A DNA stretch of 64,000 nt from Felis catus (GCF_018350175.1 NC_058368.1:21144001-21208000), one strand, 5' to 3'; shown: positions 1-64,000, counted from the first letter of the stretch. The notes: generated from the sequence alone by a model not told the origin. Program-made: numbers and translations.

Positions 1-699
1 CCAAGGAAAGGATACGAAACCCTCAGGAAGAAGGTGTGTAATATTTTTGTTGAATCAAATCATGATTTTGTAAGGGGAAAAAAAAGACACACATAAAAGT
101 CCATTTAATGTTTGGCAAAAAGGGAGAAAAAAAAAAGCTTTCTGTGTTTAATGCAGACTCACTTCAAGGGAGCTGTAGGTCAAATTACCAGCCTGTGACA
201 TGTGGAGATTGGCTGAGCGGGCTAACGGTAACTCAAATTCCAATGCTCCTGGCCTGTTCCCGAGCCCATAAACTACACAGAAAATGATCCTGTTTGCTGA
301 ATTATTTTCAATTGCAACAGCTGCTGTAACAACTCAGAAAAATTTAATATGTATATACAGGCCTGGTGAGTAACCACTTCAATATATAAATTTGGGGGGG
401 TACGCAATTTTATATATATGTATTATATATATAAATAAAATATTGATACATAATATATATGAAAATATTGAAATATATATTAGTCCACAATATTAGTCCA
501 CAAAAACTTTCTCCCTATAAAAACCTTCTTTAACCAAACATACCCATAACAAATCATAATACGGAGCTTCACAGACCCTTCCACTAAGGCTCCTGGGAAT
601 CTTAACGGCTATCTCAAAAACAGTCTTCAATAAGCATGAAATTCCTCTGGAGCCACCATTGTGCAAGCTAGTCTACAATATACCCATGTTTCATTTATT

Positions 700-865
700 T
701 TCTCTCATTTTTTATTTAGGTATAACTGACATTAGTTTCAGATGTAGAACGTTTGATATTTGTATATATTGCAAAATGATCACCACAGTAAGTCTAGATG
801 ACTTATGATGCATAGTTAGAACTTTGTTTCTTGTGATGAGACCTTCTAAGATCTACTCTCTTAGA
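700..865 (-). mobile_element. L1 3' end fragment (L1MA9/L1_Carn-like)
   Basis: gcaaaatgatcaccacagtaagtctag...aagatctactctcttag, typical reverse L1 3' UTR. Confidence 0.65.
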
Positions 866-873
866 CTCATGTT

Positions 874-1048
874 TGTTTTTGTTTTTGTTTTTGTTTTGTA
901 AGTTTATTTATTTTAAGAGAGAATGAAAGTACTAGTAGCGAGTGGCGGGGAGAGAACCCCAAGCAGGCTCTACACTGTCAACATGGTGCCCGACGCAAAC
1001 CTGAGCCAAAGTTGGAGGCTTAACCAACTGAGCCACCCAGGCACCCCC
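874..1048 (-). mobile_element. Can-SINE, internally deleted
   Basis: Ends ctgagccacccaggcacccc. TSD tagactcatgttt / tagacttgtgttt. Confidence 0.85.
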
Positions 1049-1049
1049 T

Positions 1050-1365
1050 AGACTTGTGTTTATTCTAATATAAAAGCAACTTCCCTCAAATCTTAAAGTG
1101 AAATTCATGCTTTAGGAAACTGCATTGCGTTCTGCCTTTGGCTTTGCGTTCCCTTTGACAAGGCACACGTCCGCCTGGGCAAGCTTTGAGCCTGGTTGCC
1201 CTCTTAGCAGCAGGAACGTGTGAGGGAGATGAGCTGCTGTCTTCCAGCATCAGAGCCACCCCCACACCCAGGTCGTTGGACACCGTCCTGCACTTGTCCT
1301 GCTCTTGCACTTTGCATTTCTGTTATTGTCGTTTTCACGAGTCTTTCAATGGGAACACGGAATTC
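1050..1365 (-). other. Candidate terminal exon with poly(A) signal
   Basis: Acceptor tttcattttAG at 1366-1367. A 53-codon frame EFRVPIERLV...LTRSCC* ends at stop 1204-1206. Minus-strand AATAAA at 1059-1064. Confidence 0.25.
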
Positions 1366-1594
1366 CTAAAATGAAACTTCTCCACTTGGGGCTCTCTGGT
1401 AATTTAGGAGAGAGATGTGGACCCGTGTCTTCCCTGGTTATACATGAGTTTTTGGGAAAACCAACAACGAAGGGTGGGTGGTCTGACAAGGAGGCCAGAG
1501 AAAGCACCGGATCCCCAAACTTCATCTGATTATCTTGGCCAATATATGCATGCTGTTCCTTTCCCCCAGCCACCACCTAGGCCCAAAGCCTTAC

Positions 1595-1611
1595 CTGACT
1601 TGAAACAGACC
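1595..1611 (-). other. Candidate 17-nt micro-exon
   Basis: Acceptor tcttattttacattgtccttAG, near-consensus donor cag|GTaagg. Confidence 0.3.
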
Positions 1612-1759
1612 CTAAGGACAATGTAAAATAAGACAATGACAATTGAAAATGTTAAATTAAAAATACAGAAAAACATAATATAAATAAAAATATGCAAGTT
1701 ACGAACAAAAATTAAGAGATAATAAAGGTAGATTTTGTTGTTGTTTATGCTTCGTTTCG

Positions 1760-2150
1760 TTTGTATTTTCTAACCTTTATCGTGAAAACGTTCAAATCTA
1801 CAGAAAAGGTGAGGAATAGTTAAAGTCAATACCTATGTGTTTTTTGTTTAGATTCAACAATCGTTGGCATTTGTGAAATTTGCTTTATCCATCTCTCTCA
1901 TGCATGACCTAAGACTAAGGATATTCTCCTCCGTAACCCTCATAACATTATTGCAACTAAGAAATGAACAATTATTCCAGTCCATATTCAAAAACTGTTT
2001 TGGTTTAGAACCAGCATCTAATCAAGGCTCACAAGTGATATATGGTCAATTCTCTTTGGTCTCTTTTATTTAGGATGACACAGTCACATCCCCACCTTTT
2101 TCCCTCCATAATGTTGGCTCTTTCCCGTGTTTGCCTGAATATACCCTCTT
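1760..2150 (-). mobile_element. Ancient L1 (L1ME/L1MC-type) 3' fragment
   Basis: gaaaacgttcaaatctacagaaaag...agattcaacaatcgttggcattt motif. Confidence 0.5.
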
Positions 2151-2518
2151 GCGATTGTTCATTTTTTTTCTCAATCTCCTATGTGAAAGGAAGCATTTTT
2201 AAAAGACGGATTAAAATATACAAATAATATTAAACCTAAGGCACCAAAAAAATTACTAAATGTAATTAGGCAAGTAAAATACAAAAATAAGAGAAAATAC
2301 TGGTGAGTAGAGCTTAAGATAAAAGAATATTTTAGCAACAAAAATTTAAGAATGATAAATTTGAAACTTGAGGTGCAAAACTGGATAACAACCAGAATTA
2401 AAATCTATTTTAATCAAAAGAAAATGTTTGAGTACCCATCCATTTATAACTGAGCAGTAGCAATAGGCCCCCATGTGTTATATACATAGTCATTGCTATG
2501 TGACTGTTTTCTATCATT

Positions 2519-2545
2519 GTCATCATCATCATCATCATCATCATC
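2519..2545 (+). repeat. (CAT)n microsatellite
   Basis: Direct reading. Gives the poly-Met run in ORF 2410..2613. Confidence 0.95.
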
Positions 2546-2654
2546 ACCACATAAAGTAGATATTGATGAGTAAAAGTTATAACAGGAAACCTGAAATAGA
2601 AGCAAGAAAACAAAGGGAAGATAACACTATACTGGGAAAGGATTCTTAAAAAAA

Positions 2655-2707
2655 AAGAAGAAGAAGAAGAAGAAGAAGAAGAAGAAGAAGAAGAAGAAGA
2701 AGAAGAA
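2655..2707 (+). repeat. (GAA)n microsatellite
   Basis: About 17 perfect GAA units. Confidence 0.95.
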
Positions 2708-3156
2708 CTTAAATCATTATAAAAAAAATAGTCTTAATGGAAAAACACACACTAAAAATGTCTTAATTATACAAAAATTTAGATATCATAGGATATCATA
2801 GGGAAAAAGCAACAGAGAGGAGAAAGGACATTCTCAAAAGGGTCACCTGGGCAAAGAACTTGGATCAGCTCTGGAGAGAGAAACATCTTTAATGATGCCA
2901 AGTGAAAATGTCCCCAAGGCAAGAGCACAAAGCTGAAGGCCCTTAAATAAACCCCACATCTCTTAGAGTCAGAGGTCCTAGGTTCAAGGCCAGTTTCCCA
3001 GACTGTCTAGCAATGTTCCCGAACCTAGAAAACAGGTATTTGTCGTGAAATATCTTCATTCTATTTTCTCATCTATAAGACAGTAAGATAAAACTAATTC
3101 TAAGACAATTTTCAATTCCAGAAGCCACTAATATTCTGATTCAAATTGTATTATTC

Positions 3157-3368
3157 ATTTTTTTAATTTTTTTAATGTTTATTCATTTTTGAGAGACAGA
3201 CAGAATGCAAGTTGGGGAGGGGCAGAGAGAGAGACACAGAATTTGAAGCAGGCTCCAGGCTCTGAGCTGTTAGCACAGAGTCTGACGCAGGGCTCAAACC
3301 CACAAACCATGAGATCATGACCTGAGCTGAAGTTGGACGCTTAACCAAATGAGCCACCCAGGCGCCCC
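3157..3368 (-). mobile_element. Can-SINE (SINEC_Fc-type)
   Basis: tRNA-derived head, (CT)n tract and A-tail in reverse orientation. Confidence 0.95.
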
Positions 3369-4357
3369 TCATTTCTTTAATTAAGCCTCCTGGTGTTCCA
3401 TTGGTTGTGTCTCAGTCAGTCAGACTTGGCGAAATAGCTGACATTTTCGGAATTTGTATGCCCTCTTTAAGTTCCAAAGACTGCTTGCCTCTGTTTTTTT
3501 TCACCCACATATGTTTATAACACCAAGCAAAAGAAAAGACCTCCACAATCCCCATTTCCAAATAGAGAAACTAAATTAAAACCCCTAAGTCACTAAGACA
3601 GCTCAACTGGACCCCACACAATTCAAGTTTGTTGCCCAAAATGAGACAAGGCAAGTGCCTTGGAAAAGCTCTTAGGAATGTCAACTATACTTCAATTTAT
3701 GAAGAAAGAAAAGAAGAGTTTACCAGGAAGAGGTAGAAAGGTCTAGGACTTTGAGCCTGTATAGATATATACCACTACTGACAAATGACAGCAGCCATTT
3801 TATAGCAAAGGACACGTCTGTGTGAACATTTTAGAAATGACAGAGATTAGATCACTCCTGAAGGCCTCCCAGGCTGGCACAAACCCTGCACCCACTCACC
3901 CACACTTGCAGACATGCCCATGCTCAGGGCGAGTTCCAGCCCCCAGAGAAGAAAGACATACATCCACGTTTCTGCAGACCCAGAGGCTGCTTACCATACC
4001 CAAATAGGCATTCTGGGAGAAAACAAAACTTGGAGGTCTAAGGCATTCAACTTTTTGAGGTTTTTCCCAGTTATGTCCATGCACAGCAAAAGAAAATCTC
4101 TACACAGAGATTTTGAAATTTCTGTCAAATATAAAATATGGCAACCATTCTCTTCTCTCCTACACTTGGTCATCTTTCTCCAGCAATGCCCACCCACCCC
4201 ACCACACACACACACACATATCAATCTCCCAACACCCCTATGGCTATTCCTTCCTAAAGTGTGGCCTTCAAAAGAGCAGTCACAGAGTACAAGGCTTGGA
4301 CACCAATCCATAAACTTTGCAAGGCTGACCACTTGTTTAAAAACGACAATAACAATC

Positions 4358-4549
4358 TTTTTTTTTTAATTTTTTTAATGTTTATTCATTTTTTGAGAGA
4401 CAGCATGAGCAGGGGAGGGACAGAGAGAGAGAGGGAGACACAGAATCCAAAGGAGGCTCCAGGCTTTGTGGGTCTTAAACTCATGAACCATGAGATCATG
4501 ACCTGAGCCGAAGTCGGACGTTTAACCAACTGAGCCACCCAGGCGCCCC
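4358..4549 (-). mobile_element. Can-SINE
   Basis: TSD taaaaacgacaataacaatctt / taaaaacaacaataacaatctt. Confidence 0.95.
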
Positions 4550-6427
4550 TAAAAACAACAATAACAATCTTAAGTGAATTTGTCCTGGCTTCAAATTTTC
4601 CCGAATGCTTTTGCCCAGATACAATGGTTACCTGATCACAAAACTTCCCAAATGAACAAAGTATTGTTATTGGAATGAACATAGCGGCACAGCTGTAACT
4701 GGCAGCCATACGAAATGAATTGAAATCAAAGAGGCTTTCACAAAAGTTCCCCAGTGGAAGAGCACAGGTTGGAGAAGCATGAGCCAGCTTTGCCAGCTTG
4801 AAATGCTCTGCAGTCCTCTGCTCATCAGAGCTCTAGAATGGCCCCATCTCTTTGTCAGATCACAACTTGTCTGTTGTACTATCCTTATTCTCTATTTTTT
4901 TCTACCTGGGACAGAAAAGCTCCAAGTGCCCTTCCAGCTCTAAAACACTAAATTCCAGATAGAGCCTGATCTCTGTGTTTTTGTTTGTTCATTTACTAAA
5001 CTACACTATGTAGAGCAGTTTACCATTCTTACTAGTTCTCTTAAACTTAAAATTTAAGCAGTCATACTAAGAACCACTGGCTAACAATATTTAACAGAAC
5101 GTCCCAGTTGGATATTTAACAGAATGCCCCAGAGGATTTTGTAACTCATTTCTTTTCAACATGAATAATCTCTGGTTTGCACTGTTCCATCATTGCTATG
5201 AAATCCATAAATGATCTGTTACTCTTCTTAGTTGAAAAATAAAAAATACTTTGATTTGATAACTAAAGTAAGATGGTTGGATTCTTTGAAAATGTTTCTA
5301 AAGGTAAAGTGACTTACTTTGTTGGGCAATAACAAGAAAAGGTCACCAATGATTATAAAAGTAATATAATTATAAAAGTAGCTCATGCAATGGGAGAAAA
5401 ATCCTTATTTTAAACAAAACCAATTGCAGTTACAATTTTTTAAATATTTGCCCACATATTTACCTTCTTGTTCATTGTTTAGTTGTTCACTCCACTTTTC
5501 TCATGTATCTCAGACTTTCCTTTTAGTAAGGGACTGTGGGGAAAGGTTCTATTTACATAAATGGATTAGAAAAAAAGCTTACAGAAAGCCACCACCACAG
5601 AGCAAAAGTGCCCAAGTTTCGCTAGTGAGATATTGTAATGGAATCACAAATAACTTGTTATATCACCTGCAGGAAATTACTTTGCATCTGATGCCAATAT
5701 ACTATTGTACTTTGACCACCAACTCCACTTGCCCCCCAGAGTCTTTGCTTCTTACACACACAAGTTAATGATTACTATCTGATTGTTTTCTTCACGTTCA
5801 CCACGTGGGTAATATCTTGTGAGCTCAATAATTACAGAGATGAAAGCCCTGTTTGGGGCTCTTGTCTCCTCCTGGACATTAGCCTCTCTCATATTCAATT
5901 CTGTGTCCACTCTCTTGCTGGACAAGAGAGAACTCCAGACTCATAGTCTGCAAAAAGGGACTTTTGATAGTGGAAGTCTTTTAGCTTTTGTTTGAAACTG
6001 TCTTTATTTTATCTTCATTTGTGCAAATGGTTTCACTAGGTATAGAAATCTATGGTTGATGGCTACTCTCATTCAGTATATGCCATCTAAAGGAGTGGTC
6101 TGACTTAGTAACAGATGATTCTTTAATTGAGGAAAATACCTTATGGGTTTTGGTGGGCCTTTAGGACAAGAAAAGGGAGGCCTCCAGGCTCAATCTGGTT
6201 GTACTAGGGCAAGTCCAAGAAAGATGAATTGCTCTGTTTAGTAAAGTGAGAACTGTGCATTTCTAAGGGTAGCCTAACAAAGAAAACCTATGCATCCAGA
6301 AATTAGGTAAAAGGGAGACAATAAGAAAGTATAAAGAAAGAAACTCAAAAAAACATAATAGAAAAGGAGTGTGACCCAGCCAGTGAGATTAAGAATGACT
6401 AATAAGTTTCTAGAAATTTCCCATTAG

Positions 6428-7060
6428 TGTAATTTATGTAGTTAAGAATTAACCTTAACCAAAAAGAGGTCTGTCTTTTGCCCCTTGGCTACTTGGAGAT
6501 GATCTCCACACCCCTGAATTGTCTTACATGATGGAATCTCTTTGTTTGCCTGAGGCATTTGGCTACTGACTGTCTAATGATGTGACTTATAATGGAAGCT
6601 TTGGGCCATGTTGTATAAACCCTCATATCCAGAGAAAACGAAGACTAAAGGTGTTAGCCCTAGAGGACTGGACACTAACAGTCAGTCACATAGGCATTGT
6701 GTGATAGAGCATCTAAAAAAAAAAAAATCTGGACACTAAAGACTCTGGTGAGGTTTCCTGGTCGGCAATACTCTGAACACTGTCACACATCTTGGTCTGG
6801 AGGAGGTAATGCCACCCAGGACCCTAAGAGGGAAGGGCAATTGGAAGCTCCACATCTGGACCCCTCCTTGACTCTGCTTGTTAATGTTAACTTGTATCCT
6901 CTCCCTGTAATAAATCACGAGTATACTTCTCAGTGAGTTCTGTGACTCCTTCTAGCAAGTTGTCCAACCTGAGGGTAGTTTTGGGAAGCCCCTGAACTTA
7001 CTGTTGGCGTTAGAATTGAGGGAAGTCTTGTGAGGACAGTTCCCTCAGACCTTGCAGTTC
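6428..7060 (+). mobile_element. ERVL solo LTR, MER21C-like
   Basis: aaaagaggtctgtcttttgcccc...tgtatcctctccctgtaataaa...gtgagttctgtgactccttctagc...cctgagggtagttttggga, recalled MER21 motifs. Confidence 0.75.
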
Positions 7061-7526
7061 AGCCAACTCCACTGTAATTACCCTGCACTACCACCAAAAC
7101 CCTCAGGAAAATCTACTTCATGCAACAGTCTTATATTAACAGTGCTTTGGGGGAATCGAGGGGAGACCCAATATGGGAGAAAGCAGTTTAAACAAAAGAA
7201 CTCTGCCTCAGGAAGTAAGAGAGACTATGGCAGCTAAGTGACAGCAGGTCCCAGATCATAGCATGAGTCCCCAGCCCCAACCCCACAGAAAAACCTTGGA
7301 AATACATTGGGTAAAGCTCTGATCTTTCTGTCATGACTCATCCCTTTTTATTTAGTTAAAGAGCAATCCCCCAGCCCTCCCATCCCACCAATAAGAGTAG
7401 AGGGTCTGAAGGGTTCTGAAGGGTAGATTATGAGGTTGTAATGAAACCAGGCATAATAATATTATATAAGAACCTAAAACCCTTGTTTTTGATGGACCTT
7501 AAATTCTGAAATGAAATACATACAAA

Positions 7527-7728
7527 TATTTTTATATTTAATTTTGAGAGAAAGAGATAAAATGTGAGAGGTGGAGGGGCAGAGAGAGAGGGAGACACCA
7601 AATCCAAAGCAGGCTTCAGGCTCCGAGCTGTCAGCACAGAGCCCTACATGGGGCTGGAACTCATGAACCACAAGATCATGACCTGAGCCTTAGTCAGACC
7701 CTTAACCAACTGAGCCACCCAGGCACCC
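7527..7728 (-). mobile_element. Can-SINE
   Basis: TSD acatacaaatattt. Confidence 0.95.
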
Positions 7729-8699
7729 AACATACAAATATTTCTTAAAACTATGTGCAAAACATGCACCATAGTGGAGACGCAATAGATGTCTTTTGAA
7801 CAAGAGAAGTGAGTGAAAAGGTAAATGTATGAAAAACAGTTTATTCTCAATGGCACAGACTAATTTGGTTAGGGAGAATATAAATAACTAAAATAGGTAA
7901 TTCACAAAATTAATGAGTAACCTCAAACTTCTCAGACTTTTCAGAAGTTCTCATAAGAGAGGCAAACAGGCAGTAAAAATAACTGTTTTTCCAGCTGGCC
8001 TTTGCTTGCTGCACCAAAACTTCCAAGTAACGGTAAAATTCCCCAAATGCCCTTTTGACCACCAAGGGCAAAAGAAAGAGTCTTATAGCCCATAAATGGG
8101 ATTCTCGGGCCCTGCTCCCCTAAACATATAAGACGAAAAGTTATGCAATAAAAAACAGGACTGATGTTTTTATTCCTCTCTAAGCTATTGTCATGCAACA
8201 TTTGTCACAACCATCTTTGACTGTTGACTAGGGCCACAGGTGGTTGGCCCTAGCTAGTATATCAGGAATATAACTGACGTTGTCATTGTCTTTTATACAC
8301 ATTTCAGGAATGAGAGCAACCATGTAATACCAAGCTGCAAGCTGCAGGCATTCCTTACGTTTATGCTCTTAATTTACTTGCCACTAATGGACTCCTTGAA
8401 CCTTATGAGTCTTTCATTTCCCAACAGAAGCAAATCTTGAGAGTTTCTAGTTTAAATTGCCGCTACTACTGCCTTCCCAAGACTGGATGGGGTACAAATA
8501 AAACTGGGTACGCTTTTCTCCTCCACTGCTCAGTAACCAAATCAATAGAGGGAGATCCAGTGGCAGAAAAAGAGAAGATTGTGGTAGATTCTGAGACGAA
8601 GTGGCCAGAGCCAGAGCTGAAAAGTTTAGCACAAGCAATTTGGTTCGAAAAGCAGTGAAACGCTTGGAAAGAGAACCCACAGAAAATAAAGCTTGACTG

Positions 8700-9210
8700 T
8701 CAGAGACTGCTTGATTGTTGTGTAAATTAGTACAGACTTTCGGGAGGGCAATTTGTCCATTAAGAATCAAAATCCTTAAAATTGTGCATACACTTTGATC
8801 CCATAACTCTCCTTCTAGAACTTTATCCTGAGAGATAATCACATATGTGTGCAAACATTTAGTTACAAAGTTATTTATCACAGAAGTGTTTATATGAGCA
8901 AAAAAATAAACAACCAAAATGTTCAACATTGGGGATTAAATAAACTATGTACACAGCAAAATAAGACTTAACCATTAAATATGTTGTGATAAAAAGGAAA
9001 AGATATTTATAATAGTTAAGTAAAAAAATACAAAATGGATATATAGTGTGCTCCCATTTTGTAATTAGAGAGAAAAAAAGATGCTACACAGATCAAAATT
9101 TAACAGCAATTATCCAAGTGGGGAGAACTGTAGTAATTTTTGTTGTCTGCTTTGCGTTTAGTTGGGCTTTTAATTTCTCTATGCATCAGTTTTGCAGGAA
9201 GAAAAAAGTT
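8700..9210 (+). mobile_element. Ancient L1ME-type 3' fragment
   Basis: tgtgcatacactttgatccc...tctagaactttatcctgagagataat...aaacaaccaaaatgttcaacattgggga. Confidence 0.6.
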
Positions 9211-9914
9211 TTTCTAATTTCTAATAGGAAAAAATAGTCTTTACAACAAACCAGAAGTGTTCATTGGACTTTTTAAAGTTGCAAGGTGCTGAGTTGTCAG
9301 GTTATCTCAAATTATGATGGAATAAATTATAAGAATGCAGTGGATAAGGAGGGAGTTTATAATAAGAAGTCACTGGAAATAAGAATAGGAACATCATGAG
9401 GAGCCCAGGAAGTTGCACAGCCCAGCCTGGCAAAAGCAGTTCGAAGGTTTGAGAGCTGATCTAGGAATGGGGTTACCTCTTTGCCCCTCCAGGTCAAGTA
9501 GTCAAAATTAATCTCCTCTTTGGTGACTCACATGCTCTATCTCTGCTTCCATGGCCCTTGACATAGCTCATCAGCCACCTCACCCTCTTCTCTGCTTGTC
9601 TTTCCTGCCTTGTTCTCAAAATGTCTGCCTCCTCATGACCATGATTTAGTCAGAGACCCTCAAGGAGCCGACTGCCTCATGGCAGCTTCTTTACGTGTCA
9701 GCTAATTGACCCTTTCCACATATCTCAGTTCTGTCTAGTCCATGGGCTTGGTCACCTGGGACTTGGGTGCCCACTTCTGCTCCAAACAGCCATGAGGAAG
9801 GGAAAGGTCAAATTATGGCTGCCTGTGATCAGTGGCTTCTTAGTTGACCAGTTTTCCTTGTAAGAAAACTATGAATGTCAAGGCATCACAACTGACCTAC
9901 CAGCATGGGCCAGA

Positions 9915-10215
9915 GCCAATATTTCAAACACCGTATTGCCTGCAACTTTGGTGTCCATGAAATACTGTTTTGGCAAAAGGAAATTTTTCATGTTCAAATA
10001 GTCTCAGGAGTTCCTACAAACTCAGTCCCCTCTTATAGTCATAATACAAATTAGTATATTAAAAGCTATTGAGGGTTTCTATAGGAAAGATACCTGCTTC
10101 ATTTTGTTCAAAGCAAAGTTTCCCAAAGTTATTTGAGCATAGCATCCTTTTTCTTTTTTCTGAAACACCTACCTAATACCAATTAACCATGGGACCCAGT
10201 TTAAGAGTTACTGCT
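9915..10215. mobile_element. hAT-Charlie-family non-autonomous element remnant
   Basis: cccctctt...attagtatattaaaagct...tttcccaaagttatttgagcat, resembling recalled Charlie4-like MITEs. Confidence 0.45.
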
Positions 10216-10343
10216 ATAGATCATGCAATCTTTCAGAAGGAAAGAACAATTAACAATGATGTTTGTTCCATTTTTCTATGCCTTTATTATCATCATAAAT
10301 TATTTGGTTAATCAAAATCTTCCATGTTCAGCAGAAGAATTAC

Positions 10344-10375
10344 CTTGAAAACATTTGACAAGCCTAGATTCATTC
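10344..10375 (-). other. Candidate micro-exon (32 or 35 nt, tandem NAGNAG acceptor)
   Basis: Acceptor T-tract followed by TAGTAG, donor aag|GTaatt. Confidence 0.25.
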
Positions 10376-10715
10376 CTACTAAAAAAATCAGGAGTTATTA
10401 AACATATTAGTGAAATAAAAGCAGCTTTCAATTACTAAGGTCCTCTCAGGGATATAGAACTTCTTAATTAAACAAATAAATAATTGGCCTGGGAAATGAA
10501 CTTGTAAACAGAATGTAGTTTATGAGTTTGTTGGGTTTTCGGCCACTGTAGATAGTCCATAACATTAAAATCTAGAATGATCCGAGAGAATGGCTGAAAG
10601 GTCTGCAGTCAGAAAGAGATTTAGAGAAATGGGGCCCAGGAAATGGAGTTACAAGCAGCAGCTTATTTAAATAGGTGCGATTCTGAAGTGGTTAGCAGCT
10701 GGCTGGCTGCTGTAT

Positions 10716-10717
<2 letters not shown>

Positions 10718-10763
<46 letters not shown>
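10718..10763 (+). repeat. (TG)n microsatellite
   Basis: Direct reading. Confidence 0.95.
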
Positions 10764-10764
<1 letters not shown>

Positions 10765-11369
10765 CAGTTCACCATGACTTTGGCCTGGATTCTGTGCTGA
10801 TCCAACTCAGATCCCTCTGACTCAGTCCAGACTGCCAGGGCTGGAATCCCAGGTCACCAGAATCAGAAGTGGTTAAAACACTCAGGTCTTGCTGTGAAAG
10901 AAGGGCATGGAACTACAAGACAAGTAAAATGCTTGCTGCCTATTTTGCTATTTTTGTTTTTGTTTTGCTTTTTATCTTTTTTAAGCAAAGCCCTCCTGCC
11001 CATACATAAGTAGATGAAGCTTTAAAAGCCTGTTCAGTAACCAAACCAGGTCAAAGATGACCATTCACAGTACTTTTTTTTTATATGCAGGGATTTTAAG
11101 GTGGAAGCCCTCACGGAGAGAGGGAAGGAGGAAGGAGGGAAAGAAAAGAAATAGAATAGAAACGGAGCCAAAATATGTATCAACCCAAAGAATCCCAATA
11201 GTGATAATAATTTTTAATTAAAGTATCTGATTATTTTTTATCTACAAAACATGTCTTATGTCTCAACCTAATAATAATAGCTGTTATCACACATTTATTA
11301 TATGCCAGCACTATACACAGTTTATCCATTGTAGCATTTTATTCTTATTATACCTCTTCGGGACAGATA

Positions 11370-11698
11370 CAGATACACAGTCCCTCATTTATAATTCCTA
11401 AATCCCAAAGCTCTGAAAACTCAAAGTTTTTTAATAAGTCTATAGCAAACTCACTTGGCAGCAAAACCTGACTTGACCTGATATGAAGCTACTTGTATTA
11501 TTTATTTAACCCATTTAGTGTACATTTCGCTACAGATATTAAATATGTGTCATTAGAGGATAATGTCCCAAACCCCTCTTAAGGTTCTATACAATAAATG
11601 ATACATGAGCTTTATTACTTTTCTAAAATACTAAAAATCCCAAATTGTGAAACTCATTTGGCTCCAAGAGTTTCACAGAAGGGATTGTTTCTCCCTGT
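11370..11698 (-). mobile_element. MER46C (Tigger-derived MITE) inserted in a MIR (about 11270-11720)
   Basis: aaagctctgaaaact...caaactcacttggcagcaaaacctgac...agaagggattg. MIR core ttttacagattaggaaacagg resumes after it. Confidence 0.7.
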
Positions 11699-12829
11699 TT
11701 TACAGATTAGGAAACAGGTCTTCGCTGATAATATTATCCTGGTATTTTAGTTTGGGTCCTTGAGACTTTACTTTTTAATTAATGTTTTAAATTTTTTTGT
11801 CTACACTATTTCAGTTCACATATCATGTATCACTGACACGATTTTAGCAAATTCTCCTAGAGAAACATTTTAAAAGACATCTTTTTTCCCCAAAATGGAA
11901 AACGCTGACATCCTCAGAAAATTTCCTTGAACCCAACTGAACTCATTTTTAATTCCCCACCCTTCATTTTCAGATTACTCAGTGTATTTAATGCTACCCT
12001 TCCTCAATTCCACCCAAAGCCCGCACGGCGATGTTAAGGGTATTGGTTAAGATCCCGTCGAGGAGTCTGCATGGGCCTGAGGCACTGCTAAGCATTCTGA
12101 CATCTGTGGTTAGAGTGTCTACGTGAAGATTACCCATACTAGGCTCCAGTGTTTCAATCACAACCCCAGAATGAGCGCCTGGTCACTCTGTGGTCTAAAC
12201 TCTGAGAGAGGAGAGCATTTCATACTACACTGTATTTCGTAAACAATGATTTGATACATTGAAGAAACCATAAATATTATTTATCTTACCATAGGCCTCA
12301 GAATGTCCAAACACCACAGCCAATTAGGGTTCAATAATAGATTCAATAAGCTGAAGCCTGTTTTTCTGGTTTATCGTAACAAGTAAAGCAATGGTCATTA
12401 CTTTCTAATTTGTAAGCGTTCTGTTCGACAGCTCTGAGTGGGACGTGTGTAGCATTGCTCGTCCAATAGGAGGCCTCGCCACCTTCTAAAGTCAGCACTA
12501 AGCTACATCTGTTGCCATTTGTGGTACTTTTTCCATTTGTTGAAGCACATTATTTGTTAAAACCAAAAGACCATATTCGAATACAGATGGTGCTTTTGCT
12601 AAAATAGAGAAGGCCATTTTTTTCTAACCAGCAAAAAGAAGAATTTGGTAAAAGGAAATTAGTGAGAATTTCTCGTTTGATTAGTCTTTCCCCAGCAGCT
12701 GGCACTTAAAAAGATCTTAGTTCACATGCTACGGATGAAAATAAAGTTGATGCTATGAAGCACTGGTAACACACACTGGAACATCTCGCAGTAGCACAGG
12801 TGAAACCTTTTAATCAAGGCCCCCGAAAC

Positions 12830-12995
12830 CAAGGTTTCTCAATCTCAGTACTGTTGACTTTTTGGGGTAGAAAAGTCCTTGTCATAAGGGTTGTCCTTGT
12901 GCCTTGCAGGATATCAGCAGCATCCCTGGCCTCTACCCACTAGATGCCAGTAGCATCCTCCTCACCAGTCATGACCACCAAAAATGTCTCCAGAG
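12830..12995 (+). mobile_element. MER20 (hAT-Charlie), cut off at its 3' side by an L1
   Basis: agcagcatccctggcctctacccactagatgccagtagca...aaaatgtctccaga. Confidence 0.85.
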
Positions 12996-14643
12996 AAGGG
13001 AGACTTCTGGCAAAGACGGCAGAATAGGAGGGCTCTGGGCTCACCCTGTCCCCACAAATACAACTAGATAACACTCAGAGAAGTGTGAATAACCCACAGA
13101 ATGACCTGAAGACTGGCAGAACAAATTCCACAGCTAAATGTAGAGAAGAGACCACATGCAAAAACAGAGGGGCTGAATTTTGTGAGTTCGTACAACCTGA
13201 GGGACTTAAAGCGCTAGAACTTTGAAAAATCAGTGGGGTTGGCTCTGGGAGAGTCTGGAAGGCAATCAGAAGCTGAGCCCCTGCCCTTAAGAAGACAGGA
13301 CAACAAACAGCCGCAAAGATACAGCATAGAAGCAGCAGTTGGAAAAACACCCGGGGCATTTAGGAAGGAGAGTTACTGATCTCAGAGTTCACTGAAGGAC
13401 ACTCGGGGAACAAAGGAGCTGACAGGCCTCATCTTCCTCCCCTGTCCCACATAAACACACAGCCACCTGTGGGAACCAGCATGGCACCCAGCATTCATTA
13501 CCTAACTTGCTTGCACCACAACCTGTTACCTTCAGCTGGGCCTGCCTCAGATCCAAGGCTGTGGGTCCCCTCTACCAGGGAACCTGCAAATGCCTTGCTG
13601 GCACGTCTTCCAACCTCAAATTCTGCGGGGCTGCAGTCACAGCAGTGGTGGCTGGAATTACGCCTCCCATCAGCATGCTCTATGGAGTGGCCCCAGCTGC
13701 CCTGGTCTCAGCACCACCTAGGCACCCTTGTAGAAGAGAACCAGCACCACCTTGTTAAAAGCGCACACCCTTGAACACTATTTGCAAAAGCAAGAGATTA
13801 GCTGACTTTACTAACACATGGAAACAGACACAAAGAGGCAAAATGAGGAGACAGAGGAATATGTCCCACACAGCAAGAGACATGAGCAAAATGGAGGTAA
13901 GTAATATGCCTTCTAGAGAATTTGAAGTAATGATCATAAAGATACTCACTATACTTGAGAAAAGAGTTTAGGACATCAAAACCTTAACAGAGACAGAAAA
14001 AAGAACCAATCACAGATGAAGAAAACAATAATTGCAATTAAAAATACACTAAATGCAATAAATAGCAGGCTAGATAAAGTAAAAGAATGAGTCAGTGATA
14101 TAGAGGACAGAGTAATGGAAAGTAATCAAGCTCAGCAGGTGAGAGAAAAAAAATTATGCAAAAGGAGAACAGACTTAAGGAACTCAGTAATTCCATCAAG
14201 CATAATACATTATAGGGACCCCAGAGGGAGAAGAGAGAGAAAAAGGAACAGTAAATTTATTTAAAGAAACAATAGCTGAAAACTTCCTGAATTTGGGGAA
14301 AGAAACAGAAATTCAGATTCAGGAGGCACAGAGATTCCTTAACAAAATCAACCCAAGGACATCCACACAACACACATAGTAATTAAGATGGCAAAAAAGC
14401 AGTAATAAAATAAAAAGAATTTTAAAAGCAACAAGAGAAAAGAAAATAGTTACTACAAAGAAACCTCATAAGGCTATCAGTGGATTTTTCAACAGAAACT
14501 TTGCAGGCCAGAAAGGAATAGGATATCTTAAAAGTGTTGAAAGGAAAAAATCTACAGCCAAGAATATTCTACCCAGTGAGGTTGTCATTCAGAATAGAAG
14601 TAGAGATAAAGAGTTTCTCAGACAAACAAAAGTTAAAGGAGTT

Positions 14644-14850
14644 GGGGTGTCTGGGTGGCTCAGTCAATTGAACGTCCAAATTTGGCTCAGGTCATGAGCC
14701 ACATGGTTCACAGTTCATGGGTTCGAGCCCCATATCAGGCTCACAGCTGTCAGTGAGGAGCCCACTTCAGATCCCCTGCCCCCTCTCTCTCTCTCTGCCC
14801 CTCTCCTGCTCACACTCTCTCTCTTTAGAATAAATGAACATTTAAAAAAA
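14644..14850 (+). mobile_element. Can-SINE in L1 ORF1
   Basis: TSD aaaagttaaaggagtt. Confidence 0.95.
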
Positions 14851-15375
14851 AGTTAAAGGAGTTCACGACCACTAAACCAGCCCTACAAGAAATGTTAAAG
14901 AGGACTCCATCAGTGGAAAGGAAGACCATAAGTAAGAGTAAGAAAAGTAGGAAGCACAAAAGCAGTAAAAATGAGTGTATCTATAAAAATGAGTCAAAGG
15001 ACTCACAAAATAATAGGAATAAAGTATGACACTGTATGCCTAAAACATGGGGAGAAGAGGAGTAAAGAATGGGTTCAAACTTAAGGATTCATCAGTTTAA
15101 GATAGACTGCTATGTGCAGAAGATGTTATACACAAATTTAATGGTGACCACAAATCAAAAACCGGTAATATATATGCAAAACATAAAGAGAAAGGAATCC
15201 AAGTATATCACTAAAGAAAGCCAACTTATGGTGAGAGGAGAGCTAGGCAAGAAAGGAACAGAGAAGATCTACAAACACAAACTTAAAACATAACAAAATT
15301 GCAATAAATACATACCTATCAATAATTATTTTGAATGTCAAATGACTAAATTCTCCTCTCAGAAGACACAGCTTG

Positions 15376-15516
15376 AGGTACCTGGCTGGCTCAGTCTATA
15401 GAGCGTGTGACACTTGATCTCCAGGTTGTGAGTCTGAGCCCCATGTTGGGTGTAGAGCTTACTTTAAAAAATAAAAATAAAATGTATATAAGAAAAGTAA
15501 AAAAAAAAAAAAAAAA
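15376..15516 (+). mobile_element. Short Can-SINE variant lacking the (CT)n tract
   Basis: ctggctggctcagtctatagagcgtgtgac...tgtagagcttactttaaaa. TSD aagacacag / aagacatag. Confidence 0.8.
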
Positions 15517-16541
15517 GACATAGGGTGACAGAATGGATAACAAAACAAGACCCATCTATATGCTGCCTACAAGAGACTCACTTCAGATCTAAAGACACAT
15601 GCAGATAGAAAGTGAGGGGATGGAGAAACATTTATCATGCAAATGAATGTCAAAAGAAAGCCAGAGTAGCAATACTTGTATCAGACAAAAACTAACTTTA
15701 AAACAAAGACTAACAAGAAACAAAGAAAGAAACCATATAATAATAAAGGGGACAATCCAACAAGAAGACATAACAATTGTAAATATTTATGCACTCAACA
15801 TGAAAGCACTCAAATACATAAAGCAATTAGTAACAAATATAAAGGAACTAATCAATAATAATACAAGAATAGTCGGGGACTTTAGCACCCCACTTACATC
15901 AATGGACATATCATCTAAACAGAAAATCAACAAGGAAACAGTGGCTTTAAACAACACACTGGACCAGATGGATTTAATAGATATGTTCCGAACATTCCAT
16001 CCTGAAACAGCAGAATACACATTCTTTTCAAGTGCACACAGAACATTCTCCGGAATAGATCACATATTAAGCCACAAAACAAGTCTCAATAATTCCAAAA
16101 AGACTGAAGTTTATACCGTGCATCTTTTCTGACAACAATGCTAGGAAACCAGAGATCAACCAAAAGAAAAAATCTGGAAGGAGCACAAATACATCAAGGT
16201 TAAATAACATGCTACTACACCATGAATGGGTCAACCAAGAAATCAAAGAGGAAATCAAAAAATACATAAAGACAAATGAACATGAAAACACATGGCTACC
16301 TCAAAAAGCAAGAAAAAAATCTCAAATAAACAACCTAACCTTACACCTGAAGGAGGAAGAAAAAGAACAAACAAAACCCAAAACCAACAGAAGGAAGGAA
16401 ATAATAAAGATTAGAGCAGAAATAAATGATATAGAAACTAAACAACAACAAAAAAACAATAGAACAGATCAAGAGTTGATTTATTGAAAAGATCAACAAA
16501 ACTGATAAGACTCTAGCCAGACTTATTAAAAAGGAGAGACT

Positions 16542-16762
16542 GGGGCACCTGGGTGGCTCAGTCGGTTGAGCGTCTGACTGCAGCTCAGGTCATGATCTCA
16601 CAACTCGTGAGTTCGAGCCCCATGTCATGCTCTGTGCTGACAGCTTGCTCAGAGCCTGGAGCCTGCTTCAGAGTCTGTGTCTCCCTCTCTCTCAACCCTA
16701 CCCCTGCTCACACTCTGTCTCTCTCTCTCTCTCAAAAATAAACATTTAAAAAAAATTTTTTT
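16542..16762 (+). mobile_element. Can-SINE in L1 ORF2
   Basis: TSD aaggagaga. Confidence 0.95.
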
Positions 16763-18359
16763 AAGGAGAGAGTTAGAGTCCTCAAATAAACAAATTATAA
16801 ATTAAAGAGGAGAAATAACCGACACCAAGAAATGAAAAGGATTAAAAGAATATTATGAAAGATTATATGCCAACAAACTGGACAACCTGGAAGAAATGGA
16901 TAAATTCCTAGAAACATATAACCCACCAAGATTGAAACAGGAAGAGATAGAAAATTTGAACAGACAAATTATAACAATGAAATTAATTCTGTAACCAAAA
17001 AATTCAACAAACAAAATTCCAGGACCAGATGGTTTCATGGGGTGAATCCTACCAAACATTTAAAGAGGTGTTAACAACTACTCTTCTCAAATTTTTCCAA
17101 AAAGTAGAAAAGGAAGGAAATTTTCCAGTTTCATCTATGAGGCCAGCATTACCCTGATGCCAAAACCAGATAAAGATACAACAAAAAAAGAGAACTACAA
17201 GCCAATATCCTTGATGAATATAGATGCAAAAATCCTCAACAAAATATTATCAAACAAATCCAAAATTACATTTAAAAAATCAGTCATTACAATCAAGTGG
17301 GATATATTCCCAGGATGCAACAGTGGTGCTGGGAAAACTGGACACCTACATGCAAAAGGATGAGACTGGACCACTTATCTTACACCATATACAAAAATAA
17401 ACTCAAAATGGATTAAGGACCTAAATGTGAGACCTGAAACCATAAAAATCCTGCAAGAGAAGACAGGCTGTAACTTCTCTGAAATCAGTCATAACATCTG
17501 TCTACATATGTCTCCTGAGGCAAGGGAAACAAAAGCAAAAATGAACTAATGGGATTACATCAAAATAAAAGCTTCTGCACAGCAAAGGAAACAACTAATG
17601 AAACGAAAAGGCCACCTTGAATGTGATCAGATATTTGCAAATGACATATCATATAAAGGGGTAGTATCTAAAATATATAAAGAAGTTACACCTCAACACA
17701 CAAAAAACATAATCCAATTAAAAAAAATAGAAGACATGAAAAGACATTTCCCCAAAGAAGACATATAAATGGCCAAAAGACACATGAAAAGATGCTTTAA
17801 CATGACTTATCATCAGGGAAATACAAATCAAAACCACAGTGAGATATCACCTCAAACCTCTCAGAATAGCTAAAATCAAAAACACAAGAAACAAGTGTTG
17901 GCAAGGATGTGGAGAAATAGGAACCTTCATGCATTGTTGGTGGGAATACAAACTGGTGTATCCACTGTGGAAGACAGTATGGAGGTACCTCAAAAAGTAG
18001 AACGACCCTAAGATCCAATAATCACACTACTGGGTGTTTACCCAAAGAGTACAAAAATATTAATTCAAAGTGATACATGCACCCCTATGCTTATAGCAGC
18101 ATTATTTACAATAGCCAAAGTGTGGAAGCAACCTGTTTCCATCGATTGATGAACAGATAAAGAAGATGTGGTATATATATATATGCAGTGGGATATTATT
18201 CGGCCATAAAAAGAATGAAATCTTGCCCTTTGCAACAACATGGATGGAACAGATTGCGATGATAACATACAATTATCTTAAAATTAAAAGTTTAATTTTA
18301 AAAACGGTGACTTTAAACACTTAAATATCTCATACTATCATATAGGAACAAAATAAAAA

Positions 18360-18635
18360 TGCTTTGTCTAGGTCATATGTTGCGAATATGCTTTCCAGTT
18401 TGTTTGTCTTTTGACTTTGTTTATGGTTTTTTAATGATAATAAAATATTTTTATGTTGTTCATTTCATTAAACTTTCCTTCGACAGCTACAGAAGTTTGT
18501 TCCAGGCTTAGAAACACCTTTCTATAGTGAATTATTTCAAATGCTACCATGTTTTCCTATAGAATGTTTGTGACATTAATTGTCTCATATTTAAATCTTT
18601 GATGCATTTGGTGCACAAAGTAGAGTTGTGATTGT

Positions 18636-18677
<42 letters not shown>

Positions 18678-18960
18678 TACAAATGACTATCCAATTATCT
18701 CATTGCTTCTAACAGAATAAGCAACTTTTCCCATCAAATATAATTTGCAGCCTTATCATATGCCACATTCCTATCATAGGGGTGTCAAAATTTTCCACAC
18801 GTACTCTCTATTCTGCATCATTAATATCCCATTCGTTGAACCAGCACTCTAACATCTAAACTATTATAGTTTCTTGGAATGCTTTAACATCTGGGGGCTC
18901 TAGTCCATTCTTATTGCTCTACCTTTTCAGAATATTTTAGTATGAACTTTAAAAATCTAG
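18360..18960 (-). mobile_element. Ancient L1 ORF2 remnant containing a (TG)n repeat at 18638-18671
   Basis: tgttgcgaatatgctttccagtttg...tttaaatctttgatgcatttgg, reverse L1 motifs. Confidence 0.6.
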
Positions 18961-19084
18961 TTCCTAGTGTCCAAATTTATTTTTCAGGGAAGGGAATGCA
19001 AGGAGTATCAGCAGCTTAAATGTATAGCTTACTAATAATTAATAATCCTGGAATTTGCTGGGATCATGTCAAATTTAGAGAACA

Positions 19085-19265
19085 CCTGCTGTACCACCTA
19101 CAACCTTAGGCAAGTTACTTGCTCTGCTAAGAAGTCTGTTTCTTTACCTGTAAAAATGGAGATGATGAGAACGGCCATCGTAGAGTTGTTGGAATAATAC
19201 ATACAAAGCACCTAGCACTGTGTCTGGCACAAAAGTGTTCAATGGGTGTTCATGGTTATTATTCC
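19085..19265 (+). mobile_element. MIR
   Basis: accttaggcaagttactt...tttctttacctgtaaaaatggagat...aaagcacctagcactgtgtctggcac. Confidence 0.8.
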
Positions 19266-19902
19266 TCCTTGTTCTGAGTTTTTGTAAATTACTTCAACTA
19301 AAAACCTTCTGCACAAATTATTTGTTGGCTTGCCTATTTCTGTCTCTGAAACTCTGAGGAGAGGAACCATGTTTTTTATTCCTCTTTTATACTCAGTACC
19401 TAGTATAAGGTACCTGCTTTGTCTTTGGTGGCCCCTCACCTCTCCATCATGGCATGTGTCAATCTCTGCTTCTTCCCAGTTGCCTCACACCCATCCTGAC
19501 ATTCAATGCTACCCTCTCACTGTTCAGAAACCCCCCCTCCTGCCTACATCTGGCCTGCTTCAATTGCTCTTTGTAGCTCACAACTTCAAAAGCCCTCCCC
19601 TCATCTCACCCTCCTATTCCCACCTTTTCTGCCCAAGGTCTATTCCCTGAGAGTTGTTGATCCCAGTTGACTTACTTGACTATATTGTAAGTCATAATAA
19701 AATGTTATGGATCTTAGGTTGAACACTAGAATCCAGAAGCACATTAACACAAATGTATTTCTGACTAATATAATGTACCCAATGGTGTTTGTGAAGTTAT
19801 CTTGGCTAAAACTCCTGAGCTCCAACTAGCCCGCTACTGCATCAACTTCCTTTTAGCCCTCATCTCCTTTAAGTAGTTTTTCTGCAAGTTGAAATGCATT
19901 CA

Positions 19903-20029
19903 GGGGTGCCTGAGTGGCTCAGTCTGTCAAACATCTGACTCTTGGGTTTAGCTCAGGTCATCATCTCACAGTTCGTGAGTTTGAGCCTCGCATCAGGCTC
20001 CACGCTGACAGCACAGAGTCGGTCTGGGA

Positions 20030-20068
<39 letters not shown>

Positions 20069-20119
20069 CTCCTCCGCTCTGTCTCTCAAAATGAATAAAC
20101 TTAAAAAAAATTTTTTTTA
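19903..20119 (+). mobile_element. Can-SINE
   Basis: TSD gaaatgcattc / gaaattcattc. Confidence 0.93.
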
Positions 20120-22019
20120 AGAAATTCATTCTGTCATATATTTTCCCCTTCCTCTTTTTAAAGAGATCTGTACAAACATTACCACTTGCCTGAAGAATTT
20201 TTGATTAGCACCCAAATTAAAACTTTAAAACTGTAAAAGGGAAACCTTACAACTCTTAGAGCCTCCTGAATTCTGTCTAAAGCTTGCCTAGACGGAGAAC
20301 TAAGAACTACATGCCCAAAGTACAGTTTTAACAAGATGATAAGCTTGGGTTTACTGGAAGAGCAGGTTAGGAAACTTCCCTTGGTTCTGCATTCCCAGAT
20401 ATAGCCCTAAGATGAGACTTCCCAGGATAGCATTTCCAGGGCTTGAGAGCTTCAAAAAATTTCTACTATTCTTCCAGATCCAAACTAAGGCTGAGTTTGA
20501 GATGCCCACTTATGTGTCCTCTAATACTGCAGACCCTGGAGTAATTCCTGCTGACGAGGCTACTCCTGTGGGGGCCTAGCTCAATTCTGCAAGCCATCTC
20601 CACAAATATTCTTTTCCAACTCCCTCATTGGGTCCTAAGAGAGGAATTTCAGAGAAGGGAATGGGGGCACTGTCAGCAGCTTAAGTTCACACCTTTTTAT
20701 GTTTTTATTATACTTCCTAATGACATCTAAACGATTCATGGTAAGAAAGAAATGCCTTGGCCCTTCGTAGTATGAGGTGGAGTCACCTAGTCTCCACCCT
20801 CAGCTGTCCCTTTCTCTCCAACAGCACGTCCTCCACTCTCCCCCTCACACTTCAGTTCCTATTACGGCCTCACCAATTTTCCTCTCCTTCCTCCAGTTCC
20901 CCTCTGTCCCACACACAACTGTCAGAATAATCTTCCAAGAATTCCACTTAATTCATGAAACAAACCTAATTACTCCTGGTCCTCTCTCCCTTCCCACCCT
21001 TCAGGCTCAGTCTGAGCTCCCTCGCCTCCCTGAAATGTCTTGCAGTGGCCCCTGTCCCCAGGGCTCTTCTCTCCTCAAAGCTCCTGAAACCAGAACTGAT
21101 ATTCTTGGTCATGGTGGACTGACTCTTCACTCCGAGAGTATGTTCTGACCAAGTCACATCCATTCTAATCCCGCCAGATGCCTGTGTAATATACACCTTG
21201 TTAAATACAGCATTCATTTTCTCTATCACTCATCTGGATATTTTATCAAAAACTATATGCCATTGTTATTTAAGTATTTGCAAGGGGCATATGTTTTGGG
21301 TTTCCTACTAGATTATGCCACTCCCTGGGGACAGCTTCTATTTCTATTCTGAGCCCCAGGAACTAACCCAGAGGCACATGCAGAGATGACCTTCAGAACA
21401 CTTGCAGAAGGAGTCACTGGATGGCGTAAAAAGTAGTTAACAATAAGGATCCTGTGCTTACTTACCATCACCTAGCCTCCCAGTTTTAGAGCCTGCTGCT
21501 CTGCCTAAAACTACTCACCCTGCCGAGTTACTTCGCTTCTGTTCCCACCTCTCCCACTTAACTGTTTGTTATTTCCTAATGTGCACACCCCTCCTAACTG
21601 TCTCCCTCACACATTTGAAAAGAAACCCCTCTGAGTGTTTCCATATGAAAATCCACTGGCCTCATGATGGTGTCTGAAAGTTATTCCTGAAAGACTTGAA
21701 ATTCCCACTTAAGACTCCACCAAGCCAGAAATTTCTAGGCAAAACATGGATCCCAAGGAAGATATCACAATTTCAGGGCTGACACACTTCATTGACAGCA
21801 TATTGAATTCAGCTGAAGAAGACCACAGACCTAACCACCTTTTTTAAAAACCGAAGATACTCTCTCTCCCTGCCCCCAGCCCTCTTTAACCTTCTCTGTT
21901 TTCCTCTATATAACTCATCTCCTTCTGACAAAAGTTTATGGTATACATTTTAATCTGTTTATTGTTCATTGTCTATCTCCCCCAATTAGAACATGAGCCC
22001 CATAAGGGCAGGGATATTT

Positions 22020-22670
22020 TTAATTATAGTAAAATACACACGACATAAAACTTACGGCTTTAAAGTCCATTTTCAACTGTACCATGCAGTGTATTAAATA
22101 CATTCACATTGTTGTGCAGCTATCACCACCATCTCTCCACAGTGCTCTTTTCATCTCTGCCACTGAACACCAACTCTCCATTCTCCCTCCCTCCAGCGCC
22201 TGACAACAACCATCCTACTTTCTATCTCTATGGATTTGACTACTCTATGCACCTCCTCCAAGTGGAATCACACAGTATTGTCTTTTGGTGACTGGCTTAT
22301 TTCGGTTAGCATAATGTTCTCCCGGTTCATCCACGTTTCAGAATCTCCTTACTTCTTAAGGCTGGACCGTGCTCACACTTTGTGTATCCACTCATCTGTC
22401 AGTGGACACTCAGGTGGCTTCCATCTTTTAGCTGTTGTGAATAACACTGCTCTGAACATGGGTGTACAAGTATCTCTGCAAGACTCTGCTTTCAATTCTT
22501 TTAGGTGTATATCCATAAATAGAATTGCTGGATCATATAGTAACTTTATTTTTAATCTTTTGAGGAATTGCTGTATTGCTTTTCATAGTGGCTGCACCAT
22601 TTCACATTCCTACCAGTACTACACAAGAATTTCAATTTCTCCACACCCTCACCAACACTTGTTATTTTCT
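22020..22670 (-). mobile_element. L1MB-type 3' fragment inserted in an L2 (about 21880-22775)
   Basis: L1 3' UTR motifs. Flanking near-repeat taagggcagggatattt / taaaggcagaaatattt. Confidence 0.8.
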
Positions 22671-23129
22671 GTAAAGGCAGAAATATTTATCTGGTATATT
22701 CACTGATGTATGCCAAACACTTAGAACAGGGTGTGGCACAAACTCAGCACTTCACTGTATTTACTCATTGAACTCAACTGGAGAAATGGTGTTGAGTAGG
22801 TGGCTCGCATTACTTGAATTTGAATCTTCGCTCACACCCTCAGACACTACACCATGGACACATTATTTGACATCCCTGAAGTTTAGGTTAACACTCATCT
22901 AAAAAGCACCTATCTCAGGATGTTATAACAATCCAGTAAGACAATGTAGGTAAAGCTGTCAGCCCAGTTTGTCTCATTAGTCCCCTTCCTTTCACCCTGA
23001 TTCCAATAGCACATTATGCTGACTTGGATAAGAAGGCTACCAGTAATCGAGGTTGACTGGACAGAAGTCTCTGCCTTTTTGGCAAGTTTCATTTGACTAC
23101 CTCTTGACTTGTGAACCTGAGAGAATCTC

Positions 23130-23350
23130 TATCAACTATCTACCTCTTACATTCTTTTGTTTTTCTTTATACCAATATTATTATCAAAACTATATACCAT
23201 ATCTATCGGTTTACTTGTTTATCCATCTTCTCTACCAGAATGTGAGCTCTATGTAGGAAAGATCTTTATCTGTCTTGTTTATGGCTTTATTTGCAAGGCC
23301 CAGAACAGCTGGCACATTAAAAGCCTCAATAAATATTTGTTGGGGGAATA
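23130..23350 (+). mobile_element. L2 3' end
   Basis: agaatgtgagctctatgtagg...gcccagaacagctggcacat...ctcaataaatatttgttg. Confidence 0.8.
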
Positions 23351-23519
23351 AATGCATTTAAATAGTTGCTAATCACCTGCTATAGGCACTGTGCTTACTA
23401 CTGGGTATCCTGATATTATAAGACATACTTCCTTCCCATAAGAAGCTCACACAGTTTAATTAGGAGATGATTTATAAATAAATCATTAAATATAATGTGA
23501 GACACACAGTAGAAAAACA

Positions 23520-23745
23520 GGGTGCCTGGGTGGCTCACTCGTTTAAGTGTCCAACTTCAGCTCAGGTCATGATCTCGTGGTTGGTGAGTTTGAGCCCCAT
23601 GTTGGGCTCTGTGCTGACAGCTCAGAGCCTGGAGCCTTCTTCTTATTCTGTGTCTCCCTCTCTCTCTGCCCCTCCTCCACTCATGCTCTGTCTCTCTCAA
23701 GAATAAACATTAAAAAAAATTATTTTAAATAATAAGCAAAAAAAG
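23520..23745 (+). mobile_element. Can-SINE
   Basis: Canonical head, (CT)n tract and A-tail. Confidence 0.93.
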
Positions 23746-23749
23746 AAAT

Positions 23750-26700
23750 TATTAAATCTATTTGGAGGCCTAAATGCTCCATTCAGAAGGCATAGGGTGG
23801 TGGAATGGATTTCTAAAAAGCGAGACCAATTTATATGCTTCCTGCAAGAGACTTACCTCAGACCTAAAGATGCATACAGACTGAAAATGAAGGGATGTAA
23901 AAACATTTACCATGGAAATGGAAGAAGAAGAAAAAAAAGCCAGGACAGCCATACTTATATCAGACAAAATAAACTTTAAAACAAAGACTATAACAAGAGA
24001 CAAAGAAAGGTAGTACATAATGATAAAGGGATCAATCCAAAAAGTTGATAGAACAATTTTAAATATCTACACATGCAATACTGGAGCACCTAAATACATA
24101 AAGCAAATAATAATGGACATGAAGGTAGAAATTTATGGTAATACAATAATAGTAGGGACTTTAACACATCATGTACATCAATGGATAGACCATCCAGGCA
24201 GAAAATCAATAAGGAAACAATGTCTTTGAATGACACATTGGACCAGATGGACGTAACAGATATATACAGAACATTCTATTCAAAAGCATCCAGGAACAGC
24301 ACTCGTTTCAAGTGCATGGAACATTCTCCAGAATGGATCACATATGAGGCCACAAAACAAGCTTCAAAAAATTTAAGATCAAAATAATACCAGGAATCTT
24401 TTCTGGTCACAGTGGACTAAAACTAGAAATAAATCCCAAGAAAAAAAAAACTGTAAAGAACACAAAAATGTGCAAACTAAACAACATAATACTAAACAAC
24501 CAATGGGTCAATGAAGCAATCAAAGAAGAAATTTAAAAAAAAAATACATGAAGAAAAATAAAAAGAAAAACACAATCGTCCAAAATCTTTGGGACATAGC
24601 AAAAGCAGTTGTGAGAGGAAAATATATTGCAATACAGGCCTACCTCAAGAAACAAGAAAAAGATCAAATAAATAATCTAACCCTGCACCTAAAGGAACTA
24701 GAAACAGAATAACAAATAAAACCCAAGGTGAGTATAAGAAAGGAAATAATAAATATCAGAGCAGAAATAAATGACATAGGGACTAAAAAAGAAAAAAAGG
24801 AAAAGGAAAAAGGAAAAAATTAACAAAATGAAGAACTAGTTCTTTGAAAAAATAAACAAAATTGATTAACCCTTAGCCAGAATCATCATGAAAAAATAAA
24901 GGACTCAAATAAATAAAATCAAAAAAGAGGAGAATTAACAAGTGACATCACAGAAATATAAGAATTATAGGAGAATATTAGGAAAATCTATATGTCAACA
25001 AATTGAACAACCTAGAACAAATGGGTAAATTCACAGAAACATAACAATCTTCTAAAACTGAACCAGGAAGAAATAGAAAATCTGAACAGACCAATTACAA
25101 GTAAAGAAACTGAATCAGTAATCAAAAAACTTCCAAGAAACAAAAATCCAGGTGGATTCACAGGTGAATTCTAATAAACATTTAAAGAGGAGTTAATATT
25201 TATTTTTCTCAAACTACTCCAGAAAATAGAAGAGGAGGGAAGGCTCCCAAATACATTCTATGAAGCTAGCATTACCCAGATACCAAAACCAGATAAAGAC
25301 ACCACAAAAAAGAAAAAGAAAAAGAAAAAGAAAGACAGACAGACAGAAAAAAAGAAAGAAAGAAAACTACAGACCAATATACCTTATGAAGATAGATGCA
25401 AAAATCCTCAAAAAAATTAGCAAACTGCACATAACAATACATTAAAAAGATCATTCATCACAACCAAGTAGTATTTATTCCAGGGATGCAAGGATGGCTC
25501 AATATTCACAAATCAATCAATGTGAAACACCACAGCCACCAAATGAAGAACAAAAATCATATAATCATCTCAATAGATGCAGAAAGGCATTTGAAAAAAT
25601 TCAATATCCATTCATGATAAAAATTTTCAACAAAGTGGGTGTAGAGAAAACATACTTCAACATAATAAAGGCAATATATGACAACCCACAGCTAACATCA
25701 TATTAAATGGGAAAAAACCGAGAGCTTTCCTCTAAGATCTGGAACAAAACAAGGATGTCCACTTTTGCCACTCTTATTCAACATAGTACTGAAAAGTCCT
25801 AGCTACAGCAATTAGACAAAAAAAAAAAAGAAACAAGAGGCATCAATATTGGTAAGAAAGAAGTTAAACTGTCACAATTTGCAGATGGAATGATACTATA
25901 CATAAAAAATCGTAAAGACTCAACCAAAAACTACCAGCAGGAACACGTGAATTCAGTAAAGTTGAAGGATCCAAAATTAATACCTAGATATCAGTACTAT
26001 TTCTATACACCATTAATGAAGTTGCAGAAAAAGAAATTAAAACAACACCATTTACAATTGTACCAAAAAGAATAAAATACCTAGGAATAAACTTAACCAA
26101 GGAGGTAAAAGACATGTGCTCTGAAAACTATAAAACACTGATAAAGGAAACTGAAGATGACATAAACAAATGGAAAGATATATCATGCTCATGGATTGGA
26201 GAATTAATATTGTTAAAATGTCCATATCAGACAAAGAAATCTACAGATTCAATGAAATCCCTATTAAAATACCAACAGCATTTTCCACAAAACCAGAATA
26301 ATGCTAAAATTTGTATGGAAGCACAAAAGATCCCAAATAGCCAAAGCAATCTTGAGAAAGAACAAAGCTGGAGGTATCACAGTTCCAGATTTCAAGATAT
26401 ACTACAAAGTTGTAGTAATTAAAACACTATGGTACTGGCACAAAAATAGATACATAGATGAAAAGAAAAGAATAGAGAACCCCCCCAAAAAAAGAATAGA
26501 GAGCCCAGAAATAAACCAAAAATTATATGATCAGTTAATTTATGACAAAGGAGAAAAGATTATACAATAGGGAATAAATAAATACAATGGAAAAGTAACT
26601 AAACAACTACATATAAAAGAATGAAACTGGACCACCTGTTTTTAATGTTTATTCATTTATTTTGAGAGGGGGGAGGGGCAGAGAGAGAGGACAGAGAGAA

Positions 26701-27440
26701 TCTCAAGCAGGGGCTCCATCCCACAAACTGTGAGATCATGACCTGAGCCTCAATCAAGAGTTGGATGCTCAACTGACTGAGCCACCCAGGTACCCCTAAA
26801 GCAGACCACCTTTTAACACCATACACAAAATTAAACTCAAAATGGATTAAAGGGCTAAATGTGAGACCTGAAACCATAAAAATCCTACAAAAGAACACAG
26901 GTAGTATTTTCTCTAACATCAGCCACAACAATGTTTTTCTAGATGTGTCTCCTCAGGCCAGGTAAACAAAGCAAAAATAATCTGTTAAAACTATACCAAA
27001 ATCAAAAGCTTTCACACAGCAAAGGAACCCATCAACAAAACAAAAAGACAATCTACTGAATGGGAGAAGATATTTGCAAGCTATATGTCTAATAAAGGAT
27101 TAATATCCAAAATATACAAAGAACCTACAAAACTCACACCAAAAAAACAAACAATCTGATTAAAAATGGGTAGAGGACTTGAATAGACATATTTCAAAAG
27201 GAAACACAGATGGCCAACATACACATGATGTCAACATCACTAATCATCAGGGAAATGCAAATAGAAACCACAATGAAATTTTACCTCACACCTGTTAGAA
27301 TGGTTAAAGTCAAAAAGACAAGAAATAATAAGTCTTGGCAAGGATGCAGAGAAAAAGGAACCCTCATACATTGAAGGTGGGCATGTAAATTGGTATAGCC
27401 ACTGTGGAACACAGTATGGAGTTCCCTCAAAAAACAAAAA
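23750..27440 (+). mobile_element. L1 copy A (ORF2 only, decayed, 3' end absent)
   Basis: Endonuclease (ICFLQETYLR), RT region (gcagatggaatgatactata, ADDM-like) and C-terminal remnants. Confidence 0.92.
26638..26796 (-). mobile_element. Can-SINE (internally deleted) in L1 copy A
   Basis: TSD gaccacct. Confidence 0.88.
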
Positions 27441-29794
27441 AATTCAGGGAGAAATCACAGCCAACAAATTGCTCAAAACAGGTATAAACAATATATCTAA
27501 ACAAAAATTTACAATAACAGTCATAAGGCAAATTGCTGGGCTTGAAAAAAGCATAGAAGACAGCAGAGAATATCTAGCTGCAGAGATCAAGCCTAAGAAC
27601 TAGCCATGATGAATTAAAAGATGCTGTAACTGAGATGCAAAATAAATCAGATACAGTGACAGAGAGGATGAAAGAAGCAGAGAAGAGAATAGGTGATATA
27701 GGAGATAAAATTATGGAAAATAATGAAGCTGAAAAAAGGAGGGAAAGGAAATTACTAGATCACAAGGGAAGAATTAGAGAACTAAGTGATTCCATGAAAT
27801 GAAACAATAGCTGTATCATAAGAATTCCAGAAGAAGAAGAGTGAGAGAAAGGGGCAGAAGGTTTATTTGAACAAATTATAGCTGAGAACTTCCCTAATCT
27901 GGAGAAGGAAACAGGCACCCAAGTCCAAGAGGCACAGAGAACCCCCTTTAAAAGCAACAAAAACAGGTCAACCCCGTGACATATCATAGTGAAATTGGCA
28001 AAATACAAAGATAAAGAGATAATTATGAAAGCAGCTAGGGGCAAAATGTCCTTAACCTACAAGGGTAGACATATAAGGTTAGCAACAGACCAGTCCACTG
28101 AAATGTGGCAGGACAGAAGGGATTGGCAGGAAATACTCAATGTGCTGAATAGAAAAAATATGCATCCAAAAATCCTTTATCCAAAAAGGATATCATTCAG
28201 AATAGGAGAGATAAAGACTTTCCCAGACAAACAAAAACTGAAGGAGTTCATGACCACTAAACCAACTTTGCAAGAGATCCTAAGGGGGTCTTTGTGAGTG
28301 GAAAGCAGCAAAGACTTCAAAAAACCAGACATCTCAACAAACATGAAATCTACAGATAACACAGTGGCACTAAATTCATAGCTTTCAATAATCACTCTGA
28401 ATGTAAATGGACTAAATGCCCCAATCAAAAGACTTAGGGTATCAGAATGGATTAAAAAAAAAAAAGATCTATCTATATGCTGCCTACATGAGACTCATTT
28501 TAGACCAGAGGACACCTGCAGATTGAAAGTGAGAGGATGGAAAACCATGTATCATGCTAATGGACGTCAAAAGAAAGCTGGAGTAGCCATACTTACATCA
28601 GACAAACTCGGTTTTAAAATAAAGACTGTAAAAGGAGATGAAGAAGGGCATTATATCATAATTAAGGGGTCTATCCATAAGGAGCTAACAATTGTAAATA
28701 TTTATGCCCCCAACGTGGTATACCCAAATATATAAATCAGTTAATCACAAACATGAACAAACTTCTGGATAATAATACTGTAATTGTAGGAGATGTTAAT
28801 ACTCCACTTATAGCAATGGACAGATCATCTAGGCAGAAAATCAATAAGGAAACAATGGCACTGAATGACACATTGGACCAGATGGACTTGACAGATATAT
28901 TCAGAACATTTCATCCTAAAGCACCAGAATACACATTCTTCTCAAGTGAACATGGAACATTCTCCAGAATAGATCACATTTTGAGTCACAAAACAGCCCT
29001 CAACAGTTACAAAAAGACTGAGATCATGCCATGCATATTTTCAGATCATAACACTGTGAAACTTGAAATCAATCACAGGAAAAAATGTGGAAAGCCCCTA
29101 AATACATGGAGGTTAAAGAACATCCTACTAAAGAATGAATGGATTAACCAGGAAATTAAAAAATACTGGAAGCAAATGAAAACAGAACAGTCCAAACCCT
29201 TTGGGATGCAGCAAAGGAATTCCGAAGAGGAAAATACATGGCAATTCAGACCTATCTCAAGAAGCAAGAAAGGTCCCAAGTATACAACCTAATCTTTCAC
29301 CTAAAGGAGCTAAAAACTGAGCAGCAAATAAAGCCCAAAGCCAGTAAAAGAAAGGATATAATAAAGATAAGAGCAGAAATAAACAATATAGAATTTTAAA
29401 AAAAGCACAGAACAGCTCAATGAAACTAAAAGCTAGTTTTCTGAAAGAGTAAACAAAATTGATAAACACCCAGTCAGATTTCTCAAAAAGAAAAGAAAGA
29501 GGACCCAAATAGATAAAGTCACAAATGAAAGAAGAAAGATCACAACCAACACTGTAGAAATATAAACAATTATAAGAGAATACTATGAAAAACTATATGC
29601 CAACAAACTGGACAATCTGGAAGAAATGGACAAATCCCTAGACATTCACACACTACCAAAACTTAAATGGGAAGAAATAGAAAATTTGAAGAGAATGGAA
29701 TAGAATAGAAACCCCAGAACTAGACCCACAAAAGTACGGCCAACTAATCTTTGACAAAGCAGGGAAGAATATCCAATAGAAAAAAGACAGTCTC

Positions 29795-30015
29795 AGGGTG
29801 CCTGGGTGGCGCAGTCGGTTAAGCGTCCGACTTCAGCCGGGTCATGATCTCACGGTCTGGGAGTTCGAGCCCCACGTCAGGCTCTGGGCTGATGGCTCAG
29901 AGCCTGGAGCCTGTTTCCAATTCTGTGTCTCCCTCTCTCTCTGCCCCTCCCCCGTTCATGCTCTGTCTCTCTCTGTCCCAAAAATAAATAAACGTTGAAA
30001 AAAAAATTTTTTTAA
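29795..30015 (+). mobile_element. Young Can-SINE in L1 copy C
   Basis: Perfect 17-bp TSD agaaaaaagacagtctc. CpGs retained. Confidence 0.96.
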
Positions 30016-30910
30016 AGAAAAAAGACAGTCTCTTTAACAAATGGTGCTGGGAGAACTGGACAGCAACATGCAGAAGAATGAAACTAGACTACTTTCTTAC
30101 ACCATTCACAAAAACAAACTCAAAATGGATAAAGGACCTGAATGTGAGACAGGAAACCATCAAAACTCTAGAGGAGAAAGCAGGAAAAAACCTCACAGAC
30201 CTTAGCCACAGCAATTTCTTACTTCACATCCCCAAAGGCAAGGGAATTAAAAGCAAAAATGAACTATTGGGACCTCATGAAGATAAAAAGCTTCTGCACA
30301 GCAAAGGAAACAATCAACAGAACTAAAAGGCAACCAACGGAATGGGAAAAGATATTTGCAAATGACATAGCAGACAAAGGGCTAGTATCCAAAATCTATA
30401 AAGAGCTCACCAAACTCGACACCTGAAAAACAAATAATCCAGTGAAGAAATGGGCAGAAAACATGAATAGACACTTCTCTAAAGAAGATATCCAGATGGC
30501 CAACAGGCACATGAAAAGATGCTCAACGTCGCTCCTCATCAGGGAAATACAAATCAAAACCACACTCCAATATCACCTCACGCCAGTCAGAGTGGCCAAA
30601 ATGAACAAATCAGGAGACTATAGATGCTGGAGAGGATGTGGAGAAACGGGAACCCTCTTGCACTGTTGGTGGGAATGCAAACTGGTGCAGCCGCTCTGGA
30701 AAACAGTGTGGAGGTTCCTCAAAACATTAAAAATAGATCTACCCTATGACCCAGCAATAGCACTGCTAGGAATCTACCCAAGGGATACAGGAGTACTGAT
30801 GCATAGGGGCACTTGTACCCCAATGTTGGCATTTTCAACAATAGCCAAATGATGGAAAGAGCCTAAATGTCCATCAACTGATGAACGGATAAAGAAATTG
30901 TGGTTTATAT

Positions 30911-31117
30911 GGGGCGCCTGGGTGGCGCACTCGGTTAAGCGTCCGACTTCAGCCAGCTCATGATCTCGTGGTCCGTGAGTTCAAGCCCCGCGTCAGGCTC
31001 TGGGCTAATGGCTCGGAGCCTGGAGCCTGTTTCCGATTCTGTCTCCCTCTCTCTCTCTGCCCCTCCCCCGTTCATGCTCTGTCTCTCTCTGTCCCAAAAA
31101 TAAATAAAAAAAAAAAA
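30911..31117 (+). mobile_element. Young Can-SINE in L1 copy C
   Basis: Perfect 20-bp TSD aaagaaattgtggtttatat. Confidence 0.96.
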
Positions 31118-31581
31118 AAGAAATTGTGGTTTATATACACAATGGAATACTACGCGGCAATGAGAAAGAATACAATATGGCCTTTTGTAGCAACGTGGTT
31201 GGAACTGGAGTGTTATGCTAAGTGAAATAAGTCATACAGAGAAAGACAGATACCATATGGTTTCACTCTTATGTGGATCCTGAGAAACTTAACAGAAGTC
31301 CATGGGGGAGGGGAAGAAAAAAAAAGAGGTTAGAGAGGGAGAGAGCCAAAGCATAAGAGACTCTTAAAAACTGAGGACAAACTGAGGGTTGATGGGGGGT
31401 GGGAGGGAGGGGAGGGTGGGTGATGGGTATTGAGGAGGGCACCTGTTGGGATGAGCACTGGATGTTGTATGGAAACCAATTTGACAATAAATTTCAGATT
31501 TAAAAAATTAAAAACATTTCAAAAATTAAAAAAAAAAGAAAATTTGAATAGGCCCATAGCCAGTAAAGAAACGGAATCCAT

Positions 31582-31794
31582 GGGGCGCCTGGGTGGCTCA
31601 GTCAGTTAAGCATCCGACTTCGGCTCAGGTCATGATCTCACAGTTTGTGAGTCCAAGCCCCATGTCGGGCTCTGTGCTGACAGCTCAGAGTCTGGAGCCT
31701 GCTTCAGACTCTGTGTCTCCCTCTCTCTCTGCACTCCCCTGCCCCATCACACTCTGTCTCTCTCAAAAATAAATAAACACTAAAAAAAATTTTT
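31582..31794 (+). mobile_element. Can-SINE without TSD, at an L1 deletion
   Basis: Flanks gaaacggaatccat and aagatactagc are non-adjacent L1 positions. Confidence 0.9.
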
Positions 31795-32211
31795 AAGATA
31801 CTAGCAGTTGAATTCAACAGTACATTAAAAGAATTATTCACCATGACCAAGTAGGATTCATTCCTGGGATGCAGGGCTAGTTCAATATTCACAAATCAAT
31901 CAATGTGACACTCCACATTAATAGAAGAAAAGATAAGAACCATATGATCCTGTCAATAGATGCAGAAAAAGTATTTGACAAAATTCTTGATAAAAACCCT
32001 CAAGAAAGTTGGGATAGAAGAAACATACCTTAACATCATAAAAGTCATATATGAAAGGCCCACAGCTAATATCACCCTCAATGGGGAAAAACTGAGAACT
32101 TCCCTCTTAAGATCAGGAATGACAGGGATGTCCACACTCACCGCTGTTGTTTAACAACAGAAATAGTGTTGGAAGTCCTAGTGTCAGCAGACAATAAAAT
32201 GAAATAAAAGG

Positions 32212-32234
32212 CAGTGGAAGAGCATTTGACTGCA
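32212..32234 (+). pseudogene. Tailless retro-inserted tRNA-Cys(GCA) fragment (D-loop to anticodon)
   Basis: cagtggaagagcatttgactgca matches vertebrate tRNA-Cys CAGTGGTAGAGCATTTGACTGCA at 22/23 positions. It interrupts L1 ORF2 and is flanked by duplicated aaaatgaaa(ta)aaaggca (32196-32213 / 32234-32249). Confidence 0.75.
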
Positions 32235-34299
32235 AAATGAAAAAAGGCATCCAAATTGGCAAAGAAGTCAAACTTTCACTCTTCACAGGTGACGTGATAC
32301 TCCACATAAAAAACACAAAAGACTCCACCAAAAAACTGCTAGAACTTATCCATGAATTCAGCAAAGTCACAGGATGTAAAATCAGTGTACAGAAATTGGC
32401 TCCATTTCTGTATACCAATAATGAAGCAAAGGAAAGAGATATCAAGGAATCGATCCAATTTACAACTATACCAAAAACCATAAAATACCTAGGAATTAAT
32501 GTAACCAAAGAGGTAAAAGATCTGTACGCTGAAAACTATAGAAAGCTTATGAAAGAAATTGAAGAGGACAGAAAGAAATGAAAGGACATTCCATGCTCAT
32601 GGATTGGAAAAACAAATATTGTTAAAATGTCAATATTACCCAAAGCAACCTATACATTCAGTGTAATCTCTATCAAAATAACACCAGCATTCTTCACTGA
32701 GCTAGAAAAAAAAATCCTAAAATTTGTATGGAACCACAAAAGACCCTGAAGAGCCAAAGTAATGTTGAAAAAGAAAACCAAAGCTAGAGGCATCAAAATC
32801 CCAGACTTTAACCTGTATTAATTACAAAGCTGTAATCATCAATACAGTATGGTATTGACACAAAAACAGACACATAGACCAATGGAACAGAATAGAAACC
32901 CCAGAACTAGACCCACAAAAGTATGGCCAACTAATTTTGGACAAAGCAGGAAAGAACATCCAATGGAAAAAAAGAGACAGTCTCTTTAGCAAATGGTGCT
33001 GGGAGAATGGGACAGCAACATGCAGAAGAATGAACCTGGACCACTTTCTTACACCATACACAAAAATAAATTCAAAATTAAGGAAAGACCTAAATGTGAG
33101 ACCAAGAACCATCAAAATCCTACAGGAGAAAACAGGTAGCAACCCCTTTGATTTAGGCCATAGCAACTTCATACTTGACATGTTTCTGGAGGCAAGGGAA
33201 ATAAAAGCCAAAATGAGATATTGGGACCTCATCAAGATAAAAAGCTTCTGCACAGCAAAGGAAATAGCCAACAAAACTAAAAGGTAACTGACAGAATGGG
33301 AGAAGATATTGGCAAATGACATATCAGATAAAGGGTTAGTATCCAAAATCTATGAAGAACTTACCAAACTCAACGCCCCAAAAAAAACCCAAATAATCCA
33401 GTGAATAAATGGTCAGAAGGCATGAATAGACACTTTTCCAAAGAAGACATCCAGATGGCTAACAGACACATGAATAGATGATCAACATCATTCATCATCA
33501 GGGAAATACAAATCAAAACCACAATGAGATACCACCTCACACCAGTCAAAAGGGCTAAAATTAACAACTCGGGCAACAACAGATATTGGCAAGGAGGTGG
33601 AGAAAGAGGAACCCTTTTGCACTGTTGGTGGGAATGTAAACTGGTGCAGCCACTCTGGAAAACAATATGGAAGTTTTTTAAAAAATTAAAAATAGAACTA
33701 CTTTCTGACCCAGCAATTGTAGTACTAGGAATTTATCCAATGGATACGAAAAAGCTGATTCAAAAGGGCACATGCACACCAATGTTTATAGCAGCACTAT
33801 TAACAATAGCCAAATTATGGGAAGAGCACAAATGTCCATCAACTGCTGAATGGATAAAGAAGATGTGGTATATATATATATAATGGAATACTACTGGGTG
33901 ATCAAAATGAATGAAATCTTTTGCAAAAATGTGGATAGAACTGGAGGGTATTATGGTAAGTGAAATAAGTTGGTCAGAGAAAGACAGATATCATATGATT
34001 TCACTCATATGTGGAATTTGAGAAACTCAACAGATGACCATAGGGGAAGGGAAGGAAAAATAAGATAAAAGCACAGAGGAGGCAAACCATAATAGACTCT
34101 TAAAAACAGAGAACAAACTGAGGGGTGCTGGAGTGGGGGCTTGGGGTGGGTTAAATGGGTGGTGGGCATTAAGGAGGGCACTTTTTGAGATAAGCACTGG
34201 GTGTCATATGTAAGAGATGAATCACTGGGTTCTACTCCTGAAGTCAAGACAACACCGTATGTCAACTAACATGAAAATAAATTAATTAAAAAAAAAGTT

Positions 34300-34600
34300 T
34301 TGAAGATTAACCAGAGTTTTCCCAATAGAAAAAGAAGTAAAGGCATTTTATGTTTGGGAGATAGTAAATTAAAGTTACAGGGGCAGGACATATAAGGTTG
34401 TATTGTGTAAACAAGTAATTTTGTGTAGCTAGATATAAAATTAAAGGGAGAGTATGGCAGGAGAGGAACCCAGAGAGGGAATGGATCATGGAGGCTTGTT
34501 ATTACATCATGCTAAGATTTGATCTGTAGGCAGCCAGAGCCACCAAAAGGCTGTATAGAAGAAGTTACGTGGCGAGATATTCATTTTAGAGAGCTGATGT
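34300..34600 (-). mobile_element. L2 remnant, probable continuation of the L2 3' end at about 23350-23515
   Basis: ggcaggagagg...gatcatggaggcttgt...catgctaag...tgtaggcagc. Confidence 0.6.
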
Positions 34601-34783
34601 GGCCCTTGTATGGTGGGTAACCAACCAGGAGAACCAGAGCTTTGTGGAGCACCCTACCATAGGCATGGAACCAAGCATTCTGCTTTCACGCTATGAGGGC
34701 TGGAATGGGCTGTTAGACTGGCACTGGATCCACATTTGCACTAAATCACCAAATCCAGAGAAGTGGAATTTCTGTTCATCACA

Positions 34784-34808
34784 TTAATTTTTTTAATGTT
34801 TATTTATC

Positions 34809-34856
<48 letters not shown>

Positions 34857-35024
34857 CAAGCAGGGGAGGGGCAGAGAGAGGCAGGGGGACATAAAATCTG
34901 AAGCAGGCCCCAGGCTCTAAGCTGTCGGCACAGAGCCCAACGTGGCGCTCAAACTCGCGAGCCGTGAGATCATGACCTGAACCGAAGTAGGATGCTTAAC
35001 TGACTGAGCTACCCAGGTGCCCCC
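34784..35024 (-). mobile_element. Can-SINE with expanded (GA)n
   Basis: TSD tctgttca. Confidence 0.93.
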
Positions 35025-35539
35025 TCTGTTCAGTGCTTTAAAAGAAAGTTTTCTCAGGGTTCTAGCCATTTAGGTTTTAGAACAGCTACTAGGGTTAGGA
35101 TAGTTACATTGAATGCGGGATAATTAGCTACTGGATCCTTGGCTCTAACATTCCACATTTCAAATTCCTTTTTATCTATGTAATTAAGCTAGTCTATACT
35201 TTTGTTGGCTCACTGGTAATAAAGAGGGTGTCTGTCAAGCTAGGGCTAGTTTGTATCATTTGAATCTGTATTGTGGGAAGAGAAAGATCTGGACATTTCA
35301 TCCGTTTTACAGATAGCCTTCTCTTGGTTCCAGACTTCACAAGGGGAAAAAAGTCACTTCCAATGTCTTTGAGGACTCTCCTCATGACACTTTGAAATCA
35401 GATTAAAGTTGACCTCCTCTAGTATCTTTGTCTTGACTTACCCTCCCTACATTCCACATTTCATTCTCACTACACCCTGTATATGTATCATATCCATCCA
35501 GATTCCATGTGTCCTGAAGACAAGAGGCTTTCAGAATTA

Positions 35540-35993
35540 TATTAGTTTCTAGGGATGTCAGAACCAAGTACCACAAACTGAGTGGCTTAAAGCAACCGAA
35601 ATTAATTGTCTCACAGTTCAGGATATTAGAAGTCCAAAATCAAGATGTCAGCAGGGCCACATTGTCATTAAAACCTATAGGTGACAATCTTTCCTTATTT
35701 CTCTACTAGCTTCCAGTGGTTTGCTGTCAATCTTCGGCAGTGGTTGGCTTGCAAATGCCTAACTCCAATCTCTGCCTTCATTCATGCATAGAGTTCTCCC
35801 TGTGTCTGTGTCTTCACATGGCCATTCTTATAAAGACACCAGCCATATTGGATTCCGAGCCCACTCTACTCCAGTATGACTTCCTCTTAATGAATTACAA
35901 TGATCTTATTTCCAAATAAGATCATATTGTGAGGCACTCAAGGCTAAGAATTCAACATATCTCTTTTGAGGGGACACAATTCAATTCATAACA
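35540..35993 (-). mobile_element. MaLR solo LTR (MLT1C-like)
   Basis: aagtaccacaaactgagtggcttaaagcaac...gaagtccaaaatcaagatgtcagcagggcc...gggacacaattcaattcataaca. Confidence 0.85.
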
Positions 35994-37661
35994 CTCTTTT
36001 CTCTTGGCTGCTCACTTGCAGTATTTAATCCAATGTTGAGAATGTGACAGTGAATACTATTTACCGATGTGATTTAAGTTACCAGCTCATTCATTCGCCT
36101 GTCTGCAAAAGAGCATGGCAACATCATTACCACTTTGGGCTAACGTACCAAAAGGCCTCACCTTTAATATGACTGGAGAAAACGCTGAGCGGGATTTGAT
36201 CAAAATTGTGGTCATCTTGAGACTGAAAGCTGAAATGAGAATTTCCCAGTGTAACTTATGATGGCCATGATGAACTTTAACAGACAATAGATTTATGGGG
36301 AATATTCAGGTGCTTCTGTGCTCTCACATCAGTTTAGGTATTTCAAAGTATAGAGTATTAATTTCAATCACGACATCACTATAATTAGTAATGGCAATAT
36401 TTTCTTCAAGTTACCCTTAAGGGCCATAGAATCTCAGGCTGCACCCATGGCAATTAGACCAACAGTGGGCAAAGAGCCAAATTAGGGGATGAGGGGAGAG
36501 TTATGCTACCAAATCAAATATGGGTTTTTTTTGAGTTAAGCACTCAAACTTGTGGTAGGGAAATCTGCTCACATTGCACCCTGTCATTCATACATGTAAA
36601 ATATGTTAAAAAATATGTATATATATTACATCCCCTTTTAGCCATCGACAGTTTTCAGAGTTCTTTCCATTAGGCTCTTTCCAGTGGGACCCACAGGACT
36701 TCAGTTAATGATTGAGGGAGCTGCCCTTATGCCAGAGAAGTGTCCCTGAGAGCAACCAGGAAGACATGGTTTGTGTGCCCCTCATTTACTCTATTTTGTC
36801 CAAGCAAACAGTTGGCAAGAGGAGGCATTTCCTATTGCCTGGGCAATGTTTTAATCACTGTTTAAATATTTGCCATCCTGTCTTTGTTTTAGTTAAAACT
36901 GCAGAGTTAATGCGATACAGATTTGTACCTTCTGCTGAGTGAAATATAGATTTCATCTTGGGAACTAGAGCTATGTTCACTGTAGATAGCTTCCCCACTC
37001 CTCACCTCCACTATTTGTCTTTCATTTTGTGCATCGTATTGTTTTTATATCTTCCCAGTGCCTACAGGTTACCAACAAATTGCCTCCAGGCAGTTTCAGC
37101 ACGTTAAGTTTCAGCAAACCTGACCCTATGTGTGACTCATTTCCAAAATTTAAGAACTCTTAAGTCAATCTCTCTGCATATCAGCCCAGAACAATATCAG
37201 TCCCGGGAGAGAACCTTGCCATCTGATGGATATTCTGGGGTCAAGGTAAAATGAGTTTCTGGCCTCAGGCTAGTTTCTAACGGACAATGGGTCTGTGCCA
37301 AGGACTACTATTCCTTCTAACTACTATTTCTTCTAACGAAGCTCTGTCAAGTTTCAGCTGCACCCAGGCTAACTTGGCTTCTTATAACCTGATTTCTCCA
37401 AGCCTCACCAGCTGGGGTGTGAGTAAAGAGTCATATTAACAGTAAACGCTCAAATTACATTGATTCCCACTCCTACATGCTGATGAATGGACTTTGCCTC
37501 CCTTAAAAAAAAAAAAAGTTTACTAAATGTGCCCTTTCTGTTTTAACATACAGTGAACTCTCTCTATATATACAGTCCTCATAAACCAATGGGAGCTGGA
37601 CAGAAATGTGAATGACTGACATCATTCTCAAGCCTCCTCCTCGCTGATAACTAAGATTTCA

Positions 37662-37869
37662 TTCTTTTTTTTTTTCCCCCTAGAGAGAGAGAGGGAGACC
37701 ACGCACAGCAGCAGAGGAAAGGGGCAGAGGCTGAGAGAGACAGAATCTTAAGCAGGCTCCATGCTCAGCACAGGGCCAGATGCAGGCCTCGATCCCATGA
37801 CCTTGGGATCACGACCTGAGTCGAAATCAAGAGTCAGTCCCTCAACTGACTGAGCCACCCAGGGGCCCC
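37662..37869 (-). mobile_element. Can-SINE (older subfamily)
   Basis: TSD aagatttcatt / aagatttcgtt. Confidence 0.9.
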
Positions 37870-38098
37870 AAGATTTCGTTATTGAGTCAACTTTACCCGG
37901 CTGGCTCTGGGTGCCACCCAGGATGAGCATCCTCTCAAGCACCTCCTCAGTCCTCATCAGAAGAGAGGTTTCCAGTTGGCTTTTCCACCAAAACTGCCAG
38001 ACATGTCAGACGACCAGTTCTAAATCCCACTTAGATTCTACTGAGGACCCGTCCATACCTGAAACAACTGCTCTCTTATCTGAAAAACACTTGGTTGA

Positions 38099-38300
38099 GG
38101 GGCGCCTGGGTGGCGCAGTCAGTTAAGCGTCCGACTTCAGCCAGGTCACGATCTCGCGGTCCGGGAGTTCGAGCCCCGCGTCAGGCTCTGGGCTGATGGC
38201 TCAGAGCCTGGAGCCTGTTTCTGATTCTGTGTCTCCCTCTCTCTCTGCCCCTCCCCCATTCATGCTCTGTCTCTCTCTGTCCCAAAAATAAATAAACGTT
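38099..38300 (+). mobile_element. Young Can-SINE
   Basis: TSD gaaaaacacttggttga / gaaaaatacttggttga. CpG-rich. Confidence 0.96.
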
Positions 38301-38663
38301 GAAAAATACTTGGTTGAAATGAAAAGGTTTGGGGCTCTTATTCCAACAATTGCAGACAGTAATTACTGCCAAACCTTTTACAAAAGAATACTAGAGTAAC
38401 AGGATAAACTATTTTAAAAATGTTTGATGCTGTGAGAAAGTTAACGTGATAGTGAATAATTACCAGAACAGAACCTAAGAGAAGACAGAGGACAGAAAAA
38501 GAATGAGGAGAGCCCTACAACAGCCCCAGCCTACTGCCATGAAATAGTTTCCAGGCCATGGCACAGGAAGGGAAAACTGAGATGCCGTCTGCAGACTCCC
38601 TGTGGTGTTTAACATGCACCAGAGTTTGGAAAGACCAGTGTGGCTAAAGTTATCAGGATACAT

Positions 38664-38865
38664 GGGGCACCTGGGTGGCTCAGTCAGTTAAGTCTCTGTC
38701 TTCGGCTCAGGTCATGATCTTGAGTTCAAGCCCCACATCAGGGTCTGTGTTGATAGCTCAGAGCCTGGAGCCTGCTTTAGATTCTGTGTCTCCCTCTCTG
38801 CCCCTCCCCTACTTGCACTCTGTCTCTCTCTCAAAAAATAAATAAACATTAAAAAAAATTTTTTT
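38664..38865 (+). mobile_element. Can-SINE
   Basis: TSD gttatcaggataca. Confidence 0.94.
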
Positions 38866-39700
38866 GGACGTTATCAGGATACAGGAAGAAGCAAGAGCTG
38901 TATAGGGAAAGAGAACTGGACATTTGTAGAGGGTCTCCGCTTACTCAAAGTACTGACCAGTGCACACATGTGAGGAAACTGGCAGAGGCCAGGGAAGAAC
39001 TATACAAAAGAATTACAAAGAATAGTAATCCTCTCGCTCCTCCAGGATGGGTCCCATTGAGTGAAGATGAAAGGGGTGTGGAGAAATAGTATTCATCTGT
39101 CTTTACTATTTCATAACACTCATGAGCCCACCCTGCCCTGGAGATACCGTGATGGATGAGACCCAATGTCCATGCTACAGAGCCCATAGTTCAGTGGGGG
39201 ACTTACATGCATCACCATCACCAGGAAGAGAAAAGGCCTACAGGTTCAGGCAGGTGCTGGAATCCCAAGAACTATCACTGAGGGAGAAAAGACATATCTG
39301 AGAACTTGGGGATGTCCCTATGGACCAGAAGAGGATGGAGGGAGATTATTTAAAAGTGGAATACAGGGTGTTCAGTGTTGAAGATCCTCAGTACTAACAG
39401 GAAATAATCATCAAGACCTTGTGTGATATCACACAAAAAAAGTACGATATCAATGTGTGTGGACATATATGTACATGAAGAGGCATAGAAGGGAAACTAA
39501 AAAGAGTTACAACAAAATGTTAACAGCAATTACCTTTTAGAGTGGAAAATGATACCATGAGTAGCCATAAAATGAACTCCTCTTCTCCTCCATAGTCTTT
39601 GTATTACTTGATTCTTTATGAGAATGTATTTGTGTGAACATTATGTAAATAAAAAATCCCAAGTAAATAAGTAAACAGGTTTAAAGATTTTTAAAAAGGT

Positions 39701-39930
39701 GGGGGGCGCCTGGGTGGCTCAGTCAGTTAAGCGTCTGACTTTGGCTCAGGTCATGATTTCATGGTTCATGAGTTCGAGTCCCACGCTGGGCTCTGTGCTG
39801 ACAGCTCAGAGCCTGAAGCCTGCTTTGGATTTGGTGTTTCTCTCTCTCTCTCTTCTTTTTTTCTCTCTCTCTGCTCCTCTCCTGCTCACGCTCTCTCTCT
39901 CTCTCAAAAATAAACATTAAAAAAAATTTA
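39701..39930 (+). mobile_element. Can-SINE
   Basis: Canonical structure. Confidence 0.93.
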
Positions 39931-40089
39931 AAGCCCTTGTTAGCATTTAATGAACCTCCCTCTACATAGCTTCAAGTTTCTAGGACTCAGCACCACCCCC
40001 TCCCCTTACACCCTTAATCTTCTCCTCAGCTCTTCTACTAAAGAATTTGGCCTTCATGTTGACAGGCTGTTTTGGGAGCTGTCCCAAAC

Positions 40090-40611
40090 ACACATGCAAA
40101 GCAAACAGGAAAGTATTGAGGAAAAAAATCAAACAATCCAAAACTGAAAGAGATGTTAAAATTAACGGACAAGGGCATTTAAAAGAACATTATAAGTATA
40201 TTACATAAATTCAAAAAGTTAAGTAGAGACAGAAAAGATATTTTAAAAAATCAGACTACTAGAGATGAAAGCTACACAAGAAGAAATTCAGAAGCTAGGA
40301 CACTGAGAAGAAAATATCACTGAAATAAAACACAAAAAAAGACTTTAGAAATAACTACAAGTGAACTATAGTACAACTTCACACAGTCTAATATACAGGT
40401 AATTGGAGTCCCCAATGAAAGAGAGAGAAAGGAAGCAAGAAAAATAATGCCAAAATACTGCAAAAGAAATAATGGTCACAAGTTTTCCAGATACGATGAA
40501 AATCATAAAGCCACATATCCAAGAAGCTCAAGAAACCTCAAGGACAAGAAATGTAAAGAAAACTACACCAAAACCCATCATAATCAAATTGCTCAAAACC
40601 CCTGGTAGATT

Positions 40612-40667
<56 letters not shown>

Positions 40668-41700
40668 AATCTTAAAAAATAGCCACAGGAACAAAGATCA
40701 GACTGACAGAAAATTTCCTGTTAGAAATCATGAAAACAAGAAGATAGTGGATCAACAACTTTAAAATAAAAAAAAAATAAAATTAGGACAAGGAAAATCT
40801 CTTCAATAAATAGTGCTGAGAAAACTGGTTTTCCACATGCAGAAGAATGAAATTAGGCCCTTATCTCACTCTGTATACAAAAACCAACTCAAAATAGATT
40901 AAAGACTTAAATACAGTATCTAAAACCATAAAACTGTTAGCAGAAAACAGAGGAAAAAGCTGCTTTACAATGATCTGGACAATTATTTTTGGGGTATGAT
41001 CCCAAAAGCATAAGCAACAAAAGCAAAAATAGACAAATGGAATTGCATCAAACTAAAAAGCTTCTTCACAGCAAAGGAAACAATTAACAAGGTAAAGAAG
41101 CAACCTGTGAAATGAGAGAAAATATTTGCAAACCATATATCTGTCAAGGGGTTAATATCCAAAATATATAAGGAACTCAACTCAATAACAAGAAAACAAA
41201 TAACCAGATTAAAGAATGGATAAAGGACCTGAATTGACATTTCTCAAGAGAAAACATACAAGTGGCCAACAAATATATGAAAAGAAACTGAATATCACTA
41301 ATTATCAGGGAAACGCAAAACAAAACCATGATTAAGTATCACCTCACACCTATTAAAATGATTATAATCAAAAAGACAAAAGATAACAAGTTTTGATGAG
41401 GCTATGTAGGAAAGGGAGTCCTTGTGCACTGTCAGTGGGAATGTAATTCTTACAACTCTTATGGAAAACAGTTTAGAAGTTCCTTAAAAAATTAAAAATA
41501 GAACTACCATATGATTCAGCAATCTCACTTGTGGGTATATATTCAAAGGAAATGAAAGCAATATCTCAAAGAAATACCTGCATTCATGTTCATTAGAGCA
41601 TTATTCATAATAGCCAAAATATACAAACAACCCAAGTGTCCACTGATAGACGAATGGATAAAAGATGTGTGAAATATGTATATATGTATGTGATATGATA
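40090..41700 (+). mobile_element. Old L1 remnants: ORF1-like part, then an L1MA/MB-type ORF2 3' part from about 40785
   Basis: aattggagtccc...ccaagaagctcaaga; cttcaataaatagtgctgagaaaactgg...aaaaatagaactaccatatgattcagcaat. Confidence 0.8.
40614..40668 (+). repeat. (AAAT)n microsatellite
   Basis: About 13 units. Confidence 0.95.
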
Positions 41701-42861
41701 TTTTTATACATATGCATACCTCTGTTAATACATGAAACATTGTATTAGATTTTTTTGTTCCTAATTTTTTTTGTTAGATTCTGTCCATATCCTTCTTTGA
41801 ATCATTATTTCTCTTTGAGTTATTCTTTCTATCCTACTCTTTTTCTTTTATGAAATTGTGAAATCCTTAAAGACAAGGGCCTTTGTATAACTAGTGCCAA
41901 ACAGAGGATTAAACATGTAGCAGGGCCTCAGTAAAGACATAAGTGAACCTGATAATCTTAGAATAGAAGGGAGATGTGAAAAATAGGAACCTGAGAAACT
42001 TGAACAGCCACTGTGGACTATGGAAATAGCTGTTAACTAGGACTAAGTAAAATGGTACCTGAGTGATACTGAAGTTCAGCTGAGACTGAGAACCTTCAGT
42101 ATGGGTCTAATCAGCAAGTGCTTCCTGGAGGTAAGGGTGGCAGAACAATGAGGAAGAAAAGAGAATTTAAGTTTTGGTAACAATGATTAGCCAGTGGGAC
42201 CCAGAGAATAGTCAGATAAATGACTCAAGATGGACTAATTGATTAAAGTGAGCCTGAGAAACACTACGAGTAGTCTCCACTTGCCTGACTTTCTAGAGAA
42301 GCAACACCATCAAAAAATCCAAGCAAAATCTAGTCATCATGTAAAGTGTGGGATAAAGTTAATGTTCTAAGAAAAATTAAATTTGTGGTTAAAACTCTTC
42401 CTACAAAAACAACCCCAGGCCCAAATGGCTTTCCTGGTACATTCAACTAAACATTTAAGGAATAAATAAGACCATTTCTACACAGACTCTTCCAGAAAGT
42501 TAAAGAAGAGGGGATATTTCCCAATTCATTCTGCAAATCATCAATACACTGATAGCAAAACCAAAGGCATTATGTGAAAACTACAGTCAATATTCCTCAT
42601 AAAAATAAATACAAAAGTTCTAAACACAGTTTTGGTGAATCAGATTCAACAACAGTTAACAAGGATAAAATTTCATAACCAAGTGGAGTTCGTCCCAGGA
42701 ATTCAAGGCTGATTTAACATTCACAAATATCAATGTAATTCACCATATTACCAAACTAAAAAAGAAAAAACATGTATCATTTCAATACATCTATAGAAAG
42801 TATATGACCAAATCCAAAGTTTATTCTTATAAAAAAAAAAAAAAAAAAAAAAAAAACTCCC

Positions 42862-43070
42862 GGAGCACCTGGGTGGCTCAGTCGGTTAAGCGTCCGACTT
42901 CGGCTCAGGTCATGATCTGGCGGTCTGTGAGTTCGAGCCCCCCGTCAGGCTCTGCGCTGACAGCTCAGAGCCTGGAACCTGTTTCAGATTCTGTGTCTCC
43001 CTCTCTCTGACCCTCCCCCATTCATGCTCTGTCTCTCTCTGTCTCAAAAATAAATAAACATTAAAAAAAA
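42862..43070 (+). mobile_element. Can-SINE (first of a tandem pair)
   Basis: Flanked by aaaaaactc. Confidence 0.95.
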
Positions 43071-43078
43071 AAAACTCA

Positions 43079-43306
43079 GGGGCGCCTGGGTGGCGCAGTC
43101 GGTTAAGCGTCGGACTTCAGCCAGGTCACGATCTCGCAGTCCGTGAGTTCGAGCCCCGCGTCAGGCTCTGGGCTGATGGCTCAGAGCCTGGAGCCTGTTT
43201 CTGATTCTGTGTCTCCCTCTCTCTCTGCCCCTCCCCCGTTCATGCTCCGTCTCTCTCTGTCCCAAAAATAAATAAACGTTGAAAAAAAAAATTAAAAAAA
43301 AAAAAA
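43079..43306 (+). mobile_element. Young Can-SINE (second of the tandem pair)
   Basis: Flanked by aaaaaactc. Near-identical to 38099-38300. Confidence 0.95.
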
Positions 43307-44777
43307 AACTCCCAGAAAATTAGGAATAGAAAGGAACTTCCTCAAATGGACACAGGATATCTATAAAAAAAAACCTAGAGTCAACATCACACTTCGTAGG
43401 GTGGGTTCCTTCTCTCTAAGATCAGGAACAAGACAAGAATGTCTACTCTCACTGCTTTTAGTCAACATTATACTGAAGGTTATAACAAGTATAAAAAGAT
43501 AAAAAACAAATCAAAGGCATAAAGATTGGAAAGGGAAAAGTAAAAAGAAGATCACATGATCATCTGGATGAAAATTTGATGGAATGTAGAAAGAAGGTAC
43601 TAGAAGTAATAATGAGCTAACTAATACAGCAAGGTCACAGCATTATAATATCAATAAATAAGAATTAATCATATTTCTACATACAATGAGCAATCAGAAT
43701 ATGAAATTTTAAAAATATTCACAATAACAACAAAAAAATAAGAAAATCTTAGAAAAATAACATAACACTGCTGAGAAAATTTAAGATCAAATGAATGGAG
43801 AGCTATATCTTGCTTATGAATTAGAGTACTCAATATTTTTAAGATGTAAAATTTTGCTAAACTGATCTATAGATGCAACACACAATCCTAATCAAAATAT
43901 CAGTGGGCATTTTTGTAGAAATTAACAAATTAATTCTAAAAAAAATCATATGGAAATGCAAAGGACCTGGTGTAGCCGGAACAATTTCAAAAAGTAAGAA
44001 CAAAGTTGGAGGATTTACGCTACTTGATTTTAAGACTTATAAATTACAGTAACCAACACAGTGTGGTATGGGCATAAGGATGACAGATCACTGGAATTGG
44101 ACAAAAAGTCCAGAAATAGATGCAAACATTTGTGGACAACTGATTTTCAACAAAAGTACAAAGTCAATTCAATGGAGAAATAATAGCCTTTTTAACAAAT
44201 GGTGCAGGAACAATAGGATATCTACATGCAAAAATTAACTTTGATACATAACTTACACCATACATAAAAAATAACTCAGAAAATCTAAACATTATTGAAA
44301 AAATAAAGGTCTAAAAAAATAGAGAGGACTTGTTCTTAGATCTAAAGACTTGATATAGTAAAGACATAAGTTCTGTGTAAATTAATCTATAGAGTCTACA
44401 AAATCCCCATGAATATCTCAACTTTGAAGATGAAGAGTTAAGATTTGATAAGCTGATTCCAATACTTATATATAAATGCAAAAGCCTATAATAGTTAAGA
44501 TATGGTTTAAAAAGAATAATTTTGGAAGACTCCATCTACTCAACATCAAGACTAACTAAAAAGCACAGTAAATAAAACAGTGTAATATTAACCTAAAAAT
44601 GGAGAAATAGAATGAAATAGTCCAGAAAGATAGGTTTATGACAAAGATGACACAATAGAATATCAATATAGAAAAAAAGTTGAAATTCAACTTCCTTTCT
44701 CACACTATACACAAACATCAATTCAGGTGGACAAATGAAAAAGATAAAACAATAACCTGTTAGAATATAACATTGGC

Positions 44778-44906
44778 AGGGCACCTAGGTGGCTCAGTCT
44801 TTTAAGGGATCAACTCTTTATTTCGGCTCAGAATCTCACAGTTCATGAGTTCATGAGTTCAAGCCCCACATTGGGCTCTGTACTGACAGTGTAGAACCTG
44901 CTTGGG

Positions 44907-44940
<34 letters not shown>

Positions 44941-44962
44941 CCCCCTCTCTCCACCTCCCCTG

Positions 44963-44993
<31 letters not shown>

Positions 44994-45012
44994 AAAAATA
45001 AATAAACAAAAA
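44778..45012 (+). mobile_element. Can-SINE
   Basis: TSD tataacattggca / tataaaatattggca. Confidence 0.9.
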
Positions 45013-46921
45013 AGTATAAAATATTGGCAAATATATTCATAATCTCTGGGGAGAGAAAAACATCTTAAACAGAACACAAAAAATATTAACTGTAAAGGAA
45101 AACATAGATCAAATTGACTCCATTAAAATTAAGAATTTCTATCCATCAGAAGATACCATTAAGAAATCACAGAGCATGAGAACATATTTGCATATATATC
45201 TCACAAAAGGCTCATATCTAGGATATTTAAACAGCTCCTTCAAATCAATAAGAAAAAGACAAACAACTCAGTAGAAAAAAAAAGGAATAAGACACTTGAA
45301 AAGATACCTCCAGAAGTTAATATCCAAATGCTAACTTACATAAGAAAAGATACTCCACTGCACAGGTACTAGGTAATCAGAGAGTGGAAAATAAAAACCA
45401 CAGTGAAATACCAGAATGACTAAACTTAAAAAGATTGACAACACCAATACTGGCAAAGATGTAGGCCAATGGGAACTCTCTATATGTCTGATGGGGAAAG
45501 GGGGAAAAAATTTAGTACAACCATTTTGGAAAACAGCTTAGCATTATCTACTAACACTGAAGATACTCCTGTCCTCTGGCTCATCAATTTCACCAAAATA
45601 TACATGCAAAGATGTTAAGAAGAATGTTATAGAAATATTATTTTTCATAGGAAAAAATGAGAAAAAGCCCAACAGTAGATAAATAAATTGTGGTATATTT
45701 ATATTATAATGGAATACAACACAGTAATAAAAAAAATAAGCTATAGCTATTCATAACAACATGGGTTACTCCCAAAAAGTAACGGTGTAACAAAGAAGGC
45801 AGACAAAATAAAGACATATACTAAATGGCTTCACTTTAATATAGTGTCCAAAAAATAATAATAATAAACCAAACTAAATCTTTGCATCTGGGGACACAAA
45901 CATTTTCAGGTGGTAAAACATAAAGAAAAACAAAGATGTTATTATAATAAAAGTTGGCGTAGTGGTTACCTTTGGAGGGAGAAAGGAATTGATGATTGGG
46001 AAAGGTCATGAAAGGGGTCTCCTAGAAGCTGGTGATGCTCTATTTCTTGGTAGTAGTTCAACAACTATTTGGTTTATGATACATTATTAAGCTGTACATA
46101 CTTGTTATATGCAGTTTTTGTGTATGTAATATTCCACAACTTTTATGATACTAAATTAACAACAACAGCAACAAAACCAGACTTCGCCGGGCAGACTTCT
46201 ATGGCTTATGTATGAGTAACGCCTACAATGAGAAGCTGTTGGCCAAACACCAATCACCCACTGCCAAAACTAGATTCACCAGAGAAATGACTCTCAATTG
46301 TTTTTTCACATGTGCTGATAGTTGTCAGGATCTAGAGCAATAAACCAAGCCAGGGCAGGAACCCCTGTGTTTTTACTAGTCCTCATTCATTCCTATCAAT
46401 TCATTCATTAAACACAATAATATTAAACATCGTCTACAGCCCAGGTGTTGGGCAAGGTGCTGAGGTTGAACCTCAGTGTTGAACAAGTCAGGCATGATCA
46501 CTGTCCTCATGGAGCAATCCCAATCCAGGGCAGGGTGGTAGGGGTGGCCAAGAGGGAGTAAGGGGGTTAGGGGAGAAAATAAGCAATATTAAAAATTGTG
46601 TGGAATGAATGAACAATGAAAAAGCTACCGCTTTTTTTGTCAAAAAACTGAGTGAAGATATTATAAGAAAATCGTCATCTGAGAAGCCACCTCCATGGAA
46701 GGTACCTCCTTCAATTCCTTAACTAAAGATTAAACAGCAGACCAGAAAGATACCACATTAAGCTTCCCCCATTTTGGAGAAAATTGTGGATCCCCACTCA
46801 TAGATTTAGTCCATTTTGGAAGCTGTCTCCACGACCACACTATTAAAACGTCAAATGGAAGAAAAGTAGGTATACTTGAGTAAGAATATCAGGATGGGTC
46901 CTTTCAAAGAACCATATGTTT

Positions 46922-47130
46922 GGGGCACCTGCGTGGCTCAGTTGGTTAAGCGTCCAACTTCGGCTCAGGTCATGATCTCACAGTTCGTGGGTTCAAGCCC
47001 TGTGTCGGGCTCTGTGCTGACAGCTCAGAGCCTGGAGACTGCTTCGGATTCTGTGTCTCCCTCTCTCTCTGTCCCTCCCCGCTTGCACTCTGTCTCTCTC
47101 TAAAAAAATAAATAAACGTTCAAAAACAAA
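46922..47130 (+). mobile_element. Can-SINE
   Basis: TSD tatgttt. Confidence 0.94.
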
Positions 47131-50100
47131 AACTATGTTTTACATCCCTGCGATCATTGAAACATTAGGATGTATCTATAGCTTCTGTTTTCATGTTCAG
47201 GGTTTATTTTAGATAGCAAATTTTAGTTGATTTCAACAATTCAACCCATCAAGTAGTTCCTGAGCGCCTGTGTATTGCCCAGGCTCTGCTCTAGGCACAG
47301 GATACAAATTGAAGGTACCACAGTGTGTTTTCACTAGTCATCATTCATTTGGTCGCCGCCGGGGCTAACACGAGGTCCTCTTGAGGTGGCTGGTCCTGTG
47401 GGAATGTCACATCAGATAATGTGCCTAGTCTCAGACCAGATCACAAACTCAAAAGAACTTAGTGGGGTGGGGCAGGTCAGGTAGTGCCTGCGCGCTCATT
47501 ATCTGGAGCCCCTCACCTGGCCTTCTAGATAGGGAAGATTACCCAAAACACTTGTTCACCAAATTAGTTCTTTTACTAATTAAACCAATACTTGGTGAGC
47601 ACAACTGTATCAGTGCTTATTGTCCCATTGGCTGCAGGTACTGATGGCTCCAGCGAAAACTTCTCTTCGGAGCCAGAATTCCAGGACAAAGGATACACAT
47701 CTTGTGTGGAGCTATGGTTCTTGCTCAGGATCACACGGGCAGTAGTAGATGGCAAAGCCTCAGGGAAGGGTTTGCTGAGACACGCTCCCATCACACACTT
47801 TGGTGGATGTACACGTGCATGTCAACTTCGGCGGACAGGCTCCCTCTCCTCTGTACCTCCAGCCACCAGCATCTTCCCTAGGCTGCGTCTAGTGTGATGG
47901 CCCTGCTGGTCCTGAGCTTGGCACAAGCTTGGCATGAGCCTAATTTAAGCAGAAGACTCCAGGAGGGAGGTATGGAATGGGAGGCTTTCCCCGCTGGGGG
48001 TGTGGGGGGAGTTGGTGAGACAGTGGACAAACTGGGTGGTTTCGCCTTGGTGGTGGTTTAGCCATCTCCCAGGAGGAAAAGTACTCAGCAGACTAACAGC
48101 AAGGCGTGCTCATCAAAGGTTAGTTTGCAAAAAGCAGGAATAAATGCAAACAAATAAATGCATACAATGCACAGACTACCTAGCTTGCTACAGACACTGC
48201 CAGCCTTTCCTGTCCAACTACAAAAGCAAACATCTCTCTGTCTTCTCAGGAACAGAAATAAAGCACTCTCTCTCCAAGGACCACCCCGACAGTGTGCGTG
48301 GGAAAGACACAGGGCCCATCAACTGCTGGCTCCTTATTCCAACCGCCCTCCTCCCTGCCCAAACAGCAGACGTCCACCACTACTTTTCATCTCCAAATGA
48401 GACTACAACCCCCTGTCCGTATGAGGCATTTTACTGCTAGGAAGGAGGACTTCTTCCAGACTTCTCAGCCAAATAAGAAGGTTCTACCATCTCCTTTTCA
48501 AGAAGCTTACAGACAGCAGGGAAGTGGGAAATTCCAATTCCTCAGGAGTATTTATTTGGGGGGAAGGGAGTAAATATGGGTGTGTCTAAAGCATGTGCGT
48601 GTATGAAGTATGCGTATGTAAACAGTCATAGCTGCCAGAAGAGAATAAGTAAGGCACAAGAAGGTTTGTTTTTTTTTAATTTTCACTTATTTTAATTAGG
48701 TTGTGAGGGTTTTTTTTTCCTGTATTCTTTCTCCTATTTTTTTCTCTGCATGAACCAAAGAAGAGAATGGCATTGAGAAAGAGTTTGTAAAGAGGGTTCT
48801 CTAATATTTCTACCTCCTTGGAGATGCAGCAAAAGGAGAAAGAAACTTATTGTACTTTATATTAAACCTTTAAAAAAAATCTAATATCTTTGTATATCCT
48901 GAGCAGATGTGAATGGTAATAGTGCCAGCATCTTAGACTAAGATTCCCCCAGTTTCCTCTGTTACAGCCAGTCTCCCACCCCCACCCCCACCCCCACCCT
49001 CAACTAAAACAGATCTGAAACTCAGAAAGCCTAACCATTCCTGCATTTAAAAATATATTTGCAAGTCATCCAGCGACTTTATTTCCTTCCTCAAAAAAAT
49101 CCTCTAAATTTATTTTGTGAAGAGGAAGGGGGAAAAGAGTATCTTCTCGGTACCCCTGTAATCTGTAGGCTGACCCCAAAACTAAATATACGTAGTCATG
49201 ACTATCTGAAAACTGCACCATTCTTCTTGGAAGGGTGAATAGCTCTATTCATTGCTTTCTTTCCCTTCAATATGAAATGAAGATAAATAGTGAAAGTGGC
49301 ATTGTATTGGTTCATTTAAACACCAGTCTCTCCTCTTAAAAATACTGTTAGTGTGAAACTTCCCTGACATGATTTTAAACCTCAGTGTGTACCCTGCTGG
49401 TTATGTCCACCAGAAGCTACAGTTGACTGCCAAGAGCCATTAATCAGAAAAGGAAATGGATGTACCGGATCCTGGAAATGGTGGAAGGACTGTGCTTCTC
49501 TGCAGAGAGGCTCCCCTCCTCTGCCCCATTTTGGCTTAGGTCCCAACAGAAGACACAGGACCTCAAGTACAGCACATTCCCTCCCTTCAGGGGTGGGAGC
49601 CATGGGAGAACAACAGGGCTCACGGAGGCACTGTGACGTTCTGAACCCCTGGTAACATAACTGGGTGTCACCACAGTCTGTACATAACAGAAAAAGGGCA
49701 GTAAAGGGCATAAAATGTGCTTACACTGGCCTCTGAGACTAGACAAGCTCCAGGGACCCTTCCAGTCCATGTTCCGCAATACCTAGAGGCATGCACACCT
49801 CTGTCAGCATTGGACAAGTGCACAGCAACACCATCTTGGTCAAAGCCAACTCTGGGCACTCACCCAACAAACCTGAGTTGCTTTCCTGCCCACTCTTTAT
49901 TTTTTCATGACATTTGAAAGGCAAAGTATAGGAAATGGTTTTAGAAGGCAAACAAGTGACTCTCGTTCACAGAACTGATATTTTAGAACAAGGCCAAATT
50001 AAGTTATTTCAAAGATTTATATTTAATTTGTGCCATCAGTAACCAAACATTTTCGAGAGTTAGTGGGTATAGTGGACTGAAAACTATGAGGAAGAGACTA

Positions 50101-51054
50101 TCAACATTCAGGCCACATAAAGAGAGAAGAGAGAGAACAATTAGAATATCAACCCAAAATACAGTGGAGGAATCCCACTAATCTTTTTATTTTATACCTG
50201 GGGGTAGGATGCAGGAGAGTTGATGTTCGCTTTTGGGTTTTTGCTTGTAATAAACACATTTCACTTTTGAGCTAGGCTGTGCCAGTTAGTGACATAATGT
50301 CCACACAGTAATATGATATGGTAAGCACAAATGCAGTGCACAGACCAGACTGCGGCCTGGGAAAGACAAGCTCTGTCCATATATCAACGGGAATGGCCTG
50401 GAACTCAGGGAGTGAGTATTTTGAAGCAATCGTACATGAATTCACCTTCAGGAGATTAGAGGCTGATGTCACCAGGAGAGTGAAGTCATCAAAAATGACC
50501 TAAACTGATGGGATGTTGCCAGAACAAAGCCGCACTGTGCAGACACACAGCTTAACTCCTTCTGGGCCTAAGATTTCTCCAAGGCATTTTTTGGTGAATG
50601 CAAGGAGACTTCAATGGAGACAACAAAGCCAACAAGACTCCCATTCTCCTTGGCATCAGCTGGTGTTACTTGATGGAAGAGACTTGAAAATAGATTCTAA
50701 TAATTCAATTAATTAAATGCCCAAGAGTAAACCCCCTTCTTTTCATCAAAGAGTTCTACCCTGTCTCTATGCTTCCCCAAGGGAAAAGTACTAGTAGGCT
50801 TGTAACAAATAGCACTGATTTGGAATGAAGGGAATTGTTAGCAATTCCAGAGTGGAATAGTTGGGCCCCTGGAATGGTAATGGAATGACACTACCAAAAA
50901 CAGTCCCTTCAAAAGGCAACTGGCTGCATGAGTCTGTCTGTGATCCTCAGTGGAGTATTCCATGAGCCAGTAAGCAATAAGATATGGAGCCATCCCTGCC
51001 TCCACGGAACTACCTAGCATCCAGGAACCATTTCCTTCTATGTGTTACCTTTAT

Positions 51055-51055
<1 letters not shown>

Positions 51056-51095
<40 letters not shown>

Positions 51096-51249
51096 GTGAG
51101 AAAGAGATATCAGGGGAAGGGCAGAGGGAGAGGGAAAGAGAGAATCCTAAGCAGGCTCCATGCCCAGCATGAGATCACAAACTCAAGATCATGACCTGAG
51201 CCAAAATCAAGAGTCAGAGGCTCAACCGACTGAGCCACCCAGGCACCCC
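51056..51249 (-). mobile_element. Can-SINE with long poly(A) tail
   Basis: TSD acctttattctt / acctttgttctt. Confidence 0.9.
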
Positions 51250-51829
51250 ATGACCTTTGTTCTTGAGAACCAGTGCCACCTGCTTGTTTCACTCCCTTCG
51301 AATAAACCCTTGGCTACTGGAGATGTCATATAGCCAATCATACCTTACTTAGGCCAAGTAATAGCAACATACCTTCAAAACTTAAAAGTTAATTGGAAAC
51401 AGGAAAGACTTTCAGATAAGTGCACCCCCTTCAAGGCAGTAGTCATATTAACACTGACTCATCAAAATAGACTAGAGAATACCCTGCTGGAGGCCTTCTT
51501 AGAGGCTGAGAGTTGAACCTGGCCTCTTTTCTGGGATGAACATAGCATCTAGAATCTAGAATGCATAATCAAGTGGGTTACCATGGGCATCTTATAAGCT
51601 GAAAACTATTATTTACTGAAAATATTTTGATTTCATGATGGTCTTCTACAAAGCAAGGATAAAAGAACAACATCAAAAGGTTTGACCTTAATGAGTTGGC
51701 AAAGTGGGAGGCTGACTGCCTTCAGGGGGTGGTGGAAGCTATGCACAGAAGGTCTCCTGCCCCTAAAGCTCTCTCTCCTAATGCCTATCACATACCTAAA
51801 ACTCTACCTTCAAACAATCTGCCTTTTAA

Positions 51830-52072
51830 ATCAGTGCTTTATCACATTTTTCTCATCACAACTCATGTAAAGAATGTTTTACAGCAATGTTCAGTACTCA
51901 TACACACACAACAGAAACAAAAGTTCTGCCATAATAATTCCTTTCTGCTGCCTAAGATATGCTCTGCTAACTTCTACTCTGCTTCATTCTATATTTTTCA
52001 GTGCTGCTTTGACCCATTAATCTAATTTAACAACCACTAATAGGTCACGATTCACAATCTGAAAAACATTGA
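51830..52072. mobile_element. hAT-Charlie MITE remnant
   Basis: Ends cagtgctttatcaca... and ...ccactaataggtcacgattcacaatctgaaaaacattg look like degenerate terminal inverted repeats. Confidence 0.5.
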
Positions 52073-53861
52073 GATTTAAGGCCATTTTGGAACAGAACAG
52101 ATAAAATACAAATTAGGGTACTCAAGATAGAAAACTAAGATCATCTGGGGGGAAATCCTACAGTGCTTTAAGGCAAAGTCACAGGAGACCCTCATCAGAT
52201 CCTATCAGTCCTCTGACTACATAACTCTTCCTCTGTTCCTGCCCTCCCAAACTCATCCCCAATCACAGAAAGATAATATACCCTCCTGGAAAGAATCTAA
52301 CAGAAATCATCACACATTGTTTAACCGAGGCCAGTTGAAACCACTGAACGGAAGATCCAGGGGTCAATGCCCAATGAATGGACTGACACCATTAGGAAGC
52401 TGAGACTTAACTGGGGCCACTTTTCTAGGAGGGAGCCAAATTATACTGATTTTAGTGCACTCTTGCATCTACTTGCATAGTAAATGGAAAAGTTAACTGT
52501 GCTTTCTTACACTAAAGTATCTGACAAATCATGGGAGCCATTGGCTTTGGAAGCTAGGGCTGGCTTTCAGTGCCACTGAAACATCAAGAGATTTAGGCTG
52601 ATTCCATCTCGGGCTATTGGGTGAGCTACTCTGACCAAACATGGGATCAATTTTTAAAATACAGTAAATATTTACTCAGCCCTCCTCGGCGGGGCACTAT
52701 AAGAAATTTGTGGAGCCTTTTATTTGGTTGTATTCAACCAAATTCAGGTGTCCAGGTGTTTAACTGAACTAATATAACACAGAGTTGTGGTTAGGCTTAT
52801 TACCGTCACCCTAAGCCTGAACAGCCTTCAAGACCCTGGTACAATTTGCAGGTCTTCAAAATACTGTTCAACATCTATCGTTTTCCGACAAAATGTTACT
52901 TTTGATCCTTCCAACGTACTTTACTAAAATATCAATAACTTTCAAACATTCAAATTAACATGTGAATAAATGTATCATTGGCTGAGAGAGGCAATTCATA
53001 GATCTTAAAAGGGGGAACCAAAGTGGTCAGTTTCACTTTCTGTTTCCACTGAGACTAATTTCCTGTGCACTTGCCTTCAGATTTAAAATGAGTGAGAAAT
53101 AATCTAATTTTAAATCATAACTCATGTTCTTTACCTTTTTTGAAGTATTGCACCAGCCAGTAGGAGAAGCCCATCCCTAACGTTTGTAATATCCGGACAA
53201 AAGCACATATGGAGACCAGGCTCAGGTGCCCCTTTCTTTGCCCACCTGAGGAGCACTGATTACATGCATGTGGACACTCCAGCCAGCATGTGCAGGCTCT
53301 ACACCCCTTCATTCCACCTCCAAACAAAATCACTCCACAGGCGCACACCCAGGGTAGACACAGGGCCAGGGAAGTCTAGGTACTGGTCTCAGAGCGTAGT
53401 GTAGAAGTGGGCTGTCAGGAGAGGTATGAGGGACTGGTCAGAGGTGGGCCAGAGCAGGCATGGGGACCAAGGAAGGAGCCCCAGTTACCTGAAACCTAAG
53501 GGGGTGTGTAGGAGGCAGGAGTACTGCCCTAGTATCGATATATTCAGATTAATGAATTCAATGCGACACACATGACGTCCACAGCCCACAAATGAAACCT
53601 CGTCATTACGTCCTCAGAACAAACGTGAATACATGCCCAGCCGTATTTAGAACCCAAGTCCTAATACATTTGTTCTTAGAAAACAAGGCAAAACAAAAAT
53701 AAAACCAGCTTTCATTATTTTTACTCAAGTAGCATTTTGGGTTGGTTTTTTTTTTTTTTAAGTTAATTTTGAATACACTCATTTTTTCTTTTAGTGGCTT
53801 TTCAGTATGGAACCCATTTTAATCAGCGCCTGCCTGGAGCAAGTTCATAAAGATCTTATAC

Positions 53862-53963
53862 CTGATGTTCACTTCTGCTGTCGACGTATCCTGCCCATTT
53901 GCAGAGATCACAGAAAGGAGAATAACGGGGAAATCCACAGAAAGCAGGTCTTTTTCAGCAAGT
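53862..53963 (-). other. Candidate internal exon (102 nt, phase 2-2)
   Basis: Acceptor ctttctccttcctcttatgtacAG, donor cag|GTataa. One frame reads LAEKDLLSVDFPVILLSVISANGQDTSTAEVNI without a stop. No homology recognised. Confidence 0.35.
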
Positions 53964-56095
53964 CTGTACATAAGAGGAAGGAGAAAGTAAGGACTATTAA
54001 ACCCAGGTCTCCTGACATCAGCCAGTATATCATAATAGCTCGTCTGTTAGAGTGTCAAGTAACCCGCAGGAAAGAAAACATTTCTCAAACACCTGTAAGT
54101 CCATTCCAGGGGGCAGATATGGCATCCTCTCCCACCTGGGACCACTGCAAGGCTAAAATCAACAATTAAGAACAGCTGCAGCCTTGCAGCCAGCTGCCCT
54201 TGGTAACCCCCTTGGAGGGAGGGCAGGGAGAGTTCTGGGAGGGGTAATCACCAGAGAAGACTGAAATTCCTCTTTCTCTGCATTACTTTTCTCTCTTGTG
54301 AAATGTGTTGGAACTTCCCCCTGTATGCTGAAGATGTTCCCAAGACTGCTTTTTATGTTTACCAAACATCCTGCAATATTTTCAAGCCATGTAGACTGTG
54401 GGGATGTCTAATCTTCCATTTCACAGAGCTAGGGCTCACAGCTTCAAACTGCTGCAGGAATAGATTCCAACGTGCAATTCTGTTGCTTTTGAGTAAACTC
54501 CTTTGGGAAGAGATCACCAGTATGTGTCATTTAGTCACAGGCTGTGGGACTGTTCAAGAGCTAAGTGAAAAACAGAAGCGACCAAAAGCGTTGGTAAATT
54601 TATATGTGCAGCAAATTCTCTCAAAGGATTTGACCTGCCCACACTTGAGAAAAGAAAGAACCATAGCCAGATGAAGGGAAGGCTAAAATGGTGAATAATG
54701 GTTTGTAGGTATCTCAGGAGAGCAAATGCATGAAGGAAAAGAATTTCAGGGTTGTTCCAGGAAGATTAATGCAGTAAGAGAATTATCTGCAAAAAATGAA
54801 ACTCATCTGAGAAAACTTCAGGTATTGATGACTTTTATTTATTTATTATATTTTTGAGGATGATCTCCCTGAGGGAAACAGCAGAAAAGCCATGAGCTAA
54901 ATCATTTATAACGAAGAGGGGAAAAGAATCAGCAAATAGATTACTTAGAACATCCTCCTCCTCTGCCAGGCCTTTCAAGCAGTAAAATGGTGACTTAAGT
55001 GAGACTATCTCATGAGCTTTATCACCTCTTAATCTTGTTTCTAGCTGCATTTCTCCCACCCCGTTTTGCCTGTGGCCCTGCTGCTAATGGAGGTTTTCAA
55101 CACATAAACCTGGGGTTCACTCAATTTTCTTTGAGCTTCTCCATTTCACTTTTAAATAAATTAAGTCACCTTATCAGCACAAACTGTGATTTAGAGAGAA
55201 CACAGAAGAATAAATCAGGTTTGAAGGCCCTTTGCTGTCAGCTTCATGCCTGTCTGGGTGACGTTTTGGTGAACTTAGATTTGTGCTTGCCCATCCTAGG
55301 ACCTGGTGGTGTGAAAAATAAAAATAAAACTACTAGCGAAAAGTTGATTCTCAGATGCCTGATATCTTGATTATGTGCCTAGGTTGCCTGTTTTTAAAAC
55401 AAGAACATGATCATCTGTGAATCTGTCAACAAGTCACAGGTCAGAGATCCTGCCCTATATTTGTTTTGCTCTCACGACACAGAAAATGCCTGATGCGGAT
55501 GTGAGAAATCGATTTATTTGAAAAGTTTTTGTCTAAATTTTTAATTTAACAATTATAAAATAAATTGATAAAAATCCTTGCACATTTAATCCCATTTAGT
55601 GTTTGCTTCTCAGAGAAACCAGAATAACACAGCTTGCTTTTTCATTCTTGGTCCTTTCTAATAAAGATAGGAAGGCAGGGTCTTAGTATGCAGATATGGG
55701 CTCCTTACTTTCTGTTAGATTGGGTCACAGTCTAGAGGGAATAGATTAAACCAGTGTAGTAGAGAACAGATGATTTCACATTTTCTTTCTTTCAAGGCAC
55801 AGATTACCCTGTCTACTAGTCCTTGCTCCTAAGTTCACTAATTTCAAACAATCTTAAAATGTGGGGTGGAAAGAGTGAATTAGGGTTGATGAGGGATACT
55901 AAAAATCATCCTACTAAAAATATAAGCAAGATAGTCCAATGACTTAAAGGTTTGGCTTTATTTTTGGTTTTATTAAGTTACATGTGACAATGTGAATAAA
56001 AGCTCATTCCTTGAAGTATCTTTATAATCTTTTGTTCCAAAACTATTAATTTTCTTTTAGCAGTGGATGAATTGGGCTATAATGCCATGGAAAGT

Positions 56096-56306
56096 TTTCT
56101 TTTTAAAAAAAGTTTATTTATTTATTTATTTTTGAGAGAGTGCACAAACAGGGGAGGGGCAGAGAGAGAGAGGGAGACACAGATTTGGAAGCAGCCCTCA
56201 AGCTGTCAGCAGCAGGGCCCAATGCAGGGCTTGAACCCATGAAACGTGAGATCATGACCTGAGCCGAAGTCGGACGCTCAACCAACTGAGCCACCCAGCC
56301 ACCCCA
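56096..56306 (-). mobile_element. Can-SINE
   Basis: TSD ccatggaa..tttt. Confidence 0.93.
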
Positions 56307-56689
56307 CCATGGAACCTTTTCTGGGTCCACCCTAGGTCCATCAAACCGAAAGTGATGGTGTGGCAGAAAATCTTCTTGGCCTATTAATTATCAATGGAAA
56401 CCACCATGGGCCACCCTATAGTCTTACCAGATTAATTGCTGGGACCTTCATTGCTGTTCAGCCCGATCCTAACAGACAAGAGAATAACAGGAACCATCAA
56501 TTCCCCTGAATTGCACCAATGTGATTCCAACTATGATAGCAAAAGCCCTGGAATTCTGCTCATTTAATAAGCAGGGAGGGTAACTCTTATTCTCTTCTTC
56601 CCTTATCCCCACTAGTTTTGAAAGAATTAGCAATTTAGTCAGAACTTGCTGGTTTCCTGTGCAATGTCCATTCTCCTTTTTTATTCCTA

Positions 56690-56856
56690 AGAAAATCTCA
56701 ATTTCGTTCAGAGTATGACATGTCCAGCTAAAAATATTACATTTTTCCAGTCACTCTTGCAGATAGGGATGGTCATGTAACATAGGTCTAGCCAATAGGA
56801 TGTAATGAGAAGTCACTGGTTGGAACTTCCAGGAAACCTCTTTAAAAGAGAGTCAT
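56690..56856 (+). mobile_element. MaLR LTR (MLT1I/J-like), 5' part
   Basis: ccagctaaaaatattacatttttccagtcactcttgcagatagg...agccaataggatgtaa. Confidence 0.65.
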
Positions 56857-58145
56857 ATAAAGGATTCTGCATGTTGAAAATGATAAACTGATTCTAAAAT
56901 ATATATGGATTATACAACAAGTCCACAGCTAACATCATACTCAATAGTGAAAGACTGAATGCTTTTCCTCTAAGATCAGGAACAAGATGGTGGTGACCCA
57001 TCTCACCACTCTTATTCAACATAGTGCTAGAAATACTAGCCAGAGCAATTAGTAAATACAAAGAAATAAAAGGCATCCAAATCAGAAATGAAAAATAAAA
57101 TAATCATTATTTGCAGATGATATGATCTTATATACAGAAAATCCTAACAACTCAACCAAAACATTGTTGGAAGTAATAAACATATTCAATAAAGTTGCAG
57201 GATATAAAATCAACACACAGAAATCAGTTGCATTTCTATACACTAACAATGAAATGTCTGCAAAAAAATAATAAAGCTACCCCATTCACAATAGCATCAA
57301 AAGTAATAAAACACTTAGAAATAAATTTAACCAAGGAAGTAAAAGATTGTACAATGAAAACTACAAAACTTGGATGAAAGAAATTGAAGAAGACACTAAC
57401 AAAGATATTCCATGTTCATGGATCTAAAGAATTAATTGTTAGTAAGTCCATTATACCCAAAGCCATCCATAGATTCAATGCATTCCCTATCAAAATTCCA
57501 ATAGTGTTTTTCACAAAAACAGAAAAAAAATCCTAACCAAAGAAATCCTGAGAAAGAAGAATAAAATCATTTCCTGATTTCAAACTATACTACAAAGCTA
57601 TAGTAATCAAAACAGTATGGTACTAGCAGAAAAATAGACACATAGACCAATATACTAGAGGGCCAGAAATAAACCCCTGCATACACCGTCAACTAACATT
57701 TGATAAGGGAGCCATGAATACTCAATGGGAAAAGACAGTCTCAACAAATAGTGCTGGGAAAGCTGGATGACCACATACAGAAAAATGACATTGGACGCCT
57801 ATCACAAACCCCCACAAAAATTAACTCAAAATAAATTAAATACTTAAACAGAAGACTTGATACCATAAAACTCCTAGAAGAAAACATAGGGAAGAAACTC
57901 CTTAACATCAGTTTTTTGGATATGATACCCAAAGCACAATGACAAAAGCAAAAATAAGCATGTGGGACCACGTCAAACTAAAAAGCTTCTGCATAGCAGA
58001 AGAAACAATCAACAAAATGAAAAGGCAACCTACAGAAGGGGAGAAAATATTTGCAAGCCATATATAAGGGGTTAATATCCAAAATTATAAAGAACTCACA
58101 TAACTCAACAATAACAACCACAATCGATTAAAAAATAAGCAGAGT

Positions 58146-58400
58146 CAGGGCTGGGACAAGATGGAGGCTGGAAGGCCTGGGAGGGAGCTGTGCAGCTTGG
58201 AAGTGGGGGGCAAGTGCCCAGAGATGCAGCTGGGGCCCGCAGCCAGGGTACCAACCCAGGGAAGGGCTGCCTATGATCCTATGAAAAACCAGCTCTACAG
58301 CCTCCCAGTGCAAGCGCGCATGTCAGCCTCTGGGGCATTGGTACTGGGGACACCAGGAAAGGGTAGAACCTGATGTGATTAAAAACAAAACAAACAAACA
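58146..58400. other. GC-rich non-repeat insertion within an L1, donor unidentified
   Basis: Abrupt GC-rich block between aaaaaataagcagagt (58130-58145) and aaaaaaaggcagagt (58400-58414). L1 ORF2 sequence continues on both sides. Confidence 0.7.
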
Positions 58401-59109
58401 AAAAAAGGCAGAGTAAGCACATCTTTCCAAAGAAGATATCTAAATGGCCAATAGGTACATGAAAAGATAGTCAACATCACTAAGCATCCATCAGAGAAAT
58501 GCAAATCAAAACCACAATGAGATATCACCTCATTAGAATGGCTATCATCAAAAAGACAAGAGATAACAAGTGTGGTCAAGGACGTGGAGAAATGGGAACC
58601 CTAGTGCCCTGTTGGTGGTTATGTAAATTGACTCAGCCACTATGGAAAACAATATGGAGGTTCCTCAAGAAATTACAAGTAGAACTGCCATATGATCCAG
58701 CAATCCCACCTCTACGGTATATATCCAAAGGAAATGGAAAAGAGAAAGATGTCTGCACTCCCATGTTTATTGCAGCATAATTCACAATAGCCAAGATATG
58801 GATTTAACCTAAGTGGCCACAGATGAATGGATAAAGAAAAAACCAATTCTTCAAAGATTTATTATACAGACATGAGAAAGAAGAAGATCCTGCCATTTGT
58901 GCCAACATAGATGAATCTTGAGGGTGTTATGCTAAGTGAGATGTCAGTCAGAGAAAGACAAATACTGTATGGTATCACTTGTATGCAGAATCTAAAAAAG
59001 CCAAATTCATGAAAACAGAGAGTAGAACGGTGGTTACCAGGGCAGGTGGTGGGAGTGGGGGAATGGAAGGGGTGAAACGGGAAGATGTTGTTTAAGAGTA
59101 CAAGCTTCC

Positions 59110-59323
59110 GGGGGTGGCTGTGTGGCTCAGTCAGTTAAGCGTCTGACTTCAGCTCGGGTCATGATCTCACAGTTTGTGAGTTTGAGTCCCACATTGGTCT
59201 CTGTGCCAACGGCTCAGAGCCTAGAGCCTGCTTCAGATTTTATGTCTCCCTCTCTCTCTCCCCCTCCCCTGCTCGCACTCTCTCTCTCAAAAATAAATAA
59301 ATATTAAAAAAAAAAATTTTTTA
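59110..59323 (+). mobile_element. Can-SINE
   Basis: TSD aagagtacaagctt / aagagcaagctt. Confidence 0.94.
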
Positions 59324-60145
59324 AAGAGCAAGCTTACAACTAGCAGATAAATAGGTGCTAAAGATCTAATGTATAGCATAGTTATTATAGTCAATAATAT
59401 TGTAGTTAAATTTCTAAGTTGCTAAGAGACTAGACCTTCATTGTTCTCACCATAAGAAAAATAGTAATAATTATGTGACATGATAAAGGTGTTAGCTAAC
59501 ACCATAGTGCCTATCATATTGCAATATATCAATGTATCAAATCATCATGCTGTAACACCTTAAATTTACATGTTGTTATATGTCAATTATATCTCAATTA
59601 GAATAAAATTAAAAATAAAAAAAAATAAAATGTATATGGCAATGAAATGAATAACAAGGCAATCCTGGAAAGGAGCAAAAAACTGCAAGGTTTAAAGCAC
59701 TAGCTCTCAAGACCCATTTTATTAAATAAGGCAGAGTGGTATTGACTCAAGGATATGCAAAGAGACCAATGAAAGGGACTAGGACCCAAAAACAGATCCA
59801 TAAAATATGGATGCCTGATTTACAACAAGGATAGCACTGCGATGCTATAGGGAATGCATTTTTTTTTCAATCAACAATGTTGTAAACAATGTTGGGTCCA
59901 CATAGAAAAATATAAATCATAACCACTACTTCATACCATAAATAAAAATTAATTCCAGACCTATTGTGTATTCAAATGTAACAGCTAAAACAAAAGCTTT
60001 TAGAAAAAAAGAGAACAAATTATTTTTCTGTCTTTGAAATGGGCAGAGTCTTTTAAATAGACTTCCCAAAAGTGCTAACTATAAGGAAAAAATTGATAAA
60101 GAATACTGAGAATTAAGAACCTCAGTTCATCAAAAGACACCATTA

Positions 60146-60420
60146 CCATATGACAAATACCATGATTTCACTCATACAAATGAACAAAGAAAAAAAGAGA
60201 CAAACAAAAAAAGACTTAAATATAGAGAACAAACTGATGGTTGCCAGGTGGAAGGGAGGTGGGGGGATAGGAGAAATAGGTGAAGGAGATTAAGACTACA
60301 TTTACTGTGATGAGAATTGACTAATGCAGAGAATTGTTGGATCACTATATTGTACACCTAAAACTAATATAACACTGTATGTTTGTTATACTGGAATTTC
60401 AAAAATAATGGTGTTTTTTA
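60146..60420 (+). mobile_element. Short L1_Carn-type 3' end
   Basis: TSD acaccatta. tcactatattgtacacctaaaactaatataacactgtatg. Confidence 0.85.
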
Positions 60421-60501
60421 AACACCATTAAGAGAATAAACAGGTAACTAACAAACAAAGTGGGGAAAATGTTTACAATATATATATATCCAACAAAAGA
60501 C

Positions 60502-60902
60502 TTATGGATGGAATCGTGTCCCCCAAAAATTCGAAAGTTGAAGCTATAGCCCCCAGGACCTCAGAATGTGAATGTATTTGGAAATACGGCCTTTAAAGAG
60601 GTAATTAAAGTAAAATGAGGTCATTAGGATGGGCCCTAATTCAATCTGACTGATATCCTTGTAAGAAGAGATTAGGACACAGAGACGCAGCAGAGGCACC
60701 CATGAATAGGGGAACAACCATGTGAAGAGGCAGCAAGAGGGTGGCCATCTTCAAGACAAGGACAGGGGCCACACGGCAAACTAATCCTGCTAACACCTTG
60801 ATCTTGGATTTCTAGCCTCCAGAACTGTGACAAAGTAAACTTTGTTGTTTAAACCACCTAATCTGTGGTATTTTGTAGTGGTAACCTCAGAAAACGAATA
60901 CA
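60502..60902 (+). mobile_element. MaLR solo LTR (MLT1A/B-like)
   Basis: tatggatggaatcgtgtcccccaaa...acctcagaatgtga...ctagcctccagaactgtga...aaaacgaataca. 5-bp flank agact on both sides. Confidence 0.85.
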
Positions 60903-60933
60903 AGACTCACATCCAGAAGATGCAGAGAGCTCT

Positions 60934-61484
60934 TCCCAGAGTACCCCTGGAACCGTAACCCGTACCTCACCGGCCCCTTCTCCAAGCTTCCCCCCCTCTC
61001 TCTACCCCCCACACTTCTACCCCAACCCTCTGCCCATTTCCCTGGGCCACCTGCCCTCAGCAGGGGCAGGGGGAGGCCCTACAGCTTCATCCCTGCTGGC
61101 TGCAACAGGGGAGGGCCTGGGCCCTGAGCAGCCCCTCGGGCCTGGCAGCAGCCCTTGCCTGGCACTGCCCAGAACTGGGGGTCCAGAGGCTGCACTGGGC
61201 AGGAAGGAGGACAGCGACTCGGAGCTGGAGATCACTGATGTCAGCGGCTGCAGCTCTGACAGCGAAGGCGACGAGGGCCTCCCTGTGCCCCCCAAGGCCA
61301 AGGTGAGCAAAATGGGGAATCGGCAGCTGAACCATTGTGGGGTAAAGGATTCTGCCAGGGCGGGGCTTGGGGGGGGGGGTGGGATGCTCTGCCGTGGTCC
61401 AGTGTGCCCTCCATGTCCCGCCCAAGGCCAAGGACCTGCCCTCGGCCCCTCCTAGGACCAAGCATGTGGTCGTCCACCTTCTTC
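60934..61484 (+). pseudogene. ERFL: Non-functional inserted fragment of ERFL (ETS repressor factor-like): C-terminal CDS plus the start of the 3' UTR
   Basis: Translates, with frameshifts, as [65 protein letters not shown]...[42 protein letters not shown]...GS* (TGA 61328-61330). This matches the ERFL C-terminus as recalled. No ETS domain. GC-rich island in AT-rich L1, flanked by a 21-bp direct repeat (60913-60933 / 61485-61505). Confidence 0.85.
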
Positions 61485-62378
61485 CCAGAAGATGTAGAGA
61501 GCTCTAACAAAACAGTATGAAAACAACAGACAATATAATAAGAATAGAACAAAAAAATATGAACAAATAGTTTACAAATATAGAATATCCAGATAGCCAA
61601 TAAACATATAGATATGAAAAGTTGCTCAACTTTGGTTGATAGACTAGTTATCAGTAAAACAAAAATTAAAAACACAATATATCACCCACCAGAATGGCTA
61701 AAATGAGTCAGATAATACCAAGTGTTGACAAGGATGTAGAGCAACCAAAACTTTTATACACTGCTGAAGGAACGGTAAATCAGTACAAATACTCTGACAA
61801 ATTTTTTGCCAGTGTCACTGATAAATATAAGCATAATCTGTAATTCAGAGATTCTTCATCTAGGGATATACCCATAGAAATGTGACCATATATTCAGCAG
61901 AAGACTTGAACTAGAGTAGATATTGAAGTACTATTTACATAATAGCTAAAACCTGCAAGCTATCTGAATGCCCACCAATACTGGAATGGATTTTTAAAAA
62001 TTTATATTCACACACTGGAATAATATAGCATTGAGAATAAATTGTTCTAAAATTACATGCAATAATATGGGCAAATCCCACAAACATTGTAGTAAGCAAA
62101 GGAAGCCAGACACAAAAGAGTAAATGCTGTACATTTCCATAAAGCTCAAAATCAGGCAAAATTAATCTATGCTGTTCCTTTGGGTGTACAAGAGGGACCT
62201 ATGGGGCAATAAGGAGGATTCTGAGGTACTGGGAATTACTGGGAATGTTCTGGCTCTTGTTCGAGGTGCCAGTCACATTAGTGTGTTCACTTTGTAAAAA
62301 TTCATCAAGGTATACACTTGTGATTTGTGAACTTTTCTGTATATATGCTATATATCACTATAAAACTTTTATGAAAAT

Positions 62379-62686
62379 GAGGGAGCCAATTCATTTGGCT
62401 TGCACTTTTTCCTTCACCTTTCCCCCTGTTCCTGCCTGGAGCACAGATGTGATGCCTGAAGTGGAACCATAAGGTGACAAGCATGAGAACAAAAACCACA
62501 TGCTGAAAACTGCTGGGCAGAAAACAGAGGTAGCCTAGGGGGTCCTTGAGTGCGCTGTGGAGCTCTGTACTGCCTCCTTCCAGCCTTCTTGTTTCACAGG
62601 GAAAGTTAAAATCCTAACATGTTGAAGTCACTGTCTAGTCAGGTTTTCTGTTATTCACAGCAAAATGCAATGCTAATCGATAAGAC
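62379..62686 (+). mobile_element. MaLR LTR (MLT1I/J-like), 3' part
   Basis: cctgcctggagcacagatgtgatg...gggcagaaaacagagg...ttttctgttattcacagc. Confidence 0.65.
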
Positions 62687-62974
62687 AGTACCTCAGCAGC
62701 TTCTAAACATTGAGGTAGACGAAGAAAAAAATATCTATTGCACACGGTGACTAAAGATGGTGGAGAGGGATGATCTGGACCAAGGCTGAGCCTGTCCCAT
62801 CCTTCCCAGTTGGTACTTTTGTATGTAAGTATCACTCTGAGTTAAGCCTCAGACAAAGGGATTTTATTTCACAGGGATGATGATCTCTTTGGAAGCCTTT
62901 AACATAGGACTGAAACAAGCAAAGAATTCGGACATCATACAATACTGGAAACGTTTATTAATTCTGCAGAGAAA

Positions 62975-63425
62975 ATAGTCTTATTAGTCTTATTACTAGC
63001 AATGGAGTACATAGCTCAAAGGCTGGAAAATTAATCCAAATTAACAAAGGCTTATGAATGGTAGCCCCTCAGCATTAGGGACTCAAACTCCGATTATATG
63101 GTTTCTCCACCATCCCTAGGATGTTGCCCTTATCTGCCTGGTCCAACACGGCTCACTTTTGCTATTCCTCATTCCAGGCAGGAGGGTGGAGGAAGGAGGG
63201 AAAGAAAGACACACATCTCTGTCCTTAAAGGCACAACCAGGAGTTGTCCATATCACTTCTGATCACATCCACTTGGCCAGAACTTGGTCAAGAACATTAG
63301 CAAGGAACGTTACAAAATGTAGTCATTAGGAAACGCAGCCATGATCTCACTTAAAAATTCAATCCTATGGAAGAAGAGGAAAAATGGATGCAGGAGAGGC
63401 AGGGCCCAGCAATCCTGCTGCTACA
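62975..63425 (-). mobile_element. ERVL LTR33-like remnant
   Basis: atatcacttctgatcacatccacttggccagaacttggtca...aaatgtagtc...atggaagaagaggaaaatggat. Confidence 0.6.
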
Positions 63426-63739
63426 GGGGATGAGTATATTTCTACGTCCATTACATCTACTGAGAATCTACATTCTAGTAAGAACAAGAGTCAAATTTCT
63501 TATTTCATTGAAACAAGTTTCTTTAAAAAAGAACTACTTAAAAGTTGAAGAACAACTTAAGTTGTTTTTCTTTTTAATTTAAATCCATTCTTGCCTCATC
63601 TTCTTTAAGAATTCTGTTCAAAGTTCACCTTTCCTGTTGCACTCCCAGATGAACTACACCTGGCTCCAAACACTTCCCCAATTTCACCCATGACACATAT
63701 GTCTGTGTGTAACACTAAGTGACTGTGCATATGTGTATT

Positions 63740-63742
<3 letters not shown>

Positions 63743-63775
<33 letters not shown>
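63743..63775 (+). repeat. Poly(T) tract
   Basis: Over 30 consecutive T. Confidence 0.95.
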
Positions 63776-63778
<3 letters not shown>

Positions 63779-64000
63779 AAGCTTAAATGTATTGTTCTAT
63801 GATGAAGTGGAAGTAATAGCCTTTTGAAGTCTGGCAGACATTGATTCAAATCCCAACTCTGTGGATAAGAGGCTTTATGACCTTGCTATGCACTTGCTAC
63901 ACACTCCCCCCACCCCCGCTCTGATACCTTTGGTCTCAAAAGAGGGGTCTGCTCTGGTTCAACCCATTTCTTGACTCCATTCCTCCCACTTACTCTAATA

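Follow-up and report, generated by a model that had tools for sequence, protein, structure and literature searches.

A tailless fragment of the last exon of ERFL flanked by a 21 bp target-site duplication in an old L1 element

The window, the 64-kb stretch of DNA that was analysed here, contains an insert of 551 bp (60934–61484) that is bracketed by a target-site duplication of 21 bp. The G+C content of the insert is 62–69%, compared with 27–45% in the flanks. The junctions read CTCT-TCCCAG on the left and CTTCTTC-CCAGAAG on the right, with hyphens marking the boundaries, and no run of A or T abuts either of them. The two copies of the duplication agree at 20 of their 21 bases. The sequence-only reading, in which a GC-rich, tailless insert of this length with a duplication of 21 bp had been described, is thereby confirmed. 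The features of the locus are the following.

60913–60933, no strand: left copy of the target-site duplication (21 bp), consisting of old L1 ORF2-region sequence and corresponding to the same single segment of five L1 paralogs as the right copy
60934–61330, + strand: part of the insert derived from coding sequence, ERFL residues 225–354 and the stop codon (TGA at 61328–61330), broken by four indels
61331–61484, + strand: 3'UTR-derived part of the insert, matching the initial 148 nt of the parent 3'UTR in the alignment with the parent
61485–61505, no strand: right copy of the target-site duplication (21 bp), with T at 61495
60931–60940, + strand: left junction 10-mer, 3 nt of target and 7 nt of insert
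61480–61489, + strand: right junction 10-mer, 5 nt of insert and 5 nt of target
61506–61513, + strand: A-rich flank AACAAAAC, which together with 60930–60933 gives CTCT/AA in the pre-insertion site
61506–61900, + strand: the old L1 that served as the target, 3' part of the ORF2 region, continued to the left as 60904–60933 and then, past another repeat, as ~60420–60506

The duplication reads CCAGAAGATG[C/T]AGAGAGCTCT, the variable base being C at 60923 in the left copy. When the 64-kb window was searched for the 21-mer with up to three mismatches, these two matches were the only ones found, and none of 100 shuffled sequences gave two. The right flank belongs to an old L1, for which 40 paralogous matches with 68–84% identity were scored (out of 291 candidates). 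In one of these paralogs (L011), the sequence that lies to the left of the insertions in the window runs directly into the sequence that lies to their right. Pieces of the window were aligned with five of seven L1 paralogs; the other two could not be aligned in this region and were left out. Both 21-mers map to one single segment in all five. As five paralogous L1 copies carry the segment once, the 21 bp repeat is a real target-site duplication, and the target once carried the 21-mer singly. The empty site is in this case represented by paralogous L1 copies and not by the orthologous locus.

Other sequences are found in the same old L1. A further interspersed repeat of ~400 bp (60507–60903) is located 10 bp to the left of the ERFL target duplication and is itself flanked by an imperfect 8–9 bp duplication of L1 sequence (GACTTATG and GACTCACA), a segment that is single in the L1 paralogs. 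A stretch at ~60130–60420 that ends in an A-rich tail resembles, as judged by eye, the 3' terminus of a younger L1 that would have integrated within the older one.

A search of the 2.43-Gb genome (71 contigs) with the insert as DNA query returned two places, the window and one other. The latter (G000:C39:12898855-12899395, minus strand) is on a different contig, is 91% identical and is collinear with the query over positions 1–550. Since the genome holds just the parent and this copy, a single copying event accounts for the fragment. An assembly artefact is ruled out because the copy differs from the other genomic copy by 41 substitutions and 11 gap columns and is accompanied by the target duplication. 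Twenty public sequencing runs from ten studies contain fractions of 0.83–0.95 of 110 words sampled here. These runs share one organism label, with one run being unlabelled, and no other species is found among the 20.

The reading frame of the parent exon gave 33 protein matches at E <= 1e-5. The best of these is annotated as 'ETS repressor factor like' (354 amino acids, 96% identity over 61% of the query). An Ets domain is present in the upstream exons of the parent locus (L002; E 3.1e-12), and the ERFL proteins of Panthera and Prionailurus differ from the parent last exon by one or two residues, which makes the genome felid-like. On the basis of these matches the parent is assigned as the last exon of an ERFL orthologue. 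The sequence-only reading had recognized the C-terminal third of ERFL in the translated peptide and had proposed a genome search for the parent; the sole other genomic copy is indeed the ERFL locus, and the peptide represents the C-terminal 37% of the protein, starting at residue 225 of 354 in an exon that itself starts near residue 206. The source segment (L002 2041 to 1500, 542 nt) continues past the stop codon for 148 nt of 3'UTR. That strand has a single AATAAA, which follows ~345 nt further downstream. Because the fragment falls wholly within the last exon, asking whether it spans an exon junction cannot separate an RNA from a DNA origin. A degenerate pattern for a conserved peptide, used to look for outgroup ERFL DNA in metagenome contigs, gave no matches.

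A gene with RhoGEF and PH_16 domains converges on ERFL tail to tail (L002 1–1170 and L015, G000:C39:12887355-12897354). Its stop codon is at L002 269–271 and an AGTAAA is found at 1164, ~335 nt before the source segment. The putative poly(A) signals of the two genes overlap within ~15 bp (AGTAAA at 1164 on the + strand and AATAAA at 1158–1153 on the − strand), and read-through of either gene would therefore be antisense to the other.

A run of C in the parent (L002 1680–1691) has five C in the assembly versus six in the copy (window 61283–61290), and six are likewise implied by the ERFL proteins of felids, canids and others, which end in PPKAKASKGGxGS. In the parent as assembled, the frame shifts 12 codons before the stop and remains open to L002 1413. 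The difference at 61288 is a one-base shortening of the C run in the parent of this assembly and not a change in the copy; it is either a homopolymer error of the assembly or a real change.

Over 541 aligned bases the 41 substitutions correspond to a K2P distance of 0.081. The coding part is less divergent (23 substitutions in 393 aligned bases, K2P 0.0615) than the 3'UTR part (18 in 148, K2P 0.134). Compared with the parent and with orthologous proteins, the copy has gained one base at each of 60988, 61130 and 61313, the last of these just before the TGA, and has lost one at 61151. These are the frameshifts that had been noticed from the sequence alone: one in a C run, a compensating pair and one shortly before the stop codon. 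With four frame-breaking indels and no start codon, the copy is a dead, functionless fragment. The largest indel between copy and parent lies at 61369–61386, where a G run longer than that of the parent is followed by six extra bases (61381–61386). The earlier remark that many CpGs survive is true but describes an ordinary situation, with 12 of the 21 parental sites kept and an observed/expected ratio of 0.27 in the copy versus 0.33 in the parent. A retained intron was also considered on account of a splice-like stretch (AAG-GTGAGC ... TTCTTCCCAG) and was rejected: the parent reads GCGAGC at this point, and the stretch consists of the end of the coding sequence plus 3'UTR and is collinear with the genome.

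Felid genomes change at a rate of ~2e-9 per site per year (cat and tiger being ~95.6% similar after ~11 Myr). Assuming neutrality of the 3'UTR part along both branches, the branch leading to the copy has a length of ~0.067, while the non-CpG differences give 0.04–0.05. The age of the insertion is estimated at roughly 20–35 Myr, and the one difference in 21 between the two copies of the duplication agrees with this. Felid ERFL proteins share AGP at a position where other mammals have ASS or AST, and the copy reads PIS. Here the copy has an ancestral-like T at 61039, while the A at 61036 is equivocal owing to a CpG. This weakly suggests that the copy predates the felid crown.

The breakpoints were defined by comparison with the parent. 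On the left, ...GCGCCTTCCCAGAG in the parent corresponds to ...GAGCTCTTCCCAGAG in the window. The CT with which the duplication ends (60932–60933) is also present in the parent, resulting in a microhomology of 2 nt; this CT had been predicted to precede the 5' breakpoint of the parent. On the right, the parent reads ...CCACCTTCTT-T-CC-TAACC and the window ...CCACCTTCTT-C-CC-AGAAG. Here CC (61485–61486) is common to parent and target, which again amounts to 2 nt. Position 61484 is C in the window and T in the parent, and the shared stretch would be TCC if 61484 was once T, since the target has T before CCAGA. A companion prediction, that the parent would read CCAGA just past the 3' breakpoint, fails: the parent reads T-CC-TAAC, and the identity extends over CC at most, or over TCC given that earlier T. 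The in-register 5-mers CCAGA and CTAAC that are common to source and target, and that are expected by chance when offsets are free, were not used.

The same 10-mer, TCTTCCCAGA, spans both junctions and occurs nowhere else in the 64-kb window, as the sequence-only reading had reported for the junctions; 0.21 matches are expected by chance. Nine of its letters (CTTCCCAGA) pre-exist solely at the 5' breakpoint of the parent. The right-hand 10-mer arises where the end of the insert meets the start of the target, and it depends on the C at 61484. We simulated such junctions by pairing random 21 bp targets from the window with random 551 bp segments of the parent locus. A shared word of at least ten letters spanning the junctions was obtained in 92 of 300,000 draws, and in 43 of 150,000 when a microhomology of 2 nt was imposed at both ends. 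The chance of such a word is therefore ~3e-4, for a pattern that was noticed post hoc.

The + strand has CTCT/AACAAAAC where the duplication ends on the right, i.e. a pyrimidine run followed by AA exactly at the edge, which is of the L1-endonuclease type. When random 21-mers are considered, one edge or the other shows four pyrimidines and then AA at 1.4% of 63,387 positions of the window and at 1.3% locally. The opposite edge, read on the other strand, is CTGG/AT and makes a poor site. The consensus site of L1 is given as TTTT/A (Onozawa and Aplan 2016, PMC5110952), or as TT/AAAA on the other strand (Noll 2015, PMC5322556). Compared with the extended form TT/WAAAAWW, the antisense orientation (TT/AGAGCTC) matches TT/A and two of the six remaining positions, and the sense orientation (AT/CCAGAAG) is poor. 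The second nick of L1 is placed 8–30 nt away (Noll 2015, PMC5322556), with which a duplication of 21 bp fits, and 21 bp is also near the peak of 14–16 bp given for the length of target duplications (Kojima 2010, PMC2912911). The geometry of the site fits an L1 nick on the + strand. If the 3' end ...CTCT produced by such a nick was extended as the + strand, the template RNA would therefore have been antisense to ERFL.

We favour, with about even confidence, retrocopying by an L1-type route, primed through microhomology, as the origin of this tailless piece of the ERFL last exon. An L1-type endonuclease would have nicked the + strand of the old L1 at CTCT/AA, and a second nick would have been made 21 nt to the left on the other strand, as the target site and the duplication suggest. 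One of the exposed 3' ends may then have primed reverse transcription on an RNA from the ERFL locus through pairing of ~2 nt. The end ...CTCT-3' of the first nick could have done so on antisense ERFL RNA, for example read-through from the convergent RhoGEF-PH neighbour; the arrangement of the two genes suggests that such a route exists. Alternatively, the end ...TCTGG-3' of the second nick could have primed internally on sense ERFL mRNA at CC, which would correspond to one half of twin priming. Priming on sense mRNA from the second nick is as possible as the use of antisense RNA, and it is only under one or the other of these two schemes that CTCT/AA suits the L1 endonuclease. Finally, the end of the cDNA would have been joined to the other target end via ~2 nt of microhomology, and fill-in would have yielded the duplication of 21 bp. 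The parent, the collinearity, the target duplication with its single-copy target, the missing tail, the microhomologies and the endonuclease-like site are direct observations; the RNA template, its strand and the involvement of L1 are inferred. The sequence-only reading had put forward three mechanisms, namely a microhomology-mediated templated insertion, the capture of an eccDNA and target-primed reverse transcription on antisense ERFL RNA. The evidence favours the L1-type route among these, but antisense RNA is not required for it, sense mRNA being equally possible.

Three observations support an RNA template and L1: the typical length of the duplication, its endonuclease-like edge (p ~0.014) and a source contained within one mature exon. 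Exons make up a few percent of a mammalian genome, and a random DNA donor would therefore rarely be all exon; a patch derived from RNA usually is.

The features expected of such an event have precedents. Tailless copies with target duplications, internal priming and a target complementary to the last 2–18 nt of the RNA have been described as a class, with mRNAs among their sources (PMC5322556), and microhomology at junctions of this kind has been described as well (Kojima 2010, PMC2912911). The present copy has a discernible flanking duplication (20/21, single copy in five L1 paralogs) and no oligo(A) at its 3' end, and its complementarity to the target is at the minimum of the range, with CT on the left and CC on the right. 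Several points count against the L1-type retrocopy: the site is C-rich, with CTCT in place of TTTT, and priming would have involved no A-rich sequence, the complementarity amounts to a minimal 2 nt at each end, the source segment crosses no exon junction, the first of the two priming options calls for a hypothetical antisense RNA, and the nick site for the sense orientation (CTGG/AT) is poor. The predicted accessibility of the RNA at the two candidate priming sites is unremarkable (51st and 66th percentile). The retrocopy model also takes the junction 10-mer as a coincidence, leaving it a feature without explanation, and it requires that 61484 subsequently mutated from T to C or that the parent itself was altered afterwards.

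The strongest alternative, which we nevertheless consider rather unlikely, is that the insert was copied from DNA, by template switching or by synthesis-dependent repair of a staggered break. A strand with the 3' terminus ...CTCT would have invaded ERFL, which lies on another chromosome, at CT, copied 542 nt of DNA and returned at CC or TCC. A return 21 nt behind the point of departure gives the flanking duplication without reverse transcription. The microhomology of 2 nt at both junctions, or of 3 nt (TCC) on the right if 61484 was T, speaks for this pathway, and so does an insert that lacks a tail and is collinear with genomic DNA over positions 1–550. A switch of templates by way of microhomology, followed by a switch back to the first one, is a described mechanism (PMC9578701), and it is named as a possible alternative for templated insertions (PMC5110952). 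However, the copied piece is entirely exonic, as is unlikely for a random DNA donor, and chance (1.4%) would have to account for the CTCT/AA that borders the duplication. Class 2 templated insertions are described as having no target duplication (PMC5110952), and a donor on another contig is less usual for replicative switching.

The junction 10-mer and the C at 61484 are best explained by another alternative, which we regard as improbable overall, where a template with joined or defined ends was copied slightly more than once round and the 10-mer is a terminal redundancy. Such a template might be a microDNA/eccDNA of ~549 bp whose ends had met at a CTT microhomology, or an RNA fragment, with the reverse transcriptase jumping from its 5' end back to a 3' end; the copy would then have been fixed in the germ line at a staggered break of the L1-endonuclease type. 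The two 10-mers are 549 bp apart and confined to the junctions, with the rarity found in both simulations. Moreover, the CCCAGA at 61484–61489 equals the start of the source segment while the parent continues as TCCTAA, and no later mutation of 61484 is needed. CTT precedes both putative breakpoints of the circle in the parent. The piece, with a G+C content of 66% and a length of 551 bp, is within the 200–3000 bp given for microDNA (PMC9578701), and template jumping is described for non-LTR reverse transcriptases (PMC2912911). Against this, the order of the insert is unpermuted, and synthesis has to start within ~10 nt of the circle junction, for which the chance is ~2% with a circle of 549 nt. 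The redundancy that might betray a circle junction is 6–9 nt long, of which five are target sequence anyway, and it hinges on the single base 61484. CCAGA occurs at least two more times inside the insert, where it was not used, and the statistic of the 10-mer is post hoc.

A processed pseudogene of the ordinary kind, sense or antisense, that lost its poly(A) or poly(T) tail afterwards is very improbable: old tails do decay and the copy is old (K2P 0.081 to the parent), but both copies of the duplication abut the insert, such that the loss must have been exact, the 3' end lies in the middle of the 3'UTR with no AATAAA nearby (the one on that strand being ~345 nt onward), and the duplication starts with CCAGAAG and not with A, while no T run follows its left copy, all of which bears out the earlier view that this is not a standard processed pseudogene.

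The ERFL copy is in itself a neutral, dead fragment and represents one case only, to be rated somewhere between ordinary and mildly unusual. Its value is that of a clean specimen: there is one parent, the breakpoints are sharp, the target duplication is intact and the target is demonstrably single-copy. It bears on how often the L1 machinery, or repair at nicks made by L1, writes non-polyadenylated or antisense transcripts into mammalian germ lines, on whether the second nick primes alone and on whether small circles re-enter the genome. One case cannot answer these questions; a genome-wide census of the same signature could. The insertion is also a potential presence/absence marker for feliform phylogeny. 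Should the joined-end template be the true one, the locus would hold a natural and datable small circle, or a jumped template, that was written back into a mammalian germ line.

Among known systems, the copy resembles the tailless retropseudogenes (Schmitz et al. 2004 as cited in Noll et al. 2015, PMC5322556) in lacking an A tail, in having a duplication and in being truncated relative to the source RNA. It also shares with them a stretch of a few nucleotides where the target can pair with the template for priming, and mRNAs are among the sources listed for the class. They are attributed to target-primed reverse transcription by L1 with internal priming, which in their description takes place at A-rich single-stranded stretches and at TT/WAAAAWW (PMC5322556). 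Here, in contrast, the site read on the complement of the nicked strand is TT/AGAGCTC, and priming would have taken place on a stretch that is not rich in A. With the better of the two nick sites, moreover, either the template would be antisense or the second nick would have done the priming, and the RNA origin is putative.

With a standard processed pseudogene the copy has in common that it is a non-functional exonic copy of a gene on another chromosome and that it is accompanied by a target duplication. It differs in being an internal, single-exon piece of 551 bp with no tail and no splice junction, and with a 3' end away from the polyadenylation site. In twin priming, as described by Kojima (2010, PMC2912911), a few bases at the 3' end exposed by the second nick pair with an internal site of the RNA, much as may have happened here, and the microhomology-mediated 5' attachment of truncated L1 (PMC2912911) likewise combines junction microhomologies with a duplication of normal length. 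Unlike the products of twin priming, the insert contains no L1 sequence, no inversion and no arm primed from poly(A), and would correspond to the product of one of the two priming events.

The small size, genic origin and high G+C content of the piece, the short direct repeats where a circle may have closed and the microhomology at the junctions are reminiscent of microDNA/eccDNA and of insertions of the FoSTeS type (PMC9578701). The insert is unpermuted, however, and a duplication of 21 bp with an endonuclease-like edge is not a feature given for them in that account (PMC9578701).

Finally, the locus resembles templated sequence insertions in general, in that a patch from a distant, transcribed region has been inserted (Onozawa and Aplan 2016, PMC5110952). 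Compared with the templated sequence insertion polymorphisms, the ERFL copy is old and fixed and, as far as seen, not polymorphic. Class 1 insertions likewise have target duplications (5 bp or longer) and endonuclease-like sites, but they are described as having a poly(A) tract and an upstream signal (PMC5110952). The copy is tailless with junction microhomology like those of class 2, which in the same description come without a target duplication and with junctions of the end-joining type (PMC5110952), whereas 21 bp are duplicated here. The case therefore falls between class 1 and class 2 and fits neither as defined, and it sits between the textbook categories by combining a duplication and nick site of the L1 type with a tailless insert and microhomology at both of its ends.
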